A DNA stretch of 64,000 bases from Candidatus Norongarragalinales archaeon (GTDB taxonomy: Archaea > Micrarchaeota > Micrarchaeia > Norongarragalinales > Norongarragalinaceae). The notes under the pieces were generated by a model. The model was given only the letters and a program-made list of their open reading frames with translations. It was not told where the DNA came from and made no database searches. Positions 1 to 64,000 of the stretch are shown here, in pieces. How positions within the stretch are numbered: the stretch's first letter is position 1; each line of letters opens with the position of its first letter. The stretch lies in the NCBI GenBank assembly GCA_038884755.1, contig JAWABJ010000001.1, positions 352,001-416,000 on the forward strand, read 5' to 3'. The position numbers and the translations under genes are program-made.

Positions 1-352
1 GCCGTTGTGGGTTATTCTCGCTGCGCACGCTTCGATTTCCCTCGGAACGTTTTTCGGGGGATGGCGCATCGTGAAGACGATGGCGCACAAAATCACGAGC
101 CTAAAGCCGTACCAGGGGTTTTGCGCTGAAACTGCCGGCGGCATTGTTTTGGCGAACATGGCCGCCTTCGGGATTCCAGTAAGCACCACGCACGCGATAG
201 CGAGTTCGATAATGGGCGTTGGGGCAACGCGCAGCGCAAGGAGCGTGCGTTGGGGTTTGAGCCGGAAGATTGTGATAGCGTGGATTGTGACCATTCCGTT
301 GAGTGCGTTGTGCGCAGCCGCCGCGTTCCTGGCTTTAAGCTACGCCGTCTGA
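1..352 (+). CDS. Inorganic phosphate transporter, PiT family (C-terminal part, 5'-truncated by window edge)
   Basis: GGWRIVKTM..KIT and GIPVSTTHAIASSIMGVG PiT signature. Confidence 0.9.
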   Translation, partial: PLWVILAAHASISLGTFFGGWRIVKTMAHKITSLKPYQGFCAETAGGIVLANMAAFGIPVSTTHAIASSIMGVGATRSARSVRWGLSRKIVIAWIVTIPLSALCAAAAFLALSYAV

Positions 353-462
353 ATTTCCCCGGCAAAAAAACAGAAGAAAAGAGCTTATAGCTGCCAGGGT
401 TGTTGCGCGGGGAAAAAACAAAAATCCGCGCCCCCATTCAAAAAGGAAAGTTTTGCTTGCTT

Positions 463-1605
463 TTACTTTTTCTTTGCTGTGTAGTTCCTGTAGCCCGCGT
501 AGCCCAAGAGCGCGGCAAGCAAAACCAGGATCCAGTTGCCGCTTACGGCCGTAAAGAGACCGGTCAAGCCTCCGGGCTGGGTTTGCTGGGGCGATTCTTC
601 CTGCAAGGCGATTTGCTCGGCAGTGAAAATAACCGTAGTAGGGTCGTTGTACTGCTGCAATCCAGAAGGGACTTCGGCCTTGTAAGTCAACACCCCGACC
701 GATTCGGCAGGAAAGTTCACCACGCCGTTTTCGTTAGCGGTCAAAAGCTGTAATACCGAGCCTTCGCGGTAAACGCGCACGGTCGCCCCCGGAATGGGCT
801 TGGTGGAATCCATTTCAACGACTTTCGCCTGGATTTGCTCTCCCACGTACGCCATGGAATCGGCGAAAACCATCAGGAAGTTTTTCTTTTCTTGCGGCAA
901 GAGAATCACTTCGGGCGTTTCTTCCGAAACGCCGCCGGTTTCCCCTCCGCCGAGGAAAATGTCGTGCCCGCGGGTTTCACCGCCTCCTTGAGGAGTCGGG
1001 GAAGGCGTGGGCGTCGGCTGGGTGGTGCAATACTTTTGGTATATCTCAGCTTCCCGCGCGCTTGTAACTATAGGCCCTCTCGCGCAAATGCAGTCTATCC
1101 ATTGTTTTATTGAAGCGAACGGCTTTTTACAAACGCAAGCAATAGAATCCACTGCGCCGCTGGCGCACGGGTCTGGAGTGGGCGTGGGCTGGCAGCTTGC
1201 CAAGTCAGCCGCGTTGTTGGCGCACGGGTTTGGAACTACCGTGGGAGCGCAGTCGGCAGCACCGTTGGTGCAAGGGTTGTTGTCGTTTCCGTCGTCACTC
1301 TCCGACTGGCCGTCAAGTTTTTCCGAAAACTTTTCTCCCAATCCGCCTTGCTCTTCCCACAATTCCTTGAAACTGTCGTCAAAACGAGGGTATTGAATTG
1401 GAACCACGAGCCCGGTCGCAGGCTCCAGTCTGGGCGCCATGTCTGCGCCGGTTGAAAACAAGCTTTCCTTATCCGCTGAGGTTTCAGCTGGTATGGAATC
1501 GAAAGACGCGTCAGGCGTCAAAGAATCGACGGCGAATTCCGCTGAAGCGAAAACCACTGTAGCCAAAAGCAATACTCCTGCTATTCCCAACAATACTTCC
1601 TTCAC
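463..1605 (-). CDS. Secreted/cell-surface protein: signal peptide, Cys-rich repeats, Pro-Thr linkers, Ig-like domain, C-terminal membrane anchor
   Basis: Hydrophobic N-terminus, (N/D)PC..A.D..C repeats, PTPTP, PIPGATVRV...TANENG beta-sandwich pattern, TGLF + TM helix + KKK tail; GAGGGTGG SD upstream. Confidence 0.7.
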   Translation of the reverse strand: MKEVLLGIAGVLLLATVVFASAEFAVDSLTPDASFDSIPAETSADKESLFSTGADMAPRLEPATGLVVPIQYPRFDDSFKELWEEQGGLGEKFSEKLDGQSESDDGNDNNPCTNGAADCAPTVVPNPCANNAADLASCQPTPTPDPCASGAVDSIACVCKKPFASIKQWIDCICARGPIVTSAREAEIYQKYCTTQPTPTPSPTPQGGGETRGHDIFLGGGETGGVSEETPEVILLPQEKKNFLMVFADSMAYVGEQIQAKVVEMDSTKPIPGATVRVYREGSVLQLLTANENGVVNFPAESVGVLTYKAEVPSGLQQYNDPTTVIFTAEQIALQEESPQQTQPGGLTGLFTAVSGNWILVLLAALLGYAGYRNYTAKKK

Positions 1606-1620
1606 GCTACCACCCTCACA

Positions 1621-1642
1621 AAAAGCGCCCTAGGGCGCTTTT
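1621..1642. promoter_or_regulatory. Perfect 22-bp palindrome AAAAGCGCCCTAGGGCGCTTTT (operator or hairpin)
   Basis: Exact inverted repeat just upstream of the SD of the 463..1605 gene. Confidence 0.55.
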
Positions 1643-1710
1643 AGACTTTTGAACCCCACTTGTTTAATAGTAAGCATGCCGAAAGCCGTTATTAAGCCTT
1701 CGCTGTCTTT

Positions 1711-2115
1711 TTAAACTCCGTACGCCAGCACGCACCTGTCTTTTTCCTTGCAGGTGGAACACTGCGTTTTGGCGGATTGCGAGTGCCTGATGCAGTCGCT
1801 CTTCAAGAACGAAACGAGTTCTCGCAAGATTTCGATTTCCTTCGTCAATTCGTACTCGACTTCGTTGTAGTCCAGCTTGTTTTTCGCCAGAAACCCTTCT
1901 TTTTCCAAGTCTTTCAGCCGTTGGGTCAAGAGTTTGGGCGTGATGGGGTGCAAAGCCCGCTGGAGGACTGAAAATCGGATGGGCTTTTTGAGCGTGAACA
2001 ATTCCAAAAGAAGGGGAAGCATCCACTTTCTGCGCAATAGGTTGATGTGTTTTACCACTGGGCAGAACTGCATGGGGTAGGCCGCTTTGGTTTCCTTGTG
2101 GATTTTTACTGGCAT
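1711..2115 (-). CDS. HxlR-family winged-helix regulator with C-terminal Cys4 cluster
   Basis: CPV..., KW..., RFS.L, ITPKLLTQRLKDLEKEG, VEYELT; tail C-x10-C-x2-C-x5-C. Confidence 0.85.
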   Translation of the reverse strand: MPVKIHKETKAAYPMQFCPVVKHINLLRRKWMLPLLLELFTLKKPIRFSVLQRALHPITPKLLTQRLKDLEKEGFLAKNKLDYNEVEYELTKEIEILRELVSFLKSDCIRHSQSAKTQCSTCKEKDRCVLAYGV

Positions 2116-2194
2116 TTTAGATTCCGCCCGCGCGCCGTTTCAGGTGCGCACTAAACTTTTGGTTTTTGCAGGATTAAAACAGTGTTGTCAGGCG

Positions 2195-2899
2195 TCAGCT
2201 TAAGCCCCGAATGCCGATTTTTTCCGAGCAACCTTCCAGCCGGCTTTTGATTTTCAGGAAAAACTCGCGCGGGTAAGGGGAGATTTTCCGGAATTCTGGG
2301 TCGAGAGTGTCCTTGTTTTCGAACTGCTGGAGGTAATACGCTTTCGCCCCTTTGACGAGCGCGCCTATTTCCATCAAATCTCCTTCATCCAAAAGCGTGG
2401 GGACCACTGTGGTCCTGAACTCGTAATCCACGGACTTTTGCTGCTTGAGGAATTCTATGCTTTCCCGGATTTTTTCCGTGTCAACGTTCGACCGCGTGAT
2501 CTCGCGGTATTTGCGCAGGGGCGCTTTTACGTCCATCGCGACGTAATCCACCGTTTTTTCTTCCACCACTTTCTTTAGCATCGAGGGGTTGAACCCGTTG
2601 GAGTCGAGCTTGACGCAAAAACCTTTTTCCTTGATTTTGCGCGCGAACTCGGGCAAGTCTTTGTTCAAGCACGGTTCCCCCCCTGTTATGACCGCGCCCT
2701 CGAGCAGTCCCACGCGCGAGTCAAGAAACGCGAAAACTTCACTCTCGCTCACTGTTTTGTATTCGCACCTGGATTTTAAGACCAAACCCGGGTTTTGGCA
2801 ATACCCGCAGCGCAGGTTGCAGCCGAAAAGAAAGATTATGGCGCTGGGCTTTCCCGGATAGTCCAAGAGCGTGAGGGGCTGCAGCCCTTTGATGAGCAA
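2195..2899 (-). CDS. nrdG: Anaerobic ribonucleoside-triphosphate reductase activating protein (radical SAM)
   Basis: TLLDYPG, GCNLRCGYCQNP (CxxxCxxC), ITGGEP; next to nrdD; TTG start at 2899 inferred. Confidence 0.92.
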   Translation of the reverse strand: MLIKGLQPLTLLDYPGKPSAIIFLFGCNLRCGYCQNPGLVLKSRCEYKTVSESEVFAFLDSRVGLLEGAVITGGEPCLNKDLPEFARKIKEKGFCVKLDSNGFNPSMLKKVVEEKTVDYVAMDVKAPLRKYREITRSNVDTEKIRESIEFLKQQKSVDYEFRTTVVPTLLDEGDLMEIGALVKGAKAYYLQQFENKDTLDPEFRKISPYPREFFLKIKSRLEGCSEKIGIRGLS

Positions 2900-2904
2900 G
2901 AAAC

Positions 2905-3051
2905 TCAACCCTTTTTGCAAGGCTGGTATTCAACCCTGTCCTTGAACTCGCTTTGCTTGCCGTCGTTCCACTGCGCCACTGGCCTGTAATACCCTACCAC
3001 GCGAGAGTAGATTTCGCACTTCGTCCTTTGCAATTGTTTTCCTTCGTCCAT
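2905..3051 (-). CDS. 48-aa stand-alone glycyl-radical-loop peptide of class III RNR (not in ORF track)
   Basis: Manual translation MDEGKQLQRTKCEIYSRVVGYYRPVAQWNDGKQSEFKDRVEYQPCKKG*; YSRVVGY is the NrdD C-terminal radical motif. Confidence 0.88.
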   Translation of the reverse strand: MDEGKQLQRTKCEIYSRVVGYYRPVAQWNDGKQSEFKDRVEYQPCKKG

Positions 3052-3058
3052 TTTTTTT

Positions 3059-5104
3059 TCACCTCACCGCTTTTACGACCATCGCCGGAGTAAAACCTAT
3101 TTCAACGTCGCAAACCGGGCAGTACTCGTGCTCTCCCGAAAGGTATCCGTGCTTGTTGCAGACGCTGAACGTGGGCGTGATGGTGTAGTACGGAAGCCGG
3201 TATTTTTCGGCAATGGTTCTCACGAGTTTTTTCGTCGCTTGCGCGTCAGGCATTCTCTCGCCGAGAAAACCGTGCAGCACCGTTCCCCCCGTGTATTTCG
3301 CCTGCAATTCGTCCTGCAAGTCGAGCGCCAGGAAAATGTCGTCGGTGTAGTTGACCGGCAGGTGCGTTGAGTTAGTGTAATAAGGCGCGGCTTTTTGTTC
3401 CCTCCACGCTTTTTCGTTGGCAACTTTTATGCCCGGGTAATTTTTTTTATCCGACTTTGCGAATCGGTACGTAGTGCCTTCGCCTGGAGTGGCTTCGAGG
3501 TTGTAAATGTGTCCCGTTTCCTCCTGGTATTCGCCTATCCTCGCGCGCAAGTGGTCGAGAGTCTTGAGCGCAAGACTCCTGCCGCTTTCGCTCGCGATGT
3601 TTTCGCCCATAATGTTTTCGAGAGCCTCGTTCATGCCGAGAATGCCGATGGTAGAAAAATGGTTTTCCCAGTAAGCGCCGTAGGCTTGCTTGATGTTGCG
3701 CAAGTAGTGTTTTGAATAGGGGTAAAGGTTTTCTTCGGTGAATTTTTCCAAAACCCTGCGTTTTATTTCCAGGCTTTCTTTCGCCAAGTCCGCCAGCCTG
3801 TCAAGCCGCTCGAAAAACTCAGTCTCGTTTTTTGAAAGAAAGCCGATGCGCGGCAGGTTTATCGTAACGACGCCTATGCTTCCCGTGAGAGGATTTGCGC
3901 CGAACAGCCCGCCGCCTTTCTTGCGCAGCTCCCGGTTGTCCAAGCGCAACCTGCAGCACATGCTCCGCGCGTCTTCCGGCTTCATGTCGCTGTTGACGAA
4001 GTTCGAGAAGTACGGAAGCCCGTACTTTGCCGTCATTTCGAAAATCTTGTCTGAAACCGGCGAGTCCCAGTCGAAATCGCGGGTAATATTGTACGTGGGA
4101 ATGGGGAAAGTGAAAATCCTGCCTTTCGCGTCCCCTTTCATCATCACTTCCGCGAAGGCGATGTTGAACAAGTCCATTTCGTATTGAAAGTCTGCGTGGG
4201 TTTCCGCCATTTCCCTCCCGCCAATAACAACCTTTTCTTCCGATATATTGTGGGGAACGGTTAAGTCCAGGGTGATGTTGGTGAAAGGGGTTTGAAAACC
4301 CACGCGAGTAGGAACGTTGATGTTGAAAATGAATTCCTGCAAAGCCTGCTTGACTTCTCTGTACCCCAGAGAGTCGTAGCGTATGAACGGCGCGAGGTAA
4401 GTGTCGAAGTTCGAGAACGCCTGCGCCCCGGCGGCTTCGCCTTGCATGGTGTAAAAAAAGTTTACGACCTGCCCAAGCGCCACGCGAAAGTGGCTGGGCG
4501 CCTTGCTTTCTATCTTTCCCGCGACTCCACCGAACCCGTTGTTGATTAAATCGCTTAATTCCCACCCGCAGCAATACACCGACAACAGCCCCAAGTCGTG
4601 CAAGTGGAAGTCGGCGTTCGAGTGAGCCTCGCGAATTTCCGGAGGGTAAACCCTGTTCAACCAATAGCGCGAGATTATGCTTGAGGAAATGTGGTTGTTC
4701 AAACCTTGCAGCGAGTAGCCCATGTTGCTGTTTTCGCGCACTCGCCAGTCGCTTTGGTTCAGGTAATCGTCCACCAGCCTCTCCGCTTCGCCCACTGCAT
4801 TCTTCAAATCGCGGATTCTCGCGTGCTGGTCGCGATACAAAATGTAGGCTTTTGCGGTTTTTGCGTGCCCGCGTTCGATGAGCGTTTTTTCCACGAGGTT
4901 TTGAACGTGTTCTACGGTTGGCGTTTCGCTTTCCTTAGCAAGCAGCTCGACAACAACGTCAGCGATTTTCCTTGCCTCGCGAAAGTCGCTTCCGCCCACT
5001 GCTTTCGCGGCCTTGAAAATTGCGTTGGCTATCTTTTCCTTGTTGAAAGGAACCTGCGTTCCATCGCGCTTGATTATCTTTTCTGGAACAGGCATTTTCA
5101 CCAT
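3059..5104 (-). CDS. nrdD: Class III anaerobic ribonucleoside-triphosphate reductase with N-terminal ATP cone, lacking the glycyl-radical tail
   Basis: IIKRDG ATP cone, HLHDL, RSMCCRL, EATPGEG, C-terminal CNKHG...CPVC; ends before the RVxGY motif. Confidence 0.95.
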   Translation of the reverse strand: MVKMPVPEKIIKRDGTQVPFNKEKIANAIFKAAKAVGGSDFREARKIADVVVELLAKESETPTVEHVQNLVEKTLIERGHAKTAKAYILYRDQHARIRDLKNAVGEAERLVDDYLNQSDWRVRENSNMGYSLQGLNNHISSSIISRYWLNRVYPPEIREAHSNADFHLHDLGLLSVYCCGWELSDLINNGFGGVAGKIESKAPSHFRVALGQVVNFFYTMQGEAAGAQAFSNFDTYLAPFIRYDSLGYREVKQALQEFIFNINVPTRVGFQTPFTNITLDLTVPHNISEEKVVIGGREMAETHADFQYEMDLFNIAFAEVMMKGDAKGRIFTFPIPTYNITRDFDWDSPVSDKIFEMTAKYGLPYFSNFVNSDMKPEDARSMCCRLRLDNRELRKKGGGLFGANPLTGSIGVVTINLPRIGFLSKNETEFFERLDRLADLAKESLEIKRRVLEKFTEENLYPYSKHYLRNIKQAYGAYWENHFSTIGILGMNEALENIMGENIASESGRSLALKTLDHLRARIGEYQEETGHIYNLEATPGEGTTYRFAKSDKKNYPGIKVANEKAWREQKAAPYYTNSTHLPVNYTDDIFLALDLQDELQAKYTGGTVLHGFLGERMPDAQATKKLVRTIAEKYRLPYYTITPTFSVCNKHGYLSGEHEYCPVCDVEIGFTPAMVVKAVR

Positions 5105-5121
5105 CCCCCCCCAACTTTTTT

Positions 5122-5787
5122 CTACGAGAGGTTTTTAGCCATCACGAGCTTCTTGCGGTTTTTGAAAAAGAAAAAGTCTTTCTGCTCGTAGCCGAGCTTT
5201 TTGTAAAGTCCGATCGCGGGAATATTGTCTTCCCTCACGAAAAGCCACGATTGTTTTTGCGTGAAATGCTTTTCGATAAACCCCTCGCCGAAAGAAACGA
5301 GCTTGGTGCCTATCCCCCTGCGCTGGTATTTTTCATCGACGATTATGTTCGCAACTTCGAACTTTGAAACCACGCCTGCCGCGACCAGTTGCTTTACTAC
5401 AGGATCGACTACCGCGGGAAATACCCTGCCGACCAAGCCCAAAGCAAACCGCACGGTTCTCGGTTGCTGGAAGCACATGGAAATGAAGCCGATGGGCTCG
5501 CGCGTTTCCTTCAAGACCATGACGAAAAACCCGGTCGGAAGGCGGGAGTAAACCTTCAAGATTTCGTTGCGCAACGCCGAGGCGTTGGACTTGCAGGTTC
5601 TGGAGCCGAATTCAACGACTTTTTCCAAGTGCCTTTCGGGGTCGAACGGGATTATTTCCCACTCTTCCTCCTGCCCTTGCTTTAAATCAACGCTTTCCAC
5701 GTAGCTCACCTTCTGCCCGTTATGCGCTTTCGCTGCAGGACCGACCTGTTGATCTTTGTTCCTTGAAATTTTAAGCGGGGCGTACAT
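5122..5787 (-). CDS. GNAT family N-acetyltransferase
   Basis: VDEKYQRRGIGTKL (motif A), DNIPAIGLYKKLGY (motif B). Confidence 0.85.
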   Translation of the reverse strand: MYAPLKISRNKDQQVGPAAKAHNGQKVSYVESVDLKQGQEEEWEIIPFDPERHLEKVVEFGSRTCKSNASALRNEILKVYSRLPTGFFVMVLKETREPIGFISMCFQQPRTVRFALGLVGRVFPAVVDPVVKQLVAAGVVSKFEVANIIVDEKYQRRGIGTKLVSFGEGFIEKHFTQKQSWLFVREDNIPAIGLYKKLGYEQKDFFFFKNRKKLVMAKNLS

Positions 5788-5963
5788 TCGGGGGTTTCAC
5801 CTGTCTAGAATTACAAAATTGGTTTCTGTAAGTTTGTTAAAAAGCGGGGGCTTTCCAAAAGGAAAGCCTTGAAAGTTTCGGCGGGAAATGCATTGTCTTG
5901 CGGTTTTAGGCGCGCTAATAAACCCTCACCAACATTTTTTTTATCAAAGGGAGAGGGAAAACA

Positions 5964-7040
5964 GTGGGTTTCAGCCTCGATTTTTTCAAAAACGCCGGCC
6001 TGGCGGAAAAAACGCTTTGGACTTTCGTTTTTCTTTCAATTGCAGCGGGGCTGGCGATGACTTCGGCAATAGTATTCAAGCTAGGCAAGCCACACGGCAC
6101 CGACTTCTACTACCACTTGCAGTACGCCGAGAAATACGCTAAGGGCGAAATGGCACTGTTCGACCCTGCGCTGATGGAGAACAACAAAGGCCCTTACCCG
6201 CCTTTGTTCCACTTGCTTCTCGCTTTGCCCGCTTTCTTTGGCCTCGGCGTTCAGTTCGGAGCGTTTCTCGCCGTTTTTCTTTTCCCAGTCGCGTTGGCCG
6301 CAACGGTTTTCGCGGTTTACAAGCTCAAAGGACTTAGGGAAGCGGCTTTGGCGGGCGTGATATTGCTTTCCGGCGTTGCTTTCTTCGACCGGGGAGGGCA
6401 GGTTACTCCCCAAGCGGTCGACATGATTTTCGCGCCTTTGGCTTTCTACGCTTTCTTCAAAAGCAAAGAGCGTTTGTTTGTGCTTTCAAGCGCAGTAATG
6501 GCTTACTCGCACGCTCCCTACAGCTTTCTAGTCTTCGCACCTTTTGCTTTCTACGCTTTCTGGAAGAATTTCAACAAGAGCATGGTGCTCAAGGCTTTCG
6601 TCGCGATGCTGCCGGTTGTTTTGCTGGCGGGCTTTTTCATGCCTTCGTACTTGGGTTCAGCGTCCAGCGTGAACAACGCGCAAGAGCAAAAGATTTTGAG
6701 CGAACCGCTTTGGTTTATCGCTTACTTGTCCCCGCCGTTGTTCCTAGCGTTCGTGTACGCGTTGTACAAAACGCGAGTCAAGAGAAGCGTGGCTGAAGAC
6801 GAATTGCAGCAATTTTCTTTGTTGTGGTTGTTGTGCCTCGCGCCTTTGGCGTTTTTATTTCCCGACAGGCTCGCGTCTTACGCCTCGCAGCCGATTGCGA
6901 TATTCGCTTCGCTTGCGCTTGCGAAAAGTTTTTCGAACGACAAAAAGTTGCTTGCAGTTGCTGCAGTGCTGTTTGCTCTCGCAATAGCGTACAGCATCTA
7001 CCCGTTCTTTTCCCTGCTGCAACAAGGGCTGTTGGTTTAA
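5964..7040 (+). CDS. Multi-pass membrane protein, probable GT-C (lipid-linked sugar) glycosyltransferase
   Basis: D.YYH after TM1, YPPLFH motif, about 10 hydrophobic segments. Confidence 0.55.
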   Translation: MGFSLDFFKNAGLAEKTLWTFVFLSIAAGLAMTSAIVFKLGKPHGTDFYYHLQYAEKYAKGEMALFDPALMENNKGPYPPLFHLLLALPAFFGLGVQFGAFLAVFLFPVALAATVFAVYKLKGLREAALAGVILLSGVAFFDRGGQVTPQAVDMIFAPLAFYAFFKSKERLFVLSSAVMAYSHAPYSFLVFAPFAFYAFWKNFNKSMVLKAFVAMLPVVLLAGFFMPSYLGSASSVNNAQEQKILSEPLWFIAYLSPPLFLAFVYALYKTRVKRSVAEDELQQFSLLWLLCLAPLAFLFPDRLASYASQPIAIFASLALAKSFSNDKKLLAVAAVLFALAIAYSIYPFFSLLQQGLLV

Positions 7041-7753
7041 GCGCTCAAATAGAGCTTTCGTTTTGCTTCAGGAAAACGCTCTACTGCATAGCGGAGCATT
7101 GCCCTTGGCATTTCGCTTGCGTGCTTGTCCAAAAAGTTTTCCAGCGTTTTTTCTCCGCACCGCTTTCCCGCTTCGCGAAGCATCCAACCCGTTGCCTTGC
7201 GAATCAAATCATGCTTATCCTGCAAAAGTGCTCTAGCGATTTCGAAAACTTCTTTGCAAGAGCCTTTCTTGATGAAGTGAAGCGTAGCAACAATCGCAAT
7301 GCGTCTTTCCCAAACGCTCTCGCTTTCCGCCAAGCGCTTTAACAAACTTTTGTTTTTTCCGTCGAGATATGCACCCACAATCTTGCCCGCGCTCAAATCA
7401 ACCAAATCCCAGTTGTTCACTCTCTTAGCATTACGCCAGTAAAAGTCGAAAATACGCTTTTTTTCCTTTGCACTAGCCCGTTCGAACTTGCCGACGAGAA
7501 TGAGCAAAGCCGCAAGCCTCTCTTCGTGCACTCGCGAGCCAAGCAAAGCGCGCGCGTCTTCGAGCGAAGCTCGCCTGGAGTATTTTGTCGCAATTCGCCT
7601 CGTTTCCGGAACGCTAACCCCGTAAAAAAAGTCGCCCTCGCCGTATTGCCCTTTTCCTGTTTTGAAAAACCCTGCGAGGGTTTTCGCTTTGCGGGCGTTG
7701 GCTAGAGCTTTGAGTTCCCTTGAAACGAAACCGGCTGTTTTAACCAAAAGCAC
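7037..7753 (-). CDS. DNA alkylation repair protein, AlkD family
   Basis: FFKTGKGQYGEGD, NNWDLVD, WERRIAIV, HDLIRKATGWMLREAGK, MPRAMLRYAVE. Confidence 0.92.
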   Translation of the reverse strand: MLLVKTAGFVSRELKALANARKAKTLAGFFKTGKGQYGEGDFFYGVSVPETRRIATKYSRRASLEDARALLGSRVHEERLAALLILVGKFERASAKEKKRIFDFYWRNAKRVNNWDLVDLSAGKIVGAYLDGKNKSLLKRLAESESVWERRIAIVATLHFIKKGSCKEVFEIARALLQDKHDLIRKATGWMLREAGKRCGEKTLENFLDKHASEMPRAMLRYAVERFPEAKRKLYLSA

Positions 7754-7766
7754 TACCTTCGGGCGT

Positions 7767-8015
7767 TCAGTACGACCGGCCTTGGATTTCCCCGCCTTTC
7801 AACAGCCGTTCGAGTTCGACAGTGATTTGCTTTACGGCGCTTTGCGCGTCTTTGAAGGCGTTGGTTGCCAAAGGAAAGCCCTGCATCGCTGGGTTTTTCC
7901 ATTTCACTTGCGTTTGCGCGCGGTAAAGCCCGCCAGCTTCCTCGATGGAAACGACGAAAGTCTTGCCTGCGACGGAAACCGCTTGCCTGGAATAAAGCTT
8001 GAAGTTTAAACCCAT
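7767..8015 (-). CDS. Hypothetical protein
   Basis: ATG at 8015 with GGTGGTG SD; co-directional with alkD-like gene. Confidence 0.5.
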   Translation of the reverse strand: MGLNFKLYSRQAVSVAGKTFVVSIEEAGGLYRAQTQVKWKNPAMQGFPLATNAFKDAQSAVKQITVELERLLKGGEIQGRSY

Positions 8016-8172
8016 CAAACACCACCACTTTTTGCAAACAAAATTCAAACTCCGAATATAAAACCCGCTGGTTTATTTTCAACCCCGGGGGGGGAGACAA
8101 GAATTTGCTGGTTTTTTTCGGCTGGAACAGCCAATCTCACTATCTTATAGGCAAGTTAGTCCTTAGAATATT

Positions 8173-8496
8173 ATGAGTAAACCAGCCGCCGATTTTGCCA
8201 GAGAGTTTGACAACTACCACAAGATTTACCGCGAGGATTTCCTTTCAGTATTAAAGCATTTGGTTGCGACGAGAGAATTGCGTTTCGACGCTCACCTGGA
8301 CGGCAGTTATTTCGTGAGAGGCTTGAGCGTGGAAACCGGGTTGGGCGTAGAACGCAGCTTCAAACTGCGCGAGGCCACGGTGTTCAGCCGCATGCTCGAA
8401 GACGGATTGTTGAAGCCTTTCCGATCCTCCAACAAAGGCAACACTTTCGATTTGAACGATTCGGTCAAAGTCAAGGCCAAAAAGTTTCTCGAATAA
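8173..8496 (+). CDS. Hypothetical protein
   Basis: Fills gap; ATG about 25 nt after TTATAG TATA-like box. Confidence 0.5.
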   Translation: MSKPAADFAREFDNYHKIYREDFLSVLKHLVATRELRFDAHLDGSYFVRGLSVETGLGVERSFKLREATVFSRMLEDGLLKPFRSSNKGNTFDLNDSVKVKAKKFLE

Positions 8497-8675
8497 CCGA
8501 CGATTTTATTAAAAACGCGTGCGGCAGAAAGCTCCAGCGGACTTTCTTGCGTATGCCCTTCACGCCCTTTCAAACCACGCTCAAGCGCCTGTTTTTTTAC
8601 CCATAACCGCGTCTTCGGCACAAGTCCTGCAAAGCATCGGGTTTTTTAAAAGTTGGTCGAGTAGGAAAAACGTAC

Positions 8676-9902
8676 ATGCTTGAAATAGTCGCGTTGCTTG
8701 CACTGATCATAGTCTTGGGTTATTTTTCCGAGATTTTGTTCGACAAGACGAACGTTCCCGACATTTTCATTCTGCTGCTGTTAGGCTTGGCCCTCGGCCC
8801 TCTTGGAGTGTCACAATCGCTTCCTGGCCTTGCTACTTTAACCCCCGGTTTTCTTGCCCCGCTGGCTTCTCTCGTGGCGGTTTTGACTCTCGTAGTGATT
8901 CTTTTCGACGCGGGCTTGGACGTGAACTTGCAAGAACTGCTGAAAAGCGCGCCTTTCGCCTTTAAGGGAACTGTAATCAACTTTTTCTTCACGACCGCAA
9001 CTTGCTTTGCCGCATTGTTTCTGGCGGGTTGGGACTGGCTTCACGCGCTGATCGTCGCGGTGCTCATCGCCGACACTGCCGAGGAAGTCGTTTTTTCATT
9101 GCTGCAGAAAGTTAAAGTCCGCCCGTGGGTCAAGAGCCTGCTGATTTTTGAAGGCGCTTTCACCAGCACGCTCATAGGCATTTTCACGGTCTTGATCGTG
9201 AGCGTTTTCGTCCAAGCCGGAAGCAGCGGGCCGGTGACTCTAGACAACCTCGGATCTTCTTTCTTGGGAAGCATTTCGATAGCCTTGGTCTTGGGCGCAG
9301 GCGTTTCCTACCTTTGGGTTCAAATGCTTGTAACCAAGAGAATCTCTTCCCACCGATACTTGCTTTCGCTTGCAATGGCCATGATTTTGTACGTTGTGGT
9401 CGAAGCGTTTCACGCGCACGGTGTCATTGCAGTGTTGATTTTCGGCGTGGCGTTGGGATTGTCGAAGGAGAAGCTGGAGAAAAGCTTGTTTGAATTCCAC
9501 CGGGAAATCACTTTCCTCGTCCGCTCGTTTTTCTTCGTTTACTTGGGCTTCATAATCTCGTTCGACAACCTGTCCATATCCGCCATCACCGTTTCGCTTC
9601 TCGCAGTGGGCGCTATGCTTGCAGGAAGGTTAGTCGGATTGCAGTATATTGCGAAAGCCCAGTCTCCAACCAAACCGGAGTTTGTTTTGCTTGCAGGCGC
9701 GCTTCCGGCGGGACTGGCGACTGCGGTGTTCGCCACGGTCTTGCAACGTTACGGGGTAGTCATTCCTGGGCTGTCGGAATTCATTTTCCTGGTGATTTTT
9801 GAAAGCGTTTTGTTGAGCATGATTTGCACGTTCTATTACGCGCGCAACCAACCGTCGTTTGACGTGAAAAAGCCGGTCATCGTGAGCAAAACCCCGGGCT
9901 AG
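8676..9902 (+). CDS. Cation:proton antiporter (CPA1/NhaP-like)
   Basis: VPD..ILLLLGLALGP, ILFDAG, EITFLVRSFFFVYLG, ~13 TM segments. Confidence 0.85.
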   Translation: MLEIVALLALIIVLGYFSEILFDKTNVPDIFILLLLGLALGPLGVSQSLPGLATLTPGFLAPLASLVAVLTLVVILFDAGLDVNLQELLKSAPFAFKGTVINFFFTTATCFAALFLAGWDWLHALIVAVLIADTAEEVVFSLLQKVKVRPWVKSLLIFEGAFTSTLIGIFTVLIVSVFVQAGSSGPVTLDNLGSSFLGSISIALVLGAGVSYLWVQMLVTKRISSHRYLLSLAMAMILYVVVEAFHAHGVIAVLIFGVALGLSKEKLEKSLFEFHREITFLVRSFFFVYLGFIISFDNLSISAITVSLLAVGAMLAGRLVGLQYIAKAQSPTKPEFVLLAGALPAGLATAVFATVLQRYGVVIPGLSEFIFLVIFESVLLSMICTFYYARNQPSFDVKKPVIVSKTPG

Positions 9903-9916
9903 AAGAAAAAGTTAAG

Positions 9917-9989
9917 CGCCCTGGGCAGGACTTGAACCTGCGGCCTACTGATTAACAGTCAGTCGCTCTACCGGCTGAGCTACCAGGGC
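9917..9989 (-). tRNA. tRNA-Asn(GTT), no intron, CCA not encoded
   Basis: GCCCTGG acceptor stem, ACTGA-CT-GTT-AA-TCAGT anticodon arm, GGTTCAAGTCC T-arm. Confidence 0.96.
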
Positions 9990-10036
9990 ATAGAAGAAAA
10001 ATTTGCGTGGCGCGGTTTTTAAGAGTGTTTTTTTTG

Positions 10037-11173
10037 TCAAGGCAAGAAGTCTTTGTTCTTGATTTTCTCGGGCAAGTACGTGTTGGAAATGTACTGCAAG
10101 TTTTTGGACGATAAAGCTTGGATTTCCGCTTTAATGCGTTTTTCCAAGAACTTTTTTATTTCGCCCTGCCATTCTTTCGCCTTAAACCAGTCGTAATTCC
10201 TGATTTCTTCCGCGCGCTTTACGTCCACGTCCTTTGCCTTTATGGTCACGTTTTTCAAGTCGTAATGCTCGATGTCCGTAATCGTCATGCCGAGAAACTT
10301 CATTTCCGGGCAACCCAACCGGTCGCTTTCGTGCGCCAGCGCCATGCTTCCGTACTTCATCGTGCTGTAAATATACCAACCGTAAGGGTCCGCGTCCGTA
10401 AGGCAATACACCGGCAGTTTCAATTCAGTAGAAAGCCTTTGTAAAAGCCTGCGAGCTCCGCGTGCAGCTTGACCAGCAGTAGTCATCAACAGGCATTTCT
10501 GTTTTTTCCAATACCCGTCTTCGTTCAAACGGTCGAAAATCGCGTTTTTCTCCGCCACAAGCACGTATTCGATGTCGACTTTCTTGAATTCAATCTGCTC
10601 TACTATTGAAGGGACGGCCCAACCGCCAGAACCCATTCTGCTCAAATCGATAGTGTCCACCTTTCCCCTCACGCTATCCTCGATTACCAAATCCCCGGCC
10701 ATTCTTCCCTTGGGTTCGGCCCTCAAGTGCAAACGCTCTCTGAAAGACTCCATTGCCACTTCCAAGTCGACTATAGCCAAATCGCTTTCTTTTTGCTCGT
10801 CGATAGTGTCTTCCTTCGTGCCTTTGATCGTGTGTTTTTTTGCGTAGTACAAGTCTCGAAGTGTCGCCGTCAAGTCGTTCTCAAGCAAGTCTTTCTTCAC
10901 GTAGGAAGCGACGAGCATAGTCTGCATAAAACGGCGCGCGTGCGCGACGTTGAAGAAATAGCGTTTTGCTATTTTATCCCCGAGTATGATTTTCTTGGCT
11001 TTCTCGTCGAAAAACACGTTTGCAGACCCGCGAATGGGAATTTCGATGAACGGGTTTTCTTTCTTGTCGATTTCCTTGATGAGCTTTTCGCACAAGTCAA
11101 TAATGCGCTTGTTCATTTCCGCGGTTTTCTTTGCCTTTGATTCTTTCGTTTCAGCTTGCCTTGCAGTAGCCAT
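10037..11173 (-). CDS. top6A: DNA topoisomerase VI subunit A
   Basis: TLRDLYY catalytic Tyr, AEK toprim Glu, DADPYG. Confidence 0.96.
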   Translation of the reverse strand: MATARQAETKESKAKKTAEMNKRIIDLCEKLIKEIDKKENPFIEIPIRGSANVFFDEKAKKIILGDKIAKRYFFNVAHARRFMQTMLVASYVKKDLLENDLTATLRDLYYAKKHTIKGTKEDTIDEQKESDLAIVDLEVAMESFRERLHLRAEPKGRMAGDLVIEDSVRGKVDTIDLSRMGSGGWAVPSIVEQIEFKKVDIEYVLVAEKNAIFDRLNEDGYWKKQKCLLMTTAGQAARGARRLLQRLSTELKLPVYCLTDADPYGWYIYSTMKYGSMALAHESDRLGCPEMKFLGMTITDIEHYDLKNVTIKAKDVDVKRAEEIRNYDWFKAKEWQGEIKKFLEKRIKAEIQALSSKNLQYISNTYLPEKIKNKDFLP

Positions 11174-11186
11174 AGAGTATCACCCG

Positions 11187-13070
11187 TCAGCCTTCTTCCT
11201 GGATTTCTTTCTCCGCTGCTTCTTCCAAGTCTTCCAAATCGCCGTTTCCTTCTTCTGCAGCCTCGAGAATCGCTGTTTTTTCCTCGGCGATTTTCTTGAG
11301 CTTTTCCTCCAATTCGCTTTTGGGTTTGCCCGTGATTTCGTGGAGTGCTTGAGCCACTTCTGAAATGTATTTGAAGAAAATCTGTTTTCTCGCCTCGGCG
11401 TCTTCCGCCTTCTGCAGGCCGTGCAAATACACTGCAACTTGCCTTCCGCATTCCATCAAGGCAAAGCGGATTTCCGAGATTATTTCCTCTTCCGCGGAAA
11501 TAGCGAGTTTTCCAGCGCCAGTGTAAGGGACGTAAACGCTTACGAAGTTGATGAAAATCGAAACGGGAAGTTCCTCCCAATTCTTGAGTTCATAACGGTT
11601 CCATTCTATGCTTTTTGCGGCTTCCATGGTGGCGCAGCTGCCTGCGTCGAACAATAACGGAACGCGATTCGCAAAGCGCATTACTTCGCCTTTCACCGTC
11701 CCGTTTGAAGCTTGCTGTCCAGATTTCCCGCCGTATGCTATAGCCGCTTCGACCAAAAACGGGATTCCGCCTCTGAAAACGCGGGGTTTTCGTTCGCATA
11801 CGGCAAGCACTTCCGGCTGGAGCAGGTTTTTCAGGCTTTTTTCAATCTGCTTTTCGCCGATTGGGATGAGCGAGTCCATGTCTGGGTTGAAGAATTTCAC
11901 TTTCCTGAAAGCGTTGACGATCATTTCGGCTTCTTGCCACTGGAGTTTGGAAGGGTGTTTTTCGAAATCCACTCCCGGACATAACGCCTTGATTTCGTCG
12001 ACCTTGTCGCCCGAAATTTTTTCGAAATCGCCTTGCAGGAACGAAGAGACTTTTCGGGAGGTTGTGGCTTTAGCCATATCCACCACGTCGCTCGTGCTTA
12101 ATCCCAGCGGGTGGGGTTTGCTTTCCTTGGGCTTGGGCGGAATCTGTGTGCTGGAGCGCGGGAATACTGTGATTTGCTTGTCCGGGTCTATGAGCGTGAG
12201 CTGCGCGTGGGGGTTTGCGATAGCAGTACGCCGCAGGTATTCGAAAACTCCGTATTCGCTCTTGTCGAAAGCGACTTCAGCAAACTCAGCTTCCACTCGC
12301 AACCCTTTGAACTTTCCGCTTTTTTCTTCGGGGTTGGAAATGTGCGGCTCGTTCTTCTGCACGTCAATGCGCATGTCGCACTCGAAAACCTTGCCGTCTC
12401 CCATTCCCGTCTTCACATGCACGGACTTTCCGGTTGTTATTTGGGAGAAGAGCGTTGCGTAAGCCGCGCCTATTCCCTGCTGCCCACGCTTTTGCGCGCG
12501 AGTCATGAATTTTGTTCCTGCTAAAAGTTTTCCCAGCGCAGCGCCAACCTTGCTTTTGGGAATGCCGGTTCCGTTGTCTTCGACTATGACGCGCAAGTGT
12601 CCTGCCGCCCACTTGGCCGAAATCTTGGCGCTTTGGGACGGGGTTTCTGTCTTGAATTGAAGTACGCGGACGCTGGACTTGCCTTTCTTTTCGTACTTTA
12701 TCACGTAGTCGGCGCCTCTTTCTTTTGGAACGCCGTTGACCGTGATTTGAAGCGAAGCGGCGCGCGCGATTTCGTCGTCTATCTCGAAAGTTTGGGTCGA
12801 GCCGTCTCCCACGCCTATTTCGGTGTGCCTTTCCGCAGCGGCAAGAGAGTCGATTTGCACCATGATTTCGGGAAGAATTTTGGCTTCCTCGCAAGAGTCA
12901 AGGCTGTTGGTCACGTACTCATGCACGATGGTGGTTAACGAGCGGACTTCGCCCGCGTACCCGAGCATCTGCCGGTTTTTCTTGAAAAACTCGGCTACGC
13001 TGTACTCTTTGAATTGCGCTTCGATTTGCTTCGTGGTTTCGTCTGCCAATTGGATTATACCCCACTGCAT
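11187..13070 (-). CDS. top6B: DNA topoisomerase VI subunit B with ~80-aa insertion in the ATPase domain
   Basis: [50 protein letters not shown]. Confidence 0.96.
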
Positions 13071-13226
13071 TTTTTTTAGCGATTTTAGGCTAACCTTGAA
13101 AACTAAAAAAACGGCGGTTTCTTGCTCCCAAAAACTGGTTTTTACGAGGGAAAAATGCCCTTTAATAATTTACGAATCTGATGCTTAAATACCTTATTGC
13201 GGGTTTTTGCGGAAGGCCGGAAAAAC

Positions 13227-13730
13227 TCATTTTTCGGCCTTCTTCTTTTCCAAAAACGCGTAGACCGTGCCGTGGCTCTTGCCTTCAAGCAATTGCAGCA
13301 CGCCTTCCTTGGCGTCTTTCAAGTCTTCATACCTTCCTAGCAGGGCGACGTTGTCGCCGGCTATGCTGATCCAGCAGTCGGTCAATTCCTCAAGCGTGGC
13401 TTTTGCCTTTCCCTGCGTTCCTATTATTCTTCCTTTCATCTGCTCCACTCTGTTTTTCTTTCCCCACATTGCCGCCTTCAAGTCGATTACTTCCAGGAAA
13501 AACTCGTCGTTCAGCATTTTCAGCGCCTTTTTGTATTCGAAGCCTAACGCTAAAGCGGTCAAAACCTGTTCGGCAAACCACTCGCTCCCGCCTTCACCTT
13601 CGATTTCCAAATCGCCTTCCTCAATGCGCGAGATTTTTGCGCCGGTGCGCCTGGACAAGTCTTTGGTCAGCGTGTCTGCAAACGCCTTTTTTCTTTCCGT
13701 TGGAATCTTGAACAAACGCATTTTTTCCAC
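13227..13730 (-). CDS. KH-domain RNA-binding protein, Dim2/Pno1 family
   Basis: GF...A, KGRIIGTQGKAKATLEELT (GxxG), GKSHGTVYAFLE. Confidence 0.88.
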   Translation of the reverse strand: MEKMRLFKIPTERKKAFADTLTKDLSRRTGAKISRIEEGDLEIEGEGGSEWFAEQVLTALALGFEYKKALKMLNDEFFLEVIDLKAAMWGKKNRVEQMKGRIIGTQGKAKATLEELTDCWISIAGDNVALLGRYEDLKDAKEGVLQLLEGKSHGTVYAFLEKKKAEK

Positions 13731-13923
13731 TCAACTTTTTTCCTGAAAAAAACTTGGACTATTTAAACAACATTTGGTTGAATGGTTTTAAGAGAGTTGT
13801 GAAAAGCAGAAGGTGTTCAAGTTGGGTGATAATTTCGACGTTTTGGTGCTGAAGTATTTCGCAGCCACGTTTTTCGTCGTCCTGCTGTTTTTCTTGATAG
13901 AACAGACTGTTTTCAAAAGTTGA

Positions 13924-14535
13924 ATGACCAGAGATGGATTTTTGAATGGAAAAAAACTGGTTTTGGCTTGTTTTGCCGTGGTGGCGGGAATTGCCTTGCT
14001 GGGCTGCATCCAGCAGGATTTCCCGCCTTCCGCTCCTACGGTTACCGTAGGAGCAGGTTTTCCCGAAAGGGAAAAAAACCCACTGGTTTTGACCAGGCTT
14101 GAAGACGGCCAAGAGAATGATTTTTCCGTAAGAGTGATTTCTCCGACAAAGTTCGAGTTGACCGCAACTGTTTCGGCAGGCAGCCCTTGCTCCGAAACTA
14201 CCGCATACTGGAGTCCGGGCTTCGACAACCTCAAGGTTTACTTTGAGCACAAGCAACCGGAAGGAGCGAATTGCATTCAAGTGCTCGAGACGAGAACTTT
14301 CTCTACCGTGGTCGATTACTCGGCAGTGGTCGCGCTGAGACCTTTCAAGAAAGTCGAAGCGTATGATTTCAACGAGCTCGTAGGCGAGAAAAAGTTTGAA
14401 GGAATGTTCTGCGGAGGAATCGCGGCGTTCCAGTGCCCTTACGCGTTTTACTGCGTTTTGGACGGGAATTACCCCGACGCTGGAGGGGCGTGCGTTTTCA
14501 ACGCCAACGTTTACGACGGCCCTCGCCCGGCTTAA
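13924..14535 (+). CDS. Lipoprotein with C-terminal Cys-rich module
   Basis: LLGC lipobox; CIQVL; FCGGIAAFQCPYAFYCVLDGNYPDAGGAC. Confidence 0.7.
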   Translation: MTRDGFLNGKKLVLACFAVVAGIALLGCIQQDFPPSAPTVTVGAGFPEREKNPLVLTRLEDGQENDFSVRVISPTKFELTATVSAGSPCSETTAYWSPGFDNLKVYFEHKQPEGANCIQVLETRTFSTVVDYSAVVALRPFKKVEAYDFNELVGEKKFEGMFCGGIAAFQCPYAFYCVLDGNYPDAGGACVFNANVYDGPRPA

Positions 14536-14580
14536 AGGCGTGTTTTAAAAATCCGTGAGTGTTACTCTCCTTTGAGGGTG

Positions 14581-14679
14581 ATGGTTGTGAAGAAAACCGT
14601 TAAGAAGAAAGCGTCCGGTTCGGAAATGAAGAAATCCGGAAAGGCGAAAGATTGCAACTGCAACTGCGGCTGCTGTTAG
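14581..14679 (+). CDS. Putative 30-32-aa Lys-rich peptide ending CNCNCGCC (not in ORF track)
   Basis: MVVKKTVKKKASGSEMKKSGKAKDCNCNCGCC*; GAGGGTGA SD; TTTTAAAA upstream; GTG at 14587 may be the true start. Confidence 0.6.
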   Translation: MVVKKTVKKKASGSEMKKSGKAKDCNCNCGCC

Positions 14680-14868
14680 TTGCAGAATTTGCATGCGCGC
14701 TGGTTGTCACGGGGGGATAACTCTGTGTTCATTTGCAGAAAAAATACGGCGCGTACTATGCCCCCCTTGCTTGAATGCAAAATTCAGAGTTGCAAATGTT
14801 TAAATACGGATTTCGTTTAATGCGTTCAAGAAAAATAATTTTGGACAAACCTTAACGGGGTGAATGAC

Positions 14869-14895
14869 TTGGCAAAGAGACGCAGACGCAGATAA
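14869..14895 (+). CDS. Putative 8-aa micro-peptide MAKRRRRR
   Basis: TTTAAATA (14799), GGGGTGA SD (14857), TTG GCA AAG AGA CGC AGA CGC AGA TAA, then T7 tract. Confidence 0.35.
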   Translation: MAKRRRRR

Positions 14896-14896
14896 A

Positions 14897-14934
14897 TTTT
14901 TTTCATGGGGTTTTTTGAAACAGAAAAAACCCCA
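14897..14934. terminator. T-tract plus 11-bp hairpin TGGGGTTTTTT/AAAAAACCCCA between convergent units
   Basis: Inverted repeat 14906-14916 / 14924-14934. Confidence 0.55.
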
Positions 14935-14991
14935 CTCGACTTTTAATACCGACGAATCTGAATCCTTTTTTCTGCGCGTTTTTCTGCTTTG

Positions 14992-15447
14992 TCAGCCTCT
15001 TTTTTCGTACGGGAAAACAATCCAGCCGTCGTACTTCGCCGCAATGAAGTCGGGCTTGAATTTCGAAAAGCTTTTTTCCACTACAGCTGCAGTTTTCAAT
15101 TCCTTAATCTGCTTGTTTTTCCGCAAGCGCGAGGAAACCACGCGGAGGGTTTCGCCGGAATCCGCGACATCGTCGACAAGCAAAACCTTTCCCTTTACGG
15201 GCGTAAGGGTGGAGAAATGCAAGTTGAGGCGCAAGCGCTTTCTCTTACGCCCCGAATAGCTTTTTGCAGTGACGACTGCCAACGGAGTATTAAGGTATCC
15301 GCTCAACAGCCTTCCCACGACCAAACCGCCTCGTGAAATGCACACGACGAAATCAGGCTTGAACTTTGACTTTCGCACTTGCCTTTCAAGCTTCAAACTG
15401 AGGTTTTCGTAATCCCTCCAGCTCAACACCCAGTCTTTCCTCACCAT
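14992..15447 (-). CDS. Type I phosphoribosyltransferase (purine salvage, Hpt/Gpt-like)
   Basis: ISRGGL, VLLVDDVADSGETL PRPP loop, WIVFPYE. Confidence 0.9.
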   Translation of the reverse strand: MVRKDWVLSWRDYENLSLKLERQVRKSKFKPDFVVCISRGGLVVGRLLSGYLNTPLAVVTAKSYSGRKRKRLRLNLHFSTLTPVKGKVLLVDDVADSGETLRVVSSRLRKNKQIKELKTAAVVEKSFSKFKPDFIAAKYDGWIVFPYEKRG

Positions 15448-15480
15448 GGTCGTTCATCAGTGCGCGCGAAGAGATAAATA

Positions 15481-16434
15481 TTATTGCAGCGCTATTTCGC
15501 CTTGCGGGAACACTGGAGGCTTGCATACGCGCACGAAAAAGCATCTTTTGCACTTTCGTTCTTCATTCACTCGCGGGTATTTTTCTTCTTGGGCCTCGTT
15601 CTTTTCCGCGTCTTTCAACATTGACTTCATTCCCGAGATGCTGTTGCGCATGTAGTTTTCTATCCAATCTATTTTCGCCGAAAGCCCGGCGTGCTTGCGC
15701 GAGTAGTTTTGCATCAGGTTGACTTCGAAAACATCGATTTTATTCGGCTGCGAGTTCCAAACGCGGTTTGCGTAAAGCAAGTAACAAGCCAATTGCGCCG
15801 TGTAATCCACGTCTTCCTTTCGGCTGGTTTTCCAGTCGAAAATCGCTATCCTGTCCCCCGTTCTAATGGCTGCATCGAGCTTCACGAAAACTTTCGTGCC
15901 TTCGAAATTGAATGAGGTGGGCGTCTGCTCGTCTATCGTGAGCCAATCGTTCTTTTTCACGGTCTTGAGCCAAGCGTAAGTTTCGCTTTCGAAAAAATTG
16001 CGCAGGCATTTTTTCGCGGTTGCAATCAAGTCCAGCGCTTCGCTGACCCCGAAATCCAGGGAATACTCGTGCTCGAAAAAGCGGGCGTGCGCTTTCGGAT
16101 CCCTTCGGGCTAGGTTTTCCTTGGAATCGTTGTAGTCCCGCTTCATTTTCTGATCAAGCAGCTTTTCGGCTTCCATGAAAGAAAACGCTTTCCCGCGGCT
16201 GACGCTGTCAAGAACGTTTTTTACCGCCCAGTGCACGCTTGCGCCAGTCCAAATGTCCTTGTTGGAAAGTTTTTTTAGGAAATAAAGCTCTCTCGCTTTT
16301 TCGGGAGCGTCTTTCAGCCACCCGTTCCACATGCCATAGCGGTCGTAGTAATACTTGCGCTTGCATTCGGAGAAAGTCTTGTCTGCGGAAACAGACCACG
16401 AGAATTCGTTTGCGAAAGGTTTTGAGTCGAGCAT
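15481..16434 (-). CDS. PD-(D/E)XK nuclease, RecB/AddB/Cas4-like, probable Fe-S cluster
   Basis: WSVS...ECKRKYYY, G..VH, KLDA...IFDWKT, QLACY, CKRC.....C. Confidence 0.85.
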   Translation of the reverse strand: MLDSKPFANEFSWSVSADKTFSECKRKYYYDRYGMWNGWLKDAPEKARELYFLKKLSNKDIWTGASVHWAVKNVLDSVSRGKAFSFMEAEKLLDQKMKRDYNDSKENLARRDPKAHARFFEHEYSLDFGVSEALDLIATAKKCLRNFFESETYAWLKTVKKNDWLTIDEQTPTSFNFEGTKVFVKLDAAIRTGDRIAIFDWKTSRKEDVDYTAQLACYLLYANRVWNSQPNKIDVFEVNLMQNYSRKHAGLSAKIDWIENYMRNSISGMKSMLKDAEKNEAQEEKYPRVNEERKCKRCFFVRVCKPPVFPQGEIALQ

Positions 16435-16442
16435 TGCGAAAA

Positions 16443-17684
16443 CTACGGTTGCACTTGCATTTCGTGCTTTTGTTTTAAGACTTCAACTGCAGGCAAGGCT
16501 TTGCCTTGAAGCATTTCCAACAGTGCTCCGCCTGCGATCGAAATGTGCGAAATCTTCTTTTTGCTGACTCCGAACTTGTCTAGCGCGGTGAGCGTGTGCC
16601 CGCCGCCCATAAGCGTGAATGCCTTGGTTTTCTCCAACGCTTGAAAAACGATTTTAGTTCCCAGTTCGAACGGCGGCTCTTCAAATTTTCCGACAGGCCC
16701 CTTGACGTAAACCGTTTTCGCCTGTTTTACGTAGTCGGAATAGCGTTTTGCCGTCGCACTTCCTACGTCGAAAACCTGCTTGGTGATTTTCGGAAGCTGC
16801 TGTAAAGGGATTTCAACGCGGATTCCGTCGTCGTCCACGAACGCGAAGTCCGTAGGCGTTTCTATTTTCGCATCATAATTCTTCACGAGTTTTTCCACTT
16901 CTGGAAGCAATGCATCGAAACCTTTTTCCTTCAGCCAATCGCGCTTGGAGCCCAAGTCGTGCCCCTTTGCAATCATGCATAATTCTCCTATTACCCCGCT
17001 TGTAAGGATATGGTCGACGGTGTTGTTTTCCAAAGCGTATTTCATCAGCTTGAAAACGTCGTCTGGCTTCGCGCCGCCTAGGATGTACACGTTAGGCCGC
17101 TGGATGTTCTTGATGACTTTCGCGATTGAAGTGTATTCTCGTTCCATCACGCGGCCGGCGTAGGAAGGCAAGTGCTTTGGAAAACCCATCAAGCTCGATT
17201 GGGCGCGGTGGGCTGCGCTGAAAGCGTCGTTGACGAAAGCGTCGCACAATGGCGCGAGAGTTTTCACGAAAAGCGTTTTCTCGTAATTCTTGTCCAAGGT
17301 TTCTTCGGCGAGAAAGCGCGTGTTTTCGAGCATTATGATTTTGCCCGGAGCGAGTTTTTTGATTTCGCGTTGCGCGTTTTGCCCGATAATGTCGCTGACG
17401 TACTTTACTTTCTTGCGGATGTGCGTAGAAAGGATTTCGGCGTGTTGTTCGAGGGTTGTGAAGTCTTCGTCTCCCGCTCGGCCTTGGTGGGCGAGGATTA
17501 CTACTTTAGATTTTTTTTTCGCCAGCTCGCGTATTGTTTCGGCGTGCGCCGCAAACCGTTCGTTGTCCTCGATTTTTCCGGTTTGCGCGTTGATTGGGGA
17601 ATTAATGTCGATGCGCACCAAAACTGTTTTTCCTTCGCACTCCAGGTCGTCTAGGGTTTTGAATTCCTTTTGCGCTTGTTCCAT
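16443..17684 (-). CDS. pgk: Phosphoglycerate kinase (archaeal type)
   Basis: RIDINSP, LAHQGR, LENTRF, NDAFSAAHR, LGGAK, GGGH, SIAGGA. Confidence 0.96.
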   Translation of the reverse strand: MEQAQKEFKTLDDLECEGKTVLVRIDINSPINAQTGKIEDNERFAAHAETIRELAKKKSKVVILAHQGRAGDEDFTTLEQHAEILSTHIRKKVKYVSDIIGQNAQREIKKLAPGKIIMLENTRFLAEETLDKNYEKTLFVKTLAPLCDAFVNDAFSAAHRAQSSLMGFPKHLPSYAGRVMEREYTSIAKVIKNIQRPNVYILGGAKPDDVFKLMKYALENNTVDHILTSGVIGELCMIAKGHDLGSKRDWLKEKGFDALLPEVEKLVKNYDAKIETPTDFAFVDDDGIRVEIPLQQLPKITKQVFDVGSATAKRYSDYVKQAKTVYVKGPVGKFEEPPFELGTKIVFQALEKTKAFTLMGGGHTLTALDKFGVSKKKISHISIAGGALLEMLQGKALPAVEVLKQKHEMQVQP

Positions 17685-17708
17685 GTGCGGATCACTCCCC
17701 CGTAAATT

Positions 17709-17987
17709 CTAAAAACTTTCAATTCCCAACCGCTTTCTGCGTCTTTCAACAATCTGTTCAATTTCGTTCTTGAAGTTGATATTGAGCCACCATTTAACTT
17801 CTCTTCCAGTCGGTGCGCAAGCAAGTATTCTTTTTCTCCTTAAATTTTCTGCAGTTTTCTTAACTGTTTTATGCCCCAAATGCGACGGAAGGCAGCTTTT
17901 CATGAGCTTGGATTAAGACAAATGTCCTTTACCCCAACTGCCAGCAAGATAAAGAGTCCAGACTAATGTTTCTTCAACAATTTCCGC
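17709..17987 (-). pseudogene. Degraded small helix-turn-helix-like gene, in-frame TAA at 17913-17915, no start codon
   Basis: Frame continues upstream of the 64-aa ORF as AEIVEETLVWTLYLAGSWGKGHLS*SKLMKSCLP...; AT-richer than flanks. Confidence 0.45.
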
Positions 17988-18995
17988 CTATTTGAGCATG
18001 AGCTCGGTGCATTCGACCATGCGCATGCTGAAGCCCCACTCGTTGTCGTACCACGCGAACGTAGAGGAAAGGTTGTCGATGCACTTGGTCAGTTGCGAGT
18101 CGAAAATGCTCGAGTAAGGATTGCCGACTATGTCGCTTGAAACTATCGGGTCTGTTGCATATTGCAGTATGCCTTTCATCTTCCCTTTCTTTCCGTCCGC
18201 GTAGTCCTTGACTACCGCGTTAAGCTCGTCTTTGCTTGCAGGGCGGGAAAGCGTAGCGACGACGTTGTTTATGCTCCCGTCTGGAATGGGAACGCGCAAC
18301 GCGATGCCGTCCATTTTCCCTTTCAGCGAAGGGATGACTTCGCCTATCGCCTTGGCTGCGCCAGTTGAAGTGGGAATGATGTTTGTTGCGGCATTGCGGG
18401 CGCGGCGCAAGTCTTTGTGCGGCAAGTCGAGCAGCTTCTGGTCGTTGGTATACGCGTGACACGTGGTCATGAAGCCTTTTTCAATTCCAAACTCTTTTTC
18501 TAGGATAAATGCGATGGGTGCAAGGCAGTTGGTGGTGCAGGAAGCCATTGAGACTATGTTGTGCTTCGCCTTGTCGTAAGAATCGTGGTTTACGCCCAAC
18601 ACTATGGTAGCTTCGCAAGTGCCGGGTGCGCTTACTAAAACTTTTTTCGCGCCGGCTTGCAAGTGCCCTTCGGCGCCGCCTTTGGCATATTTTCCCGTGC
18701 TTTCTATCACCAAATCTACGCCCAAGTCTTTCCAAGGCAGTTTGTAAGGTTCTGCTTCGCTTAAAACCTGCAGTTCCATTCCGCCAGCGAAAATCATTTT
18801 TTCCGAGCCAGTGACGTTTTCGGTCATTATTCCATGCACGGAATCGTATTTCAGCAGGTGGGCGAGCGTTGCCGAGTCGCTCAAGTCGTTGATTGCTGTT
18901 ACCTGGTGGTTTTTGAGGAAAGTAGGGTGCTTGAACGCGGCGCGCAGGAAAAGCCTTCCAATGCGCCCGAAACCGTTGATTGCTATGCGCTTCAT
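17988..18995 (-). CDS. gap: Glyceraldehyde-3-phosphate dehydrogenase, type I (bacterial-like)
   Basis: IAINGFGRIGR, YDSVHG, ASCTTNCLAP, HAYTNDQ, WYDNEWG. Confidence 0.97.
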   Translation of the reverse strand: MKRIAINGFGRIGRLFLRAAFKHPTFLKNHQVTAINDLSDSATLAHLLKYDSVHGIMTENVTGSEKMIFAGGMELQVLSEAEPYKLPWKDLGVDLVIESTGKYAKGGAEGHLQAGAKKVLVSAPGTCEATIVLGVNHDSYDKAKHNIVSMASCTTNCLAPIAFILEKEFGIEKGFMTTCHAYTNDQKLLDLPHKDLRRARNAATNIIPTSTGAAKAIGEVIPSLKGKMDGIALRVPIPDGSINNVVATLSRPASKDELNAVVKDYADGKKGKMKGILQYATDPIVSSDIVGNPYSSIFDSQLTKCIDNLSSTFAWYDNEWGFSMRMVECTELMLK

Positions 18996-19068
18996 GTTGT
19001 CCCACCTTGCAAAAGTCAAAACTGGTTCGTGAGTATAAGAGGGAAAAAAGCTTTTAAAAATAGGTTTT

Positions 19069-20091
19069 TCAGCCTATCACGCTTTTTCCTCCCAGCAGGA
19101 GGAAGTCGAACTGGATTACCAGGAAAATGAGGTAGAGAAAAAGCAGAGCGAGGCCTTCGGCTTTCGTGAGGCTTTTTTTCGTGAACGTGAAGAAAAAGAC
19201 TAGTATGAACGAGATGAACATGAACGCGTATCCGACAAGCGCTTGGCCGAATTCCACCGTAACTCCGCTCGCGCCTGTGAACAGCGCAGCTATTCCCAAA
19301 ACCAGCGTTAATTCAGTGATAAACCCGCCGATGATGTCGCCCCAAATCACTTCTTCTTCCCTGGCGCGCAAGGCAGTTATTTCGATCGCAAGTTGGGGGA
19401 GGGTTACGCCTAGCGCGATTAGGCTGAAGCCGAGGAGTATGGGTGGGATGCCGGCTTGTTCGGAAAAAATTTCGGCGTTCTGCACCACGAACTCGGCGGT
19501 CAGGATGAGAACGCCCAGGAAAACCATGAGCTTGAGGAATTCTATTCCCAGCGCGCCTTTCTGCCGGTAGAACGTCGGCTGCAAGGGTTGCTCGCTCAAC
19601 TCAAGTTCGAGTTGTATTCCCGAGTCTTTTCCCTTCCACACCTCGCGTTCCTGCGTGTAGATAATGTACGCGTACATCAAATACACGATTATCAGCAGGA
19701 GCCCGTCAATGTAGGAAAGCCTGCTGTCCACGAGCAGAAACAGGGGGATCATCAGCACGAAGAAAATCCACCCGAAATTCTCGAGCACTGTCCTTTCCCT
19801 TACCCTGAAATCGCCTTTGATAAGCGCGACTATGCCCAGCATTATCGTTAGCACAATGATGTTCGAGCCTATCACCATTCCTAACACCATCTGCATCTGG
19901 CCTTCTGATGCTGAGACCGCTCCGACTATCATGTCGGGGAGCGAAGTGCCGAGCCCTAGAATGAGGAAGGCGAGGAAAAACTTGGGGACTTGGAAAAGCA
20001 GTGAAATGCTGTTGAGGATTCGCACTACCTTGTCCGAAGCGTAGGCTATGACCAACAACCCTGCAACGATGAAAAGAAATTCCTGGAGCAT
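19069..20091 (-). CDS. Ca2+/cation antiporter (CaCA/YrbG-like) with divergent alpha repeats
   Basis: GTSLPD...GSNI (alpha-1), GVTLPQ...GGFI (alpha-2), 10 TM. Confidence 0.8.
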   Translation of the reverse strand: MLQEFLFIVAGLLVIAYASDKVVRILNSISLLFQVPKFFLAFLILGLGTSLPDMIVGAVSASEGQMQMVLGMVIGSNIIVLTIMLGIVALIKGDFRVRERTVLENFGWIFFVLMIPLFLLVDSRLSYIDGLLLIIVYLMYAYIIYTQEREVWKGKDSGIQLELELSEQPLQPTFYRQKGALGIEFLKLMVFLGVLILTAEFVVQNAEIFSEQAGIPPILLGFSLIALGVTLPQLAIEITALRAREEEVIWGDIIGGFITELTLVLGIAALFTGASGVTVEFGQALVGYAFMFISFILVFFFTFTKKSLTKAEGLALLFLYLIFLVIQFDFLLLGGKSVIG

Positions 20092-20161
20092 TTGCCAATC
20101 CTCGTTCCGAGTGTTAAAACAAGTGCGAGTGAATTAAAAAACCAATTGCGTTTTGTTTTAC

Positions 20162-22843
20162 ATGGCGGTGTTGAAGGATTTCCACGCTTTGAGCTCTAAA
20201 AGCGCTTTGAAAGAGTTGGATTCGGGAGAACGGGGCTTGACTGAAAGCGAGGCGGAGGAAAGGCTTTCGCAATACGGGCCGAACGAGCTCAAGGAGAAGA
20301 AGGGAAAGCACCCGATTTTCATTTTCCTCGAGCAGTTTTCCAACATCCTGGTTTTGCTTTTGATGGGCGCCGCAGGGGTTTCGTGGGCTTTGGGCGAGGT
20401 GCTCGACGCCGCGGCGATAATGGCTATAGTCGTTTTGAACGCAGTGTTCGGGTTCGTGCAGGAGTATCGTGCCGAGCAGGCCATTGCGGCGTTGAAAAAA
20501 CTCGTTTCGCCGAAAGCGCGGGTGCTGCGCGGAGGGAGAGAAGTTTTGGTTGAATCCAAGCTGCTCGTTCCGGGTGACGTTGTGGTTTTGGAAGCGGGAG
20601 ACAGGATTCCGGCAGACTGCAGGCTGCTTGAGTCGATAGAATTGGAGTGCGAGGAAAGCGCTTTGACTGGAGAAAGCCTTCCGGTGCGCAAGAACGCCGG
20701 AACCACGCTTTCGGAAAAAACGCCTGTCGCAGACCGGGAAAACATGGTTTTCATGGGAACGGCCGTGACAAAAGGAAGGGCTAAAGCGCTAGTGTGTTCG
20801 ACTGGAATGAACACGCAAGTGGGGAAAATCGCAACGCTTGTCGAGCAGACCGAGACCGAGGAAACCCCGCTGCAAAAACGATTGGAAATACTGGGAAAGC
20901 AGTTGGGAATAGCTTCGCTCGCCGCAGTCGCCATAGTGTTTTTTTCGGGCGTTGCTTTAAGCGGCGAAAGCGTTTTTGGAATGTTTTTGATTGCGGTGAC
21001 GCTTGCAGTAGCCGCGATTCCCGAAGGGCTGCCTGCGATTGTTACAGTCACTATGGCTGTTGGAGTGCAGCGAATGGCCAAGCGCAACGCGATAATACGC
21101 AAGCTTCCGGCTGTTGAAACGCTTGGCGCCGCGACCGTGATTTGCTCTGATAAGACTGGCACTCTGACGAAAAGCGAAATGACCGTGCGCGAGGTTTACG
21201 CGAACGGCAGGAATTACGGTGTTGCGGGAAGCGGTTACGCCTTGAAAGGCGAGTTTTTCGACGGGAAGGGTAGGAAAATAGACGCTTTGAAAGAGATGGA
21301 AAAGCTTTTGCTTGCGGGAGTGTACTGCAACAATTCGAGCCTCGCCGAAGAAGCGGGAGGGGCGAACGCTAAAGTTGCGGGCGACCCGACCGAAGCTTCG
21401 CTCTTGGTTTTGGCGCGCAAGGCCGGTTTGGACGAGGAGGAACTGAAGGAAAAATCGGAGTTCATCCACGAAATTCCTTTTTCTTCCGAAAGAAAAATGA
21501 TGAGCGTGGCAAGAAAGCACGGCGGAAAAAGCTTGGTGTTCGTGAAAGGCGCGCCAGAAGTCGTGGTCCAAAAATGCACGCACGTCTTGAAGGGCGGCAA
21601 GGAATCCAAGCTTGCGCTCAAGGAAAAGCAAGAGGTTTTGGCGCAAAACAAGCGCATGGCGTTGAAGGCGCTGCGCGTGCTTGCGCTGGCGTTCAGGAAG
21701 TTCGAAGGGAAGGGCGAAAGGCAGATGGAGTCGGACTTGGTCTTCCTGGGTTTGGTGGGAATGATGGACCCGCCCAGGCCCGAAGCCAAGCGTGCGGTGG
21801 AAGCGTGCAAGGCTGCGGGCATTCGCGTGGTAATGATTACGGGCGACAACAAGGAAACTGCGCTGGCGGTAGGAAGGGAATTGGGGGTTGTAGAGAAAGA
21901 TTCGCTCGTGCTGGTGGGAAGCGAACTGGACGAAACTACCGACGAAGAGCTTGCCGAGATAGCGAAGAAAGCGGCGGTTTACGCGCGTGTTTCGCCAGAG
22001 CACAAGCTGCGCATCGTAAAAGCCATCAAGGCGGACGGAAGGCAGGTTGTCGCCATGACCGGCGATGGCGTGAACGACGCGCCCGCGATAAAAAAGGCGG
22101 ACATTGGTGTGGGAATGGGTTTGACTGGAACCGACGTCACGAAGGAAGCGAGTGCAATGGTGATTACGGACGACAACTTCGCGTCCATAGTGAACGCGAT
22201 AGAAGAAGGGCGCATTGTTTTCGACAACATTTCCAAGAGCGTGCGTTATTTGATAAGCTGCAACATCGGGGAGTTGCTTGCCGTGTTTACGGCAGTCATA
22301 ATGGGATTGAAAAGCCCGTTGGAGCCTCTGCAGATTCTTTGGATGAACTTGGCGACGGACGGGCTGCCTGCGCTGGCTTTGGGCGTCGACCCGGAAGAGC
22401 CGGGGGTCATGGAGCGCAAGCCAAGGGACCCGAGCGAGAACATAATAAACCGCAAGAGCATCGTTCAAATCCTTGAAATCGGCGTTTTCATGGCTGTGGC
22501 CACGGTGGGAATATTCTGGCTGTACCACGACGTGCACGGCATCGAATACGCGCGGAGCATGGCTTTCACGACGCTGGTTTTCATTCAAATAGCGTTTTCG
22601 TTCAGCGTCCGTTCGAAAGAGCACGCGCTTTGGGAGAACGGGCCGTTTTCCAACAAGACGCTCATCGCGGCGGCTTTGGTTGCGGTGGCGCTGCAAATCG
22701 CTATTTTGTACACGCCGTTTTTCGAAGGGATTTTCAGCACCAAGCCCCTGTTGTTGAACGACCTGGCGGTCGCATTGGGAATGGCTTCGCTAGGGTTTAT
22801 TATTCCCGAAGTGTCAAAAATAATCCGAAGGAAAAAAGCGTGA
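20162..22843 (+). CDS. P2A-type Ca2+-translocating P-type ATPase
   Basis: [48 protein letters not shown]. Confidence 0.95.
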
Positions 22844-22858
22844 GGGTGGAAGCCGGAA

Positions 22859-23305
22859 ATGAAGACCGTGAAGGAAGTGATGCGCAGCAACGTGCCCAGC
22901 GTAAGCCCAGACGACACGCTCAAGAAAGCCAGCCAAGTGATGAAAGAAAACAACATTGCAGGGGTTCCGGTCGTAGAAGACAGACAGGTAGTAGGCATTC
23001 TCACCGACGGCGACATGCTCAACGCTTTTTACTTGAACGTTTCCGCCTTCAGTTACGAGGAGAAGATGGAAGGCGGGTCGGAAGGGTACAACTTCAAAAA
23101 GCGGGTTGAGGAATTCAGGCAAACGCGCGTGGGTGAAATCATGACGCCGCACCCTCGCACGATAAACGAAAACGCCGGAATCGACGAGGCTGCCGGCATC
23201 ATCAAGCGGTTCAAGGTCAAGAGGCTCATAGTAGTGAACGACAAAGGCGAGCCCGTCGGGCTAGTCGAGCGCTTGAACGTGGTAAACAGCATTCTTTTGT
23301 CCTGA
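22859..23305 (+). CDS. CBS-pair domain protein
   Basis: VKEVM...VSPDDTL..A, PVV..VVGILTDGD, VGEIMT, LIVV...VGLV. Confidence 0.9.
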   Translation: MKTVKEVMRSNVPSVSPDDTLKKASQVMKENNIAGVPVVEDRQVVGILTDGDMLNAFYLNVSAFSYEEKMEGGSEGYNFKKRVEEFRQTRVGEIMTPHPRTINENAGIDEAAGIIKRFKVKRLIVVNDKGEPVGLVERLNVVNSILLS

Positions 23306-23383
23306 ATTCATGCAAAATCTTTTTTAAGCACGGCTTCCTGCAATCGAATTGTTTTTCAAAGCTTAATGAAAGAGGGGGGTTGC

Positions 23384-23530
23384 ATGGCAAATCCGTTAGT
23401 CAACGCTTTTACCGTCGCCGCCTTCGCGTTCACGCTTTTTGGGGTCATCAAGCCCGCGGATTTCATGCTCGTGGTGCTCATGAGCATGATCGTCACTCGC
23501 GCCGCGCCCACTTTCCACAAGAAGCACTGA
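23384..23530 (+). CDS. 48-aa two-helix membrane micro-protein (not in ORF track)
   Basis: MANPLVNAFTVAAFAFTLFGVIKPADFMLVVLMSMIVTRAAPTFHKKH*; GAGGGGGGT SD. Confidence 0.6.
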   Translation: MANPLVNAFTVAAFAFTLFGVIKPADFMLVVLMSMIVTRAAPTFHKKH

Positions 23531-23623
23531 AACGCCCTTCCCACGCCCGCGTCCAGCATGGTTTAAATTCCAGCTTTTGCAGGGTTTAGTTTTGTGAGCG
23601 GTTGAGTCTAACGGTGCTGGAAA

Positions 23624-23767
23624 ATGGATTCTGTTTTGAACGGCTTCGTGTTCATAATAGTGGTAATGTTGTTCGCGGACTTGCTTCCGGTATGGGAAAC
23701 TGCCTTGGTTCTCTTCGTTTCCTACTTTCTTTTCCAGCAGCTTGACGCGATTTCGGCTCCGTTCTGA
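23624..23767 (+). CDS. 47-aa two-helix membrane micro-protein, probable paralog of 23384..23530 (not in ORF track)
   Basis: MDSVLNGFVFIIVVMLFADLLPVWETALVLFVSYFLFQQLDAISAPF*; TTTAAA box upstream; T-tracts downstream. Confidence 0.55.
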   Translation: MDSVLNGFVFIIVVMLFADLLPVWETALVLFVSYFLFQQLDAISAPF

Positions 23768-23793
23768 ATTCCCTTTTTTTCCCCGCTTTTTTC

Positions 23794-24888
23794 CTACAAG
23801 ACGAATTCCACGCCGCCTGTTTTCACGAGACGCTTGGCGTCCTGGATGCCGTCGTTCAAGTTTTTCATGAAAACCGTCATTTTCCCGCACGCTATTTCCT
23901 TCAGCTCGCCGCTCGTCATCCTGCCGTTCTTGTAAGAATCGTAAATCTCTTGAAGCTCGCCGTCGTCCTCGATCAAGTGTTGTTTCAGCAATTCGAAAAC
24001 CATGTCTTTCTCGACAACCGCGCCCAAACGCCTTTGCTCTTCGAGCGTGTCCCGCCCTCCGGTCAAAGCGCGCTTTATTTTCGCGCAAGCGCTTTTAGGG
24101 TCTTCAGGTAGTTCGATAGACCCTTCTGGAAAACTTTTGCTCATTTTTAGCCTGCCGTCGAGCGAAGGAGTGTACTTATGGTATAACGACGAAATTTGCG
24201 TGAATTTGTGCGTCGACTGCGTGCGGGAAACGAAGTCGCGCGTCAGGCGAATGTGCGGCTCTTGGTCAATGCCGACCGGAATTATTCCCGGCATTCGGTC
24301 TTTAAACTGCGGGTAGAGAATGTCGCCTATTTGCGTTACCGCGCTCATTATTCGCCCAGGTTCAGTGGAACCGTAAGTAGCGCGGAATTCGTTGTAAGTG
24401 ATTTTCTGTGCTGCCTCGAAAGCGATGCGCATGACGTCGCGGTTGTCGCTCTGGAAGTACAAAAGCGTCTTGCGCGGGTCTAATCCGAGCGCTATGTAAG
24501 CCGGAATGTGGAATTCCAACGCCCTTTTCCTCGCTTCAGCCAGGGGAATGCCGCGCACTGCCGCGGCTTCCAAGTCCGCGACGCAAATCACTGTTTTCGC
24601 CCCGTGTTTTTGGAAGTACGCGAGGTTTTCAATCACCATCTTGTTTCCAAAGTGAATGCGCTCGCTCGTGGGCATTATCCCGCTCAAAGCGTAGAATTTC
24701 TTTCGCATTTTAATGCAATCGCTTATGCGCTTCAAGTCGCGGCCTGCGAACGCTATGCCTCGGCGCATGAGCCGGTTGGGGTTGGGAAAGTCTTTCACGC
24801 TGAAAGCTTCGAGACCGAAGTCCTGCACTATTTTCGAATAGTCTTCGGGCAAGGCGCTTCCCCAAGGGTCGATAATCTTCTCGGTCAT
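23794..24888 (-). CDS. trpS: Tryptophan--tRNA ligase (archaeal type)
   Basis: IDPWG, SGIMPT...HFGN (HIGH), PVGIDQEPH, KMSKS, TGGR. Confidence 0.93.
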   Translation of the reverse strand: MTEKIIDPWGSALPEDYSKIVQDFGLEAFSVKDFPNPNRLMRRGIAFAGRDLKRISDCIKMRKKFYALSGIMPTSERIHFGNKMVIENLAYFQKHGAKTVICVADLEAAAVRGIPLAEARKRALEFHIPAYIALGLDPRKTLLYFQSDNRDVMRIAFEAAQKITYNEFRATYGSTEPGRIMSAVTQIGDILYPQFKDRMPGIIPVGIDQEPHIRLTRDFVSRTQSTHKFTQISSLYHKYTPSLDGRLKMSKSFPEGSIELPEDPKSACAKIKRALTGGRDTLEEQRRLGAVVEKDMVFELLKQHLIEDDGELQEIYDSYKNGRMTSGELKEIACGKMTVFMKNLNDGIQDAKRLVKTGGVEFVL

Positions 24889-24958
24889 TCGAAAAACCTT
24901 TTCTAGCAATTAAACGCAATTCAATAAAAATACCCTCGCCCCACTATTATTTTGTTGT

Positions 24959-25099
24959 GCCGGAGTGGCAGAGCGGTTATTGCGCTAGTCTCGAAGTCAG
25001 GCTTTTCTTTTGCGAAAAGAAAAGCCCGACGCGGCAAAAGAAAACCGTACGAAAACTAGTGTCCGCAAGGACTCGGGAGTTCGAATCTCTCCTCCGGCG
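24959..25099 (+). tRNA. tRNA-Ser(CGA) with 58-nt intron at 37/38 (24996..25053)
   Basis: GCCGGAG/CTCCGGC acceptor, CTAGT-CT-CGA-A|intron|A-ACTAG, long variable arm GTCCGCAAGGAC, GTTCGAATC, G73. Confidence 0.92.
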
Positions 25100-25118
25100 C
25101 TCTTTATAGAGTGGTGAA

Positions 25119-25550
25119 ATGAAAGTCGTGAAGGCGGTCAAGGCGCTTATTACAAACGGCGAGGGAAAAATCCTTTTCATGAAGGAAAAAACGCCTTCTG
25201 GAAGGGAGTATTACGGCTTTCCGGGCGGCAGGCTGGAAGGAAACGAGACCGAAGAGCAAGCGTTGAGGCGGGAAGTGAGGGAGGAAACAGGGCTGGGCGT
25301 AAGCAAAGCGAGCGCCGTCGGCGGTTATTCTTTCGTCATGGAAAACGGAACGCGCGTCGAATGCACTGTTTTCGAGTGCGAGGTTGAAAACCCCGAAAGC
25401 ATGCGCTTGGACTTTCAAGACGCGGCGCAAGAAGAGATAACTTCGTTCCGCTGGCTTTCGCCGGAAGAGTTTTTTTCCGAGAAACTGCCGGGCGCAAGCG
25501 AAGGTTTCAGCCGTTTTCTGCAATCGCTGCAAACCAAAAGAATTTTATAG
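25119..25550 (+). CDS. NUDIX hydrolase
   Basis: PGGRLEGNETEEQALRREVREETG Nudix box. Confidence 0.9.
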   Translation: MKVVKAVKALITNGEGKILFMKEKTPSGREYYGFPGGRLEGNETEEQALRREVREETGLGVSKASAVGGYSFVMENGTRVECTVFECEVENPESMRLDFQDAAQEEITSFRWLSPEEFFSEKLPGASEGFSRFLQSLQTKRIL

Positions 25551-25614
25551 CATGCAAAAGTGCTGAATAAACGGTTTTGCGATTTTTTGAACCGCAAGAG
25601 GGGAACGTTGCCGA

Positions 25615-28176
25615 ATGGGGTCTGACTCTGGAATTCTTTTTTGGGGCTTTCTGGCAGCGGTGCTGCTCGCCCAAACGGCTTCAGCCTTTGACGTGGTCGA
25701 CGCGACGCCAGGATTCAATTTCACCATAGGGAGCATAACCCAGAATTACACTCTGACGCTTACGATAACCAACAACACTCCAGTCAACGCTTCCAACTTT
25801 ACCGTAGTCCGCTTTTTCCTGCCTTACGGGATAGTCAATTCGACCGCATGCAACGCTACTGGCACTAACGGCCTGTTTTACGGAGTCAATGCGACGTACA
25901 GCGCTTGCGCCGTCAACGTCACCAACGCAGGAGGCACGCCGTTCAACGTTTCAATGCTCGTAAGGCTCAACATTTCCGCGTTTTCAGGGGCAGGGCAAGT
26001 GATTCCGCGCAGGCCTTCGCATGGAGATTTGGGTCCGGTCTTGACTTTCATGAACGCGACTTGTGCCGTAGGCTGCGGAAACGGAAACGTCACGCAAAAC
26101 GCCGTGGCAAGGTACGGCAACCACTCGAACGTCAACCCCCGCCCGTACTTCGTAAACCAAACCGGAACTTACCTGAACAACGTTTCCGTCAGCGCTTGGA
26201 ACCAAACCGACCCCATTTACTCCATCCAACTGCCCATAATGACTTTCAACGCAACAAGCATGAGGCCGGAGTACACGAACGACTCTTTCGGAGTGGCGAT
26301 GTACTTCGACAAGGACGGGCAGATGATGATGCCCACATTCATGCGCTTGTATTCTTACACTCTCAACTTCACTTTCTTGGACGTTGCGAACGGAAGCAAC
26401 TTCACCCTCTACAATCCTGTCAACACTTCCAGCGAAACGAACGGGGCGACTTGCAACATGCAGAACGGAGACTGTCCTGCCGAGTCGATGATGCCGCTTT
26501 TGACGAGGACCGAAGTGTTTTTCGACCCAATAACGCAAACCAACACTAGCTTCACCATGTCCACCCCCTCGCCCAGCGGGTACGACTTGTACGTCAACGG
26601 CACCATCCGCACCATAAACTTCAGCAGCGCCAACGAAACGGGCTACTGGGGCATAAACGCGTCGTTCCAGCCCGGCATGATGCAAAACGCCCAGGGAATT
26701 TTCAGGATAAACGTCACGGACGCGGCGATTGCGCAGAGCACCACTTACGGCTTGTACTTCACGATAACCAACCAGACCGACGTTGGAGGAGGGTCGCTGA
26801 TTCCCACTTCGCCCGTTTACATCGTAAACCAAAGCATTTCCGGCTGGGACCCGACTTCGCCCCCGCCGTTCGGACAAAACCTCACCATCAGCTACATCGG
26901 CTGGCTGAGGAACGGGCTGAAAAACTGGACTTTTTACAACGCCAGCCTCCGCTACTTCATTCCCACGAACGCCACGCCGAGAAGCCCGACCAACGACACT
27001 GACTTCCAAACGTGCACTTACGACGGCGGCGGGACTAGCACGAATTGTACAATCAACATGACGCGCAACATGAACTTTTCCTGGACTACGCAAGGCAGGA
27101 GCGGATGGGATACTGCGGGCGTGTCGACAAACAACAGCTGCTTGACTTTCAACGACGACAGGCCGGGCGAGCAGGATGGCGGCAACGTCACCGTGTGCTT
27201 CCGTTCTTACGAGCTCAACATAATCAACACCACGTTCAACTCGTGGAACCCCAACAGCACGGCAACCAGCATAGTGGGCGTGAACTTCACTGCCGACATT
27301 TCGTTCCCGGTAATGGATGAGACCAACGTGCCCAGCGGCACTGCCGGCGCTGAAAACAGCTACAACATCACGTTCCAAACTTCGATGCAGACGAACTTGA
27401 ATTTGACAGACAAAGTTCCGAACATTGCAAACGCCGGCTGTTCAGGCACCACAATAACCATAGACGGCTCGGCGCTCACTTGCGGAACCAACTACACTAT
27501 CGGAAGCTTGACTTTGAACAGCGTTTCGCAAGGAAGCCACACTATCAGCGTTTCCTACACGCCTTCGGCGAGCAGCGGCTCCGGCAGCAGTTCGGGAGGA
27601 GGCAGCGGAGGGCCAGGTTGTGGAGAAGGAGGGTGCGGAAGGAGCACTGCAACGCCCACTCCAGTCCCGACGCCCACTGCAACCCCGCCTGCGACTGAAA
27701 AGAAAATAATAAACTCGCAAACCGGCGTGGTCGCCACGTTCGGTTCGAAAGGCGCTACGTTCGAATTGTCTTACGAAGCCGATGAAAACGGGTTTTACGG
27801 CGACTTGACCTGGCGCCTGCCTTTCGACTACTCGCAATACGCGTTGGGCTTGGTGCGCATTACTCCCCAGCCCAAGCGCGTGCTGAAGGGAAGCGTAATC
27901 GCAACTTGGGAGAACGTCGAGTTGAGCCCCGGCGAAGCGTTCAAAGCCAGCGTAAGCGTGTCGAAAGAACTGGAGAGAAGCATTCTTGAAGAGTTTTCCG
28001 CGCCTTCGCTGAACGCGAAAGCAAAGCCGACCGCGTCGGTTGAAACGCCGTCGTCCACTCCAGCGCCTTCGAGAAGCGCGCTGCAGCCGGACTACACGCT
28101 CATTCTAGTGCTCATAGCAATCGCGCTCGTCGTAGCGTATTACTTGGGCGTAGTGCGCAAGAGAAAAGGGCTTTAA
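25615..28176 (+). CDS. Large surface glycoprotein (S-layer/adhesin-like)
   Basis: Signal peptide, >40 N-x-S/T sequons by manual count, Ser/Gly linker, PT repeat, C-terminal TM + RKRK. Confidence 0.8.
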   Translation: MGSDSGILFWGFLAAVLLAQTASAFDVVDATPGFNFTIGSITQNYTLTLTITNNTPVNASNFTVVRFFLPYGIVNSTACNATGTNGLFYGVNATYSACAVNVTNAGGTPFNVSMLVRLNISAFSGAGQVIPRRPSHGDLGPVLTFMNATCAVGCGNGNVTQNAVARYGNHSNVNPRPYFVNQTGTYLNNVSVSAWNQTDPIYSIQLPIMTFNATSMRPEYTNDSFGVAMYFDKDGQMMMPTFMRLYSYTLNFTFLDVANGSNFTLYNPVNTSSETNGATCNMQNGDCPAESMMPLLTRTEVFFDPITQTNTSFTMSTPSPSGYDLYVNGTIRTINFSSANETGYWGINASFQPGMMQNAQGIFRINVTDAAIAQSTTYGLYFTITNQTDVGGGSLIPTSPVYIVNQSISGWDPTSPPPFGQNLTISYIGWLRNGLKNWTFYNASLRYFIPTNATPRSPTNDTDFQTCTYDGGGTSTNCTINMTRNMNFSWTTQGRSGWDTAGVSTNNSCLTFNDDRPGEQDGGNVTVCFRSYELNIINTTFNSWNPNSTATSIVGVNFTADISFPVMDETNVPSGTAGAENSYNITFQTSMQTNLNLTDKVPNIANAGCSGTTITIDGSALTCGTNYTIGSLTLNSVSQGSHTISVSYTPSASSGSGSSSGGGSGGPGCGEGGCGRSTATPTPVPTPTATPPATEKKIINSQTGVVATFGSKGATFELSYEADENGFYGDLTWRLPFDYSQYALGLVRITPQPKRVLKGSVIATWENVELSPGEAFKASVSVSKELERSILEEFSAPSLNAKAKPTASVETPSSTPAPSRSALQPDYTLILVLIAIALVVAYYLGVVRKRKGL

Positions 28177-29030
28177 AGCAACGCCGCAGCCAAGGCGAAG
28201 GCAATAGCGCCTCCGGCGAAAGTGCTGAAGAAATTCACCGAATCGTTGTCTATTTGCCTAAACCCTCGCACGAGCTTGGTTTTCGTCCCGCACTTGTGCA
28301 CGGTTTTCTCCGTCTCAGCCCTGCACTTGGCGCAATAAAAGTTCGCTTGAACGGTAGCCCCGAGAAGGCTGTCTGCAAGAGAGCCGGCAAAGCCCGCAAA
28401 GGTTATCAAAAGCAAAAACCTTCCTCCGCCCACGAACTGGTCGAAAAACAGCGGCCCGAGCAAAGCAAGCTCAACCGAATTGTTCAACACGTTGAGCAAA
28501 ACCGCGGCGAGGGCTATGAAAAACGCGCCGGCAAGGGAAACCAGCAACCCTCTCACTGAAACCGCCCCGCTCAACCCCGCCTTCACTTGCCTGAAAGTGG
28601 TTATCAGCCACGTTTTCTTGCTCAAAACCCCGAGTTCGGTGGCCCACGTGTCTGCGGTTGCAGTTGCAATCACGGCGGTGTAAGCTGCAAACAACTCAGG
28701 CTTGGGGTCGAGAAAATAGCCCACCGCGACCAGCGCGGGCAACGCGCCGTTGGCTACAACCTGCCAAAAGTCTCGCGTGCCGCCCTTCGCGAATTCCGAG
28801 TAGGCGTTTTGCTTCATTTTCTCCTTGTAGCGCGTCAACAACGCCGACGAAAGGAAGAACAGCACCAAGAGCGTGAGCCAAGTCCACCCTCCGAAGGCGA
28901 ACACGCTCACGCCGATGAACCACGCGGCTACCGTGCCGCCGTCGGTCAACTCGCGCTTTTTGAACGCGTAAATAGCCAAAAGCAGGCTTACAATCAGCCC
29001 CACCAGCACGTTAATCTGCTCGAAAGCCAT
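28173..29030 (-). CDS. DUF92/TMEM19 family membrane protein
   Basis: LTDGG, RDFWQVVANG, ADTWATELG, G.SGAVS..G, DSLLGATVQ, DNDSVNF. Confidence 0.9.
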   Translation of the reverse strand: MAFEQINVLVGLIVSLLLAIYAFKKRELTDGGTVAAWFIGVSVFAFGGWTWLTLLVLFFLSSALLTRYKEKMKQNAYSEFAKGGTRDFWQVVANGALPALVAVGYFLDPKPELFAAYTAVIATATADTWATELGVLSKKTWLITTFRQVKAGLSGAVSVRGLLVSLAGAFFIALAAVLLNVLNNSVELALLGPLFFDQFVGGGRFLLLITFAGFAGSLADSLLGATVQANFYCAKCRAETEKTVHKCGTKTKLVRGFRQIDNDSVNFFSTFAGGAIAFALAAALL

Positions 29031-29115
29031 TTTACCCCTCAAACCCGCGTTTCTACAGAAAGCTTTTCGCAACCTCAAACTAATAAAAGCATTGCAAGAC
29101 AAAAGATTTTCTTGC

Positions 29116-29329
29116 GCCTCAGTAGCTCAGAGGTAGAGCGTTCGCCTCGTAGCCCAGCTTTTCTTTTGTAAAAGAAAAGCTAGGCGCTGCAAAAGAAAAC
29201 AGTTTGCAGACGCCGGAAAAGAAAAAGCTTGGTGCGGTAAAAGAAAACCGCGCGTAGTAAAAGAAACGAATAGTTTTTCTTTGGCGGCGAGCCAGCGAAA
29301 GGTCGGGAGTTCAAGTCTCCCCTGAGGCT
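29116..29329 (+). tRNA. tRNA-Thr(CGT) with 142-nt intron at 37/38 (29152..29293)
   Basis: GCCTCAG/CTGAGGC acceptor, TTCGC-CT-CGT-A|intron|A-GCGAA, BHB helix CTCG/CGAG, GTTCAAGTC, U73. Confidence 0.92.
29152..29283 (+). repeat. Five tandem AAAAGAAA(A) hairpin modules in the tRNA-Thr intron
   Basis: Motif starts at 29170, 29191, 29217, 29239, 29259; complements at 29159 and about 29275. Confidence 0.85.
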
Positions 29330-29348
29330 CTAAAAAAAGGTTGTGCGC

Positions 29349-30023
29349 ATGGACTACGCAGGGATTGAAAAAAAAATTTCGCTGTTGTGGCCTTTTGCTT
29401 TCGTGCCCGCAACGCTCTACGCCGCTAAAGCTTTCGGGCACCTGGCTGCGACAGTGCTTTTGAGCGCGTTGTTTTTCTTCCTTTTCGTGCGCCGCGCGGA
29501 CGTTAAAACCAGGCGGCTGATGATAGTGCTCGCGGTTTTCTCGGCGGTTTTCGAAACCGCGAACGTTGGCGTGGGCGCTTACAAATACTCGGGAACGATA
29601 GCCACGCCGGTGTGGATTTCGATAGGCTGGGGGATTCTCGGCTGGTGGCTTGCAAGCCTGGAAAAGGAATTTGCCAAAATCGGCTTCAAAACCGCATTTG
29701 CGGCAATTTGCGTGATGCTGGTAGCCTTCCCGTTCTACAACAACACGCTTTCGGCAAGCTCGGCGATAGCCATCGCGGGGTTGTACATGCTCTCTTTGTG
29801 CGTGTCGCAGCCTTTCTCGATTTACGCTTTCACCGCGTTGTTCGGAATGATTGCAGAGTACGCGGGCACTGCGGTTGGAGTGTGGACTTACTACAGCGCC
29901 GCCGGAAGCGGAATTCCCGTCCAGCCGGACCTTGCTTTCCTTGCATTGGCTTATTCGCTCATACTCGCGTTTTGCTTCTGGACTTCCGGCTTTGAAGGCA
30001 AAATCGACAGGAAACGACGTTAG
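29349..30023 (+). CDS. Multi-pass membrane protein with internal repeat (E...V..G.(W/Y).Y)
   Basis: FETANVGVGAYKY / AEYAGTAVGVWTY repeated halves. Confidence 0.6.
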   Translation: MDYAGIEKKISLLWPFAFVPATLYAAKAFGHLAATVLLSALFFFLFVRRADVKTRRLMIVLAVFSAVFETANVGVGAYKYSGTIATPVWISIGWGILGWWLASLEKEFAKIGFKTAFAAICVMLVAFPFYNNTLSASSAIAIAGLYMLSLCVSQPFSIYAFTALFGMIAEYAGTAVGVWTYYSAAGSGIPVQPDLAFLALAYSLILAFCFWTSGFEGKIDRKRR

Positions 30024-30079
30024 TTAACTTATTAATTCGACAGGGCTTTTGTTTCTTCAACAAGCAGGGGTGGGGTTTT

Positions 30080-31666
30080 TTGAAATTCGGCAAAGAACTT
30101 TCTTTAAGGGCGTTGTTCTTAGGCGCGTTGCTTTCGGTTTGCGTCGCAGCCTACTCCGCGTTCGCGGGGCTCAAGATAGGCGGGGTTTACTGGCCGATAG
30201 TCACCACTTCGCTCGTTTCCCTCGCCTTGCTCAAGGTTTTGGGCGGAACGAGTTCGAAAGAAATCGCGGTAATGCAGACTGCGGGAAGCTCGGGCGGGCT
30301 TTTGGCTGCAGGCGTTATTTTCACTATTCCCGCCGCTTGGATGCTTGGCTTGAGCGTTACGGTCTACGACATCATCCTGATTTCCCTCACCGGAGGCATT
30401 TTGGGCGTAATGTTCAGTTACCCTTTGAGGAAACAGCTGGTCGAACGCGAGGCGTTGCCTTGCGCGGACGGGACTGCAGCCGCGAGTTTGATTAAAGCTG
30501 GGGATTCGAAAGGCGAAAAAGCGAAGGCTCTTTTCTACGCTTTTTCAGCCGGCGCCGCGTTCAGCGTGCTGCGCGATTGGTTCAAGGCAATTCCCGGGTT
30601 CGTGAATTTGGACACGCTCAAGGTGAACGCGGGAAACTTTTCCCTCGGCTCCGCAATTTCGCTCATCCCGCTTGCAGGCGGGTTTTTGATAGGCCCGCGC
30701 TTTACGCTCGCGTGGTTTTTGGGCGCGGCAGCCACGTTCTTCGCCTTGATTCCCTACGCTCTTTCGACAGGGCTGTACTCGGCTAAAGGGCAGGTGTTGG
30801 CCGAAATCGCCAGGCCGCTGGGAGTGGGAATAGTCCTCGGCGCGGCAATCGCCTATTTTGCGTTGAAAGGCATTCCTGCGATGGGGCGCGTGGTTCAAGA
30901 CTACAAAAACGCCAAGTGGGGCAAGCACGCCGGCTTGCTTTTGATCGTTTCCGTGGGCGTTTTGACGGTGGTTTCGCAAATGGACGCGCTCGTTTCGGCA
31001 ATAGCGATTATCGGGGCTTTCGCAATGGCGTACGTTGCGGCGAGAATCACGGGCGAAATGAACGTAGACCCGATGGAAATCTTCGCCATGCTGATAATGC
31101 TTTTTGCAAAACTGTTCTTGGGCACCGCCGCATTTCCGTTGGTCGTCATCGCGGCAGTGGTCACCATTGCGGCGGGAATGGCGGGCGACATGATGCAAGA
31201 CTTGAAGGCGGGGCATTTGCTTGGAGTAAAGCCCGAAAGCCAGATGGTCGCGCAAACGGTCGGGCTGGTTGCAGCTTCGCTGGTGATAGGCGCGATAGTA
31301 ATTTCGATAAACGGCGCTTACGGAATCGGCGGGGTGGACTTTCCGGCGCCGCAGGCAGTTGCAGTCAAGGAAGTAGTCCAAAGTGCCGGACTCTCGCAAG
31401 TAATGATTGCGGGGATATTGCTGGGGGCGCTCGCAACGATAGCTTCAAGCAAAATCGGCTGGGGCATAGTTCCAGTCGCGTTCGGAATCGGGCTTTACGT
31501 GCCCATCGAATTGAGCTTTCCGCTTTTCATCGGAGGCTTGGTCCGCTACGCTTCCGACAAGGCGGGTAAAACCGAAAGCCGCCGCATTGCCGCGGCAGGG
31601 CTGATTGCGGGCGAAGGGCTGGTGGGCGTGGTGCTGTCGCTCGCCGGCTTCGCGGCGATACTGTAG
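30080..31666 (+). CDS. OPT-family oligopeptide transporter
   Basis: ELSLRA, GLKIG, QTAGS, IFTIPA, DGTAAA, QDLKAGHLLG, PAPQA, GLIAGEG. Confidence 0.92.
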   Translation: MKFGKELSLRALFLGALLSVCVAAYSAFAGLKIGGVYWPIVTTSLVSLALLKVLGGTSSKEIAVMQTAGSSGGLLAAGVIFTIPAAWMLGLSVTVYDIILISLTGGILGVMFSYPLRKQLVEREALPCADGTAAASLIKAGDSKGEKAKALFYAFSAGAAFSVLRDWFKAIPGFVNLDTLKVNAGNFSLGSAISLIPLAGGFLIGPRFTLAWFLGAAATFFALIPYALSTGLYSAKGQVLAEIARPLGVGIVLGAAIAYFALKGIPAMGRVVQDYKNAKWGKHAGLLLIVSVGVLTVVSQMDALVSAIAIIGAFAMAYVAARITGEMNVDPMEIFAMLIMLFAKLFLGTAAFPLVVIAAVVTIAAGMAGDMMQDLKAGHLLGVKPESQMVAQTVGLVAASLVIGAIVISINGAYGIGGVDFPAPQAVAVKEVVQSAGLSQVMIAGILLGALATIASSKIGWGIVPVAFGIGLYVPIELSFPLFIGGLVRYASDKAGKTESRRIAAAGLIAGEGLVGVVLSLAGFAAIL

Positions 31667-31692
31667 AAGCTTTCTAAAAAGGCGCATTGCAA

Positions 31693-32451
31693 ATGCTGGG
31701 CATTGACTTCGGCGGGTCGTACGCCGACTGCGTTGTTTCGAAAAAAGGAAGGATTTTGTTTTCCTATTCCACCCCCGCAAAAGACTTCGAAGAGAAAAAG
31801 CTTTTTTCCGAAATCGAAAGCCGCGGATTGCTGTTCGGAGGAATCCGCGTTACCGGAATGCGCAAGCGCCTGCAAAAAAAGTTCAAGCGGGTGGGCGAGA
31901 TTGAAAGCATCGCGCTGGGGGCAAGGGTGCTGTCACGAGAAAAAGATTTTGTTGCGGCTAGCGTAGGAACCGGAACGGCAATAGCGGCGTTCAAAAACCA
32001 AAAGGCTTTCCACGCCGGCGGCACTGCAGTGGGCGGAGGGACCCTAGAAGGGCTTTCGAGGCTGTTGCTGGGCTGCAATGCCGTGCAAGCCCACGCCCTT
32101 GCCTTGAAAGGCAGAAGCGTTTTGGACATAAGCGTCGGCGACATTGCCGGAGGGCGGGTGGGAATGGTCCCCGGAAACGCCACTGCAAGCAATTTCGGGG
32201 CTGCGGCGAAAAACGCAAGAAAACAGGATGTTGCAAAATCGTTGTTCAACATGGTCGGGGAAACGGCGGGAGTCTGCGCCAGCCTGGCCGCCCAAAAAAC
32301 GGGAGTGCGCAAAGCAGTTTTCGTCGGAAGGGCAAGCGCTTTCCCGCTAATCCGCACCAGCGCGGAACGCGCTTGCAAGCTTTACTCGGTAAAAGCCGTT
32401 TTTCCGGAAAACGGGGAGTTGGCGACGGCACTGGGAGCTTCGCTCCAGTGA
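31693..32451 (+). CDS. Type II pantothenate kinase (CoaW/Fumble-like)
   Basis: GIDFGGS, VGE, SVGTGT, GGTAVGGGTLEGL, DISVGDI, TASNFG, ATALGA. Confidence 0.8.
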   Translation: MLGIDFGGSYADCVVSKKGRILFSYSTPAKDFEEKKLFSEIESRGLLFGGIRVTGMRKRLQKKFKRVGEIESIALGARVLSREKDFVAASVGTGTAIAAFKNQKAFHAGGTAVGGGTLEGLSRLLLGCNAVQAHALALKGRSVLDISVGDIAGGRVGMVPGNATASNFGAAAKNARKQDVAKSLFNMVGETAGVCASLAAQKTGVRKAVFVGRASAFPLIRTSAERACKLYSVKAVFPENGELATALGASLQ

Positions 32452-32514
32452 ACGAACGCGGCCCGCGCCCCCCCAAAAAAAACTTTTAAAAACAAGGGAA
32501 AATTAATCAAAACC

Positions 32515-33171
32515 GTGGGAAGAACGGATTTTGCAAAAGCCTCATTCTTGCTAGCAGCCGTTTCCCTGGTTTTCGCTTTCGGAGGCGGCGGGGGCGGAGG
32601 GGGAGGCGGCGAAAGCGGCGGCGGTGACGTTTTCATAACCCCCAGCCCGACAGTAACCGCAACTCCCTTGTGCGAACAAACCACGCTCAAGGAACGGGTG
32701 AAATGCAGGCTTTCAATCGAAGCAGAAGACGCGCTCCCCTATACGCCCGAAGCGTGCCGGGCTTTGGCCGGCGGGGAGAAAATTGCATGCGTGGCAAAAT
32801 ACAACCTAATCCAACCCTGCAGGAAGCTTGAGGGCGACGAAGAGCGCGTGGATTGCGTAAAGCAAAAACTGCAGTTGCGTGCGATAAGCGAAGAGAAAAC
32901 CCCTTCGTGCTTGAAAAACCGCGCTTGCATGGACAGGCTTAAGCAAAAAGTTTTCGACGTCGTTGAATTCAGGATTTACAACCTGGAAGAGCGGGCCGAA
33001 GCCTACCGAGCGTCAAACGAAGGCTTGGTGATCGACTTCATAGCACAAATGGAAGACAAAAAACAGGAATTCAAAAACGCGCTTTCAATCGAAGCTAAGA
33101 AAGACGTCGTCCGAAGCATAGGCCGGATTTGGGCGGAGTTCAGGGACAGCGTTTCGGGGGAAGGACAGTGA
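32515..33171 (+). CDS. Secreted Cys-rich helical protein with poly-Gly
   Basis: Signal peptide, G9 run, eight Cys. Confidence 0.6.
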   Translation: MGRTDFAKASFLLAAVSLVFAFGGGGGGGGGGESGGGDVFITPSPTVTATPLCEQTTLKERVKCRLSIEAEDALPYTPEACRALAGGEKIACVAKYNLIQPCRKLEGDEERVDCVKQKLQLRAISEEKTPSCLKNRACMDRLKQKVFDVVEFRIYNLEERAEAYRASNEGLVIDFIAQMEDKKQEFKNALSIEAKKDVVRSIGRIWAEFRDSVSGEGQ

Positions 33172-33389
33172 AAATTCTTTTTGTGGCGTTCGTTTTGGCT
33201 TCAGTCCTTTTTTCAGGCTGCGCCCAGCAGCAGGCGCAACCGACGCCCACGGAAACTCCGGAAAATGCCGCGCCTTCGGTTCAAGCGGCTGAAGAGGCAG
33301 CCGAACAGCCTACGCCCGGCATGGACGAGATTGACCCGGAACTGCAGAAAGCTTTGGAAGAATTGGACGGAATTTCCGGCATAGGGTAA
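33168..33389 (+). CDS. Small acidic lipoprotein
   Basis: GTG start overlapping previous stop; MKILF...LFSGC lipobox. Confidence 0.65.
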   Translation: MKILFVAFVLASVLFSGCAQQQAQPTPTETPENAAPSVQAAEEAAEQPTPGMDEIDPELQKALEELDGISGIG

Positions 33390-33429
33390 GTAAAGCTATT
33401 TCTACCCGCGTTTCCACAAGTTTTTCTTT

Positions 33430-34104
33430 ATGGCACTCAAAGCGGCACTCCTGGATTTGGACGACACGCTCGTCGACTTCTTGAAAATGAAGCGCAACAG
33501 CGTAATGGCGGCAGCTAAAGCCATGCGCGCTGCGGGATTGAAAATGAGCGAGCAGGAAGCGTTCGAAAAAATCTTCGCGATTTACGAAAAGCACGGTTGG
33601 GAAGACCAAAAGGCGTTCCAAAGGCTTTTGCACAAGACGAGCGGAAAAATCGACTACAAAATCCTGGCGCACGGCATACTCGCGTACCGCAAGGAAAAGA
33701 CGGCGCGCTTGGCCTTGCACGACAGCGTCAAGGAAACGCTCAACGCGCTGAAAGCAAAAGGCTTGAAGTTGGGCATAGTTACGGACGCGCCCAAGCTGCA
33801 GGCGTACACGCGGCTGGTCGCGTTGGGAATAGAAGATTACTTCGACGCAGTCGTTTGTTTCGAGGACACTAGGGCTTACAAGCCGAGCGAGCTTCCGTTC
33901 AAGAAAGCCCTTTCCCAACTCGGCCTCAAGCCGCAGGAAGTGTTGTTCGTCGGAGACTGGCTCGACAGGGACATCATCGGAGCGGGCAAAGTCGGGATGA
34001 AAACCGCCTGGGCGAAGTACGGCGACGAGGAGAAGAAGCTGAAGGACGGCGTCAAGCCCGACTTCGTCCTCGAAAGCTTCCGCGATTTGCTTAAAATAGT
34101 TTAA
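33430..34104 (+). CDS. HAD-superfamily hydrolase (subfamily IA)
   Basis: DLDDTL, IVTD, KP, VGDWLDRDIIGA. Confidence 0.92.
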   Translation: MALKAALLDLDDTLVDFLKMKRNSVMAAAKAMRAAGLKMSEQEAFEKIFAIYEKHGWEDQKAFQRLLHKTSGKIDYKILAHGILAYRKEKTARLALHDSVKETLNALKAKGLKLGIVTDAPKLQAYTRLVALGIEDYFDAVVCFEDTRAYKPSELPFKKALSQLGLKPQEVLFVGDWLDRDIIGAGKVGMKTAWAKYGDEEKKLKDGVKPDFVLESFRDLLKIV

Positions 34105-34153
34105 AAGAGAAACGTATAAATATTGGCTTATGCGGTATTAATCCGGAATTAAT

Positions 34154-34399
34154 ATGGTCCAAGCTCTCGTCAATATATCAGACCACACCAACCGCATTTT
34201 GAACGTAATTAAGGCTAAGCACGGCTTGAAAGATAAAAGCCAAGCGATTGATGCAATGGCTACTGAATATGAGGAAGAAATTCTTGAGCCTGAATTTCGG
34301 CCTGAGTTTGTAAAGAAGATACTTAAACAACAAGAACTCATCAAGAAAGGCAGAATAAAAACGAGAAAACTAAACAGCCTTGATGAATTGCTTGACTAA
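34154..34399 (+). CDS. Putative antitoxin (DUF2683-like)
   Basis: MVQALVNI...NRILNVIKAKHGLKDKSQAI, LEPEFRPEF; immediately upstream of RelE-like gene. Confidence 0.75.
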   Translation: MVQALVNISDHTNRILNVIKAKHGLKDKSQAIDAMATEYEEEILEPEFRPEFVKKILKQQELIKKGRIKTRKLNSLDELLD

Positions 34400-34402
34400 C
34401 GC

Positions 34403-34672
34403 TTGACATACATCATAGAATACACGGATGATTGCAAACGTGAAATAAAAAAAGCAGCCCGAAGGAATAATGAACTCCAGAATGCTTTGGGCAGCCAGAT
34501 TAGAAAATTAATGGCAAACCCAATGCAAGGAAAACCATTGAGGGCGCCATTAGCGGGCTTCTGGAGCGTTCACGTTTTAGGTTCTTTCGTCTTTATTTAT
34601 GAGATTGTTGAAAAAGATAATAAAGTCATATTGCACAGTTTTGCTCATCATGACGAAGCATATGGCCGCTAG
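34403..34672 (+). CDS. RelE/ParE-family toxin
   Basis: Y.IEYT, NP..GKPLRAPLAG.WSVHV, FIYEI, HHDEAY. Confidence 0.85.
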   Translation: MTYIIEYTDDCKREIKKAARRNNELQNALGSQIRKLMANPMQGKPLRAPLAGFWSVHVLGSFVFIYEIVEKDNKVILHSFAHHDEAYGR

Positions 34673-34678
34673 AAAAGG

Positions 34679-35005
34679 TTGGTTAAGTTGAAGGCTCACG
34701 CGTTTTTGTTCGACTCGAAGGACTTGCAGGCTTTGAAAAAAATCCTCGAGGCTGAACCTTACGCTGAGGATTCTTTCGCGCGCGCGGGCTACGTGCTCAA
34801 GGAAAGCTCGGCAGTGGGATTGCCTGCAGGCAAATACGCGGTTTTCTTCAAGGCTGAAGACGCGGCTGCGGCGAAGTTCGAGGAAAAACTCAAGCAAATC
34901 CCTTCCTTTGCCAAAGCTACGACCGAAGAGCTGGCGAAAATAAGCGATGTTATCGAAAGGGAAGAAAACTCGGCGGCCGAAGGCTTCGGAAGCATTTTCG
35001 GATAA
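34679..35005 (+). CDS. Conserved hypothetical protein
   Basis: Host-like codon use; SFARAGY and C-terminal AAEGFGSIFG. Confidence 0.6.
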   Translation: MVKLKAHAFLFDSKDLQALKKILEAEPYAEDSFARAGYVLKESSAVGLPAGKYAVFFKAEDAAAAKFEEKLKQIPSFAKATTEELAKISDVIEREENSAAEGFGSIFG

Positions 35006-35049
35006 GCGCATTAGCACATTGCTTTTTATTTCAAAAACGTAATCTCCTT

Positions 35050-36000
35050 ATGATTCGCGCTTTCGCTTCGTTCGGGAAAAAGGTAAAAGAAATTGCCCCT
35101 TCCGAAGCCAAAAAGTACGTCCGCGACGCGACGCACAACGTTTGGATTAACTTCGAAAAACCCACTGCGAAGGAAAACGACTTCTTGAAGGAACTCGGCT
35201 TCCACCCGCTGAGCGTGGAAGACACGATTAAAGGAAGGCAAAGGCCGAAAATCGAGGATTACGAGGATTACGGGTACATAGTAATCCGCACCCTTGAAAC
35301 AACGGAAAAAGGTTCGACCGCGCAACTTTCCATTTTTCTCGGAAAAACGTTCATAGTCACTTATGCTTCGGCAATGGTTCCCAGCTTGCAGCAGGTGATG
35401 GACGAAATCAAGGCAAAACCTAACATCCTGCTCAAGGGACACGATTTTCTCGCTTACGCGGTCATCGACGCGCTGGTCGACGAGTTTTTCCCGATTTTGG
35501 AGAGCATGGACGACGAGCTGGAAGAGCTGGAAGACAGGATTTTCGTAAAGGCCGACGCGCGCATGGTCTCGCGGCTTTTCAAGCTCAAGCGAAAGCTCGT
35601 GGAAGTGCGCAGGGTGCTCATTCCCATGCGCGACATTCTCAACGTCCTCTCGCGAAGGGACTACGCGTACATAGACGCGCGAACCGCAATCTACTTCCGC
35701 GACGTTTACGACCATTTAATACGCCTTGCCGACATGACCGACACCTTGAGGGAATTAGTGACAACGGCTATGGAAGGGTATTTGAGCGTAATAAGCAACA
35801 ACCTCAACTTCATAATGAAACGCCTTACTGCCATAACCGTGGTGCTCATGGTTCCCACGCTTCTTGCGAGCATATACGGGATGAACGTGGTGAACCTTCC
35901 CCTGGCGCAGGAAGGCCAGGGCTTTTGGGAAATAATAGGCATAATGGTTTTGCTGAGCGCCGTTTCCATATACTACTTCAAGCAAAAGGAATGGATGTGA
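35050..36000 (+). CDS. corA: Magnesium/cobalt transporter CorA
   Basis: FHPLSVED, QRPKIE, YFRDVYDH, YGMN, two C-terminal TM. Confidence 0.95.
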   Translation: MIRAFASFGKKVKEIAPSEAKKYVRDATHNVWINFEKPTAKENDFLKELGFHPLSVEDTIKGRQRPKIEDYEDYGYIVIRTLETTEKGSTAQLSIFLGKTFIVTYASAMVPSLQQVMDEIKAKPNILLKGHDFLAYAVIDALVDEFFPILESMDDELEELEDRIFVKADARMVSRLFKLKRKLVEVRRVLIPMRDILNVLSRRDYAYIDARTAIYFRDVYDHLIRLADMTDTLRELVTTAMEGYLSVISNNLNFIMKRLTAITVVLMVPTLLASIYGMNVVNLPLAQEGQGFWEIIGIMVLLSAVSIYYFKQKEWM

Positions 36001-36049
36001 AGCGTTAAAGGGCAAAAGTAGTTTAAGCTTATCCGAGAAAATCAATTCG

Positions 36050-36514
36050 GTGGGTTTATTGCAAGTTTTCCTGGCTTCAGACCACGCCGGCTTCAAGCTG
36101 AAGGAATTCATCAAAACCGTGTTGAAGGAAAAAGGCTTTGAAGTCGTCGATTTCGGCACTAAAGACGAGCAGCCTTGCGACTACCCGGACTTCGTCATTC
36201 CGGCGAGCGAAGCCGTCGCTAAAAGCAACGGCGGTGCGATGGGCGTGGTGTTCGGCGGAACAGGTATAGGCGAAGCCATAGCATCAAACAAAGTCAGGGG
36301 AATACGCTGCGCGTTCGCGTACGACTCGTTCACCGCTAAAATGACTCGCGAGCACAACGACTCGAACGTGCTCGCGCTTGGCGGGAGGACGGTCACAAGC
36401 AACGCGGAACTGGCGAAAGAAATCGTTTTAACGTGGCTCTCCACGCCCTTTTCGAACGACGAGAGGCACGTGAGGCGTATAAAAAAAATTTCCGATTACG
36501 AAAGCAAAAGCTGA
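36050..36514 (+). CDS. rpiB: Ribose-5-phosphate isomerase B
   Basis: ASDHAG, DYPD, GGTGIG, NKVRGIR, REHNDSN, RHVRRI. Confidence 0.95.
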   Translation: MGLLQVFLASDHAGFKLKEFIKTVLKEKGFEVVDFGTKDEQPCDYPDFVIPASEAVAKSNGGAMGVVFGGTGIGEAIASNKVRGIRCAFAYDSFTAKMTREHNDSNVLALGGRTVTSNAELAKEIVLTWLSTPFSNDERHVRRIKKISDYESKS

Positions 36515-36530
36515 AACGGGTGCCCGCCGC

Positions 36531-37193
36531 ATGGCTGAAATCTCGCCTTCAATACTCGCTGCCGACTACTCGAAGATTTTCGAGATCGTGCAAAAGTTGG
36601 AAGGCAGGGCGAAGAGCATACACGTCGACGTGATGGACAACAAATTCGTTCCTAATTACACTCTTGACCGGTTCAACCCGGAGTTCATGCGCAAGCTCGA
36701 CGGGATTAGCGTAACCAAAAACGTCCACTTGATGGTCGAAGACAATTTGCATTGGACTAAAGAATTTTGCAAAGCGGGAAGCGACGAAATAGCGTTTCAC
36801 GTTGAAGCCGGCAAGACGGTCGAGTGCATCGAGCTCGTTCGCGATTACGGCATCAAGGCTGGCTTGGCCATAAAACCCAAAACCCAGCCGAAGGAAATAG
36901 AGCATTTCCTGCCGCGACTTGATTTTGTGTTGGTAATGAGCGTAGAACCCGGGTTTGCAGGACAAAAGTTCATGCCTAATGCGTTGTCCAAGCTAAAGTG
37001 GCTCCGCGAGCATTATGTTGAAGCACACGGCGGAAAAGTGTGGGTGGACGGCGGCGTGACCGCCGAAAACGCGCGGCAGTGCGCCGAAGCTGGAGCAAGC
37101 GTTTTAGTCGCCGCGAAAGCGGTTTTCAGCGTGGGCGGCGATTTCCTCGAAAACCTTTCCGGACTGCAAAGGAAAATCGGAGAAAAGACTTGA
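36531..37193 (+). CDS. rpe: Ribulose-phosphate 3-epimerase
   Basis: ISPSILAAD, HVDVMD..FVPN, HLMV, MSVEPGFAGQKF, VDGG. Confidence 0.95.
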   Translation: MAEISPSILAADYSKIFEIVQKLEGRAKSIHVDVMDNKFVPNYTLDRFNPEFMRKLDGISVTKNVHLMVEDNLHWTKEFCKAGSDEIAFHVEAGKTVECIELVRDYGIKAGLAIKPKTQPKEIEHFLPRLDFVLVMSVEPGFAGQKFMPNALSKLKWLREHYVEAHGGKVWVDGGVTAENARQCAEAGASVLVAAKAVFSVGGDFLENLSGLQRKIGEKT

Positions 37194-37268
37194 AATCTCT
37201 TTACGGCAAGCTTTTTATACAGGTTGCAGTAATCGCTCTATCTTTCCAGTTTGGAGGGGGATGTTTGA

Positions 37269-37604
37269 GTGAAAAAAGGACAGGGAATGTTTGAGTATAT
37301 TCTTCTTTTAGCGGGAGTTTTGCTCGTCGTAGTTCTGGCCATCGCTTTGCTGCGAGGGGGATTGTTTCAAAGCACTTCCTCGAATGTTGAAAGGTCGACT
37401 TGCACCAACGAATTGGTCACGGCGCCAAAGTGCTTTACTGGGGATGGCGCTTGGAATGCGACTGGCTACCACCAATTTTCTGCTAACAGCAACTGCCCTG
37501 TCGTCTTGGGTGCAGCTTCGCCTTACAATTGCGGCGCCGCGATAAACGACCCCGCACCTGACTCGCAAACTTGCAATTGCGGTAATGACCCGAGAACAGG
37601 TTGA
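37269..37604 (+). CDS. Archaeal type IV pilin-like protein with class III signal peptide
   Basis: KKGQ/GMFEYILLLAGVLLVVV; Cys-rich globular part; GGAGGGGG SD. Confidence 0.85.
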   Translation: MKKGQGMFEYILLLAGVLLVVVLAIALLRGGLFQSTSSNVERSTCTNELVTAPKCFTGDGAWNATGYHQFSANSNCPVVLGAASPYNCGAAINDPAPDSQTCNCGNDPRTG

Positions 37605-37611
37605 GCTTTTC

Positions 37612-37652
37612 AGAACGCCCTGCAAGGGCGTTCTCTTTTAGTTTTTCTTTTT
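37612..37652 (+). terminator. Hairpin AGAACGCCCT-GCA-AGGGCGTTCT followed by T-rich tract
   Basis: 10-bp perfect stem 7 nt after pilin stop. Confidence 0.7.
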
Positions 37653-37764
37653 CTACAAGTTCCAGCGCTAGCTCTCGCGGCAAAAGCAATTAAAGCTTTT
37701 GCAGGCTAATGCTTTCACAAGCGCGTTTACTTTTTTCAAAAAAAAAACCGGTTGGGGCTTTTGC

Positions 37765-38619
37765 GTGGAGAAAATCACCGACATCAAGCGACTCAAGCTC
37801 AAGGCTAATGACATCCGACAGGACATCATCCACATGGTCACGCAAGCCCAAAGCGGGCACCCGGGCGGGCCGCTGGGACTTGCCGACGTTTTCGCGTGCC
37901 TCTACTTCAACGTGCTCAATCACGACCCTCAAAAACCGTTGTGGAAAGACCGCGACAGGCTAATCTTGAGCAACGGCCACGTTTGTCCCGTGCGTTATTC
38001 AACAATGGCCGAAGCGGGTTATTTTCCGAAAGAAGAACTTTTGACTTTCCGCAAGATAAACTCTCGTTTGCAAGGGCATCCTTCGCGAGTGGACATGCCT
38101 TCGCTCGAAAGCTCCAACGCCTCGCTGGGACAAGGGTTGGGCATAGCAATCGGCATGGCGCTTGCCGCGCGCTTGGACGGGCGCAAAAACTTTGTTTTTT
38201 GCAGCTTGAGCGACGGCGAGTGCGAAGAAGGCAGCACGTGGGAAGCAGCAATGTTCGCGGCGAAATACAAGCTTGACAACCTCATCGCTTTCGTGGACAG
38301 AAACAAAAAGCAAATCGACGGGGACACTGAAAAAATCATGCCCCTCGAGCCTTTCGCGGGCAAATGGAAGGCGCAAAATTGGAACGTAATCGAAGCGGAT
38401 GGGCACGATTTCAGCCAAATCCTTTCGGCTTTCGCGAGCGCGAAGAAAAATTTCGGGAAAAGAAAGCCTACGGTAATAATCTTCAAAACGACCATGGGAA
38501 AGGGCGTGAGCTTCATGGAGGGAAATTTCGAGTGGCACGGCAAGCCGCCTTCCCCCGAGCAAGGGCAGCAAGCGCTCGCGGAGCTTTCCGAATGGCGGAA
38601 GAGAATAGAGGCCGAGTGA
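37765..38619 (+). CDS. Transketolase, N-terminal (TPP-binding) subunit
   Basis: SGHPGG, RDRLILSNGH, LQGHP, SLGQG, DGECEEG..WEA, WHGK; GTG start inferred. Confidence 0.95.
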   Translation: MEKITDIKRLKLKANDIRQDIIHMVTQAQSGHPGGPLGLADVFACLYFNVLNHDPQKPLWKDRDRLILSNGHVCPVRYSTMAEAGYFPKEELLTFRKINSRLQGHPSRVDMPSLESSNASLGQGLGIAIGMALAARLDGRKNFVFCSLSDGECEEGSTWEAAMFAAKYKLDNLIAFVDRNKKQIDGDTEKIMPLEPFAGKWKAQNWNVIEADGHDFSQILSAFASAKKNFGKRKPTVIIFKTTMGKGVSFMEGNFEWHGKPPSPEQGQQALAELSEWRKRIEAE

Positions 38620-38621
38620 AA

Positions 38622-39602
38622 ATGCAATTGAACGAAAAGCTTTTTCTTGCGGGAAATCTCGACAAACCAGAGAAAATTGCGACGCGCGACGGGCTTGGAA
38701 AAGCTTTGGTGGAAGCGGGGGAGAAAAACGAAAGTCTGGTGGTGTTGAGCGCAGATTTGGCCGAAAGCACGCGCGCCCAGTGGTTCGGCGACAAATTTCC
38801 CGAGCGGTTTTTCCAGTGCGGAGTTGCCGAACAAAACATGATGGCTGTCGCCGCGGGGCTGGGTTTGGACGGAAAGACTGCAGTTGCAACTTCTTTTTCC
38901 GTGTTTTCGCCGGGCCGAAATTGGGACCAAGTCAGGATAAGCGTTTGCTACAACGAGTCTAACGTAAAAATCTGCAGTACTCACTCGGGAATAACTGTGG
39001 GCGGGGACGGGGCTACGCACGAGGCGCTTGAAGACATCGCGTCCACGCGCGTACTGCCGAAAATGCGCGTACTCGTGCCTTGCGACTTTTGGGAAGCCAA
39101 GAAAGCGACGCTCGCGGCAATCGCGGCGCCCGGACCGTTTTACGTTCGTTACGGAAGGGAGAAAATGCCAGTAATCACAACGGAACAAACGCCTTTCGAA
39201 ATCGGCAAAGCGTACGTTTTCAAGGAAGGCAGTGACGTTGCTATTATTGCGAACGGCTTCATGGTTTTCGAAGCGCTCGTGGCCGCGAAAGAATTGGAAG
39301 AAACGGGAGTGAGCGCCGCGGTGGTAAACCTTCCGACAGTAAAGCCCATAGACTCCAAAATGCTCGAGCAAATTGCTAGAAAGTGCGGTGCCGTGGTAAG
39401 TGCGGAAGACCACCAGATTCACGGGGGGGTTGGCTCTGCAATCGCGGAATCCTTAGCCAAAACCTATCCCGTTCCCCAAGAGTTCGTTGGAATGCAGGAC
39501 TGTTTCGGCGAAAGCGGGACTGCGCAGGAATTAATGAAAAAGTACGGCATGACTCGCGTCGAAATCAAAGCAGCCGCGAAAAAAGTACTGAAGAGAAAAT
39601 AA
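38622..39602 (+). CDS. Transketolase, C-terminal subunit
   Basis: ATRD, ADLAEST, GVAEQNM, DGATHEALED, EDHQIHGG, DCFGESG. Confidence 0.95.
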   Translation: MQLNEKLFLAGNLDKPEKIATRDGLGKALVEAGEKNESLVVLSADLAESTRAQWFGDKFPERFFQCGVAEQNMMAVAAGLGLDGKTAVATSFSVFSPGRNWDQVRISVCYNESNVKICSTHSGITVGGDGATHEALEDIASTRVLPKMRVLVPCDFWEAKKATLAAIAAPGPFYVRYGREKMPVITTEQTPFEIGKAYVFKEGSDVAIIANGFMVFEALVAAKELEETGVSAAVVNLPTVKPIDSKMLEQIARKCGAVVSAEDHQIHGGVGSAIAESLAKTYPVPQEFVGMQDCFGESGTAQELMKKYGMTRVEIKAAAKKVLKRK

Positions 39603-39609
39603 AGTTGCC

Positions 39610-40338
39610 TCAAACGCGCGCGCTCAGCATTTGCGCTTCTGCCCTTTTGCCTTTGGCTTTGCTTTTCTTTGCGCACTGTGGTTCGTTGCACTCCACTTCT
39701 ACATACCCGTCCAGCACCAGCCGCCCCAAGCTCGTAAGCATCACGCCCACGCGCCCGTTCCTGCGCTTTACTTCCACCAAACCCAATTCTTCCAGCCCCG
39801 GCGCGCTTTTCGTGCCGCGTACGTGGTATGTTACCAGAGGCAGGCTCATTTTCACCAGCCCGCCCAACTCTTCCAGCGATTCAACACCGTCGTTCTCGCG
39901 GATTTTCCTCATGATTCCGAGCTTTTTCTCGGACAATGCCGAATAGTACGAGAATTTCATTATCGGATACGCCACCACGCGCCCTTTGTCGTTCACCCCG
40001 ATTGCCTGGATGCCGTTGACGAAAGCGGCGGAAAGCGCGATGCAAGACGTCTTGTGGTCAGTATCGATGTTCAAAACCAGTTTTTTGCCCCGTTCGTTGC
40101 TGCGGATTTTGTAAATCGTCTGGAACACTGTTTCAAGCGAAGAATTGCGCATTTCCTCCATTTTAACGGGAATTTTTATTTTTGACAAGTCGTTTTTCAG
40201 CGCCAAGGCCCTTTTCCCGCTTTCTGGTGTGTGGATGAGTATCACTTCCCCTGCAGGAAACTCTCTCAAGCCGGTATACAAAATTTCTCCGGCGTCGTCA
40301 TCCAACCCTATTACGCCCACCACTGTATTTCCCATCAT
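39610..40338 (-). CDS. Rossmann-like (CARF/DUF6293-like) sensor plus winged-HTH regulator
   Basis: N-terminal beta-alpha fold (EVILIH, LVLNI..., ALSAAFVNG); C-terminal SLEELG...SLPLVTYHV...LEELGLV...LTSLG. Confidence 0.7.
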   Translation of the reverse strand: MMGNTVVGVIGLDDDAGEILYTGLREFPAGEVILIHTPESGKRALALKNDLSKIKIPVKMEEMRNSSLETVFQTIYKIRSNERGKKLVLNIDTDHKTSCIALSAAFVNGIQAIGVNDKGRVVAYPIMKFSYYSALSEKKLGIMRKIRENDGVESLEELGGLVKMSLPLVTYHVRGTKSAPGLEELGLVEVKRRNGRVGVMLTSLGRLVLDGYVEVECNEPQCAKKSKAKGKRAEAQMLSARV

Positions 40339-40484
40339 TCGCTCACCCTTTCCACCCTCGCGGTTACAAAATAAAAGTTTAGTGGTTAAACTTATTTTTT
40401 AATCTTTTCTTTAACTTGGGAATAGAAAAAGGTAGAAAAAGGGTTTTTTTCTAATGTGAGGGACACAAAAAACGGGGTGAATTT

Positions 40485-40700
40485 TTGATGGCTTTGTTTG
40501 ATGCGAAAGCTGCTGGAGTAATTGCAATAGTCCTTTTGGGAATGTTGCTGGTGGGCTGCGTTTCAGGCGGGCAGGGCGCCGCGCCGACGGCTTCGCCTTC
40601 CGGAAACGCGGAGGCCACTTCGCTGCCGACCATTTCGGACGATGAATTGAATTTGCCCGATTTGGGGGAAGACAGCGGGCTTGACGGCTCGCTGGGCTGA
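40485..40700 (+). CDS. Small acidic lipoprotein
   Basis: LLVGC lipobox; GGGGTGA SD. Confidence 0.65.
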   Translation: MMALFDAKAAGVIAIVLLGMLLVGCVSGGQGAAPTASPSGNAEATSLPTISDDELNLPDLGEDSGLDGSLG

Positions 40701-40724
40701 AAAATAGCTTTTCTCGCTTTTTTT

Positions 40725-41768
40725 TCACTTTTTCTTTATTTCAACCGTAGTCGCGGCCGGCGCGCTGATAGAGATTTTGGAAGCGTTTTGCTTTGGTGCG
40801 CTTTTCTTCGCGCTTGCCTTTCTCGCGCGTGGTTTCGCCTTCTTTTTCGGAGCACCAACGACTTTAACCGATTTCGACTGGATGACCAGTTGCTTGGGCG
40901 TGACGGTCGCTGTGGGCTTGCGCGCGCGTTTCTCCTTGCGTTTGGAAGGCTTCAATTTCGAGGCCTTCACGCGCTTCAGCGCGGTCTTGAAGGAAGTTTT
41001 CTCAACCACCCCTTCCGAAAGTGTGGTGATGCGCTTTCCTTGCTTCCTGATTTGCCTGCGCACTTTCTTGAAATCGTCGAGCCGCTTTTCCAGAGACTTG
41101 AACTTTCGTTCCAAGCGCCTTACGGAAGCACGCCGGTTGCTTTCAATCCGGTTGATCTTGCTTCCTTCGTCAGAAATAATTCCTCCCAGCCCGTCGACTT
41201 GGGCTTTCAAGCCCTCGATTTTTTCCTGCAATTCGGAAGAAGGCGACTGGGATTGAGAAAGCTTTTCTTCAATCGAAGACTGGAGGACCGCAACTTCGGA
41301 AAGGCGGTTTTTCAGGGTTTCCACCAAATCCCTGTTTTCGCTTATCACTTGCTTCAGCTCCTCGTCGTTAGAGGAAGTCAAAGCCGTTTGTTCGAGCGCC
41401 GAAATCCTGTCGGAAAATTCGGAGAGCTTCTGGTCAATGGACGAAAGTTTTGACTCGAAAAGGGAAAAATCTGGTAAAGCGTGTTGCGGCGCGGGCTGCT
41501 GTTGAACCACGAGTGCACTGGGAAGAGAAGTTTGCGTTTCGTGGCCCTGTACGCGCACTTGCTTAAGCGCTTCCTTAAAGCCTTCCTCGTAGTAGTGCTT
41601 TTTCAAATGGCCGATTTCGTGCAAAATTTCGTTTGACAGTTCGTCAATTTCCTTTTCAAACTGGGCGTCAGGCATCGAACTCAACCTCCCGGGATCAACG
41701 TCCCTGTTAACAGCTCTCCCAACCACGTACATAGAATTAGCAATCGCTTTCTTTTCGTCGTCTTCCAA
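40725..41768 (-). CDS. Coiled-coil protein with Lys/Ala/Pro-rich basic C-terminal tail
   Basis: Heptad-rich centre; KKKAKPRARKASAKKSAPK tail. Confidence 0.65.
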   Translation of the reverse strand: MEDDEKKAIANSMYVVGRAVNRDVDPGRLSSMPDAQFEKEIDELSNEILHEIGHLKKHYYEEGFKEALKQVRVQGHETQTSLPSALVVQQQPAPQHALPDFSLFESKLSSIDQKLSEFSDRISALEQTALTSSNDEELKQVISENRDLVETLKNRLSEVAVLQSSIEEKLSQSQSPSSELQEKIEGLKAQVDGLGGIISDEGSKINRIESNRRASVRRLERKFKSLEKRLDDFKKVRRQIRKQGKRITTLSEGVVEKTSFKTALKRVKASKLKPSKRKEKRARKPTATVTPKQLVIQSKSVKVVGAPKKKAKPRARKASAKKSAPKQNASKISISAPAATTVEIKKK

Positions 41769-41842
41769 ACAAACCCACCTGCATCTAGAATCCTGCGTAA
41801 AATGCTATTTAAACCTTCTCAAGTGGTAACAAAAAAGGAGGG

Positions 41843-42331
41843 TTAGGGGCGAAGGCGCAAGCCTGCCTTGCGGGCGAAGTCTTCCGGTTCGGAAACGGAA
41901 AAAACGACTTTCTTGAACACTCCGGTTTTCTTTTCAAAACACAGGGACGGCTTGTGCTGGGAAACGAACGCCAGGGTAAAGCCATTCCACCACCACACGC
42001 GTACCCCCCAACCTGCCCAGAAAGGAATTTTCTGCATCACGGAAACTTTTGCAAAGTCTTTTTTTTGCATCCTGTATGCGAAAGGCCCGATTTTGGCGAA
42101 GACGCTCTTGCCGTCCGCCCCGAACTTCATCGCGAAGAACAGCAGCAAGGAAGCCGCTGCAGCAAAAATGGCAAAAAGCGCGACGGCCTTTGCTAGTGGC
42201 GGGGTTTGGGGGACAAGCGCCTGAAACGCGAGTGCAAGAAACGCCAGCAAAACCAAGAAACAGACCAAAACCACCTTTATGAAAACGCCGTAAGGGGCTT
42301 TTTCCTGGAATGCGTTTTTTTCGTAATTCAT
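41843..42331 (-). CDS. Membrane protein (two TM + PH-like domain)
   Basis: Two hydrophobic helices, GWGVR, VVFSVSEPEDF. Confidence 0.6.
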   Translation of the reverse strand: MNYEKNAFQEKAPYGVFIKVVLVCFLVLLAFLALAFQALVPQTPPLAKAVALFAIFAAAASLLLFFAMKFGADGKSVFAKIGPFAYRMQKKDFAKVSVMQKIPFWAGWGVRVWWWNGFTLAFVSQHKPSLCFEKKTGVFKKVVFSVSEPEDFARKAGLRLRP

Positions 42332-42401
42332 TTAAACCACGATTGATTAATGCTGCTGCTTTATTTTAACTTTTTGAGAAAAACGGGAGGGGAAAAACGC
42401 A

Positions 42402-43886
42402 ATGGCTCTGGAATTCACGGTTGCAGCAGGAAAGCTCGAAGAACAAAGCACCGAGTGCATAGTGGCAAGCGCTTTCGAGGGAAAGCTTTCGCACGAAGCT
42501 GAAAAAATCGACAAGGCGCTGAACGGCGAGATTTCCAGCGCCTTGAAGCGAAAGGAATTCGAAGGCAAGAGCGGCTCGCTCATGGTTTTGCGAACGTTGG
42601 GAAAGCTCAAGGCCAGGAAAGTGGTGGTTATCGGGCTTGGGAAGGAAAAGGATTACTCAAAGCAAACCGCCCAAAGCGCGGCCGCGCTCGCTTTCCAAGC
42701 GGTAAAGAACGATTGCGAAAGCATCGCCTTCAAAGCCTCGCGTTCCGACGCCGTGGCGATAGTGGAGACGGCGATATTGTGCTCTTACGACTTTCAAGAA
42801 TGGAAAACGGTCGACAAGAAGGAAATCAAGGCGAGGAAAATACTTTTCGTTTTCGAAAGCAAGGACGAAGCCAGGAAGGCCGAGCCTGCAATAGAACAAG
42901 CGCGCGTCATAGCCAACGCCCAGAATTACTGCAGGGAATTGAACAACGCCAACCCCGCCACCGCAACGCCGGCCTTCATCGCAAGCGAAGCCTCCAAGCT
43001 TTCCGGAGGGAAAATAAGCGTTGAAGTCTTGGGAATGGAAGAACTGAAGAAAAAAGGCTACAATGCGATAGTAAGCGTGGGCAAAGGCAGCGTGAACGAA
43101 CCCAAGCTTATCGTAATTAAGTACAACGGCGGAAAGCAAGGAGACAAGCCTTACGCCATCGTAGGCAAGGGCGTCTGCTTCGACACAGGAGGGCTCGACT
43201 TGAAGCCCGGAAAATACATGAGCTTCATGCAGTACGATAAGAGCGGCGCTTGCGCCGCAATCGCGATAATCAAGGCAGTCAAAGAACTTTCTCTTCCCAT
43301 CAACCTCGTTGCAATAACGCCGATGGTCGAAAACATGCCTTCCGGCGCGGCTTACAAGCCCGGCGACTTGGTAAAAACGGCAAGCGGGAAAACCATCGAG
43401 ATTACGAATACCGACGCCGAGGGAAGGGTGATTTTGAGCGACGCGCTGCACCACGCTGCCTCGCTAAAGCCCAAAGCCATCATTGACTTGGCTACGCTTA
43501 CGGGCGCGTGCGTCATTGCCTTAGGCAAGCACGCCGCAGGGCTGATGACCAACAACGCGCAGCTCGCAGAAAAAATCAAGAAAGCCGCCGATGAAAGCGG
43601 AGAGCGCGTTTGGGAGCTCCCCATGTGGAAGGAATACGAGGAATTAGTTAAAAGCGAGATTGCCGACGTGCACAACGCTGACGCGTCGCCCGACGCTGGG
43701 ACTATCGAAGGAGGGTGGTTCTTGCGCAACTTCGTTCCCGACGAAATCCCGTGGGTGCACTTGGATATAGCTGGAACAGCGTGGGTTGAAAACCCCAACC
43801 CGATATTCCGAGCAGGCTCTACGGGCTGGGGCGTGAGGCTTCTCGTCGAATTTCTCAAGAAAGAGTGCGCGGGCGGTAACCGTTAG
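42402..43886 (+). CDS. pepA: Leucyl aminopeptidase (M17)
   Basis: VGKGVCFDTGG..LK, DKSGA, NTDAEGR, DLATLTGA, WVHLDIAG. Confidence 0.96.
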   Translation: MALEFTVAAGKLEEQSTECIVASAFEGKLSHEAEKIDKALNGEISSALKRKEFEGKSGSLMVLRTLGKLKARKVVVIGLGKEKDYSKQTAQSAAALAFQAVKNDCESIAFKASRSDAVAIVETAILCSYDFQEWKTVDKKEIKARKILFVFESKDEARKAEPAIEQARVIANAQNYCRELNNANPATATPAFIASEASKLSGGKISVEVLGMEELKKKGYNAIVSVGKGSVNEPKLIVIKYNGGKQGDKPYAIVGKGVCFDTGGLDLKPGKYMSFMQYDKSGACAAIAIIKAVKELSLPINLVAITPMVENMPSGAAYKPGDLVKTASGKTIEITNTDAEGRVILSDALHHAASLKPKAIIDLATLTGACVIALGKHAAGLMTNNAQLAEKIKKAADESGERVWELPMWKEYEELVKSEIADVHNADASPDAGTIEGGWFLRNFVPDEIPWVHLDIAGTAWVENPNPIFRAGSTGWGVRLLVEFLKKECAGGNR

Positions 43887-45073
43887 ATAGTTTCAAGTGC
43901 CTTGCGCGTTTTCTCCACGCCTTCGCGGATGGCATCTTGCGAAGCGGCGTAGCTGAAACGCAAATACCCTTCGCCCAAAGAGCCGAAAGCCGAACCCGCG
44001 AGAACTGCAAGCCCGTGCTCGTGCAAAAGCCAGTGCTGCAACTCGTGCGAGTTTTTGCCGGTGCGTTTGCTTATTTCCTTGACGTTTGGAAACGCATAGA
44101 AAGCGCCTTTCGGCATCAAGCACGAAACGCCGTCGATTTCGTTCAGCAATTGCACTATGAGCTTGCGCCGCGCGTCGAATTCCCTCACCATCGCTTCGAC
44201 TCGGTCTTGAGGCCCTTTGTACGCTTCAATGCAAGCGTACTGGTTGAAATTCACGACTCCAGAGTAAGTGTTTATTGCGATTGAAGCGACCTTCTTCGCC
44301 ACCTCGACGGGCATCGCGCCGAAGCCCATGCGCCAGCCGGTCATTGAATAAGCCTTGCCCCAGCCGTCCGCGTAAATCACGCGGTCGGCGATTTCCGGAA
44401 ACGAGTAGATGCTCTCGTGCTTGCCGTCGTAAACTATGCGTGCGTAAATCTCGTCGCTCAAAACCATCATTTGCTTATTCTCCAAAACCAAATCTCTAAC
44501 AACTTTCAAATCGTCGCGCGCGAGCACGCCGCCCGTAGGGTTGGCGGGAGTGTTGAGCATCAAAAGCTTGGTTTTTTTCGTAACGGCATTTTTCAGCGCT
44601 TCGTGGTCGAAACTGAAGTTTTTTTCCTCCACGATGGGAAGAGACACGGGTTTTGCCCCGGCCAAGTAAACCGAAGACTGGTACGCGCCGTAACCAGGAT
44701 TGGGAACGACCGCTTCGTCGCCTGGATTCAACAAAGCAAAAGCAGCCATGAACAGCATGGGCTTTGTTCCCGGCGTTATAACAACGCCTTCAGGGTCGAC
44801 GTCAACGCCGTAACGCTTTTTCAACTCTTCGGCAACAGTCTGCCTCAACTCGAAAATCCCGTTTGAAGTAGTGTATCCGGTCTTGTCCTCGCGAATCGCT
44901 TTTACCGCCGCTTCCTTGACGTTTTCGGGAGTCGGAAAGTCTGGCTGGCCGATGTGCATTTTCGTAATCTTTCGTCCAGCCCTTTCCAAAGCCGCGACTT
45001 CAATGCCCACTGCAAAAGGGCTGTCGGTGCCGGCGTTGGAAAGCCTTTCGGCAAAAGAATAGTTGAAAGCCAC
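43883..45073 (-). CDS. PLP-dependent aminotransferase class I/II
   Basis: IGQPDF, NTPANPTG, SDEIY, GKAYSMTGWRMG, PKGAFY; GTG start inferred. Confidence 0.93.
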   Translation of the reverse strand: MAFNYSFAERLSNAGTDSPFAVGIEVAALERAGRKITKMHIGQPDFPTPENVKEAAVKAIREDKTGYTTSNGIFELRQTVAEELKKRYGVDVDPEGVVITPGTKPMLFMAAFALLNPGDEAVVPNPGYGAYQSSVYLAGAKPVSLPIVEEKNFSFDHEALKNAVTKKTKLLMLNTPANPTGGVLARDDLKVVRDLVLENKQMMVLSDEIYARIVYDGKHESIYSFPEIADRVIYADGWGKAYSMTGWRMGFGAMPVEVAKKVASIAINTYSGVVNFNQYACIEAYKGPQDRVEAMVREFDARRKLIVQLLNEIDGVSCLMPKGAFYAFPNVKEISKRTGKNSHELQHWLLHEHGLAVLAGSAFGSLGEGYLRFSYAASQDAIREGVEKTRKALETI

Positions 45074-45169
45074 ACACACCCCCCCTCTTTTGGAAATGTT
45101 GAAGCGAGTATGCAGTAAAAGCATTAAAAGGCTTTCAAGAACGACAAAAAGCGAAAAACCAGCTGAAAG

Positions 45170-45781
45170 TCAACAGCCGAACTGTCCTTTTTCGCAAACT
45201 CCTCCAGGAATTTTTTGTTTTGGAACGCCCGGTTCGCTGCCGCTTGCAACGTAGTCTAAAACGTTAGTCGTATTCCACTCGTGCTCGTGATTCCACAAGT
45301 TCCAAAAATACCTCCACTCGTTCCACCCTATGCCCAAGTGTTTTACGAAAATACCCCGTTCGGCAAGTAACAACCCGATTTTTCGTCCAGTCATGCAGGG
45401 AGTGCTGTAGCAATACACTATTATGTCCTTGTCTTTAGGCAGTTTTTCGAAAGCGCCGACAATGCGATCTACCGCACCGTAGTCGGAAGTATCCTTGTCC
45501 TTATACGCGGGAATGCTTACAGCCCCTATAATGTGTTCTTTCTCGTATTCTTCTTGACTGCGCAAGTCCACTAGAACGAAACTTTCGTCTCTCTTGTCCA
45601 TCCTAGTCCTCAAAGAATGGGGACTGACGTGAACCGCGTTTTCAGTCACGTAAAAATCACGAATCAGCACGCTACTGCTCGGAGTGTAGTAATTGTAGAA
45701 CAAAAACGAGGCGAGACTGCCGAAAACCGCCGCCACGACGGCAACCAAAACCAAAACCCTAGCCGAAACCACAAAACTCAC
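45170..45781 (-). CDS. Membrane-anchored rhodanese-like protein
   Basis: N-terminal TM, LVDLRS.EEY..EHI.GA, VYCYSTPC, GWNEW. Confidence 0.85.
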   Translation of the reverse strand: MSFVVSARVLVLVAVVAAVFGSLASFLFYNYYTPSSSVLIRDFYVTENAVHVSPHSLRTRMDKRDESFVLVDLRSQEEYEKEHIIGAVSIPAYKDKDTSDYGAVDRIVGAFEKLPKDKDIIVYCYSTPCMTGRKIGLLLAERGIFVKHLGIGWNEWRYFWNLWNHEHEWNTTNVLDYVASGSEPGVPKQKIPGGVCEKGQFGC

Positions 45782-45785
45782 TTTT

Positions 45786-46022
45786 TCATTTTACGAACTT
45801 GTCGAGAAAAACGCCGAAAGCAAGCAGCACGAGAACGGCCAAGCCCAACGGCGCGGTTTCATGGTTTACTATTGCAAAGGCGGTCGTGCTCGTTACGTCG
45901 ACGGAAGGCGGGGCTTGGAGCGGAAGTTCGGCGGGAGACGGCGAAGGCACTTCCTCCGAAAAAACAGACGAAGCCGCAAAAAGCAACAAGAACAACACCG
46001 CGAGCGCATTCGTTTTAGTCAC
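45786..46022 (-). CDS. Small secreted/membrane-anchored protein
   Basis: Signal peptide, Pro/Ser linker, C-terminal TM. Confidence 0.55.
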   Translation of the reverse strand: MTKTNALAVLFLLLFAASSVFSEEVPSPSPAELPLQAPPSVDVTSTTAFAIVNHETAPLGLAVLVLLAFGVFLDKFVK

Positions 46023-46048
46023 AGACTGTTTTCAGCTCCCTTTGCGAT

Positions 46049-46762
46049 TCAATTTGTTTCAAGCCGCGTTTGCTTCGCTTTGACGACCAACGGCATGGTT
46101 TCGTCAACTCGCACGAAAGACGGCACGCGAACGCGCGAGAACAAGGCGTTCAGCGCCACGAACGACGCGGCAATGCCCACTGCGAACAACAGCCTTTCGT
46201 AAACCACTATTGGAATGAGTCCAGTCCAAAACGCGGGGGTGGTGGGCAGGGCATAGAGCCAAAGCACTCCGCCCACAGCGTGAGCCGTAAGCGTAGCGCC
46301 AAGGCTTTTGGCAAGCAAATTGTCAGCGTAAAAGAACTTTGCGAGAATTGGAACGCTCCAGAACATTACCGCGAAATACCACGCTTGCGCTCCAACGGGG
46401 TGCAAAACGAACAGCACTATGGCAATGGCGGGAATTGCCGCGGCCCACTTTTGCTTCGAGTTAGTCCCGAAATACCAGGCTGCGGCTGAGAGAGTGAAAA
46501 GCCTAGCCACATTCAAAAGCGTAGCTTCCTTGCCAACGAAAACGAAATCGGCGAATTGCGTAATCAAAACTACTGCCGCGCCGAGCGCAGTTCCCAAAAA
46601 ACCGCCCGCAATCGGGGCGAAAAACTGGAACAGCGTGAAGAATTGGTTGGGCGCGCCCAGCGCCTGCGAGAAGTTGATGCGCATTGCTATCAAGCCCGCA
46701 ACCGCAAACACGCCGAGAAACAAGAGTTTGGAAGCGTTTTCCTTCAACTTAAGCACAACCAC
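46049..46762 (-). CDS. Multi-pass membrane protein, possibly ECF S-component-like
   Basis: About 7 hydrophobic segments; AxxxG-rich early helices. Confidence 0.5.
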   Translation of the reverse strand: MVVLKLKENASKLLFLGVFAVAGLIAMRINFSQALGAPNQFFTLFQFFAPIAGGFLGTALGAAVVLITQFADFVFVGKEATLLNVARLFTLSAAAWYFGTNSKQKWAAAIPAIAIVLFVLHPVGAQAWYFAVMFWSVPILAKFFYADNLLAKSLGATLTAHAVGGVLWLYALPTTPAFWTGLIPIVVYERLLFAVGIAASFVALNALFSRVRVPSFVRVDETMPLVVKAKQTRLETN

Positions 46763-46861
46763 ACTAACCAGCCCTCCGTGAAAAGAGAATAGTGAAAAGA
46801 TAATCTCCGGTTCGCTTATTTAAAGTTTGTTTGAGTAAGGTTTTCAGGTGGGTTTTCATAT

Positions 46862-47599
46862 ATGGGTTTTCAAGGCAAAAGCGTTCTCGTTACGGGGGGA
46901 GGTAGAGGCATAGGCGCGGCCATAGCGAAAGCATTCGCCGACGAAGGGGCGGTTGTGTTCGTTAATTACAACGCTTCCAAAAAGCAAGCCGAAACCCTTG
47001 CCAAAGCAATCAACGGCTTTGCAATCCGCGCGAGCGTTTCCGACTCCAAGCAAGTAGAGCGAATGAAAAAATTCGTTTTGGGAAAGGCGAACGGTGCGTT
47101 GGACGTTCTCGTGAACAACGCGGGCGACATCGACTGGGTCTCGTCGTGGCAAGACGTTTCGGAAAAAATGTGGGACCGCGTGGTCGATACGAACCTGAAA
47201 GGAACGTTCTTGTGCACGCGCGCTTTCGCGTCCGCAATGCTCAAGCAAAAGCACGGCTGCATCGTGAACCTTTCTTCCACCGCTTTCTTCCAAGGCAAAT
47301 TCCCTGCAATGCACTACAACGCCTCGAAAGCGGGAGTGGTCGCTCTTACCAAAACGTTTGCTAACCAACTGGCCCCGTTCGTGCGCGTGAACAGCGTCGC
47401 GCCGGGTTTCATCAGGACGAACTTTCAAGAGCATTATTCCGACAGCAGGCAAAAACAGCTTCTCGACGGAATTCCGCTAAAGCGCTTCGGAAAACCGGAC
47501 GATATCGCAAAGGCCGTTCTTTTTCTTGCTTCCGACCAAGCGTCGTACGTCACCGGGCAGACTCTCGTAGTGGACGGCGGCAGGATAATGATTCCTTAA
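46862..47599 (+). CDS. SDR oxidoreductase (FabG-like)
   Basis: TGGGRGIG, NNAG, YNASK, PGFI.T, VTGQTLVVDGG. Confidence 0.93.
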   Translation: MGFQGKSVLVTGGGRGIGAAIAKAFADEGAVVFVNYNASKKQAETLAKAINGFAIRASVSDSKQVERMKKFVLGKANGALDVLVNNAGDIDWVSSWQDVSEKMWDRVVDTNLKGTFLCTRAFASAMLKQKHGCIVNLSSTAFFQGKFPAMHYNASKAGVVALTKTFANQLAPFVRVNSVAPGFIRTNFQEHYSDSRQKQLLDGIPLKRFGKPDDIAKAVLFLASDQASYVTGQTLVVDGGRIMIP

Positions 47600-47638
47600 A
47601 AACTTTGTTGCATTAGTGTAGAAAGGCAGGGTTTTAGT

Positions 47639-48352
47639 TTGGACAGAGTGAAAAGCGATTTTCTCAAACTACTTTTGAAGAAGGGAGGCTTGAAGATAGC
47701 CCCTTCTGCAAGCGAATTGTTCAAGCTCAAGAGCGGGCGCTATTCGCCGTTCTTCATCAACATCGGCTCGCTTACCGACGGCGAAAGCATACATGCATTA
47801 CGCAAGGCGTATTCCGGTTTTACTGCCGGCCTGCTTTCCGAAGGAAAAATTGAACGATTCGATTTTGTTTACGGGCCTGCGTATAAGGGAATTACGCTTG
47901 CAGCCATTCTTGCCGAAGGGCTTTTCGAAAAGGGCTATGACATCCGCACGCTTTACGACCGGAAGGAAGCTAAGGATTACGGCGACCAAAAGGCCGACAA
48001 AGTCATCGTTGGCAGCGGGTGGTTCAAGCAAGGGCAGAAGATTTTGATTATCGACGACGTCATCACCGCAGGGGGAACGACGCTCGAGTCGCTCGAGAAG
48101 CTCAAGCTTTTAGGAGAACACAAGGTCGTGGGCGTGGTTTTGGCGGTGGATCGGCAAGAAAGGATGGGCGACGCCGAGAGAGTGGGCGACTTGAGCTCGA
48201 CTCAAATGATACAACAGTCTTACAATTTGAACGTCTACTCTATTTTGACGATGCAAGAGATTTTTGAGGAAATAAAGCCTCACATTCCTTCGGACATAAG
48301 GCAAGCTTGGGTGGAATACTATGACAAGTACGGGGCAGTAAAACTCCGGTGA
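47639..48352 (+). CDS. pyrE: Orotate phosphoribosyltransferase
   Basis: FKLKSGRYSPFF, GPAYKGI, RKEAKDYG, IIDDVITAG, VDRQE. Confidence 0.93.
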   Translation: MDRVKSDFLKLLLKKGGLKIAPSASELFKLKSGRYSPFFINIGSLTDGESIHALRKAYSGFTAGLLSEGKIERFDFVYGPAYKGITLAAILAEGLFEKGYDIRTLYDRKEAKDYGDQKADKVIVGSGWFKQGQKILIIDDVITAGGTTLESLEKLKLLGEHKVVGVVLAVDRQERMGDAERVGDLSSTQMIQQSYNLNVYSILTMQEIFEEIKPHIPSDIRQAWVEYYDKYGAVKLR

Positions 48353-48354
48353 AA

Positions 48355-48618
48355 TCACTTTCCGAAAATCAGCCAGGCGGTTTCGGGAAACTCTTGCTTG
48401 AAGCGGTTCGACTGAAGATAAACACGCAAATACTTTTTCGCTCTTTCCACTTGCTCCACGTTCAAGTCGGTGAAAGCGCGATAGCGCAAGGCGTTTGGCG
48501 CGCCGCCGTAACGCTCGTCAAGCAATTCCGTCAACGCTTTCTTGGCGCAAGCGAGATTCACGCCTTCCAAGCTGGCCACTTTCTCAATCAAAACGGCATA
48601 CTCGTCTTGAACGCTCAT
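48355..48618 (-). CDS. Hypothetical protein
   Basis: ATG overlaps purM-like stop; fills gap. Confidence 0.5.
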   Translation of the reverse strand: MSVQDEYAVLIEKVASLEGVNLACAKKALTELLDERYGGAPNALRYRAFTDLNVEQVERAKKYLRVYLQSNRFKQEFPETAWLIFGK

Positions 48619-49658
48619 TTCAACACCAGTTTTTTTCCTTCAAAATCTACTGTAATCGCATTGCCTTTAACAACCTTTCCAATTACGCTTGCATTCACTC
48701 CGCACGTCCTCAAGCTCTTCAGTGCCTTGCCTTCGTCTTTATCGTCGACGATGACTGCAAAACCCCAGCCCATGTTGAAAGTCTTGAACATCTCATCCCA
48801 AGCCACGCCGCCAGCATTCTGGATTTCGCGGAAAACCTGCTGAGGGCGGAATGTGTCGAAATGAAACCCTACGCCTTTCGAAAAGCCTTGGAGTTTTTCG
48901 AACTTCAAGTACGCGTCGCCCGTAATGTTGACCGCAGCCTTGATTTTAACTTCCTTCGCCAACGCCAGGAAAGGTTTTACGTAAATGCGCGTGGGCTTGA
49001 CACACTCCCGCAAGAGCGTCTGCCTTTTTCCGCCGAAAGAAGCGAAAGCGCCTCCGAACTGCGAAAACAACGCTTTTCTCGCGAGAGAAATGCCGTTGGC
49101 GTGCACCCCGCTGCTTTCCAACCCTATGATTGAGTCGCCGGGCTTGAGGTTGTTTGCGAGAATTATTTTCTTTGCCGGAACGGTGGCAAAGCAAGACGCG
49201 ATTACAATGTAGGGGTTTGCCGAAGCGCCTTTCACCAAGTCTTTCACGTCCGCAGTTTCCCCTCCCGCGACAAAACAACCGCTTTCAACGCACGCTTTGT
49301 TAATTCCGTCGAGAACCTGCCTCAGCTCGGGACCCGAGGAATCCGCGATTTCAATGGTGTTCGTGATACTTTTGGGCACAGCTCCGCAGCGTATTGCGTC
49401 GTTGACTACGCACGCCACCGCTTCCCAGCCGGCAATCCAATGCTCGCCTGAAAGCTGGGTGAGCAAGACTTTCGTCCCGACGCTGTCTGTGGTTTCGATG
49501 TAGTAAACGCCTTTGCTTCCCTCCAGGGGAATCAAATCGTTGAAAGGCGTTTTTATCGTGCCGCGCGGCCTGCGGAATACCGAAATCGCCTGTTTTGCCT
49601 TGGCCCTCGCATTCCGGTCAACGCCGCTTTGAGAGTAATCCAAACCCATTGGCATCAC
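48615..49658 (-). CDS. PurM (AIR synthetase)-like protein with divergent active-site motifs
   Basis: YSQSGVD, TDSVGTK, VND, GGETA, SSGVHANG.SL.RK, PTRIYV, NITG, TFNMG.G. Confidence 0.8.
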   Translation of the reverse strand: MMPMGLDYSQSGVDRNARAKAKQAISVFRRPRGTIKTPFNDLIPLEGSKGVYYIETTDSVGTKVLLTQLSGEHWIAGWEAVACVVNDAIRCGAVPKSITNTIEIADSSGPELRQVLDGINKACVESGCFVAGGETADVKDLVKGASANPYIVIASCFATVPAKKIILANNLKPGDSIIGLESSGVHANGISLARKALFSQFGGAFASFGGKRQTLLRECVKPTRIYVKPFLALAKEVKIKAAVNITGDAYLKFEKLQGFSKGVGFHFDTFRPQQVFREIQNAGGVAWDEMFKTFNMGWGFAVIVDDKDEGKALKSLRTCGVNASVIGKVVKGNAITVDFEGKKLVLK

Positions 49659-49664
49659 AACACG

Positions 49665-50084
49665 CTAAATGTCCAACACTATCCTAGCAACCCAAACGCC
49701 CTTGTCGTTCTTGAACACGCGCGCACGGTGCATAGTCACCGCCTTGACATGAGTGCCTGCTGCCTTGCGCGCGTAAGGGCTGCCGTAAGCTATTCCTTCG
49801 ATTGTCATGCGCTTTTCATCAATCTTCTTGACTTTAAACTCTTTCCAGTACGCCTGCCTCGCGTCGCTTTCCGAAACCATTTTGTCGAGAAGAAAGACGA
49901 CTATCTCGTCGAGAGTGCTGCCCTTGTTTTTTACCGTCGTTTTGACGGTTTTTTTCAATAGCCTGGGCTTCGCCATTACCGAAAACATTGCCGACGCGGC
50001 GTTTTCCACGCATTCTTTTAGCGTTTTTCCGTACGCCTCGAACAAAACGTCGGCAGTATGCTCGAAAAAGGCGAATCGTTTCAC
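49665..50084 (-). CDS. Archease (RtcB cofactor)
   Basis: EHTAD, VKAVT.H, C-terminal LDI. Confidence 0.93.
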   Translation of the reverse strand: MKRFAFFEHTADVLFEAYGKTLKECVENAASAMFSVMAKPRLLKKTVKTTVKNKGSTLDEIVVFLLDKMVSESDARQAYWKEFKVKKIDEKRMTIEGIAYGSPYARKAAGTHVKAVTMHRARVFKNDKGVWVARIVLDI

Positions 50085-50161
50085 GCTCCCACCGTAAAAA
50101 CCAATTTAAATAAGGAAAGGCACTTTTTAATCATCGGTTTTTGCAAAAGGCGTTTGGAAAA

Positions 50162-50500
50162 ATGTTCGGAAGAATGGATCCCAAGCAAATGGCTTCGCTC
50201 ATGAAGCAAATGGGAATCAAGAACGAGGAAGTCGCCGCAGAACGCGTGGTCATCGAAAAGGCGGACGGCTCGAAAATCATTGTTGAATCGCCTAGCGTTC
50301 AGGCTATCGAAATGCAGGGGCAGAAGAGCTTTCAAATCGCCGGCAAAATCGTTGAGGCTGAGGCGAGCGAGTCGCAAGAGAAGAGTGACGTCGACATCAT
50401 AATGGAAGAGTGCAATTGCACCCGCCAGGAGGCGGAAGCTGCACTGGAGAAAGCCAAGGGAGATTTGGCCGAGGCTATTTTAAGCTTGAAGGGAGCATAA
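50162..50500 (+). CDS. nac: Nascent polypeptide-associated complex protein
   Basis: MDPKQM..MKQMGI, P.V..., FQI.G, C-terminal UBA GDLAEAIL. Confidence 0.93.
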   Translation: MFGRMDPKQMASLMKQMGIKNEEVAAERVVIEKADGSKIIVESPSVQAIEMQGQKSFQIAGKIVEAEASESQEKSDVDIIMEECNCTRQEAEAALEKAKGDLAEAILSLKGA

Positions 50501-50525
50501 CCGCAAAAAAAAGGAGGGGATTGTT

Positions 50526-51152
50526 TTGGCTAGGGAAATTTCACCAGTCCAGTCTGCCATGAGGCGAACCGGAGCAAAAGGCCGCTTGCCGTGGGTTACA
50601 AATTCGGCAATGATGCGGCGCTTTAAAGACCGCTTCAACAAGACTTCAAGCGAAGCCAACCTCAAAAGCCTTCGGGAAATACACAACGAACTCAAAGGGC
50701 TTTCTGAAGAAATAGGAGATTTGCACCACAGCGACGACATTGAAGGAGCACAAGAACTTTTTGACGAATTCAAGGGAAAATGCCAAAAGTTTTTTGAAAA
50801 AGTCGAAGAGGCTTCGGAACTGCACTCCCAAGCGACCGCGATGATAGAACGGATAAATTCAAGGCTGCAAAGCTCTCAAGACAGGAATGCGGCCGAACTG
50901 ATTCACGACCACGAAAGGCAGGCGATTTTAAACTGGTTCGGACGGGAAGGAATAGACCGGAGGGTAAACGCTTTGGGAAACGCCGTCGAAAGGTACTCGC
51001 AAATAGCCGAAAACCTGAGGCAAATAGTGGAAAGCGCTTATTTCAGGGAAATGGCCCAGCATCACGAGGTTATGGTCAGGTCACGGGCGGCGTTTTTGGA
51101 ACACCACGAAACCCTGCACAACGCGGTCCACAATATTACCGAAAAAAAATAA
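50526..51152 (+). CDS. Hypothetical helical protein
   Basis: 208-aa ORF, GGAGGGGA SD, no recognised motif. Confidence 0.55.
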   Translation: MAREISPVQSAMRRTGAKGRLPWVTNSAMMRRFKDRFNKTSSEANLKSLREIHNELKGLSEEIGDLHHSDDIEGAQELFDEFKGKCQKFFEKVEEASELHSQATAMIERINSRLQSSQDRNAAELIHDHERQAILNWFGREGIDRRVNALGNAVERYSQIAENLRQIVESAYFREMAQHHEVMVRSRAAFLEHHETLHNAVHNITEKK

Positions 51153-51163
51153 AGAAAAAAAAA

Positions 51164-53812
51164 TCAACGCCCCTGGTCTTCAATAGCAGCCGGCTCGGCG
51201 TAAGGGTAAGCTTGTTCTTTGGCTATTTCCACCGAGCCGAGCGAAGCGAGCGAATTCAAATCATTCGCTTTGACGAAGCGGTTTGAAATCGTGTAAAGCA
51301 CGTTCTCGATGTACGCGCTTCTCTGCACGTCGGTGTTGCCCCAGTAGTAATAACCTGCCTTGTCGAACGCACTCTGGTCGGCGTGCGAGACTCTTCCTTT
51401 AAGCATGAAGCCCGTTGCAACGTCCAAGTTGAACACGTACGCACCTTGGAATATGTAGTCTCCGTAAGAAGAAGGCTCGACGCCCTGCGGGTATTTCGTC
51501 GGATTAATCCTAGCTTCGAGAACGGGAATTACGAGCAGCCCGTTCTTGCTTTTCGCAAACAAGAACGCCTTGTGGTCGTGCAACGCGTAAGATTCCGAAC
51601 CCCTGTCGCCTATGTCGTATTTCGCCACTTCCTTGATCGCATTGACGTCGCTCACGTCAAACAGCGAAAGCTTCAAGCCTTGGTACCAGGCGAAATCGCC
51701 GTCACCAAACTCTCCTGCCTTTGCAGGAAGCGCGCTCTTGCCCAAACCAATAATGTGGTTTTCGTCGTAAGAGTGCAAGTAATTCGAGTAACCCGGAATC
51801 TTAAGCTGCCCGAGCACGCGCGGGTTGGCAGGGTCGCTCAAGTCTATTGCAAACAACGGGTCGGTTTGCTTGAACGTAACCAGATACAACCGGTCGCCCA
51901 TGAACCTTGCAGAGTAAATCCTTTCGCCAGGCGCCAAGTCCGTAAGCTTGCCTACTACCTCCAGCTTGTCGTTCAGAACGAACACGTGGTTTTTCTGCTT
52001 TGTTTCCTCAGGCCTCTCGGCTTGAGGCGCAGCAACCGCGCCTTCAGGAACGCCCACAGTCATTATCACGTCTCCTCTGAACGAGGGTTCGGTGGTCGTC
52101 GCAATGCGGAAATACCCGTTGTGCTCGTCCATGGAAAACTGGTTTAAGACCGTTCCGACAACCTCGCCCTTGCCCAAATAAGCTATTTCCTTGCCCAGCG
52201 AAAACTTGTGTATCACGGTTTTCGCTTGGCCGTAGTGGTAGGGCATGCCGATTCTCGCGATTTCATCCTGCTTGTTTTGCGTTGCGGCGTTGATTTTCTC
52301 GTAGACTTCCTTCCTCGCGTTTTCGCTCAAGCTTTCGACGAACTTTTGCGCTTGGGCGACTTTCAAAGCTTCCTTGCGCCACTCGCTTGCGTCGGAAGCG
52401 TCGATTGCCGCGATTTTCTCGCTGAAATCGCGGGTAATGTAAGGCGAGAGAATGCCTTGGTAGTCAACCCACTTTAGGGTGGGGTAAGGCGAGTAGTCGT
52501 AAACGCTTTGGGTTACGAACATGTTTTCTTTCGAAACGAAGAGGGTTTGCGCGTAGCCCATCAAAACCACTTTCCTCGCCTCTTGTTCGTTCAAGTCGTT
52601 CAAGTTGAAGCCGAGTACGGTGACGAAGTTGTAGTTGCTGTCGGGATAGTCGAAGTAACCAATTTGAGAAGGCATTGTCTCGCGCGGCACGCCGTCTTCC
52701 ACAAAAACAGGCATGGGCCCGCCGTAGTAGGCGTTCTCGTTCGAGACAACGAAAACCCTGCCGTCAATCAAGCGCGATTGCACGTAGCTTCCGCTCAAAA
52801 CGAAGCTTTTCACCAAGTCAGGAAGAGTCTTGTCTGTAATGTCGTACACTTTGACGAAAGAAGCCTGCTGGTAGTAAGGATACGGATAGTAACCGGGAAC
52901 AACCATTTTAGAGTCTATGCCCACGCCGTCAGCAACTTCTTTCACTTGTTCAGAACCAACGTCTGGAGTTGCAGTTGCGCTTGCTTCAGGCGTAGGTTTT
53001 ACTTCAGGGCAAGGCGCGAATTCACACGACGGCGCCACTCTTCCCACGAAACTACCGTCGGGGCATTGCTTGGCGTCGGCAGTGCAAGCTACTGGAACAG
53101 CGCTAGCTTGAGGGGAAGGGCAGTATTTCAACGTGCAAATTGCAACAGCCTTTCCGTCAACTTCGCTGCAAGAGCACGAATTGCAGCCGTCACTCCAACT
53201 CTCGCCTACAGCGTATTCCTTGCCGTTGGAAACGCACTTTTGCGAAGGAGCTGGCGAGGGTTCGACGGGCAAAGGCTGCGGCAGCCAGAAAGCCTGCTCG
53301 CTTCCGAAAACCACGAGCTTGTTTCCGTAAACGAAAATTTGCGTGGGGTAAGCGTTTTCGCCGAAACGGATTTCAGAAACGATTTTCATTTCGCTCGCAG
53401 GATAAGCCCGCACAATCTTGACTTTGTTTTCCGCTATAACGTATAAAAACTCCCCGTCGTTCTTCACCACGTCTGCTTCGTCAATGCCTTCCACTTGCAC
53501 GTTTGTTGAAGAATAGTCTTTGGCCGAGCCGCCGCTTTCACTGGCGTCCGCGCGGGCCATCATGGGCGCGCCAAAGCCTCTCGCTACGCCATAACCGCCA
53601 TAGCCTTGCGACTGCGTAGCCTGCAAGAATTCGCTCACGTCGTTCCACGATTCGAACGAAAGCAACTGCGTTTGACTTTCTTGCGTTTGCAGTCCCGGGG
53701 AAGGCGAAGCTGCGAACCTGCCGTCTTGCACGCAGCCTGCTAGAAACAGGGAAAAAGCCAAAATCAAAACAAAAACTGCGGAAAAACTTTTCGAAGCCAT
53801 GATGCAAACCAC
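51164..53812 (-). CDS. Lipoprotein with beta-propeller domain (COG4880-like) and inserted Cys-rich modules
   Basis: LAGC lipobox, YSSTNVQVEGIDEADVVKNDG, NQFSMDE, GERIYSARF, VTFKQTDPLF, LKIPGYSNYLH. Confidence 0.88.
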   Translation of the reverse strand: MVCIMASKSFSAVFVLILAFSLFLAGCVQDGRFAASPSPGLQTQESQTQLLSFESWNDVSEFLQATQSQGYGGYGVARGFGAPMMARADASESGGSAKDYSSTNVQVEGIDEADVVKNDGEFLYVIAENKVKIVRAYPASEMKIVSEIRFGENAYPTQIFVYGNKLVVFGSEQAFWLPQPLPVEPSPAPSQKCVSNGKEYAVGESWSDGCNSCSCSEVDGKAVAICTLKYCPSPQASAVPVACTADAKQCPDGSFVGRVAPSCEFAPCPEVKPTPEASATATPDVGSEQVKEVADGVGIDSKMVVPGYYPYPYYQQASFVKVYDITDKTLPDLVKSFVLSGSYVQSRLIDGRVFVVSNENAYYGGPMPVFVEDGVPRETMPSQIGYFDYPDSNYNFVTVLGFNLNDLNEQEARKVVLMGYAQTLFVSKENMFVTQSVYDYSPYPTLKWVDYQGILSPYITRDFSEKIAAIDASDASEWRKEALKVAQAQKFVESLSENARKEVYEKINAATQNKQDEIARIGMPYHYGQAKTVIHKFSLGKEIAYLGKGEVVGTVLNQFSMDEHNGYFRIATTTEPSFRGDVIMTVGVPEGAVAAPQAERPEETKQKNHVFVLNDKLEVVGKLTDLAPGERIYSARFMGDRLYLVTFKQTDPLFAIDLSDPANPRVLGQLKIPGYSNYLHSYDENHIIGLGKSALPAKAGEFGDGDFAWYQGLKLSLFDVSDVNAIKEVAKYDIGDRGSESYALHDHKAFLFAKSKNGLLVIPVLEARINPTKYPQGVEPSSYGDYIFQGAYVFNLDVATGFMLKGRVSHADQSAFDKAGYYYWGNTDVQRSAYIENVLYTISNRFVKANDLNSLASLGSVEIAKEQAYPYAEPAAIEDQGR

Positions 53813-54039
53813 CCATTGATTTTCAAATGCGACAAAATTCCTAAGGAAAGGGCGTTTAAATAGCCTGCAAGATAATCAAGAAAAAAATTGATGATTTTTA
53901 AAGAACTGGTAAAATATTATACTGACAAAACTATTAGGTTAAATGAGTTTTAAGCCAGTTGATTTGTGGCTTTTTGAAAAAAAACTTCTGACAGAAGGGA
54001 AAGCGCGAGGTAAGTAAAAGAAAAGAGAGGGCGCGCGTT

Positions 54040-54339
54040 TCACTCTTTGTAGTTGTAGGTGAAATACCCCGCGAGCAGGAAAACTATTCCCAAAACGAAG
54101 TCGAGCAAAATCGACTGCATGAGAGAGTTGGTGGTTCCTGAAAGGAGTTGCTTTGTAGACTCGATTTGCGAAGCATCTACTCCCAACGCTTCGCCTCCTA
54201 ACGCATCAAGCTGGTTCAGTTGTGCAATCGACGGGCCGAGCGCTGCCGAAACCTGCATGTACTGGTTGGCTTGGTATACGGCGAGCGTGAACATCAACGC
54301 CGCCATAATGACTAAAAACTGGCTGAAAATCTTTTTCAT
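54040..54339 (-). CDS. Small two-TM membrane protein
   Basis: N- and C-terminal hydrophobic helices; start overlaps upstream stop. Confidence 0.6.
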   Translation of the reverse strand: MKKIFSQFLVIMAALMFTLAVYQANQYMQVSAALGPSIAQLNQLDALGGEALGVDASQIESTKQLLSGTTNSLMQSILLDFVLGIVFLLAGYFTYNYKE

Positions 54340-54749
54340 TCTTCACCACCATCCAAAACGAATTTGTTCCTCCTCTTCTTTCCATCTACTAACCTGCTCT
54401 TGTGCTTTCTCGCTTCGCTCAAAAGCTCGTCGAACAAGTCGTTCAAAACGAAATTCAGCTTTCTTCCCGCGGCTTTCGCGTGGAACGACGCGCTTTTGGA
54501 AGAAAGCAAGCCATGCAGCTCGAACTTCTCCGTTTTCCCTATTCCCGAGCTTTTCACGTGAATCGTCACTCCTTCGATCTCGTCCAAAAACTTTGACGCC
54601 TTGTCGGCGAAAGCGCGCGCTTCTTCTTCCACGCTGTCTTGAAAAACTTTCGCGTCTTTCTTCAAGCCTGAAACGATTACTTTCGGAGACTGGGCTTTCT
54701 TGAAAAACCCGAGGATTTTGTTCCACACCATTTTCGCTCTCACCACCAT
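54336..54749 (-). CDS. Possible stand-alone HPF/RaiA-like ribosome hibernation domain
   Basis: beta-alpha-beta-beta-beta-alpha pattern: VTIHVK...KFELHGLL...FHAKAAG..L...L..LFDEL..EARK. Confidence 0.5.
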   Translation of the reverse strand: MVVRAKMVWNKILGFFKKAQSPKVIVSGLKKDAKVFQDSVEEEARAFADKASKFLDEIEGVTIHVKSSGIGKTEKFELHGLLSSKSASFHAKAAGRKLNFVLNDLFDELLSEARKHKSRLVDGKKRRNKFVLDGGEE

Positions 54750-54782
54750 TCGTTAGAGAAAACGGCTTTTTATTGCCCTTGT

Positions 54783-56291
54783 TCAAGTGAACCAAGGCAG
54801 CGCGTTTATCAAAAGCAAGCCCACGCTAACCAGCCCTAAACCCAACGCGATTTTAGTGCCAGTCTCCTTGCCGAACGCGTCTTGCAATTCTACTAGAAAA
54901 ATTCGTTGGCCGTCCGTCAAAAACAAGGGAAGCAAATTCACCGTCGCAAGGATGAAGTTAAGGGTGAAAGTGAAGACCACAACCAAAAGAACAAAGGAAA
55001 AAAGTCCGAACAAGAACGGGTCAAACGGGTTGTTCTCGAATTCCACGGTCGGGCGCAAGGCGAGCGTCACGCCCAGTTTTCCCTCCTCGTTCAACACCAC
55101 GCTTTTCTCGCCCGCGCTTGTTTCAAGCAGCACGCTTTCTCCCGCTTTTCCGGAAGCAACCGCCAGCCTCAAATCATTCAAATTATAAGTGGGTTTTCCT
55201 TTTGCGGAATAAATCCTCTCGCCTTTCTCGAGCGAGGGGTTGGAGGAACTCAAGATTTCCAACTCGAAAGCGCGCACGAGCTTATCCCCTTGCGACGTCT
55301 TGAGTTGCAAAACGCCTTTGGAGGAATGTGCGCGCAAGTCTTCCGCGGTTTTCACCAACTTTCCGTCGGCTTCAAAAACCTTCTCCCCGACAGACAATTG
55401 CGAAAACACAGTGGAGTTTTCGAAAACGCTTTTCACCGAAACGCTTTCCACCATCAAAGGCGTTATTTGAGACAACGCCAGTCCGACGATGAGGAAAAGA
55501 ACGAAAAACAACGCGTTGCTCGTGCTTCCTGCGCCGAGAATGCGCAGTTGCAAAAGCTTGTCCATTTTTGCCATTTTCTTTTCGTCTGGCTCGACGAAAG
55601 CGCCGACTGGAAGGATTCCGAACAAGAGCAAGCCCGAAGATTTAACTTTCAAGTTTTCCACAAGGCAAAGCACTCCGTGCGCCAGCTCGTGCACGACAAC
55701 GACGATTATCAAGGCAAAAACCACTTCCCAAGGCACGGTAACGCCTGGCACTATTGGAATAACGCCGGGCGGCGTTGCGGGTACGGTGAGAATGTCGTAA
55801 GCATGCTGCGCCAGGAAGAAAAAGCCTATGCCGAAAAGCCCAGCGGCAAAGCCAATGATTACTATCAACTGGGATTCCACCATAGTCGGCTGCAGGAGGA
55901 ACAAGGCGTAAAACAAAGCCATTCCAAACGCGTGAAGCAGGAGTTTTTTGCTTAAGCTGAACAGCCGCCACCCGTAGAAAACCCCGAAGCCCAGCGTGAG
56001 CCCAAAGTCCGAAAGCGCTTTGCTCAACTTAGCATGGTGTTTTGCTATATGCCGCATTTGCTTGAAGCCTGAAACGCCCCGCACTATTATGAACCCGAAG
56101 TGGTGCTCTTGGCCGCTGAGCTTGCCAAGAATCGTTCCTGAAACGCCGAGGAGGACTATCGAAACCGCGAGCTTGACCCAGTCGTTGAAAGTCGAGAAAG
56201 CTATCGCGAAAAACGCTGCGGCCGAAGCCAGCGCGACAACCGCAATCCAAAAGTCCTTGTTCCGTTCGAAATGGTTCAATTGCAATAACAC
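54783..56291 (-). CDS. Site-2 protease (M50) with PDZ-like domains
   Basis: HELAH, GAFVEPD, AG..SN, NLLP..TDG. Confidence 0.92.
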   Translation of the reverse strand: MLLQLNHFERNKDFWIAVVALASAAAFFAIAFSTFNDWVKLAVSIVLLGVSGTILGKLSGQEHHFGFIIVRGVSGFKQMRHIAKHHAKLSKALSDFGLTLGFGVFYGWRLFSLSKKLLLHAFGMALFYALFLLQPTMVESQLIVIIGFAAGLFGIGFFFLAQHAYDILTVPATPPGVIPIVPGVTVPWEVVFALIIVVVVHELAHGVLCLVENLKVKSSGLLLFGILPVGAFVEPDEKKMAKMDKLLQLRILGAGSTSNALFFVLFLIVGLALSQITPLMVESVSVKSVFENSTVFSQLSVGEKVFEADGKLVKTAEDLRAHSSKGVLQLKTSQGDKLVRAFELEILSSSNPSLEKGERIYSAKGKPTYNLNDLRLAVASGKAGESVLLETSAGEKSVVLNEEGKLGVTLALRPTVEFENNPFDPFLFGLFSFVLLVVVFTFTLNFILATVNLLPLFLTDGQRIFLVELQDAFGKETGTKIALGLGLVSVGLLLINALPWFT

Positions 56292-56323
56292 CCCGTTAGA
56301 CTACGAAAACCCGAGCGTACCGG

Positions 56324-56713
56324 TTATTGTTCAAGCAAGCTTATTCCTAAAGCAAACTCTAGTTTTTTAATTGTCGCTTCGCCGGGCTTGAACTTTTGGT
56401 GCTCGAAACCCTCGAGTTCCTTTTCCTGAATGAAAAGCTTGCGCGCCAAATCTTTTCTCGAAAGCGAAAGCTTCTCCCGCGCCTGCATTATGCGTTTTCC
56501 GTAGTCTTCGGCCAGTTCTTTCTCCCCTGATTTTGAAAGCGAAGGCTTGAGAACTTGGGAGAAGACTTTGGCGTGCTTGGGCGGAGAGTAGTTTTTGAAA
56601 ACCTCGAATCCGCTGGAGTACGCCGAGCAAGTTTCGCACAACGGCACTCTAGCCCCTTCAACGAAACCCAGTCCAGCTGCGGGCTTTCCGCAAACCTGGC
56701 AGTCCACGCGCAT
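56324..56713 (-). CDS. Archaeal MBF1 (Zn ribbon + HTH)
   Basis: CQVCG...VEGA...CETC; EDYGKRI.QARE; P......KLE..L.I.L. Confidence 0.88.
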   Translation of the reverse strand: MRVDCQVCGKPAAGLGFVEGARVPLCETCSAYSSGFEVFKNYSPPKHAKVFSQVLKPSLSKSGEKELAEDYGKRIMQAREKLSLSRKDLARKLFIQEKELEGFEHQKFKPGEATIKKLEFALGISLLEQ

Positions 56714-56798
56714 TCCAACACCCTCGCGCCCGAAGCGCGAAAAACAATGTTTTAAGCCTTGCAACCGTTTTAATATTTCGTTTTTCCGCGGTGTTGCA

Positions 56799-57815
56799 AT
56801 GGGAGTCGAACTCAAAGACATTTTGGCGAGGCACGAGAGGACTTTCGAAGAGCTTGAAGGGCGCATTGCCGTCGACGCTTACAACACGCTCTACCAGTTT
56901 TTGAGCATAATCCGCCAGCAGGACGGCACGCCTTTGATGGACTCAAAAGGAAGGGTTACTTCGCACGTAAGCGGACTGTTCTACCGCACGTGCAATTTGC
57001 TAGAGAAAAACATCATTCCGGTTTACGTTTTCGACGGCGTGCCAAGCAACCTCAAGAAAAAAACGATTGCGCAACGCGCTGCAGCAAAACTCGAGGCTGA
57101 AGAGCAAAGGAAAAAAGCGCTCGAACAAGGCGATGTCGCAAGAGCGGGAGTGCTCGCGCAACGCACGTCGAAACTCACCAAGGAAATGGTTGAGGAAAGC
57201 AAAACGCTGCTTTCGCTGATTGGACTGCCTTGGGTTCAAGCGCCGAGCGAGGGCGAAGCGCAGTGCGCGTTCATGGCGCAGCAAGGCACCGTGCGCGCGG
57301 CTTGCTCGCAAGACTACGATTCGCTGTTGTTCGGAACGCCCACGCTTTTGCGCAATTTAACCATTTCAGGCCGCAAAAAACTGCCGGGAAGACAGCAGTA
57401 CGTGGAAGTAGTTCCCGAGGAAATTGTCCTGAAGGAAAACTTGAATGCTCTAGGAATAACCAGGGAAAAGCTCGTTTGGATTGGGATTTTGAGCGGAACG
57501 GATTTCAACGAAGGCATTTACGGCATAGGGCCTAAAAAAGCGTTGAAGCTGGTCAAAGAACACGATTCGATGGAAGCAATTTTGAAGAAAATTGGAAAGC
57601 AAATGGACTGGAAGCCGGTGGAAGAACTTTTTTTGAATCCGGAAGTAAAGCCTATCGCGAAGGAAGAGTTGAAGGTTGGAAGTCCAGACAGGAAGGCGGT
57701 CGCCGAATTCATGCAGGACAGGGATTTTTCTCTCGAGAGGGTGGAAAACTCGATTGCGCGCGCGTTCAAACAGCCAATTGATTCGAAGCAAGGGCAGCTG
57801 GAAAAATGGTTTTAA
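56799..57815 (+). CDS. fen: Flap endonuclease 1
   Basis: MGV, DAYNTLYQFLSIIRQ.DG, APSEGEAQ, SQDYDSLLFG, GTDFN.GI.GIGPK, PIP box KQGQLEKWF. Confidence 0.97.
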   Translation: MGVELKDILARHERTFEELEGRIAVDAYNTLYQFLSIIRQQDGTPLMDSKGRVTSHVSGLFYRTCNLLEKNIIPVYVFDGVPSNLKKKTIAQRAAAKLEAEEQRKKALEQGDVARAGVLAQRTSKLTKEMVEESKTLLSLIGLPWVQAPSEGEAQCAFMAQQGTVRAACSQDYDSLLFGTPTLLRNLTISGRKKLPGRQQYVEVVPEEIVLKENLNALGITREKLVWIGILSGTDFNEGIYGIGPKKALKLVKEHDSMEAILKKIGKQMDWKPVEELFLNPEVKPIAKEELKVGSPDRKAVAEFMQDRDFSLERVENSIARAFKQPIDSKQGQLEKWF

Positions 57816-57825
57816 GGTGGAGTTC

Positions 57826-58383
57826 ATGCGCGTTGGAAAATGGAAAATGCTTTCTTAAAAAACGCGGTTTGAAAACCCGTGGTGGAAGATAGTCGAACGC
57901 ACGTTCAAAACGCCCAACAGCAAGCGCATCAAATGGTTCGTAGTAAAAAAACCTAATGCCGTATGTGTGTTCTGCCTCACGAAAAAATGCAAGGTTGTTG
58001 CAATCCGCTATTTCCGCCCTGCAATCCGCAAGGTGGTTTTCGACCTGCCCACTGGATTTTTGAACAAAGGAGAAACTCCCCTTGAAGCAGCGAAGCGAGA
58101 ATTGCGCGAAGAAACTGGCTTCACTGCAAAAAAATTCATTCCATTGGGCTCGTACGCGGGCAACGCTGCTGGGGATACGGTCATGCTCCACTGTTTTCTC
58201 GCGTTGGGAGGGCAAAAAAAATCAAAACAGAATCTCGACCACGGCAAGGAAATTGAAGTAAAGCTTTTGAGCTTAAAGGAGTTGATGAAAAAAATTCTTT
58301 CGCGAAAGTTTCTGGACATTACCCGCGTGGGAGTGGCGTTCCTTGCACTGCAAAAGCTGGAAAAAATGAAATCAAGCCGTTAA
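57826..58383 (+). pseudogene. NUDIX hydrolase (ADP-ribose pyrophosphatase-like) with in-frame TAA at codon 11
   Basis: MRVGKWKMLS*KTRFENPWWKI... continues in frame into LPTG....GE...AAKRELREETG. Confidence 0.75.
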
Positions 58384-58853
58384 AACCCAGCCCACCCGAG
58401 CAGCGCCTGGCCGAACCACAGCACTGCGATGGTTTTTATCGCGCGCGCCACGATTATGACTGCTAGAAACTTGCGCCAGTCCATGTTGAGCGTGCCCGCA
58501 ACTACCGGCATCAAATCGCCTATGAACGGAATCCAAGGACTCGCCAAAAGCACGGGCCAACCGTATTTTTCGAACAGCTTTTCCGCCTTTTTCTCGCCCT
58601 TCGGGTCGCGTTTTGCGAGGAAAGTGTGAAATCCCTTCAACCCCACCAGGTAGTTTATGAAAGCGGCTATAGTCGAAGCGGCCAGGGTGACGAAAAAAAT
58701 CTGTTCGGCACTCCACAATTTCAAAGCCAAAACGAGAATCGGCTCTGAAGGAAATGGCAGAAGTGAGGCGGAAAAGAAAAGCACTAAGAAAAGCCCGCCC
58801 AACCCGTAGTTCTGCATGAGGCTCGCTGCGATGGAAAACAAGTCAATCGGCAT
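58380..58853 (-). CDS. DedA/YqaA (VTT domain) membrane protein
   Basis: ASLLPFPSE, INY.VG, KYG, PFIGD...AG, R. Confidence 0.88.
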   Translation of the reverse strand: MPIDLFSIAASLMQNYGLGGLFLVLFFSASLLPFPSEPILVLALKLWSAEQIFFVTLAASTIAAFINYLVGLKGFHTFLAKRDPKGEKKAEKLFEKYGWPVLLASPWIPFIGDLMPVVAGTLNMDWRKFLAVIIVARAIKTIAVLWFGQALLGWAGF

Positions 58854-58876
58854 GGGGTTTCATCACTCCAACGATG

Positions 58877-59569
58877 TTATTTAGGCAACTGCAAAAGCAG
58901 TTTCAAGATTTTTTGGCTTTGGGCAGACGCGTTTTTCCCGATGTCTTGCGCTAAAGCGCCTTTCAACCCGGCGGCGTAGTTCGACACCACAGCTATTGCG
59001 GCGTACTGCAAGCCCAATTCCCTCGCCAAAATTGCTTCGGGCGAAGTCGTCATTCCCACCAAGTTTGCACCCAGCTTGGCGAACGCTTTTATTTCCGCTG
59101 GAGTCTCCAACCGCGGGCCCTGCGTGACAGCAACAACCCCGCCTTTCTTCAACTGCACTCCCGCTTTTTTTGCGCTGCGCTCAAGCCTCTCCCCCAAGGT
59201 TTTTGAGAACGGGGGAACCATCCAAGCGTGCTGTTCCAAGCTTTCCAGAGAGTCGAAAAACGTCGGCGGCGCGCGAAAGTCCATGAAATCTTGGAGCAAA
59301 ACCAAATCGCCTATCGAGTAGTTGGAAATAGCGCCGCAAGCGCTTATCCCCACTATTTCCTTGACTCCGAGTTTCTTGAAAGCGGAAAAATTCGCCCGGT
59401 GGTTTATCTTGTGCGGGGGGATTGCGTGCGCAAAACCGTGGCGCGAGACGAACGCTATGCCGCGCTTTTGGTCCAACACTGCAAGCGCGCTGCCGTAAGG
59501 AGTGGGACAGTGCGTTTCGATTCCCTTGAAAAGCCTTTCAAAACCCGTTCCAGCTATTACCCCGAGCAT
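58877..59569 (-). CDS. MTAP-family purine nucleoside phosphorylase
   Basis: GVIAGTG, TPYG, RHG..H.IPPH.IN.RAN, GPRLETPAE, VGMT..PE..LARE, SNYAAG. Confidence 0.92.
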   Translation of the reverse strand: MLGVIAGTGFERLFKGIETHCPTPYGSALAVLDQKRGIAFVSRHGFAHAIPPHKINHRANFSAFKKLGVKEIVGISACGAISNYSIGDLVLLQDFMDFRAPPTFFDSLESLEQHAWMVPPFSKTLGERLERSAKKAGVQLKKGGVVAVTQGPRLETPAEIKAFAKLGANLVGMTTSPEAILARELGLQYAAIAVVSNYAAGLKGALAQDIGKNASAQSQKILKLLLQLPK

Positions 59570-59665
59570 GAATTGAGTATTCGCACGGCAATTAAAAGAC
59601 TGTCGAAAAACGCCTATAAATATTCCCGGCGCATAATGCCTGGACAAAAAGGGGGGGGGGGGACT

Positions 59666-59941
59666 ATGAGAAAAATAACGCCGTGCCTTTGGTTCGACGG
59701 AGAAGCGGAAGAAGCCGCGAAATTTTACGTGAGCGTTTTTCCAAATTCGCGCATAAAGCGAGTTGAAAAATATGAGGTAGACACGCCTTCGACCAAGCCC
59801 GTTGGAAGCGTGATGACCGTAACTTTCGAGTTGGACGGCAACGAGTTCATGGGCTTGAACGGCTGACCTTACTTCAAGTTGAACGACGCGGTTTCTTTGA
59901 AGAGAATGAACTTGAACGAATTAAAAAAAAAAAGGCCGTAA
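59666..59941 (+). pseudogene. VOC/PhnB-like gene with in-frame TGA (59864) and apparent internal deletion
   Basis: MRKITPCLWFDGEAEEAAKFYVSVF...FMGLNG*PYFKLNDAVSL then jumps to a C-terminal-like KRMNLNELKK. Confidence 0.8.
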
Positions 59942-60023
59942 GCGAATGAAATTCAAAAAAAAGAGAAATAAGATTTATAGAAACGGTTATCGCACGGGTG
60001 GAAGCCCAGAAAGGAAAACAAGG

Positions 60024-61169
60024 CTAAAAAAGCTTCTCCAGTTCTTCAGCCCTGTCGGTCTTTTCCCAAGTGAAATCAGAATCTTCCCTGCCGAAATGCC
60101 CGTAAGCCGCTGTTTTCTTGTAAATGGGCCTGAGCAAGTCCAAGTGCTTGATTATTTCGGCGGGCTTGAGAGGAAAGATTTTTTCAATAGCTTCCGCAAG
60201 CCTCTCGTCGCTCACCTTTCCCGTGCCGAACGTTTCCACGAAAACTGAAACCGGCTTCGCAACTCCGATGCTGTAGGCGAGTTGAACCTCGCACTTATCC
60301 GCCAAGCCTGCGGCAACTACGTTCTTTGCAATATAACGCGCCGCATACGCCCCGCTTCTGTCCACCTTGCTCGGGTCTTTGCCGCTGAAGCAGCCTCCGC
60401 CATGGCGCGCGTAACCGCCGTAAGTGTCCACGATAATCTTTCGGCCCGTCACGCCCGTGTCCGCCTCTGGCCCGCCCACTTCGAAAACGCCCGTCGCGTT
60501 TATGTAAAAACGGGTTTTATTGTCGACGAGTTTTCCGCAAACGTGCTTTATCACGTGTTCTTTGACGTCGGAAGCGATTTTTTCTTTGGAAACGTCCTGA
60601 TTGTGCTGGACGGCAATTACAACCGCATCCACTCGCTTGGGCTTTCCATCCTCGTATTCTACTGTCACTTGCGACTTTCCGTCTGGCCTGACCCAAGGTA
60701 AGATTTTCTTTTTCCTAACTTCCGACAGCCTGCGCGTGAGCTTGTGCGCGAGCATTATGGGCAAAGGCATCAGCTCTGGAGTTTCTTTGCACGCAAAACC
60801 GAACATCATGCCCTGGTCGCCCGCCCCCTGCTCTTTTTGCCGCGAGGAGTCAACGCCTATCGCGATATTCTTGCTCTGCTCGTGAATTGAGGTTAAAACA
60901 GCACAGTCTTTCGAATCCAACCCGAATTCTGGGTTGTTGTAGCCTATTTCTTCGAGCGTCTTGCGGATTATGCCGGGAATGTCGGCGTAAGCGCTGGTCG
61001 TAACCTCGCCCGCAACCAACACCAGCCCAGTCGTAGTGAGCGTTTCGACGGCCACGCGCGAGCGCGGGTCTTGATGAAGCAAATCGTCCAGAATCGCGTC
61101 GCTCACTTGGTCGCAAATCTTGTCAGGATGCCCTTCGGTAACGCTTTCTGAAGTGAAAAATTTCCGCAA
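60024..61169 (-). CDS. metK: S-adenosylmethionine synthetase, bacterial/eukaryotic type
   Basis: [60 protein letters not shown]. Confidence 0.97.
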
Positions 61170-61389
61170 TCAAACCACCATTTTGGATTTCTGGAGCCTT
61201 ACTAATTGACGCAATCGGTTATATAAAAAGATTCGAGTGGGAAACCGAATGAGGCGTTTCAGCAAAATTCGCACACTTTGTTTTCCGAGTGGGCGTGCTT
61301 TCTCGCTTTAGTTTTTTTTGCAGGCATTTCAAACACGCTATGCATCACGCAGCGAAGCCTTTTTAATTTCTCGGAAAGTGCTTATGTAA

Positions 61390-62070
61390 ATGAAATTCTC
61401 GCTTACACTCTGCTTGTTGTCGCCTTCGCTGGCATTTGCGCATTCGACCGGAAACACTTTCGAACAGTTAAGCGCAACGCTCTTGAACACCGCGCTCTAC
61501 GCGCTCGCATTCGTAGTCATAATCGCCATCACGGCTGCTGTTTTTAAGGAAGAGTTGGGCGATAAGGGAAAGAAAGCCGCTTTCGTTTTAATTGCTTTGA
61601 TCGTGGTTGCTACTACGCTCTACCTGGGCGGTTCGATAGTCTGGGTTAATTTGAATTCCGCCAGTGGAGGGCCAGTGCATTGGCATGCGGATTACGAAGT
61701 TTGGGCTTGCGGCGAGAAAATCGAAATGCAGATGTCAGAAGGGCTTTCAAACAAAATCGGAACTCAGCTTTTCCACCACCACAACGACATGCGCATTCAC
61801 GTTGAAGGAGTCGTTATGAATTTGGAGGACGTGGAGTTGGGAGAATTTTTCGAGGCGATCGGTGGAGAGTTTACGAAAGACGAACTTAAGGTGGTACTGC
61901 AAGATGGAACAGTCCAAACACTGCGCAACGGCGATTTGTGCCCCGACGGTCATGCGGGAACGCTCAAGCTTTACGTTAACGGCGAGTTGAACAAAAAAAT
62001 GAACGAGTACGTCATCAAGCCCTACTCGCAAGTACCACCAGGCGACGTCTTAAAGATAGTTTTTGATTGA
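61390..62070 (+). CDS. Membrane protein with His-rich extracellular domain
   Basis: Signal + 2 TM; HWHADY...C...HHHND.RIHVEG...C. Confidence 0.7.
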   Translation: MKFSLTLCLLSPSLAFAHSTGNTFEQLSATLLNTALYALAFVVIIAITAAVFKEELGDKGKKAAFVLIALIVVATTLYLGGSIVWVNLNSASGGPVHWHADYEVWACGEKIEMQMSEGLSNKIGTQLFHHHNDMRIHVEGVVMNLEDVELGEFFEAIGGEFTKDELKVVLQDGTVQTLRNGDLCPDGHAGTLKLYVNGELNKKMNEYVIKPYSQVPPGDVLKIVFD

Positions 62071-62085
62071 ATGGTGTGAAAAAGA

Positions 62086-62793
62086 ATGACTGTTGAAGCA
62101 ACTTTGCCGGCGCTTTGGACTGTGGTGGTTACCGCGGCAATCGACTCCATAAATCCGTGTGCGATAGGCGTTTTGATTTTGCTGGTTTCGGTGCTTATTG
62201 CGAGAGAAAAAAAGAAAGACCTGCTGACTTACGGTTTTGCATATATTGCGGCAGTATACGTTACGTACTTGCTTGCTGGCTTGGGCTTGCTCTTTTTCCT
62301 ACAGTCGGTTCCCATCGTCGTTACGCAATACATTTCGATTGCGGTCGCGGGAATAATAGCGCTGGTTGCGCTCGTGGAAATCAAAGACGTTTTTTGGTAC
62401 GGGCAAGGATTTTCTCTCGCTATTCCGCCTGACATGACGAAAAAAATCCACGATTACATCGAACATCTTTCCCTCCCAATGGTTATATTTCTTGGCGCTT
62501 TCGTAGCTGCAGTTGAATTGCCTTGCACCGGCGCGCCGTATCTTGCGATAATCCTCTTGCTTTCCCACAACTTCGACTTGTACGCTTTCGGGCTGCTTAT
62601 GCTTTACAATTTGATTTTTGTGCTTCCGCTCGTCACAATCCTCATCCTCGTAAAGCTCGGAACGAGGATAAGCGAAATCAAAGCTTGGAAACTCGCATCA
62701 AGAGGGTATATGCGCTTGGCGATTGGATTACTTTTGATTGCTTTGTCTTGGTTGTTGATTTTAATATCCGGCGGGGTTATTGCAATAGAATGA
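62086..62793 (+). CDS. CcdA/DsbD-like transmembrane thiol-disulfide transporter
   Basis: DSINPCA and ELPCTG..Y Cys pair; YNLIFVLPL. Confidence 0.82.
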   Translation: MTVEATLPALWTVVVTAAIDSINPCAIGVLILLVSVLIAREKKKDLLTYGFAYIAAVYVTYLLAGLGLLFFLQSVPIVVTQYISIAVAGIIALVALVEIKDVFWYGQGFSLAIPPDMTKKIHDYIEHLSLPMVIFLGAFVAAVELPCTGAPYLAIILLLSHNFDLYAFGLLMLYNLIFVLPLVTILILVKLGTRISEIKAWKLASRGYMRLAIGLLLIALSWLLILISGGVIAIE

Positions 62794-62804
62794 GAAGGAG
62801 TGGA

Positions 62805-63071
62805 ATGTACATAGTAAAGCGACGGGGTCACAAGGAAGAGTTCGACGAGAAGAAGCTTTACGCTTCGGTTTACTACGCTTGTAAGTCGGTCGAAATCGAA
62901 CGGAAAAAGTGCGTAGGCATTGCGGAAAAGCTCTTGAGGAAAATAAAAGCGAAACTCAAGAAAAAGAAAATCATCGATTCGCACGAGATTTTCCGAAGCG
63001 TGGGACGAGAGTTGGAAAAGCAAGACGAGCACGCCGCTTTGATGTACAAGACCCATAGGGATTTGTCTTGA
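62805..63071 (+). CDS. Stand-alone ATP-cone domain protein
   Basis: IVKRRG..E.FD..KL..SV, I.S.EI...V...L......A..Y. Confidence 0.8.
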   Translation: MYIVKRRGHKEEFDEKKLYASVYYACKSVEIERKKCVGIAEKLLRKIKAKLKKKKIIDSHEIFRSVGRELEKQDEHAALMYKTHRDLS

Positions 63072-63129
63072 CGGCGTAGGAAAACGTTTTAACTATTCCC
63101 GCTTGCATAGTATTTTTCTTACTTTCAGC

Positions 63130-63262
63130 GGGCCCGTAGCTTAGCCTGGTGGAGCGTTCGACTGATAGGGCTTTTTACCCCTGGGGAAAAACCCCCGAAA
63201 AAAAAGGGAGAAAAAGGCTTTTTGAAATCGAAAGGTCCCCGGTCCAAATCCGGGCGGGCCCA
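63130..63262 (+). tRNA. tRNA-Ile(GAT) with 59-nt intron at 37/38 (63168..63226)
   Basis: GGGCCCG/CGGGCCC acceptor, TTCGA-CT-GAT-A|intron|A-TCGAA, T-arm CCCGG-TCCAAAT-CCGGG, A73. Confidence 0.88.
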
Positions 63263-63301
63263 CTTCAGTCTGAATAGAGATTGAAAAGTGGTTAAAAAAA
63301 A

Positions 63302-64000
63302 ATGGCAACTACCGAAAGTCCCCTGCAGCGGTTCTTGCGTTCAAGGTTGAATCTCTTGGAAGAAACTATAAGAAATTCTCCTGAGGCGAGGTTTTCTTTA
63401 TTGCACCATCCCGAAGCGGGCAACATCCAGGCAGTCGTCATGGGAATAAAACCTGCGGCCATGATAATGATAAAAAACGCTTCAGAATTGGTGCGAATCT
63501 TGAACGAGCAAGCCGGAAAGGATTTGTTTGTTGAAGCGAAAGGGGTAATCGGCAATCCGGTGGGCATGCTTCACGTTATCGAAGAACATCCAGACGTGTT
63601 CAAAAAAAACGAGGAGGTTCGGAATGCCGCAAGGGAACGCAGGCCTATAGCCCCCAAAAAAGTGCTCGAAACCCTTTACGGACACGAGCAAGTCGGGCTT
63701 ATGTTCGGGTTTTCCAGGCAATCGGTAAGAGCTTTTGCGAAAAGCAAGAGAATAGACCCGAACGGTTTTTTGTATTACATGCTTAGAAAACGTCTCAAAG
63801 AAAGCGGCGAATCGAAATCGCTAGAAAAGTTTTACGGCATCCGGCCCGAAGAGTACGCGCTTGAAGCGCCACCAAACCGAGTGAAACGGAGGGTAGCCGT
63901 TTCAATTGCAAGGAAACACGTCAAGCAAATCCTTCAAAACCTGGACGAAGAGCTTGCAAAACGCTTTCCTGGAAACGAAGAGAATATCAAGAAACTGATT
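63302..64000 (+). CDS. Hypothetical protein (3'-truncated by window edge)
   Basis: Open frame from ATG 63302 to window end; GIKPA and GLMFGF...SV.AF. Confidence 0.6.
   Translation, partial: MATTESPLQRFLRSRLNLLEETIRNSPEARFSLLHHPEAGNIQAVVMGIKPAAMIMIKNASELVRILNEQAGKDLFVEAKGVIGNPVGMLHVIEEHPDVFKKNEEVRNAARERRPIAPKKVLETLYGHEQVGLMFGFSRQSVRAFAKSKRIDPNGFLYYMLRKRLKESGESKSLEKFYGIRPEEYALEAPPNRVKRRVAVSIARKHVKQILQNLDEELAKRFPGNEENIKKLI

What the first reader, a model, noticed from the sequence alone, without database searches (positions are those of the whole stretch)
24996..29293. Homologous, covariation-supported structured RNA element in the introns of two different tRNAs (Ser-CGA and Thr-CGT)
Seen: the first 53 nt of the Ser intron (24996-25048, GTCAGGCTTTTCTTTTGCGAAAAGAAAAGCCCGACGCGGCAAAAGAAAACCGT) align to the first 52 nt of the Thr intron (29152-29203, GCCCAGCTTTTCTTTTGT-AAAAGAAAAGCTAGGCGCTGCAAAAGAAAACAGT) at 43/53 positions. 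All 10 differences keep the fold: three compensatory pair swaps (T-A/C-G and G-C/A-T in hairpin 1; G-C/T-A in hairpin 2), one swapped A.C/C.A mismatch, and two changes in the apical loop. Known: archaeal tRNA introns are cut at BHB motifs and can be circularised by RtcB (its cofactor archease is encoded at 49665); intron transposition between tRNAs is reported in Thermoproteales; some long introns carry C/D guides. Inference: this intron is a selected RNA structure presenting an AAAAGAAAA loop. It could be a tRNA-hosted circular RNA with a protein partner, or a mobile RNA/MITE-like element that uses tRNA introns as safe sites. I see no C/D boxes (RTGATGA/CTGA) in it.
Basis: partly seen in the sequence, partly recalled or inferred. 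Interest (0 to 1): 0.88.

Follow-up and report, generated by a model that had tools for sequence, protein, structure and literature searches.

The report
Triplex-coded repeat filling tRNA introns
The two look-alike tRNA introns are two of about forty copies of a short repeat in this tiny archaeon. Its letters are laid out for a three-stranded fold, and it sits mostly in the cut-out parts of tRNA and other stable RNA genes, so it may be a source of new archaeal introns.

Summary
The 43/53 match is real, but it is not a two-intron RNA. Both introns begin with one of 41 copies of a 35-55 nt repeat in this Micrarchaeota genome: U-tract, loop, A-tract, linker, second A-tract (shuffles give 0-1). 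37 of 41 copies lie in or beside tRNA, rRNA or RNase P genes. Hairpin 1 covaries. The second A-tract is a mirror of the first, not a direct copy: 54 mirror, 4 direct, 10 ties among 68 asymmetric copies. That is the signature of a class II intrastrand triplex, the A/T-rich counterpart of bacterial BoxC/PIT repeats. Copies occur in both orientations, show no RNA-strand wobble bias, and come and go between congeners without target duplication. The same core occurs, almost never near tRNAs, in ANME-1 and bacteria. Best reading: a DNA-level repeat that becomes an intron where the broad-specificity epsilon-2 endonuclease can cut it out. No mobilising enzyme was found, and neither triplex nor splicing was observed. 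This scan has already reported the family in other genomes (8 earlier notes). Nine literature searches found no description of it in tRNA introns.

The parts
24959..24995 (+). tRNA-Ser(CGA) 5' exon
24996..25053 (+). Ser-CGA 37/38 intron (58 nt): one repeat copy plus a 9-nt tail; splice motif relaxed (3-bp central helix)
   Evidence: empty site in G004; fold; junctions
24996..25030 (+). Hairpin 1: outer stem, U-tract 25003-25011, loop GCG 25012-25014, A-tract 1 25015-25023
25024..25035 (+). 12-nt linker; its 5' half is the 3' arm of the outer stem, the rest is the turn into the third strand
25036..25044 (+). A-tract 2, predicted third strand (mirror of A-tract 1; 9 triplets: 8 A.A-T and 1 G.G-C; the T.A-T / C+.G-C equivalent lies on the - strand)
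   Evidence: physical triplex not tested
25054..25100 (+). tRNA-Ser(CGA) 3' exon
29116..29151 (+). tRNA-Thr(CGT) 5' exon; 29146-29149 is the exon half of the bulge-helix-bulge central helix
29152..29293 (+). Thr-CGT 37/38 intron (142 nt): decayed and expanded composite of repeat copies
   Evidence: empty in G003, G004 and four others; skipped exactly in a DNA contig of a related organism
29152..29199 (+). Complete repeat copy: U-tract 29159-29167, loop, A-tract 1 29170-29178, linker, A-tract 2 29191-29199
29217..29247 (+). Second A-tract / 12-nt linker / A-tract unit without its U-arm; resembles the unit at the start of the G001 Thr intron
   Evidence: comparison by eye
29259..29287 (+). Further A-tract (29259-29266) and U-tract (29274-29282): remnant of the inverted right-hand copy that is complete in the G001 orthologue
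   Evidence: comparison by eye
29288..29294 (+). Intron half of a strict bulge-helix-bulge: CGAG pairs with exon CTCG; 3-nt bulge holding the 3' splice site
   Evidence: pairing read by eye
29294..29330 (+). tRNA-Thr(CGT) 3' exon
49665..50084 (-). Archease (RtcB cofactor); general splicing machinery, not part of the element

Best explanation
The shared sequence is a short, non-autonomous, triplex-coded repeat (pyrimidine arm - loop - purine arm - linker - mirror purine arm), an A/T-rich counterpart of bacterial BoxC/PIT intrastrand-triplex repeats. Shown here by sequence: three-way covariation (inverted plus mirror symmetry), about 40 copies per genome, both orientations, gain or loss between congeners, and concentration in stable-RNA genes. 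Inferred: it folds in transiently single-stranded DNA (hairpin plus third strand) and is copied to new sites at the DNA level, hairpin end first, by host repair/recombination or an enzyme not yet identified. Copies that land in tRNA or rRNA genes persist when a short tail forms a bulge-helix-bulge-like motif that the broad-specificity epsilon-2 endonuclease and RtcB/archease remove. The two introns are therefore the removable wrapping of a repeat, not a tRNA-hosted functional RNA. Why it favours stable-RNA genes over other non-coding DNA is not explained by tolerance alone and implies targeting.
For: 41 class II copies at 7 perfect triplets vs 0-1 in 10 shuffles. Among 68 asymmetric single-G copies, mirror beats direct 54 to 4 with 10 ties; rho 0.68 and 0.79 vs about 0. 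Inner run lengths of all three arms are equal in 25 of 26 same-type copies. 7 of 37 RNA-associated copies are reversed relative to the transcript, and one subfamily occurs in either orientation in G038. No wobble asymmetry in the outer stem: 12 G.T-type vs 14 A.C-type; 1 vs 5 and 9 vs 11. Thr-CGT is filled in 8 and empty in 6 of 14 orthologues; Ser-CGA is filled in 5 and empty in 1 of 6, with different contents. The pattern is patchy: 44 of 151 genomes in the phylum. The same core lies near a tRNA in only 1 of 25 ANME-1/methanogen, 1 of 61 bacterial and 0 of 8 CPR loci, vs 10 of 20 DPANN loci. EndA is a full-length homologue of ARMAN-2 epsilon-2 (4FZ2, E 2e-125); RtcB and archease are present. 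Purine-motif triplexes are stated not to form in RNA (PMC4666352, passage).
Against: No triplex, splicing or insertion event was observed. No mobiliser was found in G000: RVT_1, Y1_Tnp, DUF559, GIY-YIG and Cas1 gave no match (genome 93% complete). 30 of 37 RNA-associated copies are A-rich on the transcript strand, and hairpin loops start with G more often on that strand (13 vs 9; 43 vs 13), which an RNA-level process would also give. In G000 alone the mirror test is weaker (15 vs 4, 4 ties), and at 7 triplets a direct-copy rule finds as many copies (43 vs 41; 24 vs 31 at 8). The two copies in the finding are symmetric and cannot themselves tell mirror from direct. The 12-nt linker exceeds the 1-6 nt loops of the ITxF definition. 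A review lists evidence both for and against RNA third strands in purine-motif triplexes (PMC7583470, passage). Epsilon-2-sized EndA is also present in element-negative families, so it is permissive at most. Kin are not independent.
Confidence: 0.55

Rival explanations
1. RNA-mediated mobility: excised introns (5'-OH, 2',3'-cyclic phosphate) are ligated by RtcB to the 3' ends of cleaved tRNAs, rRNAs, small RNAs or mRNAs and then written back to DNA by a reverse transcriptase or RNA-templated repair. The three-arm fold is an RNA structure that protects the fragment.
For: 30 of 37 copies are in transcript orientation, typically with the hairpin a few bases from a 5' exon end or RNA 3' end. Sites cover D-loop, anticodon arm, variable arm, T-arm, 3' flanks, 16S and 23S. 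Three of 4 'other' copies start 4-6 nt after an apparent stop codon (by eye). RtcB and archease are present. G-first loops are biased to the A-rich strand.
Against: 7 reversed copies, two of them directly upstream of tRNA 5' ends. No RVT_1 match in G000. No G.U bias. The transcript carries the purine-motif arrangement. The core lies mostly away from tRNAs in ANME-1 and bacteria.
Confidence: 0.2
2. Host-selected device: the repeat is kept because it benefits the cell at highly transcribed genes, for example by blocking integrases that target the anticodon loop, T-loop and 3' end of tRNA genes, or by modulating replication-transcription conflicts.
For: Covariation requires selection at some level. 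37 of 41 copies lie in 2.3% of the genome. Two tyrosine integrases sit right behind element-bearing tRNA-Leu genes. Protection from integration is a published proposal for tRNA introns (PMC4090602, passage).
Against: Orthologous sites are empty in congeners. Counts differ about ten-fold within the genus (5 to 46 pattern hits), and whole families have almost none (1 of 46, 0 of 25). The integrases lie beside interrupted tRNAs, which does not show protection.
Confidence: 0.12
3. Mutational by-product: A/T runs in existing intron hairpins expand, invert and duplicate by slippage and gene conversion between tRNA genes, with no selected third strand and no dedicated mobility.
For: Near-identical 3' trailers on Ala-CGC and Ala-GGC. 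Tandem extra A-units in the Thr-CGT and Leu-TAA introns. Near-identical starts of the Ser-CGA and Arg-TCT introns.
Against: Slippage and template switching give direct or inverted copies, not mirror copies (general knowledge), yet mirror wins 54 to 4. The same layout recurs across bacteria and archaea.
Confidence: 0.07
4. One reading: a tRNA-hosted circular RNA that presents an AAAAGAAAA loop on a second hairpin to a protein partner.
For: Both introns fold that way on their own; RtcB and archease could circularise them.
Against: Hairpin 2 is no better than shuffled partners: 8 of 39 (mean 7.5), 24 of 107 (mean 17.9, p 0.07), 30 of 149 (mean 25.9); no position is significant in 26 same-type copies. 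Host introns are absent in congeners. Copies lie outside introns and in reverse.
Confidence: 0.06

Closest known systems
Class II intrastrand triplex repeats of bacteria: BoxC / PIT / TM-ECO (Holder et al. 2015, PMC4666352, opening part and passages read; Hoyne et al. 2000 seen only as cited there)
   Same: Order pyrimidine arm - purine arm - reverse-Hoogsteen arm; about 40 nt; tens of copies per genome; some copies as tandem inverted pairs; loci variable between close relatives; no associated transposon found.
   Different: A/T-rich core instead of G/C-rich; linker 6-20 nt instead of a 3-nt loop. TM-ECO is always intergenic with no strand bias and that paper never mentions tRNA (0 hits). Here 37 of 41 copies are in or beside stable-RNA genes, mostly as intron cores, with strong polarity.
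Transposed tRNA intron families of Thermoproteales (Fujishima et al. 2010; seen only as described in PMC4090602, PMC3239211 and 10.64898/2026.10.13.758758)
   Same: Related introns in unrelated tRNAs and at several positions; broad-specificity endonuclease; mechanism unknown and proposed to be at DNA level.
   Different: Here the shared unit is a structured sub-element rather than the whole intron; tails differ per site; it also occurs reversed, in flanks, in rRNA and RNase P genes, and in other phyla. I did not examine Thermoproteales introns for triplex symmetry.
ARMAN-2 (Micrarchaeum) disrupted tRNAs with epsilon-2 endonuclease (PMC3239211, passages)
   Same: Same enzyme type; a majority of tRNA genes interrupted (56% there; 29 of 44 here by my curation); T-arm introns; tRNA-Ile(UAU).
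   Different: The two ARMAN-2 introns whose lengths I read are 13 and 25 nt; no shared repeat is described in the passages seen.
U-rich / A-rich RNA triple helices (pyrimidine motif; review PMC7583470, passages; MALAT1/ENE as an example is recalled)
   Same: U-tracts with an isolated C and an A-tract with an isolated G; the reversed copies (7 of 37) would give a U.A-U / C+.G-C arrangement in RNA.
   Different: Most transcripts carry one U-tract and two A-tracts, the purine-motif arrangement.
MITEs and REP/RAYT elements (general knowledge; introduction of PMC4666352)
   Same: Short, palindromic, non-autonomous, multi-copy, tail-to-tail composites.
   Different: No target duplication at intron sites, no Y1 transposase match, and mirror symmetry is not a MITE or REP feature.

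Membership tests
Class II intrastrand triplex motif | 5' pyrimidine arm, purine arm, 3' third arm in that order, with 6-15 T-A.A / C-G.G triplets | tested here: met
   9 triplets in both copies; 41 copies with at least 7 in the genome, 0-1 in shuffles
Class II intrastrand triplex motif | Third arm is a mirror, not a direct copy, of the purine arm | tested here: met
   54 mirror, 4 direct, 10 ties of 68 asymmetric among 96 single-G copies; the two copies in the finding are symmetric and uninformative alone
Class II intrastrand triplex motif | Loops of 1-6 nt (ITxF) or 0-10 nt (Hoyne) | tested here: not met
   Loop 1 is 2-3 nt; the linker is 12 nt in both copies, 6-20 nt in the family; criteria
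Class II intrastrand triplex motif | Physical triplex in vitro (CD, NMR, melting) | not testable with these tools
   No tool folds triplexes
BoxC / PIT / TM-ECO | G/C-rich consensus | tested here: not met
   Core is A/T-rich; TM-ECO described as G/C-rich
BoxC / PIT / TM-ECO | Always intergenic, no strand bias | tested here: not met
   29 of 41 inside RNA genes; 30 of 37 in one orientation
BoxC / PIT / TM-ECO | Variable between close relatives; tandem inverted copies | tested here: met
Archaeal BHB tRNA intron | Insertion at 37/38 whose removal restores the tRNA | tested here: met
   Empty orthologues; exact 142-nt skip in DNA of a related organism
Archaeal BHB tRNA intron | Bulge-helix-bulge at the junctions | tested here: inconclusive
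   Thr: strict 3-4-3 pairing by eye; Ser: only a 3-bp central helix
Archaeal BHB tRNA intron | Broad-specificity endonuclease and ligase encoded | tested here: met
   Epsilon-2 homologue, RtcB, archease
Archaeal BHB tRNA intron | Spliced or circular product observed | not testable with these tools
Thermoproteales-type transposed introns | Highly similar introns in different tRNA types | tested here: met
   Ser-CGA vs Arg-TCT 46 of first 50 nt (counted by eye); Ser vs Thr 43 of 53
Thermoproteales-type transposed introns | Whole intron is the shared unit, confined to introns | tested here: not met
   Lengths 58 vs 142 nt, different tails; 12 of 41 copies outside any RNA gene body
MITE | Target-site duplication | tested here: not met
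   None at filled vs empty 37/38 sites (a 4-nt repeat at the Ser junction only). 4 of 147 copies are flanked by 15-26 nt duplicated tRNA ends, unexplained
MITE | Cognate transposase in the genome | tested here: inconclusive
   Y1_Tnp not found; DDE families not searched; genome 93% complete
Intron-encoded C/D guide RNA | C and D boxes | tested here: not met
   None in either intron
Any Rfam family | Match at gathering score | tested here: not met
   Only tRNA; best other hit E 1.1

The most novel reading that the evidence does not exclude
A 35-55 nt triplex-folding nucleic-acid parasite, with no gene of its own, is an active source of new archaeal introns. It is copied hairpin end first into tRNA, rRNA and other stable-RNA genes, selection builds a bulge-helix-bulge tail around it, and the epsilon-2 endonuclease makes it harmless. 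Its three-stranded fold is what the copying machinery recognises, which would also give the long-unexplained BoxC/PIT class a function: self-propagation.
Probability: 0.3. Interest if true: 0.85.

Novelty: new variant of a known kind. Interest (0 to 1): 0.62.

Why it matters
How archaeal tRNA introns arrive is stated to be open: an October 2026 preprint on Asgard tRNAs tested copying, mobile elements and reverse transcription and found no general route (10.64898/2026.10.13.758758, passages). The mechanism of Thermoproteales intron transposition is also called unknown (PMC4090602). Here a defined, short, recognisable unit forms the core of introns in 19 of 29 interrupted tRNA genes, with filled and empty sites in one genus, so donor, target and polarity can be tested directly. 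It also supplies natural three-way covariation for an intrastrand triplex, whose in vivo existence the BoxC/TM-ECO work could not show. Practically, these insertions hide tRNAs from standard tools: the default ARAGORN scan found 1 of the 4 tRNAs in the window.

Tried and rejected
Hairpin 2 as a conserved A-loop: rejected. Direct-repeat or bistable switch between the two A-tracts: disfavoured by the mirror test. Rfam family: none. C/D guide: none. Mobilisers in G000: RVT_1, Y1_Tnp (52), GIY-YIG (80) and Cas1 (81) gave no match. DUF559, a lead from recall, is absent from G000 and present in 3 of 3 genomes of element-negative family f2. Two tyrosine integrases lie behind tRNA-Leu genes; I found no clear duplicated tRNA end marking an island. 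EndA type does not separate element-positive from element-negative families. No RNA holder was listed for the stretch and the one RNA run laid gave no contig; this says nothing about expression. The 25045-to-29269 joint in run X1 is best explained by the Arg-TCT intron matching both introns (loose ends). Phage collection: no match to the Thr intron. Alignment A1 had one row with wrong coordinates and was not used; pair counts were made on anchor-registered copies, where 1 double-G copy of 27 was dropped. Low-threshold ARAGORN (second run) gave mostly noise. Which strand folds is unresolved: loops favour the A-rich strand, the conserved A.C position and DNA energies favour the T-rich strand.
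Full report
1. Observation. Rfam finds tRNAs at 24959-25099 and 29116-29329 with long anticodon-loop insertions, and ARAGORN in intron mode calls them Ser-CGA and Thr-CGT. The hairpin core occurs twice in the window and never in 100 shuffles. Both introns fold far better than shuffles (z -3.4 and -5.8). Orthologues without an intron fix the limits at 24996-25053 and 29152-29293, and a DNA contig of a related organism skips exactly the 142 nt of the Thr intron. There are no C/D boxes and no Rfam match other than tRNA. By eye, Thr has a strict bulge-helix-bulge and Ser only a relaxed one.

2. It is a genome-wide family. The window lies in G000 (927 kb, 93% complete). Assignment to Micrarchaeota rests on earlier scan notes and on my own test that its EndA matches ARMAN-2 epsilon-2 over its full length (4FZ2, E 2e-125; next hit E 4e-23). 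A pattern search gave 41 U-tract/A-tract hairpins and 40 hits with a further A-tract. A stricter finder (pyrimidine arm, purine arm, mirror arm, 7 perfect triplets) gave 41 copies against 0-1 in 10 triplet-shuffled genomes. Of the 41, 25 lie inside tRNA genes, 4 inside 16S, 23S or RNase P genes, 8 within 90 nt of a tRNA and 4 elsewhere. The stable-RNA footprint is 21 kb (2.3%), against roughly 79 kb of non-coding DNA in all. I curated 44 tRNA genes by hand; 29 are interrupted and 19 of these carry a strict copy. Sites include 37/38, the D-arm and the T-arm. The Ser intron's nearest relative is the Arg-TCT intron, not Thr (alignment score 42.5 vs 37.0; 46 of the first 50 nt by eye).

3. What the structure is. 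In 26 copies of the same linker type (27 found, 1 double-G copy dropped), the outer stem of hairpin 1 covaries: 23, 26, 25 and 21 of 26 are paired at positions 3, 5, 6 and 7, with several pair types; positions 1 and 4 are no better than shuffled. No position exceeds shuffled partners in that set, and 3 or more closing pairs occur in 8 of 39 G000 copies (shuffled mean 7.5), 24 of 107 in relatives (17.9, p 0.07) and 30 of 149 in the GTDB loci (25.9). The second A-tract instead tracks the first in mirror fashion. Among 96 distinct single-G copies (33 from G000, 63 from loci of relatives; double-G cores left out), run lengths correlate in mirror register (rho 0.68 and 0.79) and not in direct register (-0.02 and -0.06). 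Of 68 asymmetric copies, 54 fit mirror better, 4 direct, 10 tie; G000 alone gives 15, 4 and 4 of 23. Kin and subfamilies are not independent, so the p values overstate. At 7 triplets the symmetric core lets a direct-copy rule find as many copies (43 vs 41); at 8 it finds fewer (24 vs 31). Inverted plus mirror symmetry in this order is the class II intrastrand triplex of Holder et al. (PMC4666352; I read the first of 10 parts and passages). I noted the mirror idea, before the look-up.

4. DNA or RNA. For DNA: 7 of 37 RNA-associated copies are reversed (5 inside tRNA introns, as right-hand halves of tail-to-tail composites; 2 just upstream of tRNA 5' ends). The subfamily that is reversed in G000 occurs in both orientations in G038. 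Wobble-type changes are balanced between strands: 12 G.T-type vs 14 A.C-type in the outer stem; 1 vs 5, 9 vs 11 and 12 vs 7 in three sets. The transcript carries the purine-motif arrangement, which Holder et al. state cannot form in RNA; a review lists evidence on both sides for RNA third strands (PMC7583470, passages). For RNA: 30 of 37 copies are A-rich on the transcript, and loops begin with G more often on that strand (13 vs 9, 43 vs 13, 44 vs 31). By eye, one rule fits the copies I read: the hairpin end lies nearest an exon or gene end and the third arm points away. Which strand folds is unresolved. From general knowledge, a T.A-T-rich triplex with isolated C+ on the T-rich strand is the more stable option.

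5. Turnover and range. Thr-CGT was recovered from 14 of 26 family genomes: 8 have a 37/38 intron (6 begin with a full copy, 1 with a shorter variant, 1 without) and 6 are empty, including G003 and G004 of the same genus. Ser-CGA was recovered from 6 of 26 (most pattern hits were not tRNAs): 5 filled with different introns, 1 empty. No target duplication is seen, apart from a 4-nt repeat at the Ser junction. The G000 Thr intron reads as a composite like G001's that lost the right-hand hairpin and gained extra A-units (by eye). The pattern is in 32 of 41 near relatives (23 of 24 in the family) and 44 of 151 genomes across the phylum, but in only 1 of 46 and 0 of 25 in two large families, with near-identical copy bursts in single genomes. 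In G026, G031, G011, G020 and G014 most copies shown start insertions in tRNA arms and rRNA or follow tRNA 3' ends (read by eye); in G131 and part of G058 they form arrays with no tRNA evident. By my grouping of record titles, a tRNA lies within about 300 nt in 10 of 20 DPANN, 3 of 16 unspecified archaeal, 1 of 25 ANME-1/methanogen, 1 of 61 other bacterial and 0 of 8 CPR loci. So the repeat is wider than tRNA introns, and the tRNA link is a DPANN trait.

6. Mechanism. Shown by sequence: selected three-arm symmetry, multi-copy spread, gain or loss at orthologous sites, and concentration in removable or variable parts of stable RNAs. Inferred: folding in single-stranded DNA, copying at DNA level, and tolerance through splicing by epsilon-2 EndA, which cleaves strict and relaxed motifs in vitro (PMC3239211, passages), with RtcB and archease. 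EndA of that size is also present in element-negative families, so it permits rather than causes. The mobiliser is unknown: RVT_1, Y1_Tnp, DUF559, GIY-YIG and Cas1 gave no match in G000. Four of 147 copies sit between a 15-26 nt duplicate of a tRNA-Thr end and the intact gene; these are either long target duplications or repair of unspliceable insertions. Tolerance alone does not explain why the remaining non-coding DNA (roughly 58 kb) holds only 4 copies. Confidence: DNA-level repeat 0.55, RNA-mediated mobility 0.2, host device 0.12, mutational by-product 0.07, functional circular RNA with an A-loop 0.06.

7. Known systems and novelty. It is laid out like a class II intrastrand triplex repeat but is not a member of BoxC/TM-ECO (A/T-rich, longer linker, not intergenic, strand-biased). 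It resembles Thermoproteales intron transposition (seen only as described in PMC4090602, passages), except that the shared unit is a sub-element. Nine literature searches listed no paper on triplex-type repeats in archaeal tRNA introns; the library lacks most subscription journals. The Asgard intron preprint has no hit for triplex, hairpin, Micrarchaeota or DPANN and leaves the arrival route open (passages); its supplements were not seen. This scan has reported the family from other genomes in 8 notes; these are unchecked AI notes and not independent support. Verdict: real, a new variant of a known kind, interest 0.62.

Noticed in passing
G000:C2:66693(-), C1:656950-657080, C1:300731(+), C1:181804(+), C3:28425-28665(-): A second shared module in T-loop introns of Arg-GCG, Arg-TCT, Gly-CCC and Gly-TCC, with a related stretch in the Trp intron: a purine/pyrimidine hairpin followed by a pyrimidine tail, possibly a class III-type triplex (by eye).
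   Followed up: no
L215, L217 (two sites), L198 (G020, G014, G021): Repeat copies flanked by a 15-26 nt duplicate of a tRNA-Thr end, in the order fragment, element, spacer, intact tRNA; 4 of 147 copies.
   Followed up: partly
G000:C1:670514-670828(-): The repeat replaces a variable hairpin inside RNase P RNA; the three relatives aligned (G003, G004, G007) lack it. Unknown whether it is spliced or retained.
   Followed up: partly
L012:4237-6600 (G000 16S/ITS): The 16S gene spans 2205 nt; one copy sits in a 52-nt insertion in a conserved terminal loop, and a group I intron match (51.8 bits) lies at the 3' end.
   Followed up: partly
G000:C1:13054-13218(-): tRNA-Ile(UAU) with two introns (D-arm, with the repeat, and 37/38); no Ile-CAT, Leu-CAG or second Met tRNA was found in my curation.
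   Followed up: no
G000:C1:432611-433108 and 568632-569135: Both tyrosine integrase genes lie directly behind intron-bearing tRNA-Leu genes; no clear duplicated tRNA end found.
   Followed up: partly
G000:C1:173596-173660(-); L401 (G118): Copies directly follow C/D-box-like stretches, suggesting small-RNA 3' flanks are also targets (by eye).
   Followed up: no
window 63130-63263: Third intron-bearing tRNA in the window, Ile(GAT), with a purine-rich nested hairpin intron that lacks the strict repeat.
   Followed up: no
G000:C1:474052-474098 and 247576-247622: Ala-CGC and Ala-GGC share a near-identical repeat-bearing 3' trailer, suggesting conversion between isoacceptor genes.
   Followed up: no
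window 25615-28176: 853-aa secreted-looking, Asn/Thr-rich, C-terminally anchored protein between the two tRNAs with no Pfam match.
   Followed up: no
L026-L149 (ANME-1 loci): ANME-1 copies form a very uniform subfamily, often next to another short repeat.
   Followed up: no

Follow-up and report, generated by a model that had tools for sequence, protein, structure and literature searches.

The BHB introns of Micrarchaeota, as described by Fujishima et al. (2011, PMC3239211), are numerous and occupy canonical as well as T-loop positions of tRNA genes, and the epsilon2 EndA treated in that study cuts both strict and relaxed BHB motifs. For the transposed tRNA introns of Thermoproteales (Fujishima et al. 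2010), PMC4033280 and PMC4090602 report similar intron sequences in different tRNAs and positions, gains after speciation, and a proposed DNA-level route of transposition. Archaeal tRNA introns are given there as usually shorter than 100 nt (PMC4033280), compared with 142 nt for the intron treated here, and the mechanism of their gain and movement is called 'still unknown' (PMC4090602). Furthermore, the bacterial BoxC, PIT and TM-ECO repeats have been presented as class II triplex repeats, in which a pyrimidine tract, a loop, a purine tract, a second loop and a mirror purine tract follow one another (Holder et al. 2015, PMC4666352). According to the same source, the TM-ECO consensus is G/C-rich with a 3-nt second loop and is always intergenic, the ITxF search rule asks for a stem of 6-15 nt and loops of 1-6 nt, and a stable triplex in vivo was not seen for the bacterial motif; the word 'tRNA' is absent from its text (PMC4666352). 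The BHB intron, the movement of introns in Thermoproteales and the bacterial class II triplex repeat are each already known. No paper linking a triplex-type repeat to archaeal introns, or describing such a repeat in archaeal tRNA introns, was found among open-licence PMC and bioRxiv main texts.

The intron examined here lies in the tRNA-Thr(CGT) gene of a Micrarchaeota (DPANN) genome (G000; 927 kb, 93% complete, G+C 51%), within a window of 64,000 nucleotides (C1:352001-416000). It has in common with the introns described in PMC3239211 the 37/38 position, the BHB helix and an orthologous epsilon2 enzyme, and differs from them in being built from repeats and, apparently, gained and rebuilt within one genus. 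Compared with the Thermoproteales introns of PMC4033280 and PMC4090602, the moving unit is smaller than the intron, occurs in both orientations and also outside introns, and has a hairpin-plus-mirror-tail design. With BoxC, PIT and TM-ECO as described in PMC4666352, the unit shares the order of tracts, a patchy copy number among close relatives, the lack of a linked transposase, and inverted pairs undergoing partial deletion. However, the archaeal repeat is A/T-rich with one central G-C, has a long self-pairing second loop, is targeted to stable-RNA genes and forms introns. In our judgement, the intron is quite probably pieced together from parts of three or more copies of this 35-50-nt repeat, which is likely to spread as folded single-strand DNA and to be tolerated in tRNA genes only by way of excision by the relaxed epsilon2 EndA.

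The tRNA-Thr(CGT) gene occupies positions 29116-29329 of the window on the plus strand and gave an Rfam tRNA match of 49.8 bits with a 144-position insert. From this match and the comparison with orthologues, the 5' exon (tRNA positions 1-37) was placed at 29116..29151 and the 3' exon at 29294..29329, both on the plus strand. The 142-nt intron between them (29152..29293, plus strand) lies at 37/38, and the intronless orthologues of G003 and G004 join the exons exactly there, so that the intron proposed by the first-pass annotation is supported by the Rfam insert and by the orthologues alike. The insert at 37/38 between intact exons agrees with an archaeal BHB intron, and the 4-bp central helix has 3-nt bulges and an outer intron helix of just 2-3 bp. 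Its exon side (CTCG, 29146..29149, plus strand) pairs with CGAG at 29288-29291 in all four positions, as had been claimed, with a pair probability of 0.61 at 37 °C and 0.37 at 60 °C. A DNA contig of a different organism (run X2, with other flanks) skips exactly 29152-29293, which is uninformative on splicing; run X1 has no coverage of the intron, and X3 contributed no match. Inside the intron, no Rfam family other than tRNA reached the gathering score, no C box or D box of a tRNA-Trp-type intron-encoded guide was found, and there was no ATG-started ORF, the frames being open by chance; the earlier statement that it holds neither guide nor ORF was right. Its length is less exceptional than had been supposed, as the orthologous intron of G001 measures 129 nt and the Leu(TAA) intron of G000, with five A-tracts, about 127 nt. 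The gene might be regarded as a decaying pseudogene with an unspliced intron, in which repeats accumulate freely as tRNA-Thr(TGT) reads ACG, and Thr(CGT) may indeed be redundant through wobble. Both exons, however, retain every cloverleaf pair, and the central helix is the only one with 4/4 pairs among eight orthologous introns, several others having 1-3 of 4 in strict register, which suggests selection for splicing. A decaying gene is hardly credible.

The motif AAAAGAAA occurs in the intron at 29170, 29191, 29217, 29239 and 29259, with the reported spacing of 21, 26, 22 and 20 nt. The genome background is 0.028 copies per 142 nt, and more than three copies arose in none of 20,000 dinucleotide shuffles of the intron; accordingly, the five copies are far beyond chance. 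The fold of the intron gave z = -4.3. Copy 1 forms the 3' arm of a stem of 11 bp, in which its G pairs with C29163 (P = 1.00; mean unpaired probability 0.17), and copy 2 is partly contained in a stem (0.65). Copy 3 falls in a linker that the MFE structure leaves unpaired (0.78), copy 4 is the sole clean loop (1.00), and copy 5 (0.49) pairs with the 3' U-tract. The picture of a constant loop on five variable stems was thus not borne out by the pair probabilities; the proposed GCCGG/TTGGT stem is absent from the MFE structure and the CGT/ACG stem at copy 5 is not formed. Similarly, the 3' tract, which had been thought able to pair with any loop, pairs with copy 3 (P 0.27) or copy 5 (0.33) but not with copies 1, 2 and 4 (0.00).

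Each unit of the dispersed repeat consists of a T-tract with one central C, a short loop, a complementary A-tract with one central G, a linker of 6-20 nt and a second A-tract. By the strict pattern, G000 holds 43 units, 38 of which lie in or abut stable-RNA genes, while these genes with 20-nt margins make up about 1.5% of the genome. Twenty-one sense and five antisense units (5/26 antisense) are inside tRNA introns. Eight more lie within 8 nt of a tRNA end (six at the 3' and two at the 5' end), all with the hairpin proximal, and the two in 5' flanks sit upstream of tRNA genes in reverse orientation. In addition, two units are in 23S, one in 16S and one in RNase P RNA (C1:670718-670749, inside the gene), where it may be either spliced out or borne as an additional helix. 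The remaining matches are one weak, hairpin-distal match 17 nt from a tRNA and four elsewhere; a unit was also found ahead of a protein gene. In a hand-made list of 43 tRNA genes of G000, a full unit was present in 20 of the 28 that bear introns, including all three Thr genes and the only listed His, Cys and Tyr genes. In the window, the tRNA-Ser(CGA) gene (24959-25099) was said to have two units in its intron; the two AAAAGAAA copies are there (25015 and 25036), but both fall within a single complete unit (25003..25044, plus strand). Of the 68 genomes of the order, 50 contain the pattern, as do 92 of the 301 in the phylum; a reversed-pattern control was near zero, and two large families were almost without it (f14 0/54, f13 1/75). 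The copy number ranged from 0 to more than 60 between genomes of the order and from 5 to 48 matches within the genus. A narrow subfamily pattern gave seven loci over the genome collection, all in Micrarchaeota (one in Norongarragalinales), and two repeat patterns gave no matches in viral contigs. Arrays of one hairpin with two to four tails are common: relatives show two or three tails within introns, in 3'-flanking sequence and in antisense orientation, and four near-identical tails stand in the Leu(TAA) intron of G000; these loci were chosen as arrays, so that no frequency follows from them. Such arrays are a normal by-product of the repeat, and the five-tract count of the Thr(CGT) intron is of minor weight.

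Several other loci were noted. Units border box C/D-like small RNAs on the 3' side, hairpin first, at L062, L063, L066, L069 and C1:116635-116674 of G000 (boxes recognised by eye). The 16S/23S locus of G000 (L031, C1:680988-687599) combines three repeat units with weak group I intron matches (51.8 and 27.2 bits) and with ORF-bearing introns whose LAGLIDADG-like motifs were recognised by eye. In the window, the intron of tRNA-Ile(GAT) (63130-63262; about 59 nt) resembles a unit in its order of T-run, hairpin, A-run, C/G linker and A-runs but lacks the central C and G, and is perhaps a related or decayed unit. In relatives, at L007 and L010, a unit stands behind a duplicated 5' tRNA-gene fragment with the intact gene about 90-100 nt downstream, and at L020 a different hairpin repeat takes that place; the arrangement looks like insertion with a template jump-back. 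The single Lsm gene of G000 (C1:247905-248099) is directly upstream of tRNA-Ala(GGC), which has two introns and three units. A tRNA-Val(CAC)-like gene (C1:425045-425116), the 3' acceptor strand of which pairs poorly, possibly contains a further intron or is a broken copy.

The second A-tract, or tail, mirrors the purine arm of the hairpin. For tail A-run lengths, 43 informative units were closer to mirror order and 7 to direct order (91 usable units), and the G count was equal between hairpin arm and tail in 91 of 94 units. Within ten linker subfamilies, mirror covariation reached r = 0.89 and 0.69, with none of 10,000 permutations as high (67 of 94 units, a few duplicate rows included), while direct-repeat pairing of the run lengths gave -0.18 and -0.15 (n = 67). 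With one row per distinct linker, mirror rho was 0.70 and 0.73 compared with -0.05 for direct order (n = 95). In all of these comparisons the covariation rows are related by descent and the loci were picked by a pattern requiring both tracts. Covariation within subfamilies indicates that the mirror symmetry is being maintained. A direct repeat or an alternative Watson-Crick switch was considered as the reason for the tail and rejected, since direct run-length pairing is about zero. In addition, the linker ends self-pair, at least two terminal pairs being found in 38 of 95 linkers compared with 9% in shuffles (0/5,000). Such end pairing would fold the tail back so that it runs antiparallel to the purine arm. 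As judged from sequence, the mirror tail is the signature of a class II intrastrand triplex, with a pyrimidine-motif form predicted on the other strand. The order given by Holder et al. (5' pyrimidine tract, purine tract, 3' mirror tract) was found in the first unit of the Thr(CGT) intron and in the family-wide covariation, whereas that first unit, with a stem of 9, falls outside the ITxF rule through its second loop of 12 nt. The evidence for an RNA third strand in purine-motif triplexes, as reported in PMC7583470, is mixed, and antisense copies exist; DNA would therefore be the likelier carrier of the triplex fold.

These results bear on the possibility that introns are merely shuffled among tRNA genes, units travelling as parts of whole introns through recombination between similar exons or, on the model put forward for the Thermoproteales, through reverse splicing followed by reverse transcription, the mirror tail being an inherited accident. 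Near-identical units do occur at various positions of different tRNAs, no dedicated transposase was seen to follow the units, and tRNA intron transposition has been published, with its mechanism unknown (PMC4033280, PMC4090602). However, units in both orientations, and units outside introns (eight tRNA flanks including two reversed 5' ones, rRNA, RNase P RNA and ahead of a protein gene), are not explained in this way; nor is the mirror covariation within subfamilies, which points to maintenance, and a reverse transcriptase is encoded in just 3 of 68 genomes of the order. We consider shuffling among tRNA genes alone to be unlikely and return to a dispersed repeat.

The history of the site was followed in the family, where Thr(CGT) was found by its 5'-exon pattern in 14 of 26 genomes. 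Six of the 14 orthologues are intronless, and the other eight have introns of 30-142 nt with 0-5 A-tracts, representing four unit subfamilies and one plain hairpin. A tree of EndA and RtcB (two genes) gave (G004,(G003,(G001,(G000,G002)))) with support of 0.93-0.98. The basal congeners G004 and G003 are intronless at Thr(CGT), G001 and G000 share an intron, and no Thr(CGT) match was found in G002 (69% complete). This distribution is read most simply as a probable gain of the intron inside the genus, in the common ancestor of G000 and G001. The intron of G001 consists of a forward unit and a complete inverted unit with the tails inward. Different occupants were also found at one T-loop site, that of tRNA-Ser(GGA), where G000 carries a CCTTGG unit and L098 one of the CTAGGCG subfamily.

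CsrB-type sponge RNAs carry many GGA motifs in hairpin loops. The first-pass annotation had compared the Thr(CGT) intron to them, so that the excised and circularised intron would be a multivalent protein sponge with AAAAGAAA sites. The two have in common a repeated short purine motif in a folded RNA, and five copies of AAAAGAAA stand out in a genome of this G+C content, copies 2-4 being mostly unpaired. Moreover, pairing between the linker and the stretch behind the tail was slightly above that of shuffled partners (mean -5.3 vs -4.6 kcal/mol, p 0.002, n = 76), and an Lsm gene is present in G000. On the other hand, copy 1 is fully paired and the tail lies in a stem of -5 kcal/mol or below in just 34 of 76 units compared with 42% of shuffled pairs. 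The tail length mirrors the paired arm, which a single-stranded protein site would not need. Arrays also occur in flanks and in antisense, where the copies read U-rich in RNA. When the tract number was compared across the orthologues, as had been suggested, it was not conserved, and six of the 14 lack the intron altogether. In contrast to CsrB/RsmZ, the intron has no GGA-loop array, its one GGA being outside any hairpin loop, it is not a free-standing conserved gene, its motif is partly in stems, and CsrA was not found in G000 (93% complete). A sponge is therefore very improbable, and Lsm may be a secondary binder of the excised intron. The intron is likely to have grown by repeat copies landing on one another rather than for soaking up protein, and to this extent the accretion proposed earlier is supported, as its pieces can be traced against the sister intron of G001 and a copy from another genus.

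The first piece, module 1, is a complete unit (29152..29200, plus strand), 46/49 identical to a tRNA-Leu T-loop intron of G015 (L005), which belongs to another genus, and 42/49 to L007. Its hairpin (29156-29181) has the T-tract at 29159-29167 and the A-tract at 29170-29178, followed by the linker at 29179-29190 and the tail at 29191-29199. It belongs to the CTAGGCG-linker subfamily, of which G000 has no other copy and which is present elsewhere in G001 (C34); as the module is symmetric (A4GA4 twice), it is uninformative on mirror versus direct order. The next piece (29201..29216, plus strand) is a fold-back spacer, an inverted copy of the module-1 linker and first tail bases, with a 7-bp perfect inverted repeat at 29187/29209 that extends further with one bulge. 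Module 2 (29217..29250, plus strand) is a remnant of an older unit that keeps the A-arm, linker and tail and has lost the T-arm, and it agrees at 30/34 positions with the first unit of the intron that G001 has at this site. It is followed by an extra linker and tail containing copy 5 (29251..29267, plus strand), for which no convincing source was found (best 17/22). The last piece (29268..29287, minus strand) is the tail remnant of an inverted unit with the hairpin deleted, 19/20 identical to an inverted unit that G000 has in its Arg(TCT) T-loop intron and 18/20 to the complete inverted unit of the G001 intron. The following order of events would account for these pieces and rests on one sister intron, that of G001. 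An inverted pair of units may have been gained at 37/38 in the ancestor of G000 and G001. In the line of G000, a unit of another subfamily would then have landed on the 5' splice junction, where it took the place of the old unit's T-arm. Finally, a fold-back copy of the linker and one more tail may have been added, and deletion of the inverted unit's hairpin would have left a perfect BHB helix.

The units might alternatively be DNA signals that the host keeps at stable-RNA genes, such as a site of polymerase pausing, a mark bound by protein or a protection of tRNA genes from viral integration, with the extra tails tuning the signal. The tight tie to stable-RNA genes, the fixed hairpin-proximal polarity and the constraint seen in the maintained mirror symmetry are in agreement with this, and disruption of tRNA genes has been linked to integrating elements in PMC3239211. 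It is difficult to reconcile, however, with a copy number that falls to zero in the order and varies so widely in the genus, with a Thr(CGT) site that is empty, filled or refilled, and with whole families lacking the pattern (f14, f13). A host signal seems quite unlikely to us, and the spreading repeat is again preferred.

The splicing machinery of G000 comprises an EndA of 388 aa, which matches the Micrarchaeum epsilon2 EndA 4FZ2 (E 2e-125) with Tyr, His and Lys aligned, which we take to be the catalytic residues, and an encoded RtcB. Units are present in all Thr genes and in the only listed His, Cys and Tyr genes, and in the rtcB gene of G007 a unit creates a stop; such introns must be removable, and we infer that unit-built introns are spliced. 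A BHB intron of 30-51 nt inside the Tyr codon of the active-site motif of rtcB was observed at 6 of 18 readable loci, four more being unreadable. These are L196, L198, L200, L201, L202 and L203 (G018, G013, G022, G315, G007 and G009, respectively), and rtcB of G000 has none; the intron of G007, of 51 nt, is a complete repeat unit.

REP, REPIN and BIME elements are short palindromes that occur as singlets, inverted doublets and mosaic arrays and are moved by RAYT (Y1) transposases. The archaeal repeat resembles them in its short palindromes, found as singlets and inverted doublets, and in its mosaic arrays, but has no GTAG-type foot and does have a mirror tail. Moreover, no Y1 transposase, reverse transcriptase or TnpB was found in G000 (93% complete). 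In the order, Y1 was present in 18 of 68 genomes, and units were found in 11 of 18 Y1-positive compared with 39 of 50 Y1-negative genomes. No mobilising enzyme of these kinds (Y1 or reverse transcriptase) tracks with the units across the order. At the Thr(CGT) junction, where eight filled sites were compared with six empty ones, no target-site duplication of the kind that accompanies the terminal inverted repeats of MITEs was seen. Separately, two tyrosine recombinase genes were observed behind tRNA-Leu(CAA) and tRNA-Leu(TAA) of G000 (C1:432611-433108 and 568632-569135), both of which have unit-built introns; one tyrosine recombinase open frame beside the tRNA-Leu genes has 1053 aa.

A mechanism can be proposed for the spreading repeat. 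In single-stranded DNA, the unit would adopt a class II (purine-motif) intrastrand triplex in which the linker makes the turn, and this fold would be what is recognised or what stalls copying. Host replication or repair, or an enzyme acting in trans, may then write the unit beside structured RNA genes, hairpin first. Inside a tRNA gene, the unit would persist when its junctions form a BHB acceptable to the epsilon2 EndA. Once established, the intron would be nearly neutral and could collect new units, fold-back copies and deletions, and the only likely job of its RNA would be to fold so that EndA and RtcB can remove it. Carried further, and put forward only tentatively, the unit could be a minimal mobile element coded by a three-stranded DNA fold alone, copied without a transposase of its own to the edges of structured-RNA genes, and could continually supply archaea with new introns in tRNA, rRNA and even mRNA. 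Thr(CGT) would then be a snapshot of one copy inserting onto another at a splice junction.

The locus adds to what was known: a gain of the intron can be dated, and the landing of one unit on another can be followed through its pieces. It further provides a defined unit of 35-50 nt with a testable structural rule, the mirror tail and self-pairing linker, and a natural example in which covarying sequences speak for a triplex and not for Watson-Crick pairing. The series of filled, empty and refilled states of a single site in one genus is relevant to the origin of archaeal tRNA introns.
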